A stretch of DNA of 63,389 nucleotides, the filler included, from Hyphochytrium catenoides (Eukaryota; Protista; Hyphochytriomycota), in assembly GCA_900088475.1 (NCBI GenBank). It is 12 parts of 12 records of this genome, joined end to end, with 100 filler letters (N's around TTAATTAATTAA, not from the genome) between each part and the next. Parts side by side here need not be neighbours in the genome. Positions count along the whole stretch, not along the records: positions 56,044 to 60,510 come from FLMG01001892.1; 11 more parts are not named here. One strand, written 5' to 3'. The notes under the pieces were generated by a model. The model was not told where the DNA came from, ran no database searches, and worked only from the letters and a program-made list of their open reading frames with translations. A program made the position numbers and the translations under genes. The stretch's first letter is position 1; every line of letters starts with the position of its first letter. This document shows positions 1-63,389 of this stretch, piece by piece.

Positions 1-885
1 CTCCACCTGCCACCATCCTCATGTAGCGTGCTGCTGCTGCTGCCGGTGCTTCAATATCTTCGTGCTGTCCAGGAGGCATACAGACACTATGGGCCAATCA
101 CCTGCGAAGCCCGCTGCCACCATCATCTAGGTGAGCAGCGGCGCCGACATCATCAGCATAATCGCCCATCATCAAATAGCGGCTGCTGCTGCTCTTCTTC
201 ACGTCTCTGTTGAAAGGAGGAGAATTGTGATGTGTCGCTCCCTTCTTCCTCCTCACTGCCAGCTAGTGGACCGCATATGGTACCAATGTCTGCTACGAAA
301 AGGTAGGTGCCGGCCAATGTCTGCTCGCTGCTGCTACGAAAGAAAGATCCTTGAGCCGATGATGGCGGGCGGGCGATGAAGCGATCGAGGAGGTAGGGAA
401 AAGGTGAGTGAGGAGCGAAGAGGGGTGATCATAGCAAGGCACACTTATTATGGTCAGTATTATTATTGATGAGAAGACGGCATCATGAGGAGGAGGAGGC
501 GACGAAGAAGAGACAATGAAGAAGAAGGAAGAAGCTCGAAGACGGAAGAAGAAGTGCCTTTCAGCAGCTTTGCTATTTTTTCGTTAGAAGGGATCGTGCG
601 TAGTAGTAGTACTTGGCAGTTCAGCAGGAGTAGGGAGCAGGTGATGCTTGTGCGTTGTAGTTGTAATGTGCAGCACGGAGGACGTCCTACTATTCGGGTG
701 AAAGTGGTGTAGTATACGTTGTACAACGATAACGGATGAGAAGCTGGACATGAAAGGTCATTCGAGAGTCACTCTGTCTCGCACGCCCTGCCTCTAGCGC
801 CATAGATAAAGTTCTTCGTATCGCAATCTCTCTTGCGCTCTTCTTCTGATCGCTTCATCTCAGTTCGCTCTCTCTTCTCTTGGCC

Positions 886-891
886 CTGCTG

Positions 892-927
<36 letters not shown>

Positions 928-1107
928 TCTCTCTCTGTCTCGCTCTCGCTCTCTTTTCTTCTCTCTCTCTTGCCTCATGCCCTCTCGTTCCTCTCTTTGC
1001 CTGCTTGAAAGAGCAGCTCAGCTTTCATACTTTTCAACCCTTTCATCCCTGCCGCTGCGTCTTCGCTGTTAGCCTGTCTCTCTTCTTTCTCTCTCTCTCT
1101 CTCTCTC
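886..1107. repeat. (CT)n/(GA)n microsatellite tracts (example; pervasive in introns and UTRs throughout the window)
   Basis: Long dinucleotide runs here and at about 11420-11555, 19900-19955, 20390-20435, 21230-21440, 50920-51020 and 58900-59040; several internal N gaps fall inside such tracts. Confidence 0.95.
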
Positions 1108-1731
1108 NNNNNNNNNNNNNNNNNNNNNNNNNNNNNNNNNNNNNNNNNNNNNNNNNNNNTCTCCATTCACTTTTACGCATGAACTATAACTCTTCAAGAA
1201 GATTGCGAAGAGGCCGTGGTTCCTACTGATGAAGCTCTCGCATTCCTCCTTCTAGAGCTGCAGAGCATTTGACATATCAGATCCTCTGCCACTGATGCTC
1301 CCTCCGGGGGTGAGGAGAGATGGAATGTATTGCTGCCTACTAGACAGGAAAGTAGACAGTCAGGAGCAGAAGGCATGAGGCAGACACTCTTACTATACAC
1401 AGAGAAGAAGGAAAGGAGCTATGTGGAGAGAGAAGAAGTGAGAGAGAGATAAAGTGAGAGGGATGTAGCTGAATCTTTAGTAGTAGCCTGAAGGCACACC
1501 GCAGCTGAAGCATTCCCAAGAAGTGACATCCTCCATTCTACCTACTGCGTCTTACCTCACGGGCTCCTTTTCTCTCTCTCTCTCTCTCGGCGTGTGTGTC
1601 TGTGTGTGTCTCTCTCTCTGTCTGTCTCTCTCTTTCTCTCTCTCTCTGTTTGTGGTCCTCTGTCTGTCTGTCCGTCTCTCTCTCTCTCTCTCGCTCTCTC
1701 TCTGTGTCTGTTGTGGCGCTGTGTGGCCATC

Positions 1732-4700
1732 ATGGAGGGGGACGAGGTGGAGAGACTGAGGCGTCAGTTGCACGGGAGAACCAAACTTATTGACGAGCTC
1801 CGGACGTCCTATCTCAGGTGAAGTGTCGTCCCACAGCAGACGCTCCTCTTCCATAGCTCGCTCTTCTCAACCCTTCTCGGTCTCTCTTCCCTCTTTCGCT
1901 GTCTCTCTTCCTTTCTTCTCTCCCGTCCTCCCCTTCTCTTCCTCTCTCACTTCCCCTTCCCTCTTGATTTTTTTCTCTCTCCCTCTCTCCCCATCTCTCA
2001 CCCTCTCTCTCGCTCTCTTCTCCCTCTCTGTCTCTTCTCGCTCTCTCTCTTCTCTCTCTCTCTCACACACATCCATCCTACCCTCTCGCTCTCGTCCTCT
2101 TCCTCCAGGACAGCCCCTCCTCGCCCTCTCTTCCCCCAATTCTATCTTTTCCCTTTCCGCCGACACTAATAAATATCCATCGACCTGCTCTCCTCTCATC
2201 TCTAGGGATGTCGTAGCCGTGAAGGAGATTCTGGCTCGCCTCTTTCCGCAGGGACAAAGGCAGTTACCGTCCGAGCTCCAGCGCCTCCCCTCTGTCGATC
2301 TAAGAGGCCTTCTGCCGCTCTTTGGCCCGGCTAATCACTTTTTAGAGGTGGAGCCCTGCGAGGTACGTTTACGGAGGTAGAGTTGTTGACAGAGAGAAGC
2401 GCAGCAAAAGAGAGAGAGAGAGACAGGGAGACAAAGAGAGAGTTGTCAGAGAGAGAGAAAGAGAGAGAGATGCCGAGAAGACACCTGCCGTGATCTTTCC
2501 CGCCTCTTCAATGAGAGCCATTTCTCTCCGTGAGCATTTGTTCCTCGCAGGGTTACCTTTAGTTGCTTCCTCTTTCGCTGTCTCCTTATTCCATGTTTTC
2601 TTTCTCAAAACTGGGCCAATGTTTGTTCTCGCTTCACTTCCATTGCTTCCCAACTGCATCTCCTCATGCCTCTCTCTCTCTCTCTGTTTTGCCTGCTTCT
2701 TTCTTACGATGCCACTCCTTATGCGCTCACAGGCATGCGGTGGGATTGTCGATATGAAGCTCGTTCAGGTGCTGCTTCTGACCTGTGGACCCCTTTCCTC
2801 CTTCCATTGTGCTAAGGCTGTCCCAATTTTCCAACTTTCTCTCTCTTCCCCACCTCTCAGGCGCTCTCGCCTTTTCGGTTCTCTCTATTTCCCTCTTGAC
2901 TTGCAAATCCAGTTTGATCTCTTTGTCGGTCTGATCCACGGTTCGTAGCTCCCCCTAGTTTGCCATGGTTTCTCTGTTGCCGGCCACGTCATATCCTCTT
3001 TCTGATTTAACTCCGTTGTCTCAACATCTCAGGAAGTCTTCACTTTCCGATACGTCAAACGTCTCTTCCTTCCTATCGGCTGTCTCTCTCATCTTTTCTC
3101 TCTTCGACAAGATCAAAGATGAGGCAGGCGACTGCTGTTTATTAGTCTCTCCCTGCCAGTCCACTTCATCTTTCAATCTCTCTCGCTCTCTTTCTTTCCT
3201 TCATTGTCTTTCCGGCACCTTGGAGTTTATGATAAGCTAAGTGAAGTTCTGCAGGAGAAGGAGCGGAATGAGGCGGAGGCCAAGGTCGTAGAGCTTCTAC
3301 AGATGCAGGAGAGAGCACAGGAGAGACTGGACATGCTTCGGAAGGAATGTGATGAGGCTCATCAATCAGGTGACTTCTCTTCCAGCCCTCATCCCATCCT
3401 CTCTCTCTCTCTCTGGCCTCTCTCTCTGTCTTTGTCTATTTTTCTCTACTTTTCTCTCAATTTGTCTTCTCTCTCATTCCCGCTTTGTGTCCATCCATAT
3501 GTCGCGATCGTCATTGATGCGCCAATATTCAGCGTTTTGGCTTAGTCTTTTCGTCACAATCTTTTCTCTCTCTCCCTTTTGAACATGCCGATCCTGTTAG
3601 GACCCTCTCCCTTATCTTTTCTCTTCCTTAATTTGTTTCACAGTCTCTCGCGCACTTACTGTCGCTTTTCTCTTGAGTCATCTGTGTGCTTTTTTATCGA
3701 TCGCTCTATCTATCCTTGTGTGTCTCACGTACCTCTCTCTCTCGTAACATCAGCCACCTACTGGGAGAAAGAAGCTCGACAAGCTTTAGAAGCTCTCGAG
3801 CAGGGGGAGAAATCCGTTATCGGGCTGCGGGAGTCCCAGGCCAGAGCCAAAGAAGCTGTTCTGAGAGATATCGACAGATCCAACCAGGAGGCAAAGGTGA
3901 AGACCAGATGCTCTCTTTCTCCTGCTCTCGCTCTCGTTCTCTTTCTCTCTCTCTGTATGTGTGTCTATACTCAACAGTCCCTCAACCCTCTCTCTTGTCT
4001 CTTTTTCTCTCTCCCTCTGTGTTGGTGTGTCTCGCTACCTTTAGCTGAGAGCGTCCCAAAGAGAAATCCAGCGCCTTTCCTTAGAGTATAAGCTAGAGAG
4101 TGAGCGCAGCCTGAAGTATCGAGACGAGAGAGATCAAGTGAGCCAAATGGTAAGAGAGAGGAAAATTCCTTCGTCCAAAACGACCAAATAGAGATCGTCT
4201 TCGGAAACCACAAGCACACCGAGGAAGGGAGAGAGCGAGAGAGTGAGAGGATACACACAGAGGAAGAGGAGAGATGGAGAGAGTTGCACACAGAGGAAGA
4301 GAGAGATAGAGGACAAACGCACAAAAACAGAGAGAAAGAGGCCGCCTTATAGAAAGGGAGCGAATGTCGAAGGAGAAGAGCATTTGGAGTAGAGGACGTA
4401 ACTTCTGCCAAAGACAGCGATATAAGAAGGAAACGAGAGGGAGAAGAGAGAGAGAAGAGAGAGGGCGGAGAGTGAGAGACAACAAGCGGAGACGGAGCAA
4501 GGGAGGAAGGTATAGACACTTATAAAGCGAGAGTCATGCGGAGGGGACCAGAGGCGATGTAAAGTTAGCTCTAGCGGAAGACTCTTAGTCTTCAGCCCTA
4601 ACCCTTGCTATTCAGCTTCAAGCCTGCCAGGCCACGGGGCAGAAACAAGCGCAGCAGCTGCAGGAAATTGAGCACGAGTTGAAAGAGACGATGGCGTCTC

Positions 4701-7019
4701 TTTCTTCATTGCAGGAGACATTACGAAGCAAGGAGAGAAAGATAGAACTCCAGGGAGAAGAGCGTCAGGATCTTCTCTTCTCTCTCAATACTAAGGTAGA
4801 GGAGATCCGGATATGGAAGGAGAGAGTAGACGACGAAGAGCGGAAGGTAAAGAGGTTAGAAACACAGCTCTCGAAAGAGCGAGATTCCTCTCAGAAAAGA
4901 GAGGCAGAGTTGAAGGACGATATCTCTCACCAGGAGCGCAGGATCAAAGCCCTAAATACCGCTCTAGTCGATGAAAAGATGAGAGAAAAGCGACTCCAGA
5001 GAGCGAGAGCCGCCCAAAGGCTAGTCTCTCTCCTTGCCAGCAGAAGGGCAGGAAGAAAGCTTAAGGCTTTTCATCGCATGGCGCAAGAGAGACTATGCTT
5101 CAAAATCAAAGATGGAGCAAGGAGAGAAAAGGACCTACATTTGGTCATAGACAGACTGTCGGCCACTCTCTCCTTTCTCTATCAGACGTTAGGTAGCAGG
5201 CTGTCGAGGCGAGTCCAGGCCTTAGAGGCCGAGAAGATTGTCTTAGAACAACGTCTTCACGACGCAGGAGGCCGGTGCGTTGACTTGGAGGCGGAGAACA
5301 GAGAGAGAGGGGCAAGGTTAGAGGAGCTTCTCTCTCTGACCGCCAGGTTGACTGAAGAAAGACAGGCGTACAAGGAGCAACTGGACTTGTCTCTTGTGGC
5401 TTTTGAGAGCCTAAAAGCTGAGCGGGAGAAGGAGAGAGACACTCATGCTGCAACTCTTCAAGCCGTGAAGGAGCAGCTTGAGAGGGAGATTCAGAGGTTA
5501 AATGACTCACTCCGGCGGAGCACGACAAAAGAGAAATTCTATAGAGAAGAGTTAGATGAGAAGAGGATCCACCAAGAGGTTGGTCAACTCTCTCTCTCTC
5601 TCTCCGTCTCTCTTTTACTTCAGAATACGACCACGTCTCTCTCCTGCCAAGCTTCTCGCTACTCTTTCACTTATCGATTGCACTTGACGAACACCTCTCT
5701 GTTGCCCTTCCTCATCCCATCTCCACCTGACAACCTCTTTACCTTCAGATTTGCCTTGCTCTTTGGTTTATGTCAGACGGGTGTCTTCGTTCGTCTCTCT
5801 CCTATTGTCTACGGTCGTGCTTTACCCTCCTCCTCCTCCCTAAGTTCCTCTCGCTTTCAGGCTCATACTCTATTTTCTAACTTTTCCATCTTTTTTTATC
5901 CTTCTTAGTCGCACTCCAACTCCTTCTCTCCGTCACTCTTTTTCTCTTGTTCTCTCTTTCTCTATCTGTAGTTTTTCTCTATCTCTTGTTCTCGTTCTCT
6001 CTCTCTCTTTTTTTCTCTTTCTCTCTCTCTCTCTATCTATCTTTCCCTCTCTCTCTCTTTCTCTTTCTCCGTCTTTCTCTCTGTCGTTCTCTCTCTCACT
6101 CTCTTCCTTCCCTCGTCTCGTCTCTCTCGCCGTGTATGTGGCCCTGGGCTGAAAACAGGCTTTGACAGTGATGGCAAGCGAGCAAAACGAAGTGATATCT
6201 AGCTATGTCCTAACGTAAGTCAATGAGTTCAGTTGTGTGTGGGACATTGTAAAAGCCCAACTTTGTACTCTCTCTCTCATTCCTTCAGATGCCTCTAACC
6301 CCCACTCCTCTCTCGCTACCTTGACCAGGGTCCGAGAGCTCCGTGAGGCGCTGCAGCAGGAGATCCACCGCAAGGACGACGTCTTGCATCGAGCCGCAGG
6401 ACTGGAGGCTGCCGTAAGTAGTCTATCACTCGTTTCTCTCCCAAGGCCCAGCGTCTCGCTTCTCGCTCAGTCTTCAGCTCTGGCTTCCTTCCTCCTTCTT
6501 TGTGCCATAATTCCTACTCTGGTTGAGGCACGGACGTGGTCTGCCTTCCTAGCTCTTGGTCTTCTTAGGTTTTGCGGTCCCTATGCCTTGAAGTGCTGGT
6601 CTGTTTGTCTGTCAGCTTTCCATAACCGTGGTCTAAAATCTGCCTCTTCAAGGCGACATCCGCGGCCCGAGAGAGGGACGCAGCGCTGCGGAAGGCTGAG
6701 GTGTATCAGCACATGCTGCAGAACTTGACTGTTCTCAGTCTTCAACAAAAAGAAAGGAGAGGAGAGAATATCCCTTCTCAGCAGTGGCTAGATGCTGGCA
6801 CTGATCAGGTCATCAACGATTTAGCTTGCAGAGTCATCGTCAAGTTCCTCCAAGTGAATCTGAAGCTCAAGGTAAGCCCTGGAGAGACGAGAAAGGCGGT
6901 AAGTGGAAGGGAGAGAAGGCACAGCGCCGAGGAGAAGACTGCCGCTCTGGCGTCTCTCTCCTTAATTTAACTCTGTGCGGAGCCGCCATAGATACTCCTC
7001 TCACCTTCCCCTCTTCGCG

Positions 7020-7060
<41 letters not shown>

Positions 7061-7751
7061 CTTGTTTGCCAACAAAGATCCATTGAGTTTGCAGCTAAGG
7101 CAGAGAGTAAGAGAGCCAGGCAGCAAGAGGAAGAGAAAAACTGGATAGGAAAGAAAAAATTCGGGAATAAGAGACAGATGAGAGTCAAAGGACGAGCGCT
7201 GACATCATCTTCTCCGCCGTACGTATCCTCTGTTGTTGCTTCAGGCTAGCAGCAGCTCAATAAAGCTGATCACCAAGTTGGCAGAGCTCCAGCCCCTCCT
7301 GAGCTGCCTAAGGATGGTCTTCACAGCTGTCAATCAGAGTGGTTTCCTCTCAACCTTTGGGGTCCTTGTCCGCTTTCAAACACGAGAGCCCCTCCCTCCC
7401 GCCGTAGTGACGGTCCGCAGAAAGGGCAACGCTCTCGACATTGTGAGGATGATACGGCGCAGGAAACAGAAGCCTCACAAGTTTGAGCGGAGTGTCGGTG
7501 GGATATCCTCTCGACTTCTCCCTGCTTTCTCTTGTCCTGTTGACCTGACTCTTCTCTCTCTCTCTCTCCTCTTCTATTTTCTTTGCTATTCTAGCTCCTC
7601 GACTGTCATCTCCCCTCCATCCGTTGGCTTTTACATGCCGTTAGTCTACTATCTAGACCACCTCTATACTTTTAACCCTAGTAGCGCTGTCGTCTTCTCT
7701 TCCTTAGTAGTGCTGAAGAAGGGACTAACGTCTACCGCCAGGGTCCTCTAA
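1732..7751 (+). CDS. Multi-exon long coiled-coil protein of unknown function
   Basis: GT-AG bounded exons at about 1732-1817 (MEGDEVERLRRQLHGRTKLIDELRTSYL), 2206-2362, 2732-2768, 3236-3368, 3753-3896, 4616-5578 (long E/K/R/L heptad-rich exon), 6329-6413, 6653-6871, 7246-7494 and 7710-7751. Exon edges and the 3' end are approximate. Confidence 0.65.
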
Positions 7752-7984
7752 GGAGATCGACAGCCCCGAAAGGACGGAGGTGAGAGCTGAACAAAAAGAC
7801 ATTCCTCGTGTCCTACAGCGAGGAGTGAGCAAGGTGAACATGTTGGAACAGTTGGCAAGGCAGCCAAGCACCGCCTCGCGATCATCAAAGAACAGCAGCA
7901 AGCTACGTGTCAACCCGTAGTGTCCGTCTCTCTCTAGCCCACCCTCATCCCAGTGCTGGGATGAAGTTTACGCGTGGCCTTTGG

Positions 7985-8019
<35 letters not shown>

Positions 8020-8305
8020 CTCTCTCTCCAATGTCTTGTATGCCCCTGTACATATGCGTGTATACTTCCATCATTTCCTCAGGGATGAACCCTGAGATCA
8101 GTGGTCCGTGGCATTGAATGTATGTGTTATCCGTGCATCGTGCTGCCGTCTCCTCAGTCCCTCTTTAGAAGAAACCCGGACTAGTAAAGGTAATGGGAGC
8201 AATAATAGTGCCAAAAGAAGAGAGTGAGATCGGATCAGCAGGGGAGACGGCACTGATAGTTAATTTAAAGCTGTTATTTATAGCTGTGACTGCAGACTTC
8301 TACTT

Positions 8306-8418
8306 CTACTCGCAGACAATCTTAGAGTTCACAGCGCTTAGGGCAATGGCGAAGGCCTGCAGGGGAGACAAAGGATAGCGGAAGTCGCAGCTGAACTTGT
8401 TGGTGGCCACCTGGAAAA

Positions 8419-8457
<39 letters not shown>

Positions 8458-10435
8458 CAGCGTCAAAAAGCTACGCCAAAGGAGGAGAGGGACGTTGCAC
8501 AAAATACTTTAAAGGCGTATAAGGAGAATAAGGACGTGAAGGGATGTATGGCTGCCGCGAGGTCATCTTAGGGCAGCACGTGCAACTCTACAGAGGGGAT
8601 TCTTTTAGAGAGAGAAGAGAGAGAGACAGGGAGACACAGAGAGACAGAGAGTCAGATTAGAAAAGGGCAATTCTAGGGAGAGAGAACGAGGAGAAACGGA
8701 ACAGCAACTTGTTCATCGGGAAGCGAGAGAGAGCGCCAACAGGAGAGGACGAAAGTCGACACTTCACGACTTTCTGCCTCGCTGTAGTTTCCTCAACTCT
8801 TCCTTTTACCTGTCCAAACAGCATAACGACCTGGTCTTCTTGCGCAGGATCTACAAGGAGGAAGTTTCCGACACAAGCCATCGTCACTCTTCCTCCAAAG
8901 TCCAGGCAGTAAGACTCAAGGGACTCGTTCCAGACCGGTGATTTGTTTACTAGGAGAGAGATGCTCTCGTGTGTCCCCTCTGCTCCCTGCACCTGCATGT
9001 ACTCTCTCTTGGTCTTGGGGCGCCAGCTGGCAGTCGTGATGATGCCGTTCTCCATACTCTGGACCTTGGGAATGTGGATCTTCATCTAAACGTATGAGGC
9101 GTAGAGGACAGAGCCATAAGAGGAAGCGACACCACAAGAGGCCAACACCATAGAGAGAAAATAAAGAGAGAGGAAGAAGAGTAGCTACGTGACGTCCAAA
9201 TCTTAGCAATTGACAAAAGCTGCAGAGACGAAAGGACAGACATCTCATAGCCCAGCCCACATCGACACAGACCAGGGATCGGAGAGAAGGCCACAAAGAA
9301 GAGAGTTGGCAGATGGCATCAATCCCCTCTTCCGCTCCCCAAGCTCGTCTAGCTTACCTGTCGTGGTACCCCTTGCATCCTAGTGGTTGCATACTGCACG
9401 GCACACAGCTGTTTCCGCATGGAGAGAATGCCTGCTGCCTTTTCCGGGGCCAGTCCACCGTCATAGAGATTATAGTCAGAGCCCAGCAGATTCCCAGAGA
9501 GTCTGCCCAAGTAGCTGCAGCTCTTAGGGTCCAGGCAGTCGAGGCGGGTGGAAATGTGATAGGAAGGAGTGACGCTCGCGAGCTTGGAGACCCGCTTGGC
9601 TGCCATAATGAAGCGATTGTCTTCCTCGCTAAACAGCTGATAGCTGCTGCCGCTGACCACCAGGTAGCAGCTAGGTCGAGAGGAAGTAAGCGAAAGGAGT
9701 GAGAGGAAAATGGAGAGAGAGAGAGAGAGAGAGAGAGCCACAAAGAGAGAGAGAGGGGCAGACGGAGAGAGAGAGTGTCAGAGAGAGAGAGAGAAGAGGG
9801 AGGAAAGGACGATGGGTAAGCCGAAGAATAGTCCGAGGTCAGGTACAAAGAGAGACACAGCTAGAGGAGGGAGGACCTGACATATATGCAACCATGCCAG
9901 CTTTCATAATGGTGGGCTTAGAAAAGATAGAGGTGGGAGACAGAAAAGAGAGAGAGAGGAAAGTAGGTCACGAGATAATGAATTCAATTACCTCATCTTC
10001 CCTGCGTCTGGAGGCAGAGGCTGGCTCAGCTTCTCCTTCAGCTTGGCTGCGTCCACTCGGAGGAACTCACCAACATTAAGATGCGGCTCGTCTATGGCTG
10101 AAGAGAAGGTGACAGAGTGGCGGGGAGAGACGGAGAGAGAGAGAAGCTTTGTAGGATCTCGAGGGGGCAGAGCTTTAACTTGACGATGCTCCTCTTCTTG
10201 ATTGTCCTCTTCGGTGTCAGAATCACTCTGGTGCGAGCCTTCAGACTCGTCTAAAGGTAGAGAAACCGACAGAGAAAGAAGAGGTTAAGGACGAAGGGAA
10301 CGAAGGACAATACAGGGTGGCGATGAACTAGAAGTATGTATCTTCTTGACGAGAGAGACAGAGGGAGTTAACAGGCAGACACAGAAACACAAGCAGAGAG
10401 ACAGGGAAAGACAGGGAGAGACAGAGGGAGACGAG

Positions 10436-10470
<35 letters not shown>

Positions 10471-11057
10471 GAGACAAAGTGAGAGAGAGAGAGAGAGAAG
10501 CGAGGAAGGAGAGAGAGAAGATGAGAAGAAAGTCTAAGGCCTGACACAGAGATCTGCGGCAGCCTTAGAGCGGGTGAGGGCAGGTGAGTCAAGCTCCAAT
10601 ATCGACCTTTGAACCTGGACTGCAAGTCACTATCACCGTCTTGAGCGGTGGGGCCATTGGGAGAATGCAGCAGGTCCGTCAGGGACCATTTCCTTGAGGG
10701 AAGAGCGGTATCTAAGGCTCCATCCGATGACGTCTCCGGAGCGCTTTCCACTGACTTTGGCATCTTCTCTGTGAGCTGAACTTTCTCAAGGCCAAAGATG
10801 TCAAGGAAGTCTGTGTCCACAGCTGGGTCTGCAAGTTGACTCTGATTATCGAGGCTGCTTGGAGTTCGATAGGCAGACTGCTTGCCGCCATCAAAAAGCT
10901 GCAGAACATCGTCTGTTGGAGTTGATTGAGAGCTCAGCGCATCATCTTCAAAGGGATTCACCCTTGAGACGGGCTGCTGGGCCTGACGGTTGAGATTCCG
11001 TCGGGTGGAACGAGAAGAGGAGCTAGGAGGAGGAGGTGGCGGTGGCCGGAGAAGCAT
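8306..11057 (-). CDS. Tubby-like protein: low-complexity N-terminus plus C-terminal Tub domain
   Basis: Tub motifs across exons: YQLFSEEDNRFIMAAKR...YLGRLSGNLLGSDYNLYDGG (9358-9670); LVNKSPVWNESLESYCLDFGGRVTMACVGNFLLV...VVMLFGQ (8810-9085); last exon VATNKFSCDFRYPLSPLQAFAIALSAVNSKIVCE* (8306-8410). Confidence 0.9.
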
Positions 11058-11502
11058 GATATCCTATGTTCTGCGCTGGTAGAGCTCTCCGGCTTTCGCT
11101 TGGAAGGTCCCTCCAAAAAGAGCAATGCCTGAGCTTTGGTCACGGGCAGCACAGAGTCCTGCCAGATTGACTGTAGGACTCTATCTCTCTGCCTACTATT
11201 TCTCTTCTGAAGGATCGTAGAGCTACAGGCTTGAGACGAGCAGGTCAGCCAGGGACCGCTGGAGATGCTGGCAGACGCTGGGCGTCCAGAGACCAGAGGT
11301 CTTAGGCTAGAACCCAGATGTACGAAAGGGGCAGCAACCGGAGAAGAAAAGGAAGCAAGTGACAAGGAGAAAAAGAAAGAGTGGAGAGCACAGGGACTAG
11401 AGCGAGGGCCGGAAAAGTGAGGCAGAGACAGAGACAGAGACAGAGATAGAGACCGGCGAGAGAGAGAGGGAGAGAGACACAGAGACAGAGACAGAGAGAC
11501 AA

Positions 11503-11555
<53 letters not shown>

Positions 11556-12246
11556 ACGATTAGTTCCCTACTGTGAGTTTGCTGGTGTTGCAGTTTTCTT
11601 CTGAAGTTCTCCGCTGGATGTAACGCCCTTCTCATTCCAGACCTGGACAAATGCTATTTAGAATGATAAGTAATCATTCGAAATCCAAATCACATTCTGT
11701 AGATGTTGTGGTACAGTGGGCACTTCGCCTCCGTTCCTTTCTTTCGTGCCGACACCCGACACCTCAGCTTATTCTAAACCTAGATACCTATTATTAGGGA
11801 TGGCATCACAGGTAATAGTATTTGAGTTTCCCACGAGAGGGTTGGTGTATGGCGAATCATGAGAATGCGAACCTGACGCGGAGCCGCGCACCTTCTTCGT
11901 AGAGACTTTAGGGTCCGCGCCGCAGGTGACGCTTCCGATGCTCGAGCTCCAGATGTCTTCAGAACTAGTCTGCAGACCGCTGACAAACTATAGTGAAGAT
12001 TCTTAGACCTCCGCTGAAGCTACAAGAGCATCCCGGTTGGCTAGTGACGGTCGTTGAGGGGTAAGTAAGGGAAGTCTGATTCTACCTGGAGGACCGGTGC
12101 TATACGGAGGTCGAGCCATCGGAGAGGTTCCTTTACTAGTCTTCACAAGCAAGATTTAGCCTTCAGGAGGGCCTCGTCAAGGCGTCTTTAGTTATCTAGC
12201 TGTAACTTGGAGAAGAGCCCTTGGAGTGAGCTTGTGCCTCTTACAG

Positions 12247-15200
12247 ATGAAGAAGACTTTGACGCTAGATTCTGATGATGGTGGAGACGAGGACCTGCAG
12301 CTGTCTATCAACAAGGACTTCGCTAAGAAGTTTGAAGAGAGAAAGAGAAAGCAGGAGCTCGCCCATCTTCGAGAGCAGCTATCTGAAGAAGAAAGCACGT
12401 CTGAGGAAGAAGATGAGGACGGAGAGCTAATTGATGACAAACTGGACAAGGAGATAGAGACAACTCTGCGGCTGATCCGCAAGCGAGACCCTCGGGTATA
12501 CGATAAAAGGACCGTCTTCTATCACGACGGGGCTTCAGGTGAGACAGTTAGAAGAGCCAGAGCAACCTTCTGAAAGGAGCAGGAAAGGGCACATAGCGGA
12601 GGGAGAGATGAAGAAATAGTGAGGAGAGTGCCAACTGTGACTGAGTGAGATAAAAAGCGCCGGAGAATGTAAATAGAGTTAGAAGGGTTTGGTCTAGAGA
12701 GGGAGAGAGGGGAGAGTATATTTATCTAGAAGGAGAGAGGACCGCCAAGGAGTGCGCATTGATACTTAAGGAGAGGCTTGTGACGAGAGGTACAGGAGAG
12801 AAAAGAAGAATGGAGGTAGAAGAGGAAGATCACAGAGGAGAGACACACAAAGTCTAAAGACCTCAGGACAAAGAGCGAAGGAAAAGGGGGAAAAGAGATG
12901 AAAGGGAAGCGGAGAAAGTTAGGTGGTTGATGCAGGGACGTATATTATAAGACGGCGCTTGCAAGCAAGATTCTGAGCGCTATCATGTCCTTTTCGTCCT
13001 TTTAGTAGAGTCGCAAGAAACTGAAGACTCTTCCTCCACCACCAAGAAGAAGACAAAGAAGGAGAAGCCAAAGTATTATAAGGATGTCCTTCGAGAAAAT
13101 CTGCTTGCCGGCAAAGAAGCAGCAAGTGAAGAAGAGGACGAAGAGGATAAGACCCAGCATACGGCTAGCAGATCACTGACCTATCAGGAGGAACAGGACG
13201 CACTGAAGAGATCCTTTCTCAACAGTGTGAAAGAAGAGTTCGAAAGCAAAGGAGAGAAAGAGGAAGACGAAGAGGAGGATGGCTTGGGAGGAATGTTCAA
13301 GGTTCGAACAAGGGCGGCCACTGAAGAAACTGCACCCTCCACAGAGTCAGGTGGGCGCTGCATCGTAGACGTTCAAGAACTGAAGGATAGAAAACTATAG
13401 ATCCAAAGTGAGGGTATCAGAAAGGAGATGTAGGAAGAGGGCAAAGAGAACGAGAGAGATCGTGCAAAAGTTCACTTCCCATTGTTGGGGACAAAGTGCA
13501 TGATTAAGGTGGCGATGACCAGAGAGTTGAGATCATAGAGTCAAGACTATATCCAGAGAGAATAGGGAAGGCAGACACAGCTGTTGTCGACAGAGAGAAA
13601 GAGGTCAAAAAACAAACAGAAAGATAGGGTTGAATGGCGGGGGCAGCACCAGATTATATGGACCCTTATTAGGCTTTTTACTGTCTCGCAGACGGCACGG
13701 AGGAGCTAGATTCGGACGAGAAATTTCTGAGAGACTATCTGAAGGGCCAGAAGTGGAAGGAGGACGATGTTGCCATTCCAAGGTAAGGCATTTACACCAC
13801 CTCACCGCTCAAAAGCGAGGTTCTTATGCCTTATCCTCTCACTCCTTTGAACCCCAGAATCTCTCCACTTATTTTCTGGCGCTCTTCCCATCCTTGATTC
13901 GTGGCTCTTCTTTCGACATTCCCAGTTCCTTTCTCTTGCTAAGGGCTTACGGGCTATCACTTCTCCGTTTCCCGCGGGAACTGAGCTTGACCTTCTGAAT
14001 CTGAGCTTGCGCCTCCTCAACCCATTCTTTTATTCGTTCTTGCTTCTCTATGCGCTCTCTGTTTTAGACTCATGTCCTCTTTCGATAACGCAGCTACTCG
14101 GAGCTTGTTCAAGAGGCTGATGATGAAGACGATGAGGCGGCGGTAGATGCTGCTGAAGAGTTTGAGAGAGAATACAACTTCCGCTTTGAAGAGGAAGGAG
14201 GAGCCGAGATTCAGAGCTATTCCAGAAATGTCGGAGATTCCCTTCGAAGGAAGGACGAGAAGAGGAAGCAAGAAAGAAAGGAAAGGAAAGAGAGAAAGGA
14301 ACGAGAGAGAAAGCAGAAGGAGCTGGAGCTTCGGCGACTGAAGAACCTTAAGATGCAAGAGCTTGAGGAGAGGCTCCGAAAGCTCCAAGAATATGCGGGA
14401 GAGGATGTGTCTGGTCACATTCCTGAAGATTTTGATCTGGACGAGGAATGGGACCCCGAGAAGCACGAGCAGCAGATGCAGAAGATCTTCAACGACGAGT
14501 ACTATGAGAAAGAAGAGGATAAGGACGCTGTTGGTGCAGAAGCAGAGGAAGACGAGGCGGAATGGGGAGAAGAGAACTACATGGAAGGAGAGGACGAAAA
14601 CTACGAGGGAGAAGAAGCATATGAAGGAGAAGAGGGTGAACATTGGGAAGGAGACGATGGCGGAGAGGAGATGGATGCTTCTAGTATGACTCCTGCAGAG
14701 ATCAAAGCTTTAAAGCAGAAGTATCTGGACGAGCTCTATGGTCTGGACTATGAAGATCTGGTTGCAGGCATGCCGACGCGCTTTAAGTATCGGCAGGTCG
14801 ATGCTAATGACTATGGGCTGACTGTGGACGAGCTGCTGGAGGCGGACGATAAGGAGCTGAAGCAGTATGTGAGCCTTAAGAAGTTGGCACCCTACCGAGA
14901 GCAAGAGTGGTTAGTGCCTAGTACGAAGAGAAGAAAGTTCAAACAAGCGCTACGGAAGAGGCAGCGCGAGGCTCCTCCAGCAACATCAGCACCGGAAACA
15001 TCAGAGAAGAATAAGAAGCGTAAGAACCACGTGCAGGCCGATCAGAAGGACCAGGAGAACAGCAAGAAGAAGAAGAGAAAGCACCAAAAGCAAGAAGAGC
15101 AACAAGAAGAAGGTCGTGGGGAAGGAGAAGCAGAAGCGGAGACAGTGATAGAGAGTAGGAACGAGGAGGAGAAGAATGGCTCTTCAGAGAAGAAGAAGAG

Positions 15201-15300
15201 GAAGCGAAAGAAGAAGAAAAGCGACAAACCTTCTATCCCCTCCTCATCCTCTATCTCCGCCAGCCGACTCAGCACCTACAAATTAAAGCCCCTGTCATAG
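12247..15300 (+). CDS. KRI1: KRI1 homolog (40S ribosome biogenesis factor), 4 coding exons
   Basis: N-terminal LSINKDFAKKFEERKRKQEL and IRKRDPRVYD; central EFEREYNFRFEE; Kri1_C motif LDYEDLVAGMPTRFKYRQVDANDYGLTVDELLEADDKELKQYVSLKKLAPYR; terminal SRLSTY. Exons about 12247-12538, 13008-13350, 13692-13782, 14053-15300. Confidence 0.93.
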
Positions 15301-15812
15301 CCAATAGTGGGAGCTAAGAAACTATAGTTACCCTGAGCCTCTTGGCCTAAAGAGACCTGAAAGAAACAGCTATTCGCTGTCACCTCCTTGTCAGACAATC
15401 AAGGAGAGGGAAGCGCAGGGTGACGATAGGGACGGGACCAAGGTCCTTAATTAGACTTCGCTTCTGGTCTTAGCCCTAACGCATCTTTAGCTTCAACGAG
15501 CCAAGGAAGCCGGGGCGTCCTACGCTATACCGTCAGCCTGCGCTGTCTCTCTCAACACATAAACATTATATATCCTTAACCTCTTCTTGTACATTCAGAA
15601 GGCGGCGGACCTGTCCCCTCCCCTGTTCCGGGGGTAGCTACCGACTCTTCACCGAGCGGCCAGAATTAGAGCACTGCCCATCTTCCGCGTCTTCCACCTT
15701 TCCTTCCAACAACGAGAGAAGTGCTCTCTATACTTAACTCTCAACATCTTTCTCGGACCGTCGTAGAGGCATCTTCAAGTCGCGGACAGCTGTAGACCTA
15801 GACTGCAACTGC

Positions 15813-16077
15813 ACACTTATGACGGCCTTAAACCAAAAGTATGAGAGGCCAGGAGATGGACTTTGGCTGTTGCTCTTGCTCTTGTTGGCTGACTTGGTTT
15901 GTGGCAGTCCTTAGCTCAGAGTACCTTTTTATAGCCTGTTCCTTCACCTCTAGATACTCTAACCATTCACCCTGGGTCCCATTCAACTTAGGCTTCAACG
16001 CCCTGACCTAATCTAAAGCAGCTTCCGCATCTCTTTCTCCTGGTCTCTCATACTTTTGCTTAAGGCCGTCATAGTGT
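15813..16077. repeat. Imperfect ~42-bp inverted repeat with ~180-bp spacer
   Basis: 15813-15856 ACACTTATGACGGCCTTAAACCAAAAGTATGAGAGGCCAGGAGA versus the reverse complement of 16036-16077, ACACTATGACGGCCTTAAGCAAAAGTATGAGAGACCAGGAGA. Confidence 0.85.
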
Positions 16078-16767
16078 TTGCCCACCTCTCCTCTAAGCTG
16101 AGGAGTGGTCCCATATTGCCTTTACCTTGTCCATTATAAAGCGTAGAGCGGTATCTTGAGCCCGTTGAAGCACAGTCTGAACCTTGTGCCCAGGAGAGTA
16201 TCTCTGGGTTCCAGCCTCAGAGACCGTCATCGCCAAGGCCCTTGACTGGTGGGATATTCCGATAGGATCCAAATTTTGCCGTGCCAAGAAAGAGAAGAGC
16301 TGAAGCTTCACCTGGATGGACTCCTCGATAGCGATAGCTGGGAACGGCTTCATAGTTCCCTTTACAATACTGTTTGGTGTATTCAAAGAGGCAATTATAT
16401 GGCGTTATCGGCTAGTGGTGTCAGAATGCACTCTCCTGCGCTTGCGGTTGATGCCTGGAAAAGTCTGTTATTAGTGAAGATGCGAAAGAGACTGCAGAAT
16501 GAGCGCAGAAGTCGAGCTTCCAGATGAAGCTCAATGAGACCCTCGGTCGTTCCTATGGGCCTTCGACAGTTATAAGAGTCGGAAGGGTAGTGTAGAAGGG
16601 GTGAGTTATTGTCTGAAGGCGAAGATCTGAGGGCGTCTAGGTGGTACTTCTGCAGCACGTGACTAGGAAGGGAGGCTAACCATCGGCCAATTTGACATAC
16701 AATAAGCTAAAGCCACAGCTATTTCTCCGACAAGGGCAGTACCAGGAGCCCCAACGCCAAGGGGCCC

Positions 16768-17613
16768 ATGGCCGACAACACGGTTATACCACTCGGCAAG
16801 GATGCTACCAGTAGCCAGGCTGACGCCACCCAGCCTGGTCAAGCTCTCGAGGCCATGAGAAAAGCCGGGGACCTTCTTAAGGAAAATGCACAGATCGTAA
16901 GCCAGCTGCAAAGCCTCAAGGGCAGCAAGAAGGTCGGCAACTCACGCCTCTCTCATTTTTGCCCTTCACTTCTTTCATCAATCGCGGTTCCTGCTTTCGT
17001 CCTGGCTGCACTTTGCTCTCTTGTGAGCTACGTTTTGCTGTCACATAGATAGCCGCCTACTGGCCCGCTACTTCTTCCCTTTCCTTCATTGTGTCTCTAG
17101 ACTCTAGATAATGATGATGCTGTTGCAGGACCAGCTGGTAGGGGAGCCAATGGAGGTGGAAGGAGGATCAGATGTAGAGGAAACGCTTCTAAAGAAGCTT
17201 CATAACAACCTCACTCAGGCAAGCAGCCGCAACTGCTCTTATGAGACTGTCCGCTACCCCTGGCTCCTTGTGACTTATGAAGGCAGCCGCCTTGTTTCGT
17301 CTCTTTTCTCTCTGTCTCCTCCACACACACTCTCTCTCCCCGGTGCCTTGCCTTTGCCACTCCGCATCACGCTGTCCTAGATAAGCCATCGCCTCACCCG
17401 AACTCTGGCAGTTTCTCCTTCTTTCACTGTTCAACACTGGGTCTGTTTCTCTATTTCTCTTGTTACCGTGAGTTCCTCTCGCTTTTGCCCATTTTGTCAA
17501 ATGCACTTCATGCTTCTTCTTCCTCTCTGCCTTCTAACCTATGCACCTCTCTGCAGGTGGTTGGCATCTACAAAGCGTATGGAGACTCTGTCAAGCTGTC
17601 AGCCTCCTCTTGA
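16768..17613 (+). CDS. Small (103 aa) helical-hairpin protein, ELF4/SSXT-like; 3 exons, second intron GC-AG
   Basis: Exons 16768-16932, 17129-17218 and 17557-17613 join in phase 0: ...LEAMRKAGDLLKENAQIVSQLQSLKGSKK|DQLVGEPMEVEGGSDVEETLLKKLHNNLTQ|VVGIYKAYGDSVKLSASS*. Donor CAG|GCAAG, branch-point-like CTAAC at 17534, acceptor CTGCAG at 17556. Confidence 0.6.
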
Positions 17614-18219
17614 AGAAGAGAGATACCCATGAGCGTCCAGGCAATCCCTTCAGCTCCGCCCCGCTATCCCCTCTCGAGTCTCTCTCACTCCTTCCATATC
17701 CCTCACGAAGTTAGGACCTTTTTTGTTATGCACACGCGAGGCGAGGCTTTGTGCTTCTTTATATCCAGTTTCCTGATAACAGAAGGGGAACGAGTGCCAT
17801 AGGGCTCTCCACGACCACCGGAAGAGTAAGCTCAGTTGCAGGAAGGGTGAAGCGTATGAGAACAGTCAGAGACATCAAGGCGTCTACGAAAGAGGTGCTG
17901 GCCCGTAACTTTATGCGTAGAGCATGGCGTATAACATGCATAGAGCTATAGATCCCGAGTATTCGTCTACATAGTTGCCAGTAGTTAGCAGTGTTAAAGT
18001 GACAGACCTCTGCAACAGTGACACTTCGCGCCTGCTTCTGCGGGGAATCTGCGATCTAAGAGCAATATGTGCCTGGAGCTGCTGCTACCAGGTAGCTCCT
18101 AACTGCGAGCAGTCATTGGCCAGCTTGGGAAAAGAACACCAGTAATAAAGAACCGAGTCAGAGTTGACCTTTCAATTATAGAGTTTCTATGGTACAGGAC
18201 GGACTGGGGACGGGCTCTT

Positions 18220-19896
18220 TCACGCGCCGTCGAGCGCCGCAAGAAGCAACTCCTTCTTCCGCTTGAGGACCAGCTCCTGAATCTCACTCTGCAGATAGCA
18301 GCAGATAGATTATGTTAGTGGAGAGAAGTAGTAGAACTTATATGCAAACACTGCCGAAGCTCTATCAATGACAGCGCAGGCTGAAATAGTTGTGTGTGGC
18401 GACGACTGTGCAGGAGTGAGAGAGAGGCAAAAAACTTGGGAGCAGCAGGGAAAGCGGTGGAAACAGGAGGGAGAGCATCTACTTAGTAAGGATGAGGGAT
18501 TCACCTGGTTGGGAAGAGGAACGTGCGATCTGAGGACTGTGCTTCCCTCAGGCACCAGCACCTCTTCTTCTTCCTCCTCACTTGTATCCTCGTCCTCTAG
18601 AGCCTCTTCTAACGTACCGGCTGCCTTGTTTGCCTCCTATTCAAAGATTGGACAACACCAGGCGTTCAATTTGTAGGATAAAGAAGAGGTGCTATCTACG
18701 CTAGTCAAAGAAGAACAGAGGGCTCAAGAGAGTTATGAGAAGGTAACAAGAACCGAGAGAAAAACAGAGCAGAGAGGAGAGAAAGAGGAGTATATGGGCT
18801 TAAGAAAGGACTGAAACAGAAATGGTCCGAGCTTGAAGCCAAAGAGACGAGACAGGGTCCAAGGAGACATCACACCTTGATCTCTAGCCTTCGTTTTTTC
18901 TGCTCATAGTACTTTTCAACCTCTTCTTGCACTAACTGACCCTCTCTCTCCTTCTCTACCGTGACCAGCAGGCCGTCATCTTCATCTCTGTAGCCATAAT
19001 AGTCGGGGTTGATCCCGCGGTACATTTCCTGCCTAAGACCAGACCATCGTAAGGACTAAGTGACCAAAACAAGCGGTAAAGATGAAAGCATGATCCACAA
19101 ATAAGCGGAAGATCGTAGATGTGAAAACGAGGACAAACCCTGACGAGCTCGGAAGAAAGTCCCACCCGCGCAGCGATGAGAGATAGGGACAAACATACAG
19201 AGCGACACGAGAAAGAAAGAGTAAGAAGAGAGCATTAGCAGACGAAGATTTTCTCACCTTGTCCGCCTCGGCTTCTGCGGTGCCTGCGCCTCGAATAGTT
19301 CTCTGACGCCCGGAAGGTTCCTCGCCGCACCAAAATATTTATAGCCTCCCGTCGTCTGCCGTGAGCGAGAGATTGTGAGTGAAATAATGGGACTTAGAGA
19401 GAGAGACAGACAGACAGACAGACCGAGACGCAGAACAAGGGTCACACGAAGAGAAGATACGAAGCAGGATAGAGTGGAAGAAGACCATACAAAGAACAGA
19501 TAGAAGTATCAAAGGGTCGGGGACCAGCAGCCACGCGTGGGGCCGATAGACGATGAGAAAGAAAATAAAAACGGGAGAGAGAGAGGTCTTCCTCCTGTCA
19601 TACCACGAGCTCTTTACCATCCGCGTCATAGAACTTCGCTCCCATCTTCGTATAGTCCGCGCCACCCAGCTCCGCGATCCGTTTCTCCCAGAAATACTTC
19701 TCTCTCAGCAGCTTGTTTATCTTATCGTTGAGATCGCGGATGCGATGCTCTCCAAGGGCAGCTGGGATGCGGATAAAGCGGGAGAGTGATAAGCAGAGAG
19801 GAGAAGATTGATAGAAATTGACAGGTCTGCGCGCGCGAGAGAGAGAAAATAGGATGGAGAAAGGTGCGAGCTAGCCCGATACTCGTAGGCTTGGCC

Positions 19897-19956
<60 letters not shown>

Positions 19957-20385
19957 ATGCGTGATGTGTAGGAGCCAAAGAAGGACAGAGAGATTGCGTA
20001 CAATGGAGAGAGACAGAGACATACACATAGACAGCACAGAATCGAGTCTGGGACAGGGAGGAGAGACAAGGGGCAAGAGTCGAGATACGGAGTATAGAAC
20101 CCCGGCAGGCAATGAACAGAAGGACTACCATTTTGAATCTCAGAGACTTTTCTGCCAATCTCTCTCAGCAGTTCTCTTCTCTTCTTCTCGCAATCACTCA
20201 GCGTGGCCGTCTCCGAAGAGAGAAACGACTGACGGCTGTTAAAAGATATAACAGGTAAGCGTGAGACTCCGGACCGAGACGACAAAGGGAAATAGGAGAG
20301 GAAGAGATGTTGAACGAGGGCATCTAAGAGAGAAGCACAGAGGGAGAGAGAGAGACAAAGAGACAGAGAGAAATTGAAAAGAAGA

Positions 20386-20438
<53 letters not shown>

Positions 20439-20692
20439 AGAAATAATGAGAAAGGGAAAACGACAGCGAGTTGGATTAGAGGAGGGATAGGGAAAAGAGG
20501 CCAAAGAAAGTAGAAGACGAAAGAGCGAGAGACGGAGAAGAAAGAAAGATTTAACGAGCAAACAAAGGAAGAGACACGCTCCGCAACTGTCCCCAATCCT
20601 CCCATTCTCTCTTACCCTCCCTTCGCGTCCTCAGCTTTCAAGCTCGTCCAGCGGTTGAGCAACGATTGTGCCTTCTCCTCATTTCTCGCCAT
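18220..20692 (-). CDS. ISY1: Pre-mRNA splicing factor ISY1 (NTC/Prp19-associated)
   Basis: MARNEEKAQSLLNRW start; REIGRKVSEIQN; LGEHRIRDLNDKINKLLREKYFWEKRIAELGG; GYKYFGAARNLPGVRELFE; DYYGYRDEDDGLL; HVPLPNQSEIQELVLKRKKELLL C-terminus. About 7 exons. Confidence 0.95.
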
Positions 20693-21580
20693 TCTTCCTT
20701 AAGCTGAGAGACAAGCACGTTGGCTTCTCTTTCTCAACCTTCTCCTTGCCTTTGTGGTCTCTCTTTCTCTCTCTCTCCTTCTCTGGGTCTTTTCCTCTTT
20801 CTCTCTCTTTCTCTCTCTGCTGCGGATCTGGGTTTTGCGCTTGGTCTCTCCTGGTGATGCTTGTCGAGAAGTTTCTTGACTCTTCAGCGCGGCGCACCGC
20901 TTCAAATGTTTGGTGTGTCCCGCGTACGTCCTTGGGAGCTCTGTCTTTCTTGCTTTATCCCGTTTCTTAGCTTCTCTCTTCCCCTCGTCCCTAGAGATCG
21001 TCCTCGTCTTCTAGACTCTGTTTCTCTCTTTCCCTCTCTTTGTCTCTCCTTTCGCGCTGGCTGTCTCTCTCTCTCTTGTCGCTCATTCAGTACTTCTGTC
21101 ACGGAAAGGCAGACACAGATCAACAGGCTCGGAGGAATGCATGAGTGCATGAGAGAGATCAACCTAACGCCAGAGGAGAAGACAGAATAGAATCTACCTG
21201 TAGAGGCTACGGCTTTCGTGGGGAGACAAAGAGAAGAGAGAGAGCAGAGCGAGAGAGCAAAAGGAGAGAGAGAGACAGAGAGAGAGCGACAGAGACAGAG
21301 AGACAGAGCCAGAGAGACAGAGACAGAGACACAGAGACACAGAGAGAGAGACATGAGAGACAGAGAGAGAGACACAGAGAGAGACAGAGAGAGAGACACA
21401 CAGGAAGAGAGAGAGAGGGAGAGGGAGAAGGAGAGAGATGTCTACTATATGAAAGATTTGTGTGGGTGTGGAAACTCACCCTTGGATAGCGGTTAGCGGT
21501 ACTCTGGCTGAGGGCTGAGTGCTGAGTGCTGAGCTTCTGATGATGTGTCTCTTCGTCTTCTGATCAGCCAGCAGGAGCAT

Positions 21581-21634
<54 letters not shown>

Positions 21635-22066
21635 GAGAGGGAGAAAGAGAGAGGAAGATGAAGATGAAGCGCTAAAGGACAGTGGGGCACCAAGAGAACA
21701 CTGGACTGGGTACCTGACTGACAGACAGCACCATCAGCAAGCTGGAAGAAGAAAAGAGGAAGGCGACAGTAATGGAACGATGGCGCGGTTCCTACTCAGG
21801 AGAGAGAGGCCCGAGGGCGTCTGCTGCTCGTTGGAAGACAAGGCGAGGAATATTGGAAGGCACCTGTGGAAAGGAGAAAGGGTCGGAAGGAGAGGAGAGG
21901 AGGCCGGAAGAAAGATAGCACCCCGATAACGGAGGAGAAGGAGGAGAAACAGACAGAAACAGAGAGTCTGAGACAGCGGGAGAGAGAGAGACAAGGAGAG
22001 AGAGAGAGAAGAGAAGACCAGATTGAGGTGTCAGGAGCGGTTGAATAGCGAGCAGGACCGAGGAGA

Positions 22067-22295
22067 ATGGATCGGAAGGGAGAGCCTCTGTTCATCCCTG
22101 GGGAAGGACTCTCAGCGGAGCCCAAACAGGCCGTTGAGCTAGCTCGACCACAGAAGAAAGAACCGCTTCTCTTTCTATCTCCGGGATCATCTTCCCTTCC
22201 CGCTTCGGAGAAGCTACCGGCTTTTCCCGAGACAGGAGATGGAAGGTCAGATAGTTTGAAGGCTCCGCTCACTTCTCTCGCTCTCGCTCTCCTCT

Positions 22296-22330
<35 letters not shown>

Positions 22331-22738
22331 TATCTCGTAACCTTTGTCGTACATTTCTCGATCTTTTCCCTTGAAACTCTCCCGCATCCTGGCAGTACCT
22401 TTGTTCTTAAGTCCCTCTCCATAAGTGCTCTTTTCCTTTCAAGCTTTGAAGCTGCGGTTCTTCCTAGCGTCATTCCTTCTTCCCTGACTTGCGCGCCGCT
22501 CGCATCCGCCCTGCAGGATCATTGAAGACACCTCGACTCTCGTTGCTGATGTGAAGGAGAAAGAGGCTCCTCTGCAGAAGGCACCGAACAGAGACAAAAG
22601 AAACGAGAAGAAAGATGACCGAAGGAGTGTCAGGACACCGGAGGATAGCGAGAGAGAGACGGCGATGAGCAAAGAGCAGAAAGCAGATCTCCGATCTCCA
22701 GTGCTCTCCCTTCATCTCTCACCTGGCCAAGACCATAG
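22067..22738 (+). CDS. 5' part of a hypothetical low-complexity protein, truncated by contig end
   Basis: ATG at 22067 (MDRKGEPLFIPG...), donor AG|GTCAGA near 22245, CT-rich intron, acceptor CTGCAG near 22515, then an open frame (IIEDTSTLVADVKEKEAP...) to the gap. Confidence 0.4.
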
Positions 22739-22838
22739 NNNNNNNNNNNNNNNNNNNNNNNNNNNNNNNNNNNNNNNNNNNNTTAATTAATTAANNNNNN
22801 NNNNNNNNNNNNNNNNNNNNNNNNNNNNNNNNNNNNNN
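22739..22838. other. Artificial contig spacer N-TTAATTAATTAA-N (first of 11)
   Basis: The same six-frame-stop 12-mer sits inside N runs at ~22783, 26051, 31141, 33285, 34580, 46249, 49323, 50726, 55988, 60555 and 61863. Confidence 0.97.
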
Positions 22839-22839
22839 T

Positions 22840-23100
22840 CTGTGCTGGTGGGCACCGCCTTTTCCTTTGATCAATTGGACCTTAAAAAAGATCAAACAAC
22901 AAGACGGAGCTCAGGGCATCATCGTCTGCCCCGAATGGCCAAGTGCAATATGGTGGCCAGTGCTGCTGGAACTTAGTGACAAAAGAGCGTCCGTCAGAAC
23001 CCAATGCGTCACATGGCACGAATCACATCCAAAATTACCAAGCAACGCTGCTGTCCCATCATCATGGCCTCTCATCGCCTGCAGGATTGGCGTCAACAAG
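22840..23100 (+). mobile_element. Fragment of a DIRS-like (tyrosine-recombinase) retrotransposon pol, C-terminal methyltransferase-like domain
   Basis: LCWWAPPFPLINWTLKKIKQQDGAQGIIVCPEWPSAIWWPVLLEL matches the W/Y-A-x-PP-F...L-x-K-I...iiv-x-P-x-W-P...W-w-P-x-L pattern that follows RNase H in DIRS elements. Confidence 0.7.
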
Positions 23101-26100
23101 AAAATTCGCACAGCTCATGATGAGCAAGATCCAGTCCAGGAGACTCATATAGCCACCATGCCGCGAAGCACAGCCAACGCTAGCAATAGAGGCCAACAAG
23201 ACAGCAGCAACAACACTAATCACGAGCGACGGCTGAGACACAATAGTCATGACCTCAGCCTTATCACGAGTCTTAATGCCGACGGACCACCATCAGACAG
23301 AAAGATCAACCCAACAACACAAAGGACGAAGAAGGGAGACCCCTTCCCATCAGCAGGATTATAAGGACAAGTAGCAGCCACCGAAGATCAGGACAGCAAC
23401 AACAAAAAGGAAAGGAGAGCCATCTTGGTAGCAACATCATTTGTTGGACCAACCAAGCTTGAAATCCACACTGGACGTCATCGCCACGGTTCCACAATGT
23501 CAACCACCGAGGCTTGACCTGCGATAGCGATGCTGCCGCCAAAGAGTATTGTTATTTTTGACCAACCGCTTGGTCATACGAGCGGCTCTTCTTCATCTAT
23601 GATCACCATCATCATCATCGTCTCATCTTCCACCAAATCTACTTTTTAGTTGCACTTTATCACTCACATTTCCTTTTCCTTCTTACACTTCTTCTTGCTG
23701 CTGGACCTGCAACCTCCCTTCAGCATCGCTAGCAACAACGATGCTATTCAATTACTAACACCACCTCTTCGCCCTCTTGTTCTACGTGGGCGAGGGCGGG
23801 GTTGAAGCTGTCAAGCCGAGACGCAGAGGAAAGCAGACATTGTCTTCATGATAATGTCCTCTTATTGCAAATAAGATCATTATCACTTGACAATATCCGT
23901 CATTCAATCGTATCAAATCTGGTATTTGATAGATTGGATGACTGTCTGAGAGAGGGAAATCTCCTCTCTCTCTCAGTTTGTCTTTTTCCCTCTCTCAGTG
24001 ACGACTCCCGCCCTCCCACCGCTTTTGTCTTTCTTTTTCCCTTGGAAGCTTCCGAACTTATTGAAAACTGAAAAGGCGCAACAATGTCGATTAGCGCCAA
24101 AAGAAATTACACACTGGGTTGGAGCTATTGAATGTTGTTTGAACATCAATTAACAATAAATCAAAAGCAGACATTGTCTTCATGACAATGATGTTGTTGC
24201 TGCCACCAGTGATGATGGAGGCTTCTTCTCCTCCTTTCAATCTGTTCCTATGGATAATACGTCGATGGATGATGAGTGACTCTATTCTTCTTCTTGCTTG
24301 GTCGTAGTAGGTGGTGGGAGATGGTGCGGCGGGGCAGCCAGACCTCCACACGTCGTCGGTCGTAGTAGTAGCAGATTCTTCGTCTTCTTCTTCATTCGTC
24401 GTATTAGTCAATCATCATCATCGACCTCTACAACTACTAGTGGTGGCCGGTACCACCAGTAGTAGCTTAGTAAGTAGTAGTGTTTTTAAGCCTTCATCCT
24501 TTCTCATCAGCTGCTCCCTACGCAGCAGAGAAGAACAGAAAAGAGAAGAGAATAATAATCTACAATCTTCTACTTCTTCTTCTTCCATCATCTGCTGCAA
24601 TGGTTTATTTTTAATTTGACATTGAGGAGGAGGAGGAGGATGCATAATGATGATGTGATGATGATGACCATCCGCCAGCACAAAGAACGATAATAACGCT
24701 CACGACGACGTTAAGTCTCTTCTTCTGCTGCGCCTCCTGCAGCAATAAAATGACCTCTCCAATATTATGTAGGTGATGATGAACGTGCCAGTAATCTCTC
24801 AGCAGCAGCGGCGGCAGGCCAGGGGGAAGGGGTCATACCACCCCTCCTGACGCCACACCACCCACTCAGAAAAGGAAGCTTCTTCGGTCGGCCGTTATTA
24901 GTAGTAGTAGGTTGTCTTTGGAAGGAGAGCTGTCGTCGAGCTCAAGAAAGAAGTCATACTAGCATCTTGAAGTCTTAAGAATTGTCGATCTAAGGAGCGT
25001 CCGGAGTGGAAGAAAATTGAAAACCTTCTTCCCTTTGTTGGCGATGGCGCTACTACTGATCGAGAACGTCAACAGCCACTACCACGAGATCCTCATTACT
25101 ATTAGTCAAATACTACTGGGTCGACGATGAATACTGCTAGAGCCAGAACAATCCACCAGTTCTTACCCAGAGATATATGCTGAGGCGGAGCCGCTAAAAA
25201 AGTTAAGATGAGTTTGGCTTCCTCGCCGCCCTTCTTCTGAACTTGCTGCTCTTCTTCTTCTACCACTGGCCGCCGGCGTGTCTCCTCCGCCCACCACCAC
25301 CTACTAAGTTCTTCAGCCCAACAAGGCCATAACGAGTGATGATGTTATGGGATTTGGCGAATTCGTCTTTTGTGCTTGGCTGATCGGGGTGGTGGATTGG
25401 CTGTTTCCTCATCAGCGCCACCAACAACAGCAGCCAGGAGGCGGGGGTGGTCCTTTTAGAAGCGAAGGCTGATGCCATCATCCCATTTGTGCCCTAAACT
25501 GCTATGGAGTAGTTCTAGCAAAGTTGTGGTTGCCGCAGTCATACAAGGTCGAAGGAGTTTTTGTGTCTTCTTTTTGTTGTTGGGTCTCGTTGCTTGTGTC
25601 CCACGGTAACTAAGCTTGCTTTCTTCTTCGACCGAGAGGTTAGGGTTAACATCGTCGTTATGAACCGATACAAAGCAATGAAGTAGGCAGAAGATAGGAA
25701 ATGGAACAGCAAATCGCTCAAGAGTTACACCTTCCAACAAGCTCATTAACCTCCAGCACTGCGTTCGTTGATGTCTCGAGGTTGCCTACTTCGAACGACC
25801 AACCGCCAAACTTTATTGGCTACGAATGGTGCTGCACTCATCAATTGAACAGTACTCGAGCAACAAACTATATAATAATGACCGCCACTAATTAAAAGAA
25901 GAAGAGGAGGAAGAACTCATAAAAAAGAAGTAAAAGAAGAGGTAAAAGAAGAAGAAGAAGGAGGAGGAGGAGGAGAAGAAGAGGGAGAAGAAGAAGGAGA
26001 AGAAGANNNNNNNNNNNNNNNNNNNNNNNNNNNNNNNNNNNNNNNNNNNNTTAATTAATTAANNNNNNNNNNNNNNNNNNNNNNNNNNNNNNNNNNNNNN

Positions 26101-26106
26101 NNNNNN

Positions 26107-29100
26107 GCGCTTGGTGCGCAGGCTTTCCAAGTCGGAATGACAGCACTCAGAGCTTATTTACCTGACGACAACGTTGGAATTAGTGCCTTCCTGTGTCACG
26201 GCCAGGTCAGACCCAGCCAGTTTAGAATTTTCTTGCTCCCGGGATTCTGCGCTGTTTGTGTACAGAGAGGAGAAGGGAGACTGGCATAGGGAGTCTGCTG
26301 AAGTTCTTTTACTCTCGTTTCCGTTCTCTCTCATCTAGCGTCTTCGCTTGTCCTTGTGAGCTTGCTGATGTCAACTCCGATCCTTCTATTCAGGAGTCAA
26401 CTTGGTTCATAAAGGTGAACGAGGTTCTGTGCGTCACGTCCAGCCAACACGACCAATCAGAGGATAATGCCGATGCTGAGGCGTCATCCGCCGGCTCTCC
26501 ATCCTCTACCTCTGGTCTGCGCACCTTCAATGTGCAGAATGTAAATTTTGTGAATGTTGGGATGAAGCGAATCAAGTGCACTGTAGACAACGTAGCTGTA
26601 GATATCTCCGCCAACCAGCTCAATGAACTGGTGGTTGTAGGTGGGTAGACACTTTCAGGTCTCCCCCCTTCCATTACCGACATAGCCTGGCGGCAGAGCC
26701 ATGTTGACGATCCTCGCCACTGCTCCCATTGACCCCTGCCTGTCTCTCTTAAGCTATGCCTCTTAGCCGTTGACTACATGGCCGATTCTTCTGCGCACTA
26801 CTTGTGGCTTTGAAGTGCATCCCACAGCTCTGAATTTTGCTTCTGGCTGATTGAGTCTTACTGGTTAGTGAATGTCTAACGTTGCTTCTTTCTTCCTCCC
26901 TGCTTCCTTTCCGTGTAGCATTGCTAGAGGACTTTGACAAGTTGATAGGCAAGGATCACCTGTTCAAAAAGAGCCTTCTGCTAGTGAAGGCGTGGTGTTT
27001 ATATGAGAGCAGGAGCTATTCGGGCACCTCTGCCCTTTCTGGTCTGTCCGACTATGCTATAGCTGCACTACTGCTACACGTCTTCAATCTGCACCATCAG
27101 AAGATTCACCAGCCATTGCAGGCAGTTAGTTATTTTTTCCATATCTATAGGTACGGAGGTGATACATGGAAGTGGAGATGAGGAGAACGGGCGGTTGTGG
27201 AGGAGAAACAAATTAGACAACAGAGAAAGGTCGCTAAGAGTACTTAGGAAGGAGCTAGAACACCAAAATGCGAAGCATGAAAGGGCCAAACCAGCTTACC
27301 GGGGCATTCGAAAGATTCAATGCCACTAACCACTTCGTTCACTCCACCCGGCAGCCGATTTGACTGGGACTCTGACTGCTGCTGCGTTGATGGCCCCCGT
27401 CGCCTCGTCAACATCAATTTTGAGAGCACCAGGCGTCTCTCTAACTCCCTGTACATATTGGACGAGAGCGGCCTCTTGGCGAAGTATCAGCAAAGATATC
27501 AACGCTCACAATCGGGGGAGAAAGTTGGAGGCGGTAAGAATGGTCGTGGTTGAATTCTGTCTGTCCGGTTCCCTTATTTCCTCATTCCAGCTCTCTTTAT
27601 CTCTCTCTCTTGACACTCACACGCAACGTCTTTCTTTCTTCGTCCATAGTTACGGTGCATAGTTCTACCCTATTCTCTCTCTCCGTACTCTGGCAATTGC
27701 ACCTCAGTCTCTCTATTCCTTTTCAATGGCAAAGACAACTCTCGTTTTAACTTGTGGGCAATGGTCTTCATCCCATGGTCCACTTTGAGTGAACGGAGCG
27801 CCCCCATCTCTGTTCCCGTCATAGACCCAACCTCTATCTTCACTTTAACTTGTTCCGTAGCCCTCCGCAAAGTCGGCTGACGCATTCTTGACCTTTCTTA
27901 TTGTTATTGAGAAGTAGATTCAGATCTCCCCGGTCGAAGCGTCTCGCAAGACAACGGACCAGGTGGCAACTTCTCTGCTTCGTCTGTTCCCTCCTTCCCT
28001 GTCCGTGCCTTCAACATCATGGATCCCTTGGACGCTACGAAGAACTTAGGGGCAAACATCAGCGCTAGACAGGCCCAGCGTATCCAGAAGGCGCTGCAGG
28101 CGGGGGCCAGGAACGTGCACTCTATCTTAGTAGCCCTTGGTAAGGACGGTCAAAGCCAGGTAAGACAACGCGGATGTGCTCTGAAAAGGCTTTCGATCTC
28201 GCTTAGAAGCCACTGGGTTGCCAAGACGGGATAGCCCAGGAGGTACAGAAACAGGCGAGGAGAGAGAAAGAGGAAAGAGAAGAGTTACAGCGCGATAGCC
28301 GTTTGCCAAGGTTACTTTCAAGCACTTCCTTTTCACTCATGATTGCTGTAAATCGCTAGGTCAAGGTAGCAGGCAGCTCTCCCTCAACGTCGTTGTTGGA
28401 CTCTTTCTTTGCCCATAGCTGGCAAAGGTTCGGTCAGGGTTGGAGGCCAGATTTTCCTCGCCGCCTTTCCGCAAACTCGAAGATGCTCAGATCTCAGCTA
28501 ACCTCGGAAGGGCTGTTAGGGATGAGCGCCCTCCTCTCAGGTTCCTCGGCCTCCTCGACTCCTACCTCCTCAATAGGTGAGGCTGGCTACCATAAGTCAT
28601 CCACTGTATTCATCCTTTTGCTCTCATGGAGGTCAAAGATTGCTAGTCAGAAACACCTCGCTATCCCTTGACAGGGGACGCTGCTAGTGGCTCCTTTCCT
28701 CCTGGATATACGCTGCCATTTAATTTTATCACCTTCGTTTCTTCCTGACGCTCCTTCGGTGGCCTTTGACCTGTTGTCTCGTCGTCCCTCTCCGCGCTCC
28801 GGGCAACACAGAAGGCGACGCTCTTAAAGGCAATCTTGACCAGTTGTGGGAGAACATTAAGTATTGCGCATTCCTGCTCGATGCAGAGGTAAGCACAGAT
28901 GGCTCCTCTTCCCGTGTATCCGCCCTTTCTGCTGCTGTGTGTGCTCTCCGTGTCTTGCTGGTCTCTTAGATCTCTCTTCTTTACGTCACGTCTCCCTTTT
29001 ATACGCACCCTTAGGTGACAGCGCCAGCGCTTCTCTCTCTCGCCTCTGAGATCCTGAACGAGCGAGGGTCGCTCCCCGTTGGTGAGATAGGGAAACTGTT

Positions 29101-30270
29101 GCAGGAAGCGACCGCCAACGCCTCACTCTCAACGACTCTGAAGGTGAGTTCTTCCTGTCATCCCGTCAGACGGCTGATAAAGAGAGATTTGAGTGTATTT
29201 GAAGACCTGAGTGGGCTCAGAAGCTTTATCAAGACTGCAGCTTGCTTCCTTCTGTCGCTGTCTCATCCTATCTTCTTCCCCTCTCACTTCACTTCCGAGA
29301 TCTCACGTAGAGTCGCTTGGTTCTTCTCTACTTTGCACCCCTTCCACTGCTATATCCTTTCCAGCCATAAGGCATCTCTAGTCCCCTTTGCCCCTAACGT
29401 TTAACGCTCGGTAGGACAAGTTTGGAGGCTTGAAGAAGTTCTTGGAGAAGTATCCAGAGGTGTTTGTTATAAGTACAGATCATCCTTTCAATCCGCACGT
29501 CTACCTTCGAAGGTAAAGCCACCTATGACCCCGTACCAGTCTCTGCGTTTGTCTTCTGTTTCTCTTCGTCTCGTTCTTTCTCGCACTTGCCACTTTTCTT
29601 CTTGTCTTTCTTGTTCCATCTCCGCTCTCGCTCTCGTCCATTCTTGCTTCGCTCTCTCCTTGTAATGTGTCTTCTGGTCTATGAAGGTCGCCCTTCGCGT
29701 GTCATTAGTGCCTCTCTATTTCTCGTACTCTCAAGGTACTCCGAATGCTAATATTGTGACCCTCTTGCGCAGCAATCTGACTGAAGAAGAGATTCTGAAG
29801 GTGATGACGGGCGTATCGCTGGGTCCACAGACTGGGAAGAAGAAGGTTAGAGCCAGATGCGTCGTTTGGGACCCTTGTTACTTTCTACTATATGTTGCTT
29901 CAGCTACGCCGAGACGCCTTCCTGTCTTTGGACAACGTAATTCTAAGGCTCTTCTGTTGTCTCTTACTCTCCCTCTCTCCTCTTCCTTCTATGGCGTATC
30001 CAACTTGGTCTCTCTTCTAAACTATACTCTTGCCAATGCTTCCGCGCTGCACAGAAATCAGCTCGAAGAAAGAAAGGCCTGGGAGGACAGAGTCTGTCAG
30101 TGGACGGCACAGCAGGACGCTCTGCCTCTGTCTCCTCGGCCACCGATCCTCGGCTTATGTCTTATGACCCTGGATTCTCGGGTTATCTCTCGGGCTCTGC
30201 ACCAGAGTTCGTCCCGTCGTCTATGACCGCTCAGAGTGTGCGCCATCAAAGCACGGGCAGCTTCATGTAG
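26107..30270 (+). CDS. PAP/OAS1-type nucleotidyltransferase-fold protein (5' truncated), catalytic DxD lost, with C-terminal LOTUS-like winged helix and PAM2 motif
   Basis: Exon peptides IKCTVDNVAVDISANQ, LLEDFDKLIGKDHLFKKSLLLVKAWCLYESR, YSRFDWDSDCCCVDGP and FPVRAFNIMDPLDATKNLGANIS...RIQKALQAGARN match the plant/protist PAP/OAS1 substrate-binding-domain NTase family. Later exons give GSLPVGEIGKLLQ...LKDKFGGLKKFLEKYPEVFVISTDHPFNPHVYL and LSGSAPEFVP; stop at 30268-30270. Confidence 0.85.
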
Positions 30271-30516
30271 GCCGCATCCAGGGGATTCCTCTGTAAAGGG
30301 CTCAACGTGGCATGTCACCGCGCTTCTCTCTCTCTCTCTCTNNNNNNNNNNNNNNNNNNNNNNNNNNNNNNNNNNNNNNNNTACCAAGCGTGCTTGTTAA
30401 GTGCTCTAGAAGATTCGTTGGTCCCACTAGCGCCGGGGCATCTCATCTGTATGTGCTATCAATGGGGAGACACTCTTCGTAAACATATCCCAGAGATAGA
30501 CTATAAACATTAAAGC

Positions 30517-31096
30517 TCAAATCTTAAGCTCTATCCTCTTCCAAAGCTCGTCTGCCGCTTCCACCATAATTAGACAACTCTCTGCAGTTGTCGCCCGCAT
30601 CCTCTCTCCTAGAGACGCAGCCATACTCCTCCAGTGAGTAACATGCGGACGGGAAACTATCTCTTCCATCTCTTCGGACATGATCAGGATGATAGTGCTC
30701 GTGGAACTGAGAGCCAAGCCGATGGAGTGAAGGACCCAGCCTCCGCATTCATCCCATCGATTATCCCTAACCCTCTACATACAGCCCTGACACATGCACC
30801 CGAACAAGGAAAGCATTGGCAGCCTCGCAAAAAAGAGCTTTCTGCAGCAATAATGGACAGCTTTCTCTCTTTCTTGCTGTCTCTGTCTCTCCCTCTTCTC
30901 TTTCCCTCCGCAACTGTCTCTTTTTCTTGCCTGGCTCACTCTCATCTTGTCCAGTGTATGTCTCCTTTCCTATGCTCTGTGCATAACTAGAGACTGACGA
31001 TGGACAGATCCCAGCATAACTCTCCTCGAGATACACGTTGATCCTTGTGATGAGGTCATGGCTGTGTAGAGCTTGAGCTTGCAAGGAATGTGGGCG
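30517..31096 (-). CDS. 3' end of a hypothetical protein
   Basis: Last exon ~30517-30766 follows a GTTAG acceptor and reads DNRWDECGGWVLHSIGLALSSTSTIILIMSEEMEEIV...ELWKRIELKI*. No family recognised. Confidence 0.35.
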
Positions 31097-31196
31097 NNNN
31101 NNNNNNNNNNNNNNNNNNNNNNNNNNNNNNNNNNNNNNNNTTAATTAATTAANNNNNNNNNNNNNNNNNNNNNNNNNNNNNNNNNNNNNNNNNNNN

Positions 31197-31314
31197 TCCC
31201 GTCAACATGATGAAGGAGATTCAGTTCATCGAGATAAGCCTCCATTCTCAATCGCCAAACAGGGTAGTCCTCCATCCCTTGTAGCTTTGATATCGTAACC
31301 AGGAAAGAGCTCAT
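31197..31314 (-). mobile_element. Copia-type gag N-terminus (truncated)
   Basis: MSSFLVTISKLQGMEDYPVWRLRMEAYLDELNLLHHVDG fits the Copia gag start pattern (L-x-G-x-x-Y-x-x-W-x-x-x-M-x-A-x-L...V-x-G) and lies downstream of an LTR and PBS on the same strand. Confidence 0.8.
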
Positions 31315-31927
31315 AATGTTGATGATTCTGGGGGCTTGAAATAGTCTTGATGATGAGAATGGAAAGAGAAATGGACAATAGTAGACTTTGTGTCCGTAGG
31401 ATTTGATCTTCTTGCCCTGATAAATGGGACGATATCTCCAAAGCGAAGCGCTTTCAGAAGAAAATGATGGCACCAATGAACTCAGCGATGCCGATTTACC
31501 CCCTGTCACTCTTTGAAAGCTCCGAAAAGAGTTGATTTTGGGCCGAAATCGTGCTTGAAACTTTCCCTTAAAAAAGTGCTGGTATGGTTGAAATTTTCGT
31601 TGGAGGGGTTGAAATTTATACCGAAATTTGGACGAAACTTTTCAACGTTTCAAAGGTTTCCTTGAAGTTTATGCTGAAATATTCCCGAAAGTTTCGATGG
31701 AACAGGATTGCCGTTAGCGCTTATATGCCCGTACTGGTAGCCGGCACTGGCTAGTTGTTTTGGAAGCCGGCGGGACCGGATAGCCGTTATTGCCCAGTGG
31801 AGCACGTTGGCTGCTCCAGGGGGGCCCACTCGATCTTGGTCTCGGTCGGAATCGCAATGGTCCAGTGGTTGGCTCAGAGGCTTCAGAAGAAGTTTCTGAG
31901 TCCTGGGGGACGCGTGGATCCATAACC

Positions 31928-32254
31928 TGTTGGATTTGTATGGGATGATTGGACAATGTCATTAGATGAGAGTGGTCGACCTATATATAAGCCCAACTGG
32001 GGTCCCATAATTTAGAGCTATACTGACTATGCCAACTATTTCTAATAGACCCTAAGATATTCAGTCATAGAAAAATCCCTGTCTAGAACAGTCAGTCCTG
32101 AAGGTATTCCGGGGTACTGACCATAAGCCATAGATATAATAGGGACATTTCGTTTGCTTCATATCTCGGCTTCTACTGGGAGTTTGGAGCTGAAACTTGG
32201 GTAGTTAAGCTTGCCAGCTTGTAGGCCACATAGCTGTGCCCTCAGACTCCAACA
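31928..32254 (-). mobile_element. Copia LTR (327 bp), with PPT upstream and PBS downstream
   Basis: On the minus strand it starts TGTTGGA (32254) and ends TCCAACA (31928), a 7-bp terminal inverted repeat. TATATA near 31985, purine tract GGGGGAGCTAGG before it, GGTTATGGATCCACG PBS after it. The same LTR start recurs at 34476. Confidence 0.85.
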
Positions 32255-32289
32255 CCTAGCTCCCCCATAAGGCACAGAATATGATTCAC

Positions 32290-33240
32290 GTCCTTGGTGG
32301 CCGCTCAAAGAGAGATGCATTCCGCGTCCGTCGAAGAGAAAGCTGTGAGTTGCTGCTTCAGCGGCTTCCACACGAAGGCGCCTTCACCCATCGTGAAGTA
32401 CTGCCCTGAAATGGACTTCCGATATGAAGGGTCATTGGACCAGTCGGCATCCGCAAACGCTTTCAGGCATGGCATACTCTTTCCCCCAAGAGTCAAACCT
32501 AGGTCCACTGTGCCCTTCAAGTACCTGAAGATCCGCTTTACAGCCTCCCAGTAGTGCACGACTCTTGGCGTTGACGTGCGCTGGCTTACGGACTGTACCG
32601 CATAACCAATGTCGGGCCCGGGTGGTGACCATAAGGTACATAAGACATCCTACGGCCTCCCGGTATGGTATCTGGCGCAGAAGCTCTCGAGTCTCCGCGG
32701 CAACCTGGAATGTCTCGTCCCTTCGGCAGTATGACTTCGGGGTCACTGGCAACGGACTTGGATGGCAGTCAGCCATGTTGAACCTCTCTAGAATACTACT
32801 GATGTACTTTGGCTGCGACAGTGTTATGGTCCTTGCTGTCCTGTCATGATGTACCTTGATCCCGAGGAAACAGTTGAGTTCCCCGACATCCGTGACCTCG
32901 AACCTATCCGAGAGGGTCTTCTTCATGCCATTAACAAGATCTGTCGTCTCTCCTATCAAAAGTAAGTCGTCGACAGACAGAGTGATGATCTCTGGCAGCT
33001 TGGAGCCAGTCTCAGTGCGGTGTCGGATATGCACACAAGGTTCAAATATGCTAGGGTGGAATCCGCTTCTTCAGATACCAGTCAATCACCTTGTTCCACT
33101 GCCGTGGACTCTGCTCTAGTCCGTCTATGCTTTTCTTCAGCTTGCAGACATGATCTTGACAATCACTCAACACGAGCAAATCCAAAAGGCTGCTTCATAT
33201 ACACAGTTTCTTCCAGCTCGCCCTGCAAGAAAGCAGTCTT
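32290..33240 (-). pseudogene. Decayed Copia reverse transcriptase / RNase H
   Basis: TAFLQGELEETVYMKQPFGF, QSPRQWNK, TLSVDDLLLIG (YVDD motif altered), PYREAVGCLMYLMVTTR, HWEAVKRIFRYLKGT-like, AFADADWSNDPSYRKSISG. Frameshifts present and RNase H is cut short. Confidence 0.92.
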
Positions 33241-33340
33241 NNNNNNNNNNNNNNNNNNNNNNNNNNNNNNNNNNNNNNNNNNNNTTAATTAATTAANNNN
33301 NNNNNNNNNNNNNNNNNNNNNNNNNNNNNNNNNNNNNNNN

Positions 33341-34535
33341 TCCGCGAGTATCAAGATATCGCACCAGTCACGCTCTATACTGCGGACAATCGGCCTTTGT
33401 GCAGTCGGTTAAGGCAGGATCGATCTCCGGCCACAAAGTGGGAATGGCTTAGCACTTACTGACATACTTTATGTTCCCGGCTTCCCTAAACATTTGCTCT
33501 CGATCTCTCAAGAACTCAAGAAGGGTGGTCATATAATGTTTCAAGACGAAGGGAAAGTCTACTATCTTGCTCGGGGGAGGACCAGCAGGATCGGTGGAAG
33601 TGCTCCAGCGACTTGCCTTTTGTTGAGAGCAGAAGCTGACAGGAGCTCTAAAAGGCTCACAGTTCCAGACTCTATCTGACGAGAGGAAGAAGGCACAAAA
33701 CAAAGTGTTTCAGAGTTATGATAACTAGATTATTATCATTAGGTAAGTCATCATACGACGACAAGAAGTAGTAACTGGGTCTAGTAGTTTATACGAGACA
33801 CAGTTACCCTCCAGAGCAACTAGACAACGTGATAACTAGGAAACAGGGTCCCATAAGCTCTTCATACTCACTTCGAGCATATCAGTAGACCACATAACCT
33901 AAATAATAGTGTCTTCAAATCCCATACATTATAATACCTTTTACACACATCGGTACACAGATTGGCAACCTCTTCTATGCCACTGGCACTACCATAGAGC
34001 CTGTGTACCAGAAAGACGACAACTCCTTAAGCACCACTTCTACCGATCAACCCACAAAGGGAGTCTCCCAGAAGTCCATGACTCTGTGGCACCGACGCTT
34101 AGGACATCGTATCGGATGTCCGTCTACTGGCTAAGTCCGCCGAGGGCATTCGACTTTCAAGCAACTCTCAAATGGACTTCTGTCAAGACTGTGCGATCGG
34201 AAAACTTACCAGACAGCGGTTCCCGAAGAAGGCCAGTGGACAAACTACTCAACCACTGGAGCTTGTACAACACACCGACGTTGGGGTTGTCAACGTGCCC
34301 AGCTTGGAAGGTTATCGCTACTATGTTGTGTTGGTCGATGACTACTCTCGCAGAGTCTTCTTGTACTGTTTGAAGACGAAAGGTGAAGTTATGGCTGTTG
34401 AATGTTCAGCTTCGACCCTTCACAAGAGGGAGTTCGAGCGGCGGGGAGGTGTTGGAGTCTGAGGACACTAGCTATTGTTGGAGTCTGAGGGCACAGCTAT
34501 GTGGTCTACAAGCTGGCAAGCTTAACTACCCAAGT
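33341..34535 (+). mobile_element. Internally deleted Copia element: protease end, GAG-pre-integrase, integrase start, PPT, LTR start
   Basis: LTDILYVPGFPKHLLSISQ, LWHRRLGH, FCQDCAIGKLTRQRFPK...PLELVQHTDV...YRYYVVLVDDYSR...LKTKGEV, then purine tract GCGGGGAGG and TGTTGGAGTCTGAGG at 34450 and again at 34476. Confidence 0.88.
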
Positions 34536-34634
34536 NNNNNNNNNNNNNNNNNNNNNNNNNNNNNNNNNNNNNNNNNNNNTTAATTAATTAANNNNNNNNN
34601 NNNNNNNNNNNNNNNNNNNNNNNNNNNNNNNNNN

Positions 34635-36137
34635 NCAAAGAGGAGCTGCCAGCCTGGAGGTAGCTGCAGACCTGACCCAGCTAATTGAGCAGCAGGAGAC
34701 TGGGGATCTCCCGCAAACTGGCTGCAGATACGCCCGCGTAAAGTCAGAAAACCAGTGCCATGTGTCATTTGAGGACTAGCATAGTCATAAGCGGGGAAGA
34801 GAGAGAGAGAGTGACAGAAAGAGAGCCAAGAGAGAAGGAAAGAGAGAGGGGGAGAGAGAAAGAGAGAGCGCGAGAGACAGAACCACGAACAAATAAAAGA
34901 GGAGCACGAAAGGAAGAGAGAGGACCACCAAACGATGGCACGACCAGGAGAGGGTGAGGCAGAAGAACTAACCTATGACTTGGCTCATCTGCTTGTGCTC
35001 CTTCGTCTTCCTGCATTTCCTCCGTTGCTATTGCTGGACCCACAAACCTTGACGCAATATTCCAAACTGCCTGAGCCCCACTAACCAGCTTGCTCTTCCT
35101 CTCAAGAGGGGCTGCGCCTGCATGCAGCAAGTCTCCGTCTACTCTATTGGCTGTCCCCATCTTCTCTCTCTCCTCACTTTCTGGTTCCTTCACAGCAGAC
35201 GTTAGAATCTCCTCGTCACTCTCGTCTCCCTGAGATGGTCGCGAGGCGAGGGACCGATAGAATTCAGGCTTAAGAGTGTCCCTTGCGTCATCCAGTTCTC
35301 TATCTTCATCATTCTGCTGTACGGCGGCAGGGAGAGCAAGGGAAGCAGAAGAAGCGCCATTCAAGTTGTCGTCCTCGAGTTCCTGGTCTACGGCGTGCGC
35401 TAGGTTGTCCGTCAGATTGGCAATAAAGCTGAATACTGGCGCTGCCTTGGCTGCCGCTGCTGAAGCAGAGAACAGAGTCTTAACATTCTGGGCAGCTTTG
35501 CCCTTGCCAGGTGTGTCATCGAGCGCGATATCTTCATAGTTCTCTTCCGAAGCCCTTCTTTGGGCATGTTCAACAGCTTGCAGCGGCGCATTACGATTTT
35601 TTCCTGGCGCGTCTTCTTCATCCACTGCAGGACTGAGGTCCGCTACTGCCGTGGGAGCGATGTCGTCACCACTGCTATGGGAGACCTTCCGAGAGGCAGA
35701 GGCAGGAGAACCTGGCTGCGAATGAACTGTTGGCACCTCAAGCTCTGCCCGCACAACCTTTAGGCGGGCATCCACCCCTGAGGGAGGGCTGGGGGAAGGC
35801 TGCGGCTCTTCTTGTTCCTCTTGAAAGTTGACGAAGGGTTTGCTTAGTGGACTGTCTCCACCCACCGCAACAGCGGGACCCGAGGACGAAGCAGAGACTG
35901 ACGAGCCAGCTGCCGCGCCATTGTCGGCTATTGACTGCGTGGGCAACTAGAGAGTGAAAGGTCAGGCCACGCATAACGTGCTGAGGGACCACTTAGAGGA
36001 CAGGCGTGAGCGCATACCTGTTCAGGTGGCTGCAGCTGCTGATTCTTCTTCTTTTTATTACGATACTTTTCCAGACGGGCCTTTCCTGCCAGCAACAGCT
36101 CCGCCCGCTGCTCTTGCTGCGGCGTGGAAGTGACCAT
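34635..36137 (-). CDS. 5' part of a protein with a golgin/AKAP9/BLISTER-like N-terminal basic helix, a disordered acidic region and the start of a WW domain
   Basis: Exon 36018-36137 QRAELLLAGKARLEKYRNKKKK; exon 34973-35946 long and low-complexity; exon 34635-34722 ends ...GLQLPPGWQLLF at the gap. Confidence 0.65.
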
Positions 36138-37159
36138 GACGCCTCAGTCCTCGGGCTCTCTTCACATGAGGAGACGGGAAGTCATCAGGACGCCGCTAGG
36201 GGGCGGGATGTTCGCGCTCCAATGCCGGTTTACCAGTGACAAATCATGCTTAAGGTCTGGCAGGCCATACAAAGCGAAATGTCCAATATGCTTAGTGAAT
36301 AAACCTCTGGCCCAGCAAGTTCACGACGCTTTGTCCGCTATCCTTTTCCTCTTTGGAATAGTAAGGGATTGACAGGAGTTTGTCTGTGCTTGCTGTTCAC
36401 TGCCGGGGATTGGTGCTTGGCCACCCTGGGCACTTCTCTCCTCTCGTAGGGTAGAATGCCAACTCCTGAAGAGTGAACTCTGGAAGGCAAGGCAGCCGCT
36501 ATCGGCTTTCCAATCTCTGTCTACTTGCTGATGGTCTTCCGTCTTCCGCGTCAGATGCTCGCTGTCAGAAGCCTGTGAACTCAGGATCTCTGTCAACTGA
36601 AAGAAACAATAAAAATGCTTCAATGGTTTTCCTATATAAGACACCAGCATTGGGAACATTTCAGGTATACTTCCTGAAGGTTTCACTGCCGCCACCTTCT
36701 ATAAGCTCTGTCCTCGCCGCTTCACGGTGCCGCGGATCCGGGCTGCGGATCAGCCTCCCGACAGAGCAAAGGAAAGAGGAAAGCGAAGAGACTCAACCGC
36801 AGATGGTGCTGCCTATGGCCGTACTTCTTCTTTGGCCTACGCGCATATGGCAAGGTGAGCCTGGTAGCGGATGCAGGCAAGGAGAGCACCAGTAAGAAGG
36901 TAGACGGACAAAAGGAAGCAAGGGGATGGCATGCCAGGATGAGGGACGGGCCGAGAAGAGTTCTTTCATAGCTCTGGGTTAAGGTCCGTTCGGTGGTTCG
37001 TTAAGCATTTCTACACTCTTCTCACTAGCAGTCTAAGGCTCTGGGCAAGCTATCTAGTCGAGGAGGGTGGCGGAAATTGAAGCGAACGTCGGCGTGAAGA
37101 GGAGACCGGCATGTGATGGCAGTATGTGAGAGGCAAAGACGTGAACATCAGTTTTGAGG

Positions 37160-38756
37160 ATGGAAGAGCTTGAAGCAGAGATCCAGTCCTGCCAAGAGCA
37201 GCTTACGCACATCGATGAACTGCTCGGCGCTGCGCCTACAGACAGTGGATTGCTTGACGCGAAGCACAACCTTACAGCCTGTCTGGCACTGCTGCAGGAG
37301 GCTCTTGTTGCTCAGTTAGAGGTCCTCAACACTGCATCTACCCTGGCTGCTCTCACAGACTCCCGCTAATAACCCTCGCTCTTGCTTACAGGCCGCTGCC
37401 GCCGCTCCAACTGATTATCCAGGAAGTCTGACGACGAATAATGAATCTTCGTGGCATGTACAGCATGATCAAGCCGTTCCGACAAACTTCGTAGTTGGCA
37501 GTGATTGCAGAGTTCGCTGTATGAGGAAAGGTGCTTACCGTGCAGCAGTTATCTTAGAGTTAAGGCCGGATAGCGGCACTTGCTTGGTTAAGTGGAAGCA
37601 TCCCAGGAGCAGAGCGGAAGCCCTCTGTTCCTTCTTCGTACAAGGCAAATGTCGGTGGTCTGATGGAGAGTGCAGCTATTCCCATGGAATAGAGACGGAT
37701 CTTCGAGCAGTGAAGGAGGAGGAAGAGGCAGGCGGAGAGACAACGAAGAAGCGATTCCAGCCTGGAGATCTGGTTCTGGCCGAGTATCACCAGGACAAGC
37801 TTTGGTATAAGGCAGTCGTGGACCACTATCTACCGAAGCATCGCAGCTACCTTGTCACTTTCTCAGACTATAACAGCACAGAAGAGGTCTCTCCCGAGCA
37901 GTTGGTGCCCTATGATACTCTCTACGGAGACTTTGAGGATGAGCCAGAGACGGAAGACTCCTCCAGTGATGATGAGGATGACGGAAGCGAGGAAGAGGAG
38001 GATTTTGACCCAGACTTTGGCGTGGCCATCGTCGCGATCGATGACAGTGGTGCACGGGCAAGTAGAGAGACTGACGGGACTTCAGACTCTTACGGCTCAG
38101 CTATGGGCTACTTTGATGATGGATATATTATTGGTGAATGGGAGAAGCATACCAAGGGGTTTGCTTCAAAGATGATGGCGCGGATGGGTTACAAGCGTGG
38201 CATGGGACTAGGAAAGCATGGAGAAGGAAGAGCAAGGGCCGTAGAGGTGCAAGTCATCCCAGCGGGCCGCTCTCTAGATCATCTATCAGACGATGAGGGC
38301 AAAGAAGGAGGAAAAGGTGATGGGCATAGAACGAGAAAAAGAGGGTCAAAGAAAAAGAAAGGCTCTCGTAAGCCGAAGAGAAAGCCAGGAGATGGGAAGG
38401 CGGAAAGAACCAACGTCTTTGACTTCCTCAATCGGAACATCAGCAGTGCCGGGAGCGATCAGACAGCTCCCAATGCTACATCCTCTACGAAACGCCAGGC
38501 CAAATCTCAACAAGAGCTACAGAAGGACCTATATCATATGAAAGAGCGACAGAACGAACTCTCTCGGTTGCTGGGACGGCTGGAAGAGTCACTTAAGAGG
38601 AACGAGAAAAGAGATGCGACGTATGCAGAGCAAGTGAGGCAAAAAATTGGGCAGGTGAAGCAGGAACTCAAAAGGGTGGAAGCCACAGAGGTCAAGCTCA
38701 AGGGACAGATTGGAAGCTTGAGCGAGAAGAAGTCCATGAAGCGGTCGTTCTTCTAA
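37160..38756 (+). CDS. ZGPAT: Zinc finger CCCH-type with G-patch domain protein
   Basis: N-terminal helical region; intron 37322-37391; CCCH finger CSFFVQGKCRWSDGECSYSHG; Tudor FQPGDLVLAEYHQDKLWYKAVV; G-patch GEWEKHTKGFASKMMARMGYKRGMGLGKHGEGR; NVFDFLN; C-terminal coiled coil. Confidence 0.92.
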
Positions 38757-40867
38757 TTGAGCAGCCCATCGGAACTTTATAGAGCCGCGTCAATCTAAGT
38801 TGCTAAGCCTCGAAGAAGCAATGCCCAATAGCCTAAGTGGAGAATATTGCAATTAATCATCGATCCCAAAGCAATGGCCCAGTGCATATACCTGTGAAGA
38901 AGGTCAAGACTGTACCGCCAAAGGGAGCCGCGGCGTGGATATGACCATGACCCGAAACACACTAGGGAGAGAGCATCATCTTCTTGCTGTCTGGCGGCTA
39001 CTCTGCCCACCGTTGTCCAGGCTATTAAAGATCATGTTACGTTGATAGTAATTTATAGAGCAATGAGGCTAAGCGGATTAAAGATTGTGGACAGGAGGCA
39101 CCAGCTCTAAAGAGCCAAAGGCTCTCCAGGCGTTGCCTGGCGCTAAGGAGGTTACGATACAGATCCTGCTTACTCCTGACCAGGACTGGCGCAACAAAAG
39201 GAAACCGATACCTGACCTTGTGCAATAAGGGCTAAAATAAGAGGCTCAGCCGCCGCCAGGGATCGATTGTCCGTGACTGACTCGGATCCCAAGCTTGGCT
39301 GCAGCAACGAGGGTCTGCAAGTGCTTCACGTCCGGCGCCATTCTTTCAGAGCAGCATGCCATACCCTAACAGGATCGACGACCACCTAGACTCTATAGGA
39401 CTACTTACTATTGAGGAAGATACAATCGGGGAACAATGAATGACAAGGGCAAGTGCCGGCCGTCGGCGGCGTCACAAGGCGACATTTCTATCGGTTCGGA
39501 AGATCAACCGTTTCCGTGGAGCTTCTCAATAAAAGGCTCAATGATCACTACGCGGTGGTCTTCAAGCCTTGAAGCCCGTCGTTTTTATAAACAAAATATT
39601 AGCGACGCTTCTCATTCTTCTCTCTCCCGCTCTTTATCTTTTCAAAATGTCCAACCCCAGTCTTATTCTTTAGGATTGGGAATATGTCTCATTCTAATGA
39701 CAGGAACTCTGGTTGTCATAAAGACCTATCAGGGATGTCGCGCGCGATGGACGCAATCAGATAAAGTTCTGATAAAGGTCGTGCGTGCCCTTCAGGTTAC
39801 ATCAGTCAATTGTTTCATTGAAGTATTGACAGAAAGATACGTGCACCTTCTTGTGCTGAGCTTAGTGGTGAAAATTTCCCATGGAAAGCTTGTGTATCAT
39901 ACCTCTTTCAGGGTTCAGCTGATGCAAACATGGAAACCTCCAGCTATGGCCAAAGACAGAGTCCCAGCTAGATGTCCTTTAACATAGCTTATATCGGAGA
40001 GCATGAAGACAGAGCCAGAGAGAGAGAGAGAAAGAGAGAGAAGATGCGGTCCAGACCCACGTCTTCCTTTCTCTTCCTTCTCCTCAGTGCTGCCTCAGAT
40101 CCAGCGCAATCCTGCAGCTTCTTGTCCTACCGGGCCCCCGACAGAGAGAGAGAAAGCGGTAACGCTCTTTCCTGACCCAGAAGAAGGGACAGTCTTAGAC
40201 GGAGAAGCGGAGATTGGGACAGAAGATGACCTACCGCATGGTTTCCTTCTGTCGTCTCTGATCCGTCTCTTCTCTCTGTCTCTCTCTTCTCTCTCTTCTC
40301 TCCCTCTCTCCTTTGTATCCCCAACCCCACCCTTTCCTTGCTTCCTCACCTTAATCATTGTTGGTGTTTTGTCTTTCTCTCTCTCTCTCTNNNNNNNNNN
40401 NNNNNNNNNNNNNNNNNNNNNNNNNNNNNNNNNNNNNNNNNNNNNNNNNNNNNNNNNNNNNNNNNNNNNNNNNNNNNNNNNNNNNNNNNNNTCTCTCTCT
40501 TTCTCTCTCTTTCTTTCTAGCGACTGCCGTGTCGTTGTTCCTCGCCTTCTTAGCTTTCCCAGCTTCCATTGCTGGAGGTTCCCGACATTAGCGCAGTTCT
40601 GGTTCTATGGGTTCCTCGGTGCGGTCGACGGCTCTGGTCTGCGTCCGTGCTTCCAACCTGTCAGCTACTTGACCAGCTCTCTAGCTCCTCATCACTTCGT
40701 TTGACAATCTTCTACAGAGTGGACATAGCTAGATAAACTCTGATCTAGCTGGCAGATTGGAGCTCATCATTAGAAGAAGATGAAGCGCTGAGGACAGAGA
40801 TAGAGCGAGTCGGCGCAAGAGGAAGGAAAGAAGCCTTTGCCCAGCGCTCCCAGCAGGTAGAGGAATC

Positions 40868-42110
40868 ATGCAGCTCCATCGCGCAGCGCTTTTGTTCCTC
40901 ACTGTGGGCTTATCGGCTCTGAGCTCGGTCTCTTCTAGACCTTCATTAGTAGAGTCTATCCCCACGGGCCTCCTCAGAGTAAGTTCGAAGCCTCTCTTAC
41001 TAGCCCTAGTATCCACGCAGGAGCCTTCTCGCCTCCTCTTCCTTGTCTCGGGCTATGCCATCATCCATCCCTCCACTCGCCTTTGTTATCGCACCGCCAT
41101 TGCCCGTCCTGCCTTGTCTAACTCTGCCCGGTCCATTGCTCGCTCTCCTCTCTTTTTACATAGAACAAAGCAAGCCACCGCGAGCTCCAAGCCGCAACAC
41201 CGCCCACTCCACCCCCGCCGGTAAGCCAGAAGAGCTTAATGTCTACTATAAATTTCTATAGAGCTAACTCTTCCCCGTTGCTCTGCCCCCGTCTTCTCCT
41301 CGTTCTATTTTTGTTCTTCCTACCGGGCTTGGAATCTTCGCCACCGATGTACAGCAAGGGCCAGACGGTGAGGACTCGCCGGCTCCTGAACCTCCCACTC
41401 CCACGCCGGCCCCTGGTCCCGTGCCCGCCCCAGTCCCCAATGTACCTGCCACGGAACCTCCTAGACCGACAGTGCCAACCCCTGCGCCCACCAAGGCACC
41501 AGCGCCACCTACGCCTACTCCTGCCGCTACCCCTGCTCCAACCAATGCAGGAAAGCCTACTCCCTCCCCGGCGGCTACTCCTACCCCAGCTAACTCTCCC
41601 CCTTCCGGTGGCGGTAATCTAGTCCCGTTCCAGCCGGACACTCCTGTACAAAACAGCTCCAACGCCCCTCCGAACGCTTCTTCCTCCAACTTAAAGGATG
41701 GAACAGAGAAAGAGCCCACACCTCCACCTACGGGAATGGCTAAATTCTTCCAAGATAACAAGATTATCCTGCTCATCGGCTGTGCGGCAGTGGTGGTGCT
41801 GCTGCCCCTCCTGGCGTGTCTAGTGTACATGATCAGAAAGACAAAGGAAAATTCATATGACAAAGAAATGATGAGACAGCATAAGATTGTGGGGCCTCTC
41901 ACCACCCCACAAATGTATGTAGAACAGATGCCGCCTCCACCACTCCCGGAGCAGTATGAGGCGCCAAGCTATCATCATCAACAGGCTTACGAGCGGGCCC
42001 AGTACCAGCAGCAGGGAGGAGGAACTCAGCAGTACTATCAGCAACATGAACATGGCGCAGATCCGCGGTATGACCCACGCTATAAACCGGGAGAGGTCGT
42101 CGAGTTCTAG
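40868..42110 (+). CDS. Pro/Thr-rich (mucin-like) single-pass type I membrane protein
   Basis: Signal peptide MQLHRAALLFLTVGLSALSSVSS; phase-0 exons 40868-40978, 41164-41220 and 41355-42110; PTPAP repeats; TM helix IILLIGCAAVVVLLPLLACLVYMI followed by RKTK; Tyr/Gln/Pro-rich tail. Confidence 0.85.
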
Positions 42111-42388
42111 AGATGTCTTGCTCTCGGTCCATCAGATATCCAGGGCAAGAAGAAAGTGCTTTGCTGTTTAATTAGTCACCATGTAGCCTCGGAAACTACC
42201 AAGACCTGCCTACCTTGGCTGGCTCTCCTTTTCTTTCTCTCTCGGTCTCTCTTCCTCTGTCGCTACCTCTCTCCCTCTTTGCTCTTTACCTTCCTTTTTC
42301 CACACGGACACCATAGCCTAACTTATAGATCGAAGTCAGTGAAATGTCGCCAAGTTGCCCCCTTACTCTCTTCCTCTCTATCGCTCAT

Positions 42389-43825
42389 CTATCTCTCATC
42401 TTCACCCTTTGGTGCCTTCTCGGTCTTCTGTGATTCAAAGTCCTGGACAAGAGTGAGTAGGTGTTGAGCCATGTCACATGAGGGAACGAGGTGGAGAAGC
42501 TTCTTCGTGGCACTCCTGGCAGTGCCTAGGCGCTGTGAGAGCAGAGCTGCTTGCGCCTTCGTCATCAGAGCAGGAAAGTAGTAAGGTTTGCGTCTGAGTG
42601 CCTCGTTGCAGAATTGGATTGCTTTGGAACTTTTGCCTGCATGATGGCGAGACTTGGTAAGATGCGAGTCGAGTAGCTGAGAAGACCATGAAGACCATGA
42701 ACTCAAAAAAAAAGATAACACTAGCAAACGACCTCAGGGCTGGCCGAGCCCAAGGACAGAGAAAAAAAAAAGACCTAATGATTCCGCCCGCTGGGACTAT
42801 CTATGGTAAGGGAAGTGCATACTGAACTCTACATCACCAAGATAGGAGAACCAGTAGGCCATGTTGTCTATTATTTTTTCTCTGCTTACCTTCGGCTTGC
42901 AGGAGCATGGCACGCTTATGGAGGACTTCAGTCCAGTCTGGATAGTGCCTCTGTAGCTTTCTAACAGCTTTCCTTGCGAACTTGAGGTCGCCTTCTATGA
43001 TTGCTTCTCCTGCCAACTCCAAATCTTCAGCCGCAACTTCACCCTTTTGCAAAGACCACAGCTCCTTCAGTCGCTCTTGCGCAGCTCGAGCCACCTACAC
43101 ATAGATAAAGTATTTCAATCAGAGATAAGTTAGGAAAAGAGCAAGTCTAGGGCCGCCACCAGGACAGAGCTGCGATGGAGAAAGCAACAATATAAACACT
43201 GCATATTAACATGACGTATCACCGATGTAGATGCAAGCTCAACAATGTCCTAACAGCAGCACTTTCGGATTGCAGGCCGTCGTACCACTGGGGAAGTGTG
43301 TCTCATCGCCTTCACAAGCTTCTCCTCGTCCTCCCACTGCTCCATTTTCATTTTCAAGAACGGATTCTCATCCTGCAGCAGAGCCATAGAGAGGCTAATT
43401 CGCCCACGGTAGTCATCCTCAACGTCACTCTCCTCCTCTTCTTCTTCATCGCTGAGGTCGAGATCGCTGATGGTATCCTCATCTTCTTCTTTTTCCTCTA
43501 AAGCTTGAAAGAGCTCCCTCAGGCTCGAACCATCAGCATAATTCTCAGATGATAACTCTTCTAACTCCATTTGGTCTTCTTTCTCTACACTTGCTCTTGC
43601 TGCCCCTGCTCGTTATATGGGTCAAAGAGTCAATCGCCCACAGGTATACCATTTTGAAACGCCCAAGCTGCCCAAGAACTTACGCGCAGCGGGGGCGGCT
43701 CGTCTTCGCCTTCGAGAGGGAGCATAATGCTCTCTCGATGTGCTCGTCGTCGCGTCTGATGCTTCAGAGTCACTGTCGGTGTCATCCCCTGTCGCTTCAA
43801 AGAGGGCAGGGACTCTGTAAGACAT
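42389..43825 (-). CDS. Acidic N-terminus plus HEAT-like helix and TPR repeats
   Basis: Spliced reading MSYRVPALFE...AAPAAR|AARASVEKEDQMELEE...LVKAMRHTSPV|VARAAQERLKELWSLQ...YPDWTEVLHKRAMLLQAE|GKSSKAIQFCNEALRRKPYYFPALMTKAQ...*; TPR-type spacing of small and aromatic residues. Confidence 0.75.
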
Positions 43826-43882
43826 GAGTAAGAACTTCCACTCTTTCATCACCCTAAGCCGCAAGAATATTGCTTGGTATCT

Positions 43883-45448
43883 CTATCTCGCATGCCGCCC
43901 ACCTGTCATGTCTTCCTATAGAGAGACAGTTTGCATTAGCCGGGAAAATGTAGAGAACCGGGACAGAAACGAAAGTAGACGATGAGGTGCCGTCTTACAT
44001 CTTGTTGTGACACTTTCCCCATCTCTTCTAAGGCTTGGTCAGACGTCACTTGCTGTTGCACTTTCTCCCTGAGCTCTCGATAGTACTTCTCATCATCCGG
44101 AAAGCGTGCCAGCAGCAGCTCGCGAGGCACATACTTATTGTCCTCAAAGCGCCGGAAGAAGTCGAATAACAGAGGGTGGCGGATCCTCTGGTGGACAAAC
44201 GTAAGGCTTAGATATGATGGAAGGTGATTTAGATACACGTTGAAGGTAGCTCTAAAGAAGGAGTCATTTTGAAGGCCCTAGCTTGTAACCAAAACTTGGC
44301 ATTATTGGCGGGGACGTCACGAGAGAGAAGAGCGTAGAGTGATCCAACTCTCAAGACCAAAGCTCTGTGCACATTCTCATCGAGGGAAAGCTTGGGTCTG
44401 CGATTCTCACCTTTGGCTTTGGGTCCCGTGAGAGGTTCTCCTGAGAACAGTACCTAATACGAGTAGAGCAACAAGTCCCTCAGGCAACATCCCCACTTTC
44501 GGGTACACTTCTCTCGAGTGCTGGCTTACACCTGATCGCAAAGTATCCTACGTTGTGTCGATCCTCACCTTAAGCTTTCGTCCTCACATAGGGTATAATA
44601 GAAGGGCTGCCGTCTACCGTGTCTAAGCTGGGAATCAACTTTGTTTACTCGTATCCATTCCTCACTCTCTTTGCATTGGGGGTCCCAAGCCACAACCACG
44701 ACTTGCCCATAATAGCGGTGGTTCAGCACCTCGCCCACGCAGTATTCAACTTCAGGCGTCCGCGCCTACAAAAAAAGGCGACATGGACCAGCAAGAGACG
44801 GAACCATGTCCTTAGTGATCCTTGGTGTTCTAGCGAGCTGCTGGGGCAGGCTGCAATATAAGAAGACGATAATGCCAATGATGATGCAACAAGACAGAGG
44901 AAAGTGACATTGTAGAAGATAAACGCTCACCACAGGCTCCATAGCACCACTTTCCTCTACATGCTTTAGGGTCGCGATATGCTGAGTGCTTCGTCGCAGC
45001 AGCCGGAACCCTAGTGAACGACGAGCGAAGAGGACAGAGCGTTAAGGCCCCGTGTCTCACTTTAGTCGCTGGGTGTGAAGTTTGCCCTACCAAGGTCGAT
45101 TTGATTGTACTCTGTGTCTATTAGAGGTGCTTCAAAGAACGGACGCACAGCAGAGAATGTTTGAAATATGCCTTCACACTTTCGAAAACGAGGCCGTTTG
45201 GCACTCTTCTGAAGTCCTAGCTTCATCATTCTCTTCATTTTCACTTCGGCCACGGCAACTTCATAGAACTCATCCCTCAGCGCCGCCGATAGGACTGCTT
45301 TCTCAATGCTGTGACCGGCTCTAAAAAGCTTCTCAACATCCCGACAACAGCGGAGCAGGTTCCTGCAGCACCGAAGAGTCAAACGTAAAGTGGATCTGTC
45401 AACATAATAACCCTCAACGTACCGGTATAGGACGCGTTCCAAGCTCAT
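43883..45448 (-). CDS. YccV/HspQ (hemimethylated-DNA-binding-like) domain protein
   Basis: RTPEVEYCVGEVLNHRYYGQVVVVAWDPQCKESEEWIRVNKVDSQLRHGRRQPFYYTLCEDESLR|YCSQENL and IRHPLLFDFFRRFEDNKYVPRELLLARFPDD match YccV-like domains of the FBXO21/POLDIP2/ClpF type; last exon EDMTGGRHAR*. Confidence 0.85.
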
Positions 45449-46675
45449 CTTATGAATGACAGACCCACCTTCGTATTACCGGCTCTGAAGCACAGGCCCA
45501 AGTCACATACTATACTCCTACAATATCCCAGCCGACCTTAATGAACGTAGGTACTCAGAGAACTAGGAACAGAGCCCTAGAATTAGAAGCTTCTCTTTGG
45601 CCTTTCAGCAGTCCAGTGGCTGATCTTCATCGAGGTCTATGAGCTGTCAGTGCCTAGACCAAGACGAAGGAGCGGATCATCTCGACGAGGACCAAATCCC
45701 ATAGTTTTGCAGCATAATTATTGGCGCTCATCGCTCAATAAAGGCAACAACAAAAGGACAGAAGAAGAAACTCAATAACCAGAAAGGACTAGATCACATA
45801 ACTATTGAATCCGATAACTTATGAAGCCGTTCAGTCCTCCCCCAGGACTAAGTAGAGGGATAGTTCTGAGGAGTTTGTCCTCTGCCACGTGGAACCGCAG
45901 GCATTGCGGCCTCTCTTGTACGTGGACATTCGCACGAAGTGAGGAGGTCTATTCTTGGGTAGGTTGTGGCATATTCCTTGTGTGTAAGGGGAATCAGGGG
46001 GAATATCTTTCGGCAATTGAGGTTTCAAGACATCATCAGAAGCCTGGGAATCATCCTTGGGCCTGTGAAGGTGTTACTCCGTATAACATAAAAGTCTTTG
46101 ATCTGAAGACGGCAGAGTTAAAAAATCTCTGTCCTCCGCAGGTCCTACTTTGAAGCTTCCTGCCTCCGGCCGGACTGCCTCTCAGAGAGATCACATTGAA
46201 AACANNNNNNNNNNNNNNNNNNNNNNNNNNNNNNNNNNNNNNNNNNNNTTAATTAATTAANNNNNNNNNNNNNNNNNNNNNNNNNNNNNNNNNNNNNNNN
46301 NNNNGACAATTGTTCGAGGCATTGGCAATGTTGTTCGGGACCTTTATAATAATAAGCAATGCTGAGTTGACATTAGCAATGGGTGTCTAGGAATATAGAC
46401 TGAAAACAATGGTTTAGAATGGTTCAGTGGTGGCGGCTTCCTGACCTGCGACTCTCAACAAAGGTCCTTGGTGTCAATTATTACTGGCCGGATTGCTCTC
46501 TCCGTCGCCCATCATCATCTGGAACTATGACCTTGCAAGCTTTGTTGTCGTTATTCTATTTTGCGATCATTCTTCTTGGAGATGAGCGTCGTTGTTCCTA
46601 TGATGATCAAAAGGCAAGAACAAGATTTATAAAAAGATCTTCCTTGGAGATGACTAGGAACAAGAAGGTTTGTGA

Positions 46676-49158
46676 CACTGTAACTCTGAAAGTGGTCATT
46701 TTCCGGTCACTTACAACAGTCACAAAAAGGTCATTATTCTCTGACCGCATGGTGAGGAATTCATCCAGAATACCAAAAGTGAGGCCAAAAGTGAGGATTA
46801 GTAATCCCTCTGTCATTTTTCGGTCACTTTTGCTCGTATGATTTGCATAGCAAGAATCATTTTTTGATCACTTTGCTTTCCATAGCTAGTCACTTTTTGA
46901 TCACTAATAAAATGGGTCATCATCGTCATTTTGATCGCTTCCTTTATGCTGGCGCATGTCACTTCCCAGTCATTTTTATTACTCGCTTTAGGCTTATAAT
47001 CTACTCAAATTTCAACGGCCAGACGCTTCAGCTGTGCCAACCATAGACGACTAGAAGAGATACACGTCACGCGGAGTGCAATATCACTTCTAAAGTTCTG
47101 CCGTCTCTCTCGCTTGAAGTGGTCAGCAAGATCTAATGAGAAGAAAGAACCATTTGTTTCTATCATGACTCATCTGCTCGGTTCAACGATAAGGGTCCCT
47201 CCTTTGGCTTTGATGCGAATGTGTGACCTTCTGCCCGAGCTATGGCTATCTGGCTTGGGCTTCCACAAGTGCTCAAAGTGTCTTGATTGATGGCACGCTT
47301 GCCTTGCCTCCCTCGGTCCTTACCATGGGATGGCCTAGCCCTACTAGTGCTATCATGAAAAACATGAAGTGAGAAGGTAGCACATCAACATTCGCAGCAA
47401 AGAATGCGGATAGTGGCACTCACAAGCACCAGACGCTAGCAGGAGCGAAGAGCTACCACCACCTAGTCAACAACTTCTCTTGTCTCTCTCTTTGACTCAG
47501 GTCGCCTTTTCTCCCTTTGTCTGGAATGGAAAGGTCGCTCGCAGACCAGGCCGTCTTGGTTTCCCATAAAAGTCTGCCACAAAAGCCCTACAGCTTTAGA
47601 ACGTGGTGGAGAAACGGCACACACTAGTGAGAAATTTGTCAGCCTGCAGTTCACACAGCAAAAAGGTCTAGAAACATCGAAAACTCTGATTTTTCTGTTG
47701 ATGTTACGGTAGAGCGAGTAGCAGGAGGGCAAATCATTCGCACCTTTTGTGGTCAGGACCAGTAGTGTCAGTTCTAGTAGCAATCGGGGCTTACGGTAGA
47801 GATGACTTGCGCAACAGGTCTCGAGCAATAGCATCCTCTAGTGCTGCATAGCAGAGTCAGCAACCTACGCAGATCTTACCAGAAAACGCAAACTATGTCA
47901 GGGGTCTTACCAGCGACCTCCCAGGGCTTCTCCTATTGTAATAGTCTGCTGCATGATCCGCGCCAGGGTGGGATTGGGATGCTCTCCCTATAAATAGAGG
48001 AGGGCAGGTTCCATGGCAGGTGGAGCGAATGATTTCGTGAGTGATAAAGAGCAGGGAGAAGGAGGGACTAATAAGGACTCTGCTGCCACCTTTCTGTGCT
48101 GAACTACGGGAATGGTCATGGTGAGGCTCCTCAGGTCACACCGGTGTTGTCAGGATTAACAAACGCCACCAGCGGGCTAGCGGCTGGTGGCGACCTTGAT
48201 GACCTGGGGTCGAACGGCATCGTACTTGGCCATATCTCCGAGAGATTGAAGCTTCGTTCTGATAAAGAAGCAGGACCTAATTTTATACCACGGATAAAGA
48301 AAGATGTCAGGACTTTGTGCCAACAACAATCTTCTGGAAGCTGGGAGGAAGCTGACCGAGTAATCTTTGGGTTGCATAACGTCGAAACTGTATAGCTGCT
48401 GGTGACAATGAACGGACGATGGCATCAAGACATCAGGATAGTCGCGATGGCGGCGGATTGACAACTCTATGCCGGCAATTATTAGCGCAACAACCAGCAG
48501 AGAAGGTGGTGGAGGGAGACTTCCGTGAAGCTGCCGCGGGGCTGAGAGGTTGATAGACAAAGACTTTATGAAGAACCAGGGAAGGAAGCACACTGCTTGT
48601 GTGCACTGACTTCTGACGACTGACTTCATCGATTTGGATTGAATCAACATCTTCACTAACGCTCGCCGCTCGCACCTATGTTTTGTCTCTCCAGGTGAGG
48701 ATCCTGGTACCGAAAATGGGGGTTGTCCCCTTGACATATCCCTACTGTAANNNNNNNNNNNNNNNNNNNNNNNNNNNNNNNNNNNNNNNNNNNNNNNNNN
48801 NNNNNNNNNNNNNNNNNNNNNNNNNNNNNNNNNNNNNNNNNNNNNNNNNNNNNNNNNNNNNNNNNNNNNNNNNNNNNNNNNNNNNNNNNNNNNNNNNTAC
48901 AGTAGGGATATATCAATCACTGTGACAGTACCTCGGCCACCCGTGGGGCCGCTGCCACCCATTGTATTGGTTCTGGAATGATGGGTGGGCGGCGATGGGT
49001 GGTTCTAGATACAAGGACAGCGGCACAAACACAGCTTGTACGCGTACAAAAGTGACTGGAAAGTGACTCATTTTTCTTTTGGAAGCAGCAATAGTGAACA
49101 GAAAATGACTGTTTTACCCAAAAGTGATCAGATAATGACCACTTTCAGAGTTACAGTG
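46676..49158. mobile_element. Non-autonomous CACTA/EnSpm-type (CACTG) DNA transposon
   Basis: Perfect 25-bp TIRs CACTGTAACTCTGAAAGTGGTCATT (46676-46700 and 49134-49158); 3-bp TSD TGA (46673-46675 and 49159-49161); subterminal GGTCAC/GTCATT/GATCAC-type repeats at both ends; no transposase ORF recognised. Confidence 0.9.
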
Positions 49159-49611
49159 TGATGTGTTCCTCCGGGACCACCCCTATGCCACTTAGTTAGA
49201 GTCCTCTTTGTATAATAACCTTTATTATCTGGCCTCTCGTTCACTCTGTAAACCGCCACCCAAGCATACGAGAACGGANNNNNNNNNNNNNNNNNNNNNN
49301 NNNNNNNNNNNNNNNNNNNNNNTTAATTAATTAANNNNNNNNNNNNNNNNNNNNNNNNNNNNNNNNNNNNNNNNNNNNAGAGAGAGAGAGAGGGAACGGG
49401 CGAGATGGGAGAATGAGAGAGGGAAGAGAAAGAGGGGGAAAAAGAGTGAGAGAAAGAATGCTTAAGAGAGAGGAAAAGTGAAGTGGAAGAGAGAGACAAT
49501 GAGAAAAGAGAGACAAAGAATATGAGATACATTGAAAAGAGAGCGAGAAGATGAAGAGAGACACGAAGGGGAAGAAGAGATACAGAGAGGGGGAAGGGAG
49601 AAAGAGAGACG

Positions 49612-49647
<36 letters not shown>

Positions 49648-49655
49648 TCAGATAC

Positions 49656-49814
49656 CTCATCGGGTTCCGCTAGATTTTCTTCTTCAAACGTCGCCATGTC
49701 CGCGTACTCCTCGTCGACATTCTCGCCGGCAGAAGCTTCGACCTGAGCCGCCGCCTCTGCAGCTTTCTGGCAGGACCGTCGTGTAAGAGAAAGAGAGAGA
49801 GAGAAAGACGGGAA

Positions 49815-49851
<37 letters not shown>

Positions 49852-50476
49852 GAGGGGAGGCATAGAAAGGGGCAGAGAGGAAGAAGAAGGATGTGAGAGA
49901 GAGAGACCAAGAGAAAGAAAGAGGAGGCAGAGTAGATAAAAATTGGAGTAGGAAAAGCGATTTGCTGACCACGAAAGAAAACAAACGCGGATAGAGAGAG
50001 AGAGAGAGAAAGAGACAAGCAGAGAGAGGGAAGACGCAGAGGGAAAGAGAGAGAGAGAGAACAGAGACCAAAGGAAGGATATATACCTTTCCTTCGGCAA
50101 CCGCAAAGTGATCTTCTTCTACAATGGCAGAGATAAGATTCACTCTTCCTCCGCCTTCTGCCTGCGCCGCCCCGCTCGAGCTCAGTCCCGAGATATCTTC
50201 CACTTCCTCATGCTTGTGCTCTAAGAAGAGAGAGCGAGAGAGAGAGAGAGAGTGAGAGAGAGAGAGAGAAAGAGAGAGTGAGAGAGTGAAAGAGAGAACG
50301 AGGGAAGAAAGGATAGAGACAATTTGTCAGAGAAGAGAGAGCAAACTTAGGCTGAGAGAGCAAAAGTGTGGCAAAGAAAACGGGACACAATACAAGAGAA
50401 CAAAAGAGCGAAAAGAAAGAAGTGAAGAGAGTATATGTGAAACAGAGAGAGAGAGAGAGAGGATGCGGAGTAGAAT

Positions 50477-50512
<36 letters not shown>

Positions 50513-50681
50513 CTGATCGATAGGAAGCAAGATACTATGGCAAATAGAACACCGATAAAGAGAGAGAGAGAGCAGCGAGAACAAAGAAGAGAGAGAGAGA
50601 GAGAGAGAGTTGAAGAGAGAGTTATGGACATCACCGTCAACATTGCTGTGAGTCGCTAGCCAGACATCCTCCTCTCCCTCT
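49656..50681 (-). CDS. ATG3: Internal fragment of autophagy E2-like enzyme ATG3 (flexible region)
   Basis: Exons GEEDVWLATHSNVD (50635-50681), EVEDISGLSS... (50087-50220) and VDEEYADMATFEEENLAEPDE (49656-49766). WLATH and the acidic D-M-x-x-F/Y-E-E segment resemble ATG3. Confidence 0.7.
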
Positions 50682-50917
50682 NNNNNNNNNNNNNNNNNNN
50701 NNNNNNNNNNNNNNNNNNNNNNNNNTTAATTAATTAANNNNNNNNNNNNNNNNNNNNNNNNNNNNNNNNNNNNNNNNNNNNAAGACTTTATGAAGGCCGG
50801 AGGTCGGCGAACCTCTCTCTCTTTTTGGTCTCTTCTCTCTTTCAGTGTTCAATACCCTCGTCGTCCTCGGCCCACCATTTCCTTACTCTGTGCCCTATTA
50901 CCCTTCCTTACCCATTC

Positions 50918-50962
<45 letters not shown>

Positions 50963-51023
50963 GTCTCTCTCTGTCTCTGTCTCTGTCTCTCTGTCTCTCT
51001 CTCTGTCTCTCTCTCTCTGACAG

Positions 51024-51614
51024 TGGCCTTCTATAACTTCGGATGGATGGACATGACGGTGCCCACGCTGCAGCTGGCGCTGGACGTGGTAAAGGTGGTG
51101 GCTTACCACATAGAAGACAGAAAGGAGAAGATCTCCATCCACTGTCACGCAGGATTCGGTAAGAGGAAGAGAGAAGAAAAATAGAGAGACGAACAAGGAG
51201 TGAGCGACCACTACGAAAGAGAAGGTAGAGAAGAAGAAAGAGAGAGAAAGAGAGAGAGAGAAAGACCGACGGTTGGGATTTTGAAAACGTTTTTGACGGC
51301 TTTTCCTGACCTCTTCTCCTCAGTCTTCATGCAATCACTCCTCTCCCCTTTCTCTCTCTTCTTCGGCTCATCTGGTTGGCAGAACCTAACCTTCTTCATT
51401 TGGGCTTTGCCCTCTTCCTTGGTGGACTTAGTCCATATCTCTCTCTGTCTCTTCCCCCACATAACTCTGTGTCTCTCTCTCTGTGTGTGTCACTCTCTCT
51501 CTGTATCTCGTACCCTTTGTTTCTCTCTCCGTCCTTTCTCACGATCTCTCTCTACCACTTCCTCTCTCTCCCGGGACCCTTCCTCCCATCTCTCTCTCTC
51601 TCTCTCTCTCCCCC

Positions 51615-51652
<38 letters not shown>

Positions 51653-53536
51653 TCTCTTTCTTCCCGTTTTCTCTCTTTCTCTCTCTCTCTTTCTCTGTCT
51701 CTTTTTCTCTCTCTCTCCTCTGTCTGCCCCTCCTGCAGGCCGCACGGGGCTTATTGCTGCGTGCTCTCAGGTGTTCATCCACGGCCTGGCGCCCTCTGTG
51801 GCGATCGAGGCGGTGAGGCGGCGGCGCCCGCGATCCATCCAAACCAAGCGCCAGCAGCAGTTTGTCTACGACTTTAGGGAGTTCTTAGGGAGCAGGCATC
51901 TCTCTTTCTCTCTCTCTCTTCTTTCGCGGTTCACCCTGGAGGAATGCTTAGAGAGACAGGTAAGGAGGGGGTTCAGACCCAAACNNNNNNNNNNNNNNNN
52001 NNNNNNNNNNNNNNNNNNNNNNNNNNNNNNNTTTTCTGTTGACCTTTTCTCTTTCTCTCTCTCCTCTTTCTCTCCTTATCATAGCGGAAGTGGATGCACG
52101 GATTTGACGCTGTGATGTTCGCCGATGTCCCTAAAGTCCTCGCTTTGTTACTACGCCGCCTGGTGAGAGAAGCAAAGAAAGACGCCATGAGAGTCTCTCT
52201 CTCTCTCTCCTCAGCTAGGGTAGAGAAGACAGCGGAAGAGTTCTTTAAAGAGCTCTCCGCTCCCTCTCCCTCTGCTGGTGTTAAGGAAGGAGAAGGAGGG
52301 ACAGAAGACAGAGAGAAAGAGAGACTTCTCTTCGAGATCCGTCAGGCTCTTGTCTCTTCCGATTGGACTGTTCTCTCTTCTGAGAAAGACTCTCTCTTCC
52401 CGGTAGAGATTATAGCGAAAGTGACGCTGGACTGGCTGTTCCATCTCTCTCTCCCTGTCCTGGAAGTTGTCTGGTTCCTGAAGTCAGACGGAGAGAATGA
52501 GAGACACTCTCCTTCCGACGTTCTTCCTCCTTCTTCTCTCTCTCTCTCTCCTGCCCAGCCAGAAATGAAAGTCAAAGTTCCTTCCTCTTCTCTGTCTTCT
52601 TCTGCCGCTGCTGTCTCTCCCTCTTCACCATTGCCAGGGGGAGAGGGAGAGGGAGGAAGACAGAGTATTGGAAGTGACGCAGCTCTTCGGTATCGCTCTC
52701 TCTCTAGCAATGGAGGAAGTGAGAAAGGGTCTGGAGAAGGTTCTGTCTCTCCCCAAAATAAGCCCGCAGGAGGAGCACACACACAGCATCGCAAGTCTTC
52801 TCTCTCTTCTCTCTCCTCTCTTCTTCCCTCTTCCCTCTCTCTCTCCCCATCTGCCCCACTTCCCACTATCGAACATCCGCTAGACAGAATGGGAAAGACT
52901 GGCGCTGTGAGAGGCATCGCCTATCTTCTCCGTCTTCTTAAGGAGAAACTTGGTCTGGCAGGAGAGAGAGAGAAAGAGAGAGAGAAGAAAGAGTATCAAG
53001 CGGCTCTCTCTAAAGTAGTGATGGCGCTGGTGCACGAGCGACTCAGTGTCTCTGAGAACGTGGTCCAGTCCGTGGAGTTGTGGCTAAGAAATGTACAGGA
53101 AGGCTCTCTTCGTTTCCTGAGTGAGGAGTATAACTATGAGAGAGAGAAACCGTTCACTCCTACTGCTTCTCTCTCTCTCTCTCCCACTACGCCTGGACTT
53201 GTAGGGGGAGCAGCTGGAGAGGGTCCTCCTTCTCTCTCTTCTCCTCTCCCACTCGTCTCTCCCTCTCTCTCTCCTCCTGAGGATGACGGAGGCGTGGATG
53301 AAGAGAGCGGATGTTTTGATGGAGGAGAGGAGGATGAGTGCCTTGGAACGGAATGTTCAGAGGGAGAGGGAGACAACGCCCTGCCTGTCTCTTCCTCTCT
53401 CTCTCTCTCTCCCTCTCTTGAAGGAGCTGGGAGAGAAGGAAAAGAGGAAGTCAGAGCGGCGGAGAGTCCGAAAAGAGAGAGAGAGAGTGTTAGATTACCT
53501 ACCGTGAACGNNNNNNNNNNNNNNNNNNNNNNNNNN

Positions 53537-53579
<43 letters not shown>

Positions 53580-54271
53580 AAAGAGAGATTAACTATGAAA
53601 GAGAGTTAGAAGAGAACAAGAGTTAATATAGAAACACCAGACAGAGAGAAAGGCAGAGGGAGAGAGAGCAAAAGAGAGACTAGAAGACATGAGAAGAGAG
53701 GGAGGGTTGGGAAGAAGAGAACCAATGGAGCACAAACGTGGACCACAGAGAGAGAGAGAGAGAGAGCGCGAGGCGAGAGCAAGACAAAGAGGGAAAACAG
53801 ACAAGTAGAAAGGCCGATCTCCCTCTCTCTCAGAGCCAGTGAAGTCGAAACACAGGGAGAGAGAGAGAGACAGAGAGAGAGAGGGGACGGAGAACTTCAA
53901 ACAAAAGGAGAGAAGCGTAAAACGAGTGACTGACCGAGAAAGGCTAACAGACTAGGAAAGACTTGACGGAAGGAAAAGGGCGAAGACACGGCGCCGAAAA
54001 GAGAGAGAATCATTCTATTTAGTACTTTAACATGCTCACATATGTCTTCTTCTTCGCTCTCTCTCTCTTTCTGCCAGGAGAAGGAGAGAAGACTCCTTCA
54101 GCGAAACTTTCTCTCTCCCTTGAAGCGGAAGGAGGAGGATCCACGCCTGCTCTCCCATCTCCTCGGAGCACCAAGAAACCGCTACCGCCGGACGGCGTCA
54201 AAGCAGGAGAAGAAGAGAGCGGAGGACAGGTTGTCTCTTCTTCCAGTAATACTCTCCCTGCGCTTGTATAG
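51024..54271 (+). CDS. PTPDC1: Protein tyrosine phosphatase domain-containing protein 1-like (5' truncated)
   Basis: FYNFGWMDM...ALDVVKVVAY...ISIHCHAGF|GRTGLIAAC (intact CX5R), AVRRRRPRSIQT, LEECLERQ|RKWMHGFDAVMFADVPKVL. Exons 51024-51158, 51739-51959, 52085-~53510 and a probable last exon 54078-54271. Confidence 0.88.
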
Positions 54272-54583
54272 AGTCAACCGCTTTCTTTCTCTCTCTTCTC
54301 TCTCTCTTTCTCTCTCTCCACCTTCTCTCCCCCTCTCTGTCCTACTCTTTATAGTCACCATAGCTTTATTTTTGGCTAATTAAAGTTAAACACTGTGAAG
54401 CCACATCTTTGAGAGCTTGGTCCATTGGAGAGAGAGAGAGAGACTAAAGAGACGATAGACATTTCTTCAAGAGAGAGAGAGCACAGAACGAGTGCGAGAG
54501 AGAATACGGGAGGGAGAGAGAGAGAGAGAGCAAGAGAGGAGGATAAGAAACTTCAGGAGCCCAATTTTCCGATCAGGCAGCTT

Positions 54584-55312
54584 TCAGCTTTCTCCAAGCC
54601 GAACCGTTAGAGACGCAGACGGAGCGAGAGACGCTTCTCGCAGAGAGAGAGAAGCGGGCTCTGTGCTCTTAATGCTTGGGAAACCTAACATCGAGAGAGA
54701 AAAGGGAAGAAGAGGGTCTTCTCCCCTCTCTAGGAGAGAGAATCTCGTGAAGGTGATGAGAGACTGGACAGGAGCAGCAGCTGGAAACCGTCGCTGTTTC
54801 CTTGTGCCGTCCGGTAAACGGATCTAAGGGGCAAGGAAGAGAGAACGATTAGGAGAGGAGAAGAGAGAAAGGCAAGGGCAGAAGCAGAGAAGAGTGAAAA
54901 GGAGAGAATGGGAAGAGAAGCACTCCAGTTCGGAGGTGAGAGAGCAAGAGCGACGGGAAAGCTCATGAGCAAAAGCGAAATGAAGCAGGTTCTAAGAGCA
55001 AAAAGCACTGAGAGAGTGATAGAAAGATTAGGAGAGAGAAGAGAGAGAGAGAGTCTAAGCATCGCTGACTCGTCTTGCAGCGGCGAAGGAGAGAGAAGAG
55101 ACAAAGGAGGGTAGAGATCAAAAGAGAGGAGGCACATCATATAAACGTGCGCCAGCCCTGACCTGTATCCTCACAGCGTCTGGAGTGTTTGCCTCGGGCT
55201 CTGGAAGGAGCTGATTGTACTCTTCTTCTATCTGCCGCTATCATGGGAAGGGCACAGGCCACCGCGAGGATACAAGCAGAGCGAAAGGGAGAGGGAGAGA
55301 GAGAGAGAGAGG

Positions 55313-55345
<33 letters not shown>

Positions 55346-55714
55346 TGGCATAGAGAGAGTAAGGTAGAGAGTAAGGAGAATGAGAGAGAGGAAAGAAAGT
55401 GTGAGAGAGAGAGAAAGAGAGACCGAGAAGAGATGTTGCCAAGACGGAAGATGAAAGAGAGCGCGGGGAGCTACAGTCCGAGTATTATTCTCCTTTCTCA
55501 CTCTACTCAATCGCTCTTTCCCTTTTTTTCTTTCCCTCTCGTCTCCACTGTTGCTCTGACCTTAAGCGCCTCCCCTCCAGCTCTGTCAGTCTTGTTTGGT
55601 CCGTTCTCTGCCTGGGGAGAGGGAAAAGGTGAGACAAGGGGCCGACCCTGTGGCTCTTCTTGAAGGAGAGAGGAAGGGACCGCCTCCCATTCCTCTTGCA
55701 CGGACACGCTTTCC
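54584..55714 (-). CDS. 3' part of a UBX-domain protein (p97/CDC48 cofactor)
   Basis: Spliced IEEEYNQLLPEPEANTPDAVRIQ|IRLPDGTRKQRRFPAAAPVQSLITF...FSLSMLGFP...SLREASLAPSASLTV...*, a typical C-terminal UBX fold pattern. Confidence 0.85.
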
Positions 55715-56043
55715 CTATGAGTTTATTCGTTAGTTGAATAGCAGAAGTACGAGGGCAAAGAGAGGAGAAAAGGGAAAGAGAAGAGAAGAGGGGAGAGAGC
55801 AGAGAGAGACAGAGAAGAAGACAAAGAGAGAGAGAGAACAGAGCATGACTATCGTGAGAGTCACCGGCAGAGGAGGAGGGTTAAGAGGCTTTGGAAGAAG
55901 CGAGCGTGTGGGGCAACGTCATGAACAGTGAAGAGAGAAAGAGNNNNNNNNNNNNNNNNNNNNNNNNNNNNNNNNNNNNNNNNNNNNTTAATTAATTAAN
56001 NNNNNNNNNNNNNNNNNNNNNNNNNNNNNNNNNNNNNNNNNNN

Positions 56044-56472
56044 AGCCAGAGCCTCTGCATTGGCTGAAGAAGATCCGCCTTGGCCTGGGAAGAAGAAGAA
56101 GCCTTTGCCTGCGTTCTGGCTAATGGCCTGCGCGCTAGCAGAAGAGATGGACTGGGCATTGCCGCCGCCGAAGGGGAAGAAGAGGCCGCCGCTGTGGGAC
56201 TGGGAGAGAGCCAGAGCCTGCGCCTGAGCAGAAGAAGAGCCACTGCCAGGGAAGAAGAGAAAGCCATTTCCGTGGCTGGTAGCCTGAGCCTGTGCCTGAG
56301 CGATGGATTGGCTGTTGCTGCCGCCCAGGAAAGGAACAAGGAAGCCGCCGCTGTAAGGGCAGAGAAAGAGAAGGAGAGAACAAAAGGAGAAAGAGTGAGA
56401 GAGACAATCGGTGAGTTCAAGCGCCTTGCGAGTGTCAAAGAGAGAGAGAGAGAGAGAGACAGAGAGAGAGAG

Positions 56473-56525
<53 letters not shown>

Positions 56526-57096
56526 AAGAGAGAACAGGACCAGAAAAGAAGAGATGTCAAAAAGAAAGAAGAACTTACGCGTTATTGGCGCTAGAGACTG
56601 CTTGGGCGTCTGCAGAAGCCGATGAAGATCCTCCTCCGAGGCCGCTCCAGGGCCAAGAAGATCCGCCAATAGAGCTTGCTTGCGCATCCGCAATGGCAAC
56701 AGAAGATGAAGATCCCCCGCCTAGGCCTCCAAGGCCACCCCAGGGCCACGAAGAGCCACCGGTAGAGCTTGAGATTGCCTGGGCATTGGCAAAGGCGTTA
56801 GATGAAGATCCTCCGAGGCCTCCAATCCATGGAAATGAAGATCCAGTCGATGAAGCTGAAGCTTGAGCAGAGGCAAAAGATGTGGATCCACCACCGCCCA
56901 AGAATCCGCCTCCAGATCCAGACGCAATGGCTGTGCTGCTGGCAGAGGCAGAGCCGCCGCCAAAGGTATTGGCAACAGCGTTAGCCTGGGCAAAAGCGGA
57001 AGAAGCAGATCTGAGGTTGCGCTTGTCAGGCGCGGGAGCAGCGTCGGCAGCGGCGATGAGGAAGAGAAAAGATGCAGCGAGAGAGAGAATCTTCAT
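56044..57096 (-). CDS. Secreted Gly/Ser/Ala-rich repeat protein, copy A (3' truncated)
   Basis: MKILSLAASFLFLIAAADA signal peptide, then KRNLR and repeats. Exons 56579-57096 and 56044-56350, intron GC|GTAAGT...TACAG. Confidence 0.85.
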
Positions 57097-57254
57097 GGTG
57101 TTTACTTCTGTCGTTGACGGGCTTGTTGGCCGAGAGAGAAAACGAGAGAGAGAGAGAGAGTTTTCTTGTCTTAGTCTGTTTGATGGAGCACCGGAAGGAA
57201 TGTTGGATAATGAGTCGAGACTGCTCTTGCGCTTCGTCTGTTCTCTTTTAACCT

Positions 57255-57308
<54 letters not shown>

Positions 57309-58895
57309 CTGAAGCCCTCTCTCTTTCCTCTCCTGCCCAAGGCCTCTCTCTTTTTTCTCTTGCCCATAACCCCTCTCTTCTCTCCCCTGTCATGGTTTGT
57401 TTCTCTTCTTCTCTCCTGTCTAAGGCTTCTCTCTTCTCTCTCCTGCCCAAAGCCTCTCTCTTCTCTCAAGAAAGGCCCTTTCTTCTCTCAATGTAGGATC
57501 TCTAAGTGTCTCGTTGCTCTGAACCCCTGCCTTTCTACTATTGCCTGTCTGCCGCGGAGGAGGACTGTCTAAAAACATTATCATAAAAGATTTGGAGAAG
57601 GGAAAGAGAGAAAGAGAGGGAGAGAGAGAGAGAGAGAGAGACTGCAGAAACGGTTCACGATGACGTTTTCTGCCCGGAAACATCAAAAGAACAAAATAAT
57701 AAAGCAGAAAAAGCCGATGGAGAGACGGGTCACAGCTGTTCTATTGATGAGAATAAATAAACTCTCTCTCTCTCCGACTGAGGAAGAACACGCAGACGGC
57801 GCGGGCACTGAGAAAAAAAGGAACCTTTGGGGAGCAATCTGGGAGAAGAGAGAGAGAATAAGGAGATAAGAAACAAGAGAGAAGAAGAAGAAAACAAAGA
57901 AGAGAAAGAGAAAGAAAGAAAGAGAAAGAGGGAGAGAGAGAGAGAAAAAGAAGAAGCTGCATCTTCGCGATTAAATAAGAATAAACTGGACATAGAGCCA
58001 GTAGTAGTCTTGTTAATATCCAAAGGAAACAGCGGCAAAAGGAAAGAAAAGAACAAGTCAAATTTATAGTGAATCTTCTTTATAAAAGAAAAATGCTCGC
58101 TAATAAAAACCATTTCCAGAGTAGAAAAGATGACTTCCGCCCGTCTCTCCTCGGTAGCTCCCCCGCCCTTTGTGGCCGCCGTGTGATGATGATGGAGCTG
58201 CGTCCTTCCTCTTTTTTTTTTTTTTAGTTCTACTCAAGTGTTCGCTCTTGTTCGTCTTATTCGTAGTAGTTCTACATAGTTCTTATTGTATCTTTATAAA
58301 ACAGTAGTCTACTAGTCACTCCTTTTCTCAAAAAGAACGTCAATAAAAGGCCATTTTCTATCAATAGGAAGAATAGAGCAGTCCATCCAGAAGAAGGCAG
58401 GAGCCTGTCGTCGACGACAACGCCGCCTGCGTGGCAAACGTTCCGTGTGGGATGATCAACTGGAGAAGAACAGGCAGCACCACCGCAGTCGAAGACCAGC
58501 AATAATATGACGACAAAGCCACGCACGTCTTTCCTCCCTCTCCCCTTCAAGGACAGTGGGGCCGTCAGAAGAGAAACCGGTGGCATAAAACAAAAGAAAA
58601 AAGGCAAGAAGAGGCAAGAAGACTCAAAAAGAGCGAAAAAACATCACCACCACAGAAGATTGGTGCGTTGAGATCCCCCTAACCTTCTCCCTTTCCTGCC
58701 AATCAACTGGTCAGACTCCCAAATTCTCTCCATCGTGTCGCCCTGGTCATGGCTCTGATGAAGGGTCAACAGCACGAGAGAGTTTATTTATTCACGTCAA
58801 TAGAAGAGCTGTGTCCCGTCTCTCCGTCGATGTTTCTGCTTTCTTTTGTTCTCTTGAAGTTTCCGCGAAGAAAACGTCATCTTGAACCTCTTCCG

Positions 58896-58928
<33 letters not shown>

Positions 58929-58930
58929 CG

Positions 58931-59011
<81 letters not shown>

Positions 59012-59517
59012 CCGACCGCTCTCTCTCTACCTCTCTCTCTCCCTCCAAATCTTTTCTGATTATGATGCCTTTAGACAGTCCTCCTCCGCTGAAGAAGAGA
59101 GACAATAGTAGAAAGGCGGGGGTTCAGTGCGAAGAGACACTTTGAGATCCTACGATGAGAGAAGAAAAGGCCTTTCTTGAGAGAAGAGAGAGGCTTTGGG
59201 CAGGAGAGAGCAGAGAGAAACCTTGGACAGAGAGAAGAAGAGGGAAACCTTGGACAGGAGAGAGAAGAGAGAGGTTATGCGCAGGAGAGAGAAGAGAGAG
59301 GCCCTTGGCAGGAGAGGAAAGAGAGAGGCTTCAGGAGAGAGAAAGAGAGGAAGGAAGGAGAGATTATGAGACAGCAGACGAAGCGCAAGAGCAGTCTCAA
59401 CTCATTATCCAACATTCCCTCCAGCGCTCAACCAACCGACCAAGACAAGAAAACTCTCTCTCTCTCTCTCGTTTTCTCTCTCGGCCACCAAGCCCGTCAA
59501 CAACAGAAGTAAACACC

Positions 59518-60510
59518 ATGAAGATTCTCTCTCTCGCCGCAGCTCTTCTCTTCCTCATCACCGCTGCCGACGCTGCTCCTGCGCCTGACAAGCGCAACCT
59601 CAGATCTTCTTCTTCCGCTTTTGCCCAGGCTAACGCTGTTGCCAATACCTTTGGCGGCGGCTCTGCCTCTGCCAGCAGCACAGCTATTGCGTCTGGATCT
59701 GGAGGCGGATTCTTCGGCGGTGGATCCACATCTTTTGCCTCTGCTCAAGCTTCAGCTTCATCGACTGGATCTTCATTTCCATGGAATGGAGGCCTCGGAG
59801 GATCTTCATCTAACGCCTTTGCCAATGCCCAGGCAATCTCAAGCTCTACCGGTGGCTCTTCGTGGCCGTGGGGGGGCCTTGGAGGCCTAGGCGGAGGATC
59901 TTCATCTTCTGTTGCCATTGCGGATGCGCAAGCAAGCTCTATTGGCGGATCTTCTTGGCCCTGGAGCGGCCTCGGAGGAGGATCTTCATCGGCTTCTGCC
60001 AACGCTCAGGCAGTCTCTAGCGCCAATAACGCGTAAGTTCTTCTTTCTTTGGACATCTCTTCTTTTCTGGTCCTGTTCTCTCTTTCTCTCTTCTGGTATT
60101 CTCTCTCTCTCGCTCTCTCTCTCTTTGACTCTCGCAAGGCGCTTGGACTCACCGATTGTCTCTCTCGCTCTATCTTTCTCCTTCTCTTTCTCTGCCCTTA
60201 CAGCGGCGGCTTCCTTGTCCCTTTCCTGGGCGGCAGCAACAGCCAATCCATCGCCCAGGCACAGTCTCAGGCTACCAGCCAAGGAACTGGCTTTCTCTTC
60301 TTCCCTGGCAGTGGCTCTTCTTCTGCTCAGGCGCAGGCTCTGGCTCTCTCCCAGTCCAACAGTGGCGGCCTCTTCTTCCCCTTCAGCGGCGGCAATGCCC
60401 AGTCCATCTCTTCTGCTAACGCGCAGGCCATCAGCCAGAACACAGGCAAAGGCTTCTTCTTCTTTCCAGGCCAAGGCGGATCTTCTTCAGCCAATGCAGA
60501 GGCTCTGGCT
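59518..60510 (+). CDS. Secreted Gly/Ser/Ala-rich repeat protein, copy B (3' truncated)
   Basis: MKILSLAAALLFLITAADA signal peptide, then KRNLR and repeats. Exons 59518-60032 and 60204-60510; near-identical to copy A. Confidence 0.85.
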
Positions 60511-60610
60511 NNNNNNNNNNNNNNNNNNNNNNNNNNNNNNNNNNNNNNNNNNNNTTAATTAATTAANNNNNNNNNNNNNNNNNNNNNNNNNNNNNNNNNN
60601 NNNNNNNNNN

Positions 60611-61818
60611 GACGAGGGCCGTGCAGCTGCCCTGAGGGACAAAAGTGCCAAAGAACACAAGATTCTTCGTCTCGAGAGGGTTCTCATCAGTGCACTCGGG
60701 GCTTCTCTTCTGCGGCTCGCTCTCACCTGGGAACCGCAAATGTCCATGTAGTTAGAGAGGGAGGGAGAGCCAAAGACAAGAGAGGCAAGAGAGAGAGACC
60801 AAAGGACCTTGTAGGCCTTAGCGAAGGAGACCAAAGCGCTCCACATGCAAGCGTCCAAAAGATATACGAGAGCGCGCAAAGAGGGAAGGAGAGAGAGAGA
60901 AAAGAAAGTCGCGCTACCTGTCAGAGCCGCATTGTCCACCTGCATATCATCAGAACATGAGACGATCCTGGAGTCAGCTGGAATCTTGTCTCCAGCCTTC
61001 AGTTGGATCAGGTCACCGCGAACTAGGTTCACAGCATCCATCTTCTGCGCCTGTCCGTCTCGAATAACCGTGATCATAGTAGGCATCATATTCTTGAAAG
61101 ACTCCATCAGAGAGGAAGACTTCGAGTTCTGAAAGTACGAGAAGGTTCCTGTTGAACGTGGAGAGGGGAGAAAGAAAGATAAGGAGTTGGGATGGGGATG
61201 AGTGAGTTAGAGAGAGAGAGACAGACAGAGGGATACGGGACGAAGGGATCAGCGTTGGTCTTGGACAACCCTTGCTTACAGGAAAGACAGAACACCCTGG
61301 GAGGAAGAAATAACGAGCTAGAGAGCATGTAATCCTCTTTATCAGTTCCCCTTCTCTCCCTTCGACTCCCTCTTTCTTCGAAAGTCCGCCTCACCTGAGA
61401 TGAACACTACCAAGACTAGCACACAGCCGAGGTAGAGGTTGGAGTAGTCATGGCTTAGAAGATAAGCAATGAGACAGAGCAGAGCTCCTGCCCACAGGAG
61501 AAGGGAGAACAGGCCAGTGAGCTCTCTCACATACTTCAGCCAAGCAGGGATCTGCTTGGGTGGTGTCAAGCAGTTCTTCCCTTCCAGCTCTGCCCTCCTC
61601 AAGGCAGAGTCACTGTTCATGCCCTGAAGAAAGAACCAATTAAGACGATAAAGAGAGGTTAGACAGAAGAAGGGAAGCCTGCATAGGAGAAGATGCTGGG
61701 AAAGATCGCGAGAGCCAAAGCTAGGAAACAAAAGGAAGTGTGAAGGATCTATAACCGCACATTCTGAGCATCTGTCCCAAGGTCAAGCACCAACTCCTCA
61801 ATAGTCTTTGTGTGCTCG
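60611..61818 (-). CDS. N-terminal fragment of a P2C (Na+/K+-type) ATPase alpha subunit
   Basis: [17 protein letters not shown]...[59 protein letters not shown]|[27 protein letters not shown] (TGES motif in P2C-specific context). Confidence 0.93.
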
Positions 61819-63389
61819 NNNNNNNNNNNNNNNNNNNNNNNNNNNNNNNNNNNNNNNNNNNNTTAATTAATTAANNNNNNNNNNNNNNNNNNNNNNNNNN
61901 NNNNNNNNNNNNNNNNNNGGGTCCCCCCCCCAAAACCCCGTTTTCTCACATTGGCCGCCTTTTGACCCTGAGAGCTCCTTTAGCAGGTCGCTGCCTGGAC
62001 GTCTGGGACCTTCCCTGGCGTCTGATACTCCGCGCTGCCGCTGCTTCGTGATGCTCTCGAGGCTCAAGGCCTGGCTGCGGCTGCTGCTGCTGCTGATGAT
62101 GATGTTGAGAGAGTTCCTGCTGCCCAGGGGCTTTTTGCGGCTTCTCGGTGTCCTGCTGCACGCTTAGTAGTTGGATAGGGATGAGGTAGAGGTACGGGAG
62201 GAGGTATGTGGGCGAGCCAAAGGAAGATGGTGAACCATCGTAGGTTATCAAAGATACTTCTAGTGAGTGAGCCACTCGTCAGGAACTGCTTCAGCCAGAA
62301 AGGTGCTTTGTTATATGTGAACACTCCGTCTAGTAGTACCATATACTCCTCTCTACTATATGCTCTCGCTTTATCTCTTGGAGCTAGCGCTGGGGCGAGG
62401 AGGTGGATAGTCCGAGTCTCCTGGGCCGCGAATGGTTGGCTATCAGCGTAGCGCTTGCTACGAAGAAGGCTGCTCTCATCTCTAGTTCTATTCCTTCTCC
62501 TCTCGCTCCTTCTCTCTCTCTGCTCTCCCTGAAATCGGTTTGCTTCTACTCACAATGTAAATCAGTCAATAAAGTTCGAGCTAAGAGAAAAGTCCTTAGA
62601 ATCGCCTTAGAAGTCTTCCTCTGCAGAGCTTTGTCGGAGCTGAGGCCTGGCCAGCCGAAGCGAAGACTTAGCTAAACCCATTGAATCACTCTTCTTACAT
62701 ACTTTATGCTTCCAGGAGGAAGATAAACCCGACCGCGACGATATTTGCCAGACGCTGTGACTGTTGGCGGAAGGGATAGGCCCCCCGCACCTCCTCCAGA
62801 CAAAGAAGTCATTTGCCACGAGGTTGATAATAAACTTCAAACCGTAACATCAGCAAAACAATCGAAAGAATTAGCGCCACCGAGCACGGACATCTCTTTG
62901 GCTGCCCAGCCTTCCCTCCTCCATGCAAAGCCACCATTGCTGCTGAATCATATCTTCTTACCTCAGGAGTGGTCAGGGAAGTACATCTGAGGTCTTCGAT
63001 AGGGAGACTGAGCGTCTGGCCGTAGACCGGGTAGACCTGGTGACGACAAGGGTGAAGAGTACGACCATGTTGAGGGGACCGTGGTAGCCTCCATACGGTA
63101 AGCAAGGGAACCGCAGAGGTTTCTTTATTAGCTGGAACGTCAGAGGAGGAAGGTAAGCTGAGCATAAGAACGGGAAACTCTTCAGCTTGGCGTTCGTTGC
63201 CTGCCTGTTGCCATGAGTGAGCAGCCGAAGAAGAACAAAGGAAGTTACGATGTGGAGCCCTGGGGATGGGTAGAGTCCGTGAGCCCAGTAGTAGCTTTGC
63301 CATCAGCAGATGGGAGAGGAGGAGTCAATTGCGGGGAGAGAGAGCTGCCCAAGACTCGCTTTACGTCTCCTCCTACATAGACCTTTCTC

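Follow-up and report, generated by a model that had tools for sequence, protein, structure and literature searches.

What kind of protein is built, once its signal peptide has been removed, almost entirely from uncharged residues arranged in alternating small-residue and Gly-rich blocks, and does the DNA that appears to encode it hold a real gene? The question is raised by one contig (FLMG01001892.1) of the protist Hyphochytrium catenoides, found at positions 56044-60510 of the window, the whole 63,389-nucleotide stretch of joined DNA that was analysed. An earlier note had described a single gene there, for a secreted protein resembling silks and functional amyloids. The explanation that we favor as a whole, with a probability of about 0.45, is that the contig carries two divergent paralogues of a lineage-restricted, two-exon eukaryotic gene.

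An inverted pair of divergent genes

The 4467 nt of usable DNA in 56044-60510 (GC 0.51) form an inverted duplication that holds two copies of the gene rather than one. The earlier description of a gene at this site was borne out, but a second copy on the minus strand had been overlooked. Transcription of the pair is divergent, with the start codon of copy R at 59518 on the plus strand and that of copy L at 57096 on the minus strand, about 2.4 kb apart (Table 1). Pairing between the arms is closest at 56561-56896 with 59715-60050 and at 56891-57185 with 59429-59723 (inverted repeats I1 and I3, 95-97% complementary), together with 56044-56377 and 60177-60510 (inverted repeat I2, 96% complementary). 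Farther out similarity is 83-88%, and it can be traced to at least 57699 and 58841. Both copies are truncated at the identical homologous base, 56044 being the counterpart of 60510, which suggests that the assembler stopped where the onward sequence is a repeat or does not differ between the copies. The piece shows no sign of human DNA.

Table 1. Features of the inverted gene pair, in coordinates of the window
Feature	Position	Strand	Description
Copy R exon 1	59518..60032	+	171 codons + 2 bases; signal peptide, propeptide and units 1-6a, from the translation and ORF list
Copy R intron	60033..60203	+	171 nt; GTAAGT...polypyrimidine...TTACAG; contains a (TC)n microsatellite
Copy R exon 2	60204..60510	+	102 full codons from 60205; units 6b-10; ends at the contig end
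Copy L exon 1	56579..57096	-	172 codons + 2 bases; architecture of copy R with one additional Gly
Copy L intron	56351..56578	-	228 nt; splice sites as in copy R; longer microsatellite, (AG)n on the + strand
Copy L exon 2	56044..56350	-	Ends at the contig end
27-nt tandem repeat, 6.6 copies	59179..59350	+	170-340 nt upstream of the copy R ATG; non-coding
27-nt tandem repeat, 6.5 copies	57286..57467	-	Mirror array, upstream of the copy L ATG
Central spacer	57700..58840	.	Between the divergent genes; mostly asymmetric, A/T-richer, GC 0.35-0.50

The 27-nt tandem repeats may be promoter or 5'-leader elements. Within the central spacer, tRNA and Rfam scans and the ORF list yielded neither a tRNA nor a credible Rfam family nor an ORF that convinces; the scans returned sub-threshold matches only, caused by a GA/CT hairpin. 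No gene other than the pair was seen within 56044-60510, a piece in which CT/GA microsatellites are abundant. The head-to-head arrangement is compatible with a need for high gene dosage, although it is only suggestive in this respect.

Coding constraint on both copies

In copy R, the exon 1 frame reaches a TAA within the GTAAGT donor, is taken up again at 60204, and has no stop before the contig ends, giving an exon junction in phase 2. The GTAAGT and TTACAG splice sites are kept in both copies, and the intron of copy L is longer than that of copy R (228 versus 171 nt) because its internal microsatellite is longer. Exons are 96-97% identical between copies (3.1-3.9% difference), and the sole indel, of 3 nt, is in-frame. 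Among 273 aligned codons, 29 differ, 15 of them by synonymous and 14 by non-synonymous changes (pS 0.069, pN 0.023, dN/dS 0.34), and the differences fall at codon positions 1, 2, and 3 in the ratio 9:3:17 (chi-square p 0.006). The introns differ by 7.6% mismatch and 60 gapped bases, and mismatch rises to 13% in the 350 nt before the ATG, where indels shift the frame. By this substitution pattern, the single in-frame indel and the faster divergence of intron and upstream DNA, the two copies show coding-type constraint.

An ATG at 59155, which would begin a long upstream ORF, was considered as the start and rejected, as its frame is broken in copy L; since the upstream frame differs between the copies, the ORF from 59155 is taken to be non-coding and the start to be ATG 59518. 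Across the exon 2 region, all three plus-strand frames and some minus-strand frames are largely open. Low-complexity DNA is open in several frames, so open frames prove nothing here, and the coding case rests instead on how the substitutions fall, on start and splice sites that both copies keep, and on a repeat architecture that is confined to one frame. With these lines of evidence, it is very probable that the locus contains a real gene for a secreted repeat protein.

A secretory leader followed by strictly segregated blocks

Translation of copy R reproduced every peptide quoted in the earlier note, and the signal peptide, the KRNLR sequence and the intron described there were upheld. Residues 1-19 (59518-59574) are shaped like a signal peptide, with MK, a 15-residue hydrophobic core and A-D-A; this predicted leader has the classic n/h/c form with an A-x-A site and is kept in both copies, and AlphaFold places a helix at residues 4-15. 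It is followed by a propeptide, APAPDKRNLR (59575-59604), that is likewise conserved in both copies and in which R-N-L-R occupies residues 26-29, 7 residues past the predicted cleavage site. Only one basic or dibasic site occurs in the protein seen. We presume that KRNLR could be read as a Kex2/furin dibasic site, with D-K-R as in yeast alpha-factor, as an RXL site of the type used for diatom wall proteins, or as an RxLR motif.

Beyond the propeptide, the mature region is made up of 10 or more units, most about 26-32 aa long; the contig end truncates the protein. Repeats had been described as about 20-30 aa long; their presence was upheld, and the measured lengths are those just given, with a range of 19 to 32 aa within exon 1. 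Charged residues after the propeptide number 1 of 142 in exon 1 and 2 of 102 in exon 2, and these 3 in 244 bear out the claim of a nearly charge-free protein. Exon 1 encodes one Asp and exon 2 none, and Cys, His, Met and Tyr are all absent from the 244 mature residues seen.

Ala and Gly are wholly segregated into alternate blocks, so that the proposed alternation of small-residue strands and Gly-rich segments is stricter than had been claimed. The blocks that we call strands are 10-17 aa long, lack Gly and Pro (0% each), and contain 25-30% Ala and 31-38% Ser, with Gln plus Asn at 14% in exon 1 and 29% in exon 2. Those that we call loops are 3-16 aa long, with 40-56% Gly, 0% Ala, and 5-15% Ser, and they hold all of the Pro and nearly all of the Phe, Trp, and Leu. 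In strand blocks, Ala or Ser stands at alternate positions, with Gln, Asn, Ile, Leu, Val or Phe at the others, usually centred on A-Q-A or A-N-A; this dipeptide periodicity gives one face of Ala/Ser and an opposite face of Gln/Asn/Ile/Leu/Phe/Val. Counts of A-x-A-x-A are 11 for exon 1 and 5 for exon 2 (shuffle means, 0.30 and 0.13), and 0 of 5000 shuffles reached them. For A[Q/N]A the counts are 8 and 6, where 0.44 and 0.35 are expected, and both motifs exceed the shuffles more than 15-fold. Gly autocorrelation is maximal at lags of 27-31, and 16 units from both copies give the 28-position consensus S-x-S-x-A-x-A-x-A-Q-A-x-S-S-S-x-G-G-G-F-x-P-x-x-G-x-G-G.

The loops had been said to carry an aromatic-Pro motif throughout. 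This holds for most of them but not for the first two of exon 1, GGG and GSGGGFFGGG, which have neither Pro nor Trp. A switch in motif at the intron had also been reported, and it was recovered: exon 1 has FPW, WPW, and WPW ([F/W]PW), whereas the motifs of exon 2 are F-rich (FLVPF, FLFFP, LFFPF, and FFFFP). Exon 1 contains all 5 Trp residues (Fisher p 0.08), exon 2 has an excess of Gln (p 0.02), and the intron is positioned exactly between strand 6 and the Gly block belonging to it. As the units are only 62-90% alike in DNA, the repeat array is old, with no recent expansion.

Ser accounts for 29% of residues in exon 1 and for 20% in exon 2, with runs of S3-S4 at every block junction. Thr is at 3-4%, Phe reaches 12% in exon 2, and the protein seen contains no N-glycosylation sequons. 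The Ser runs fit a disordered, O-glycosylated protein of wall or mucin type equally well.

Predicted structure

Folding and searches were run exon by exon, with exon 1 and exon 2 as separate sequences. AlphaFold2 without an alignment predicted no fold for exon 1 (mean pLDDT 41), with short strands on three A-Q-A segments at 74-80, 102-108, and 135-140. For exon 2, the best of five models reached pLDDT 57 and pTM 0.54, with the other four at 33-43, and this best model is a weak two-sheet beta-solenoid in which eight strands alternate between A-Q-A and F-rich segments. Stacked beta structure had been expected from AlphaFold monomer models; it appeared, weakly, for exon 2 and not for exon 1. The aromatic segments had been assigned to loops, but in the exon 2 model the F-rich segments are predicted to form a second set of beta-strands, which goes against that assignment. 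We take the model as a weak indication of where AlphaFold leans, toward a fold in which each 27-aa unit makes one coil and a sheet of Ala/Gln strands lies opposite a sheet of Phe strands. The variable unit length of exon 1 sits poorly with a regular solenoid.

A Foldseek comparison of the exon 2 model with the PDB gave no match at E below 1. An exhaustive structural aligner returned top matches that were almost only beta-rolls and beta-solenoids. Among them were an RTX block (7usl_C), at Z 7.6 with 73 residues superposed to an rmsd of 2.2 A, the CsgA fibril, at Z 7.3 with 83 residues superposed to 8.3 A, and FapC, at Z 3.7. These scores are to be read against the Z of 7-8 that the aligner states to be its typical best for models with no true match. 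Further matches were SufBD, EtpA, the AlgE R-module, MpAFP, and MinC/CAP beta-helices. Beta-helical antifreeze proteins were among the weak fold matches of both methods (3vn3 and 3uyu with Foldseek; MpAFP and Rhagium AFP with the aligner).

Composition provides a separate indication. The numerical threshold for 2P+G is about 0.6, and Gly and Pro are low overall in this protein, with 2P+G = 0.25. According to the Pro/Gly principle (Rauscher et al. 2006, as cited in PMC5703643), proteins low in Gly and Pro are ordered or amyloid-capable and not elastomeric, and a value of 0.25 would place this protein on the ordered, amyloid-capable side.

A protein family with no detected relatives

Pfam-A hmmscan at E up to 10 gave no family match for either exon of either copy, and Pfam and NCBIfam returned only sub-threshold noise, such as DIM, PH_6 and ser_rich_anae_1. 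Comparison of PDB sequences with each exon and with the 28-position profile of 16 units also produced only noise. A word-indexed library of 5.8 billion protein clusters contained zero relatives of exon 1 or of exon 2, the latter queried as region 53-154 of the open frame 60049-60510 so that a wider range of lengths was covered. With exon 1 as the query, phmmer run against 1.84 billion cluster representatives, whatever their length, made 0 matches at E up to 0.001. Contigs from metagenomes, prokaryote genomes and viruses, scanned by back-translation, yielded zero confirmed relatives, and a degenerate DNA pattern for W-P-W-x-G-L-G-G...A-Q-A had 10 matches in metagenomes, all of them chance occurrences in high-GC bacterial contigs. 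An exact-sequence look-up of two possible unspliced ORF products in an assembly index came back empty, and a full-text literature search on six protein motifs turned up nothing relevant. In the ESM Atlas, exon 2 had zero neighbours, and the neighbours of exon 1 were weak and from arthropods, in clusters labelled hypothetical and 'pupal cuticle protein 36-like' (score 0.81-0.84; lead level 0.9).

The composition filters of HMMER and of tblastn/BLAST penalise low-complexity sequences such as this protein. Because these filters suppress such sequences, the blank searches exclude close relatives and known families but not distant compositional look-alikes. The protein itself is missing from the searched libraries, so the gene models of the source genome evidently lie outside them. 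The proposal that the protein is undescribed agrees with the homology searches, all of which were blank, and the suggested check for a clear match to a known family with another function found none in Pfam, NCBIfam, the PDB or the large libraries. Eukaryotic genomes commonly encode secreted orphan proteins of low complexity. By its sequence, this one appears to be a genuine orphan and to represent a sequence family that is new among secreted structural proteins of the block-copolymer kind.

Comparison with known systems

As far as sequence can show, the architecture is silk- or functional-amyloid-like, and membership in each of the families tested fails on at least one defining feature. With curli CsgA (PF07012) and FapC, the protein shares secretion, tandem 20-30-aa units, Gln/Asn in the strands and Gly in the turns. 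The curli/FapC fold is a two-sheet beta-solenoid, and the weak exon 2 model aligns to the CsgA fibril and FapC. The Curlin repeat profile (S-x5-Q-x-G-x-G-N-x-A-x3-Q), however, went unmatched in Pfam-A at E up to 10, and the PDB sequences, CsgA included, were blank. The gene, unlike those of curli, is eukaryotic: it has a spliceosomal intron, encodes an ER signal peptide and lacks csg operon context, and no nucleator or secretion partners are present within 56044-60510. Curli also pair two similar polar strands, whereas here an x-Ala strand would be combined with a Phe/Trp-Pro strand.

Spider and Bombyx fibroins, the cross-beta silk of lacewing egg stalks, and barnacle cement resemble the protein in alternating Ala/Ser beta-forming blocks with Gly-rich blocks and in being secreted, low in complexity, and poor in charge. 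Gly/Ser-rich barnacle cement proteins themselves show similarity to silk only in unfiltered BLAST (PMC5099703). The strand blocks described here are much shorter than those of silks and consist of Gly-free (x-Ala)n with a central Gln, not of poly-Ala or (GA)n, and the Gly blocks differ in carrying W-P-W or F-F-P. Protein-library searches revealed no spidroin or fibroin homology; of the conserved non-repetitive domains that flank spidroin repeats on both sides, the N-terminal one is absent, with only the signal peptide and 10-aa propeptide preceding the repeats, the C-terminal region lies beyond the contig end, and Pfam gave no spidroin match. The analogy with silk and curli drawn previously is therefore fair as a description of architecture and does not extend to a Curlin, spidroin, GRP, or Pir match in Pfam at E up to 10. 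Functional amyloids as a class are recognised by fibres with cross-beta diffraction and by ThT or Congo-red binding; what points toward that class here is the sequence periodicity and the one weak beta-solenoid model.

RTX and AlgE beta-rolls, which are two-sheet rolls of short Gly-rich repeats, give the best superposition of the exon 2 model (7usl_C; also 7rah, 6sus, 2ml1, and 9cse), at background Z, but the calcium-binding nonapeptide GGxGxD is missing here and the unit is about 27 aa long rather than 18. Plant class I/V GRPs and insect cuticle and chorion proteins are similar in having a signal peptide, Gly-rich repeats that bear aromatic residues and GGLGG-like motifs. Profiles for GRPs (PF07172) and cuticle proteins (PF00379 and others) were unmatched at E up to 10, and the present protein differs in its lack of Tyr, in the restriction of Gly to half of each unit and in Ala/Gln strand blocks that have no counterpart in those families. 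Yeast Pir proteins and fungal Kex2-processed repellents likewise have a signal peptide, a propeptide with KR and Gln-containing internal repeats; here there is a single dibasic site, no match to the Pir repeat (PF00399; Q-[IV]-x-D-G-Q-[IVP]-Q), no D-G-Q and no Cys in the 244 residues seen, the C-terminal part, where Pir proteins have a four-Cys domain, lying beyond the contig end.

Oomycete RxLR motifs lie about 30-60 residues from the N-terminus, with EER next and WY-type helical domains. In our protein, RNLR is present at 26-29, EER is absent and the body is predicted to be beta or disordered, not helical. The eight-Cys pattern of hydrophobins is absent, as there is no Cys, and Pfam found no match to hydrophobins or to a chaplin domain. 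Phytophthora PiLLP was considered as a close analogue and rejected, since it has no signal peptide (PMC5298957).

A model for assembly, and the alternatives

In the model that we propose, the protein would enter the secretory pathway through its N-terminal signal peptide, with probable trimming at KRNLR. Outside the cell, the x-Ala segments would pair as beta-strands with a flat small-residue face and a polar/aliphatic face, each unit adding a single turn to an array that is a stacked beta-solenoid or resembles cross-beta. Ala/Gln strands would make up one sheet, aromatic segments would supply a second sheet or a hydrophobic seam, and Gly-flanked aromatic/Pro segments would provide turns. By stacking within or between chains, the units could give a non-covalent, beta-rich structural or surface-coating material that serves as wall, coat, matrix or adhesive. 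Covalent cross-linking is unlikely, and any assembly should be non-covalent, because the protein lacks Cys, Tyr, and Lys. An extracellular structural or coating role is, on balance, probable, and self-assembly of the secreted repeat protein is plausible; an ordered beta-solenoid or cross-beta assembly is put forward tentatively, as a possibility that the odds do not favor. A still bolder proposal, which we regard as doubtful, is that the protein founds a new eukaryotic family of beta-solenoid fibres, a curli-like functional amyloid of independent origin. In such a fibre, an Ala/Ser-faced strand with a stacked Gln/Asn ladder would pack on a stacked Phe/Trp-Pro strand, the intron would divide a Trp-type from a Phe-type module with different surface chemistry, and the inverted pair would supply a high dose.

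The main alternative has no ordered cross-beta core: the protein would be disordered and heavily O-glycosylated, of a wall or mucin-like kind, or else a hydrated, Gly-rich component of a matrix. Glycans would be attached at the Ser runs, and the Gly/aromatic blocks would serve as flexible spacers. This is a possibility to be taken seriously, though we would not bet on it. The high Ser content with its runs at block junctions, the 40-56% Gly of the loop blocks, and an exon 1 product predicted to be essentially unstructured (pLDDT 41) all point in this direction. Fungal wall proteins typically have a signal peptide and, after it, a dibasic site, and GGLGG-type motifs are found in elastomeric and matrix proteins; both features recur here. 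A glycosylated spacer, however, needs neither strict x-Ala periodicity nor strand blocks free of Gly and Pro, N-glycosylation sequons number zero and Thr is sparse, and the 2P+G value is far under elastomer levels (principle in PMC5703643). An amphipathic surface coat is unlikely, whether a beta-film at an air-water or cell-surface interface, in the manner of hydrophobins, chaplins or fungal repellents, or, as a rarer variant, an ice- or crystal-binding protein acting through the flat Ala/Ser face. The near-absence of charge, the Phe content of exon 2, strands with a flat small-residue face, and the antifreeze proteins among the weak fold matches would suit such a coat, but no hydrophobin or chaplin model matches, hydrophobins need eight Cys where this protein has none, and the structural matches are all at background level.

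Recent duplication is typical of effector genes, and R-N-L-R at 26-29 is kept in both copies, observations that would suit a secreted host-directed effector or peptide precursor with RNLR acting as an RxLR- or RXL-type motif. We consider this distinctly unlikely: no EER motif follows RNLR, RxLR motifs normally lie farther from the signal peptide, the regular strand/loop repeat is unparalleled in known effectors, a single basic site argues against a multi-peptide precursor, and a dN/dS of 0.34 does not indicate positive selection. Secreted, lineage-restricted Gly/Ser-rich effectors, which the body of the protein would resemble on this reading, are known from rust fungi (PMC9321418). Very unlikely indeed is an artefact, either low-complexity DNA that happens to be open in several frames or a palindromic assembly that joined two alleles. 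The open frames across exon 2 on both strands, the end of both arms at one homologous base, and the abundance of CT/GA microsatellites would fit, yet the proposed frame has an excess of third-position differences and a low dN/dS, the ATG, signal peptide and splice sites are kept while the flanks diverge and lose the frame, and the repeat architecture is present in a single frame. The arms are distinct loci, given differences of 3-13%, unequal microsatellites and an asymmetric spacer of about 1 kb.

Should the protein prove to be merely a disordered glycoprotein, it would be another lineage-specific, low-complexity secreted protein. Returning to the favored pair of paralogues for a secreted repeat protein, the sequence code is unusually clean and designable, with segregation of Ala from Gly, near-zero charge and no cross-linkable residues. 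Self-assembly of the kind that the sequence suggests would make the protein an independent eukaryotic route to a stacked-beta extracellular material, and, if true, this would be relevant to functional amyloids, to biomaterials, and to the cell-surface biology of the organism from which it comes.

Structure of the duplicated locus

The two copies of the silk-like repeat protein gene, copy R on the plus strand and copy L, its paralogue on the minus strand, lie divergently in the two arms of an inverted duplication, whose central spacer of roughly 1 kb is asymmetric. At the contig ends each arm terminates at exactly the same homologous base, and this shared end point suggests an assembly break where the copies turn identical or where the coding repeats recur. 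The intron is 171 nt long in copy R versus 228 nt in copy L, a difference of 57 nt, and (GA)n/(CT)n microsatellites, one of them within the intron, are very dense in the noncoding DNA of the piece. Because such tracts can pair upstream of copy L, the hairpin there drew several matches to plant miRNA families in Rfam, all far below threshold and spurious. Two of the three intergenic heptamers occupy mirror positions in the arms.

Features of the inverted gene pair
Feature	Positions	Remarks
Duplication arms	56044-57699; 58841-60510	Inverted relative to each other; with the central spacer, make up whole piece
27-nt tandem repeat, consensus GAGAGAAGAGAGAGGCCTTGGGCAGGA	59179-59350; 57286-57467	About 6.5 copies each
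CTCATT...CAACATT element	near 59399 and 57215	Upstream of both start codons, at a distance of about 115 nt
Potential long hairpin	57127-57338	Upstream of copy L start; (GA)n tract able to pair with (CT)n tract
(GA)n/(CT)n microsatellites	56439-56533; 57253-57306; 57605-57641; 58899-59045; 60077-60124	
Basic site KRNLR	59593-59604 (residues 26-29)	Copy R; mirror site in copy L
[A/T]GAGACG heptamer (n = 3)	57721; 58142; 58817	Intergenic; each inside GGAGAGACGGG

Processing site and upstream elements

The basic site after the signal peptide is open to three equally good readings, as a cleavage site for Kex2/furin, as an RXL site of the diatom type or as an RxLR motif, and offers only a hint of the source lineage. 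The same holds for the CTCATT...CAACATT element, which bears a loose resemblance to the oomycete Inr/FPR core (12 of 16 positions match). Both gene copies carry the 27-nt array 170 to 340 nt upstream of the ATG. The repeat is noncoding, because its reading frame is not conserved between copy R and copy L. The repeat could belong to the promoter or the leader as a regulatory or structural element of either. It resembles the 27-bp repeat arrays close to the promoters of coccidian genes.
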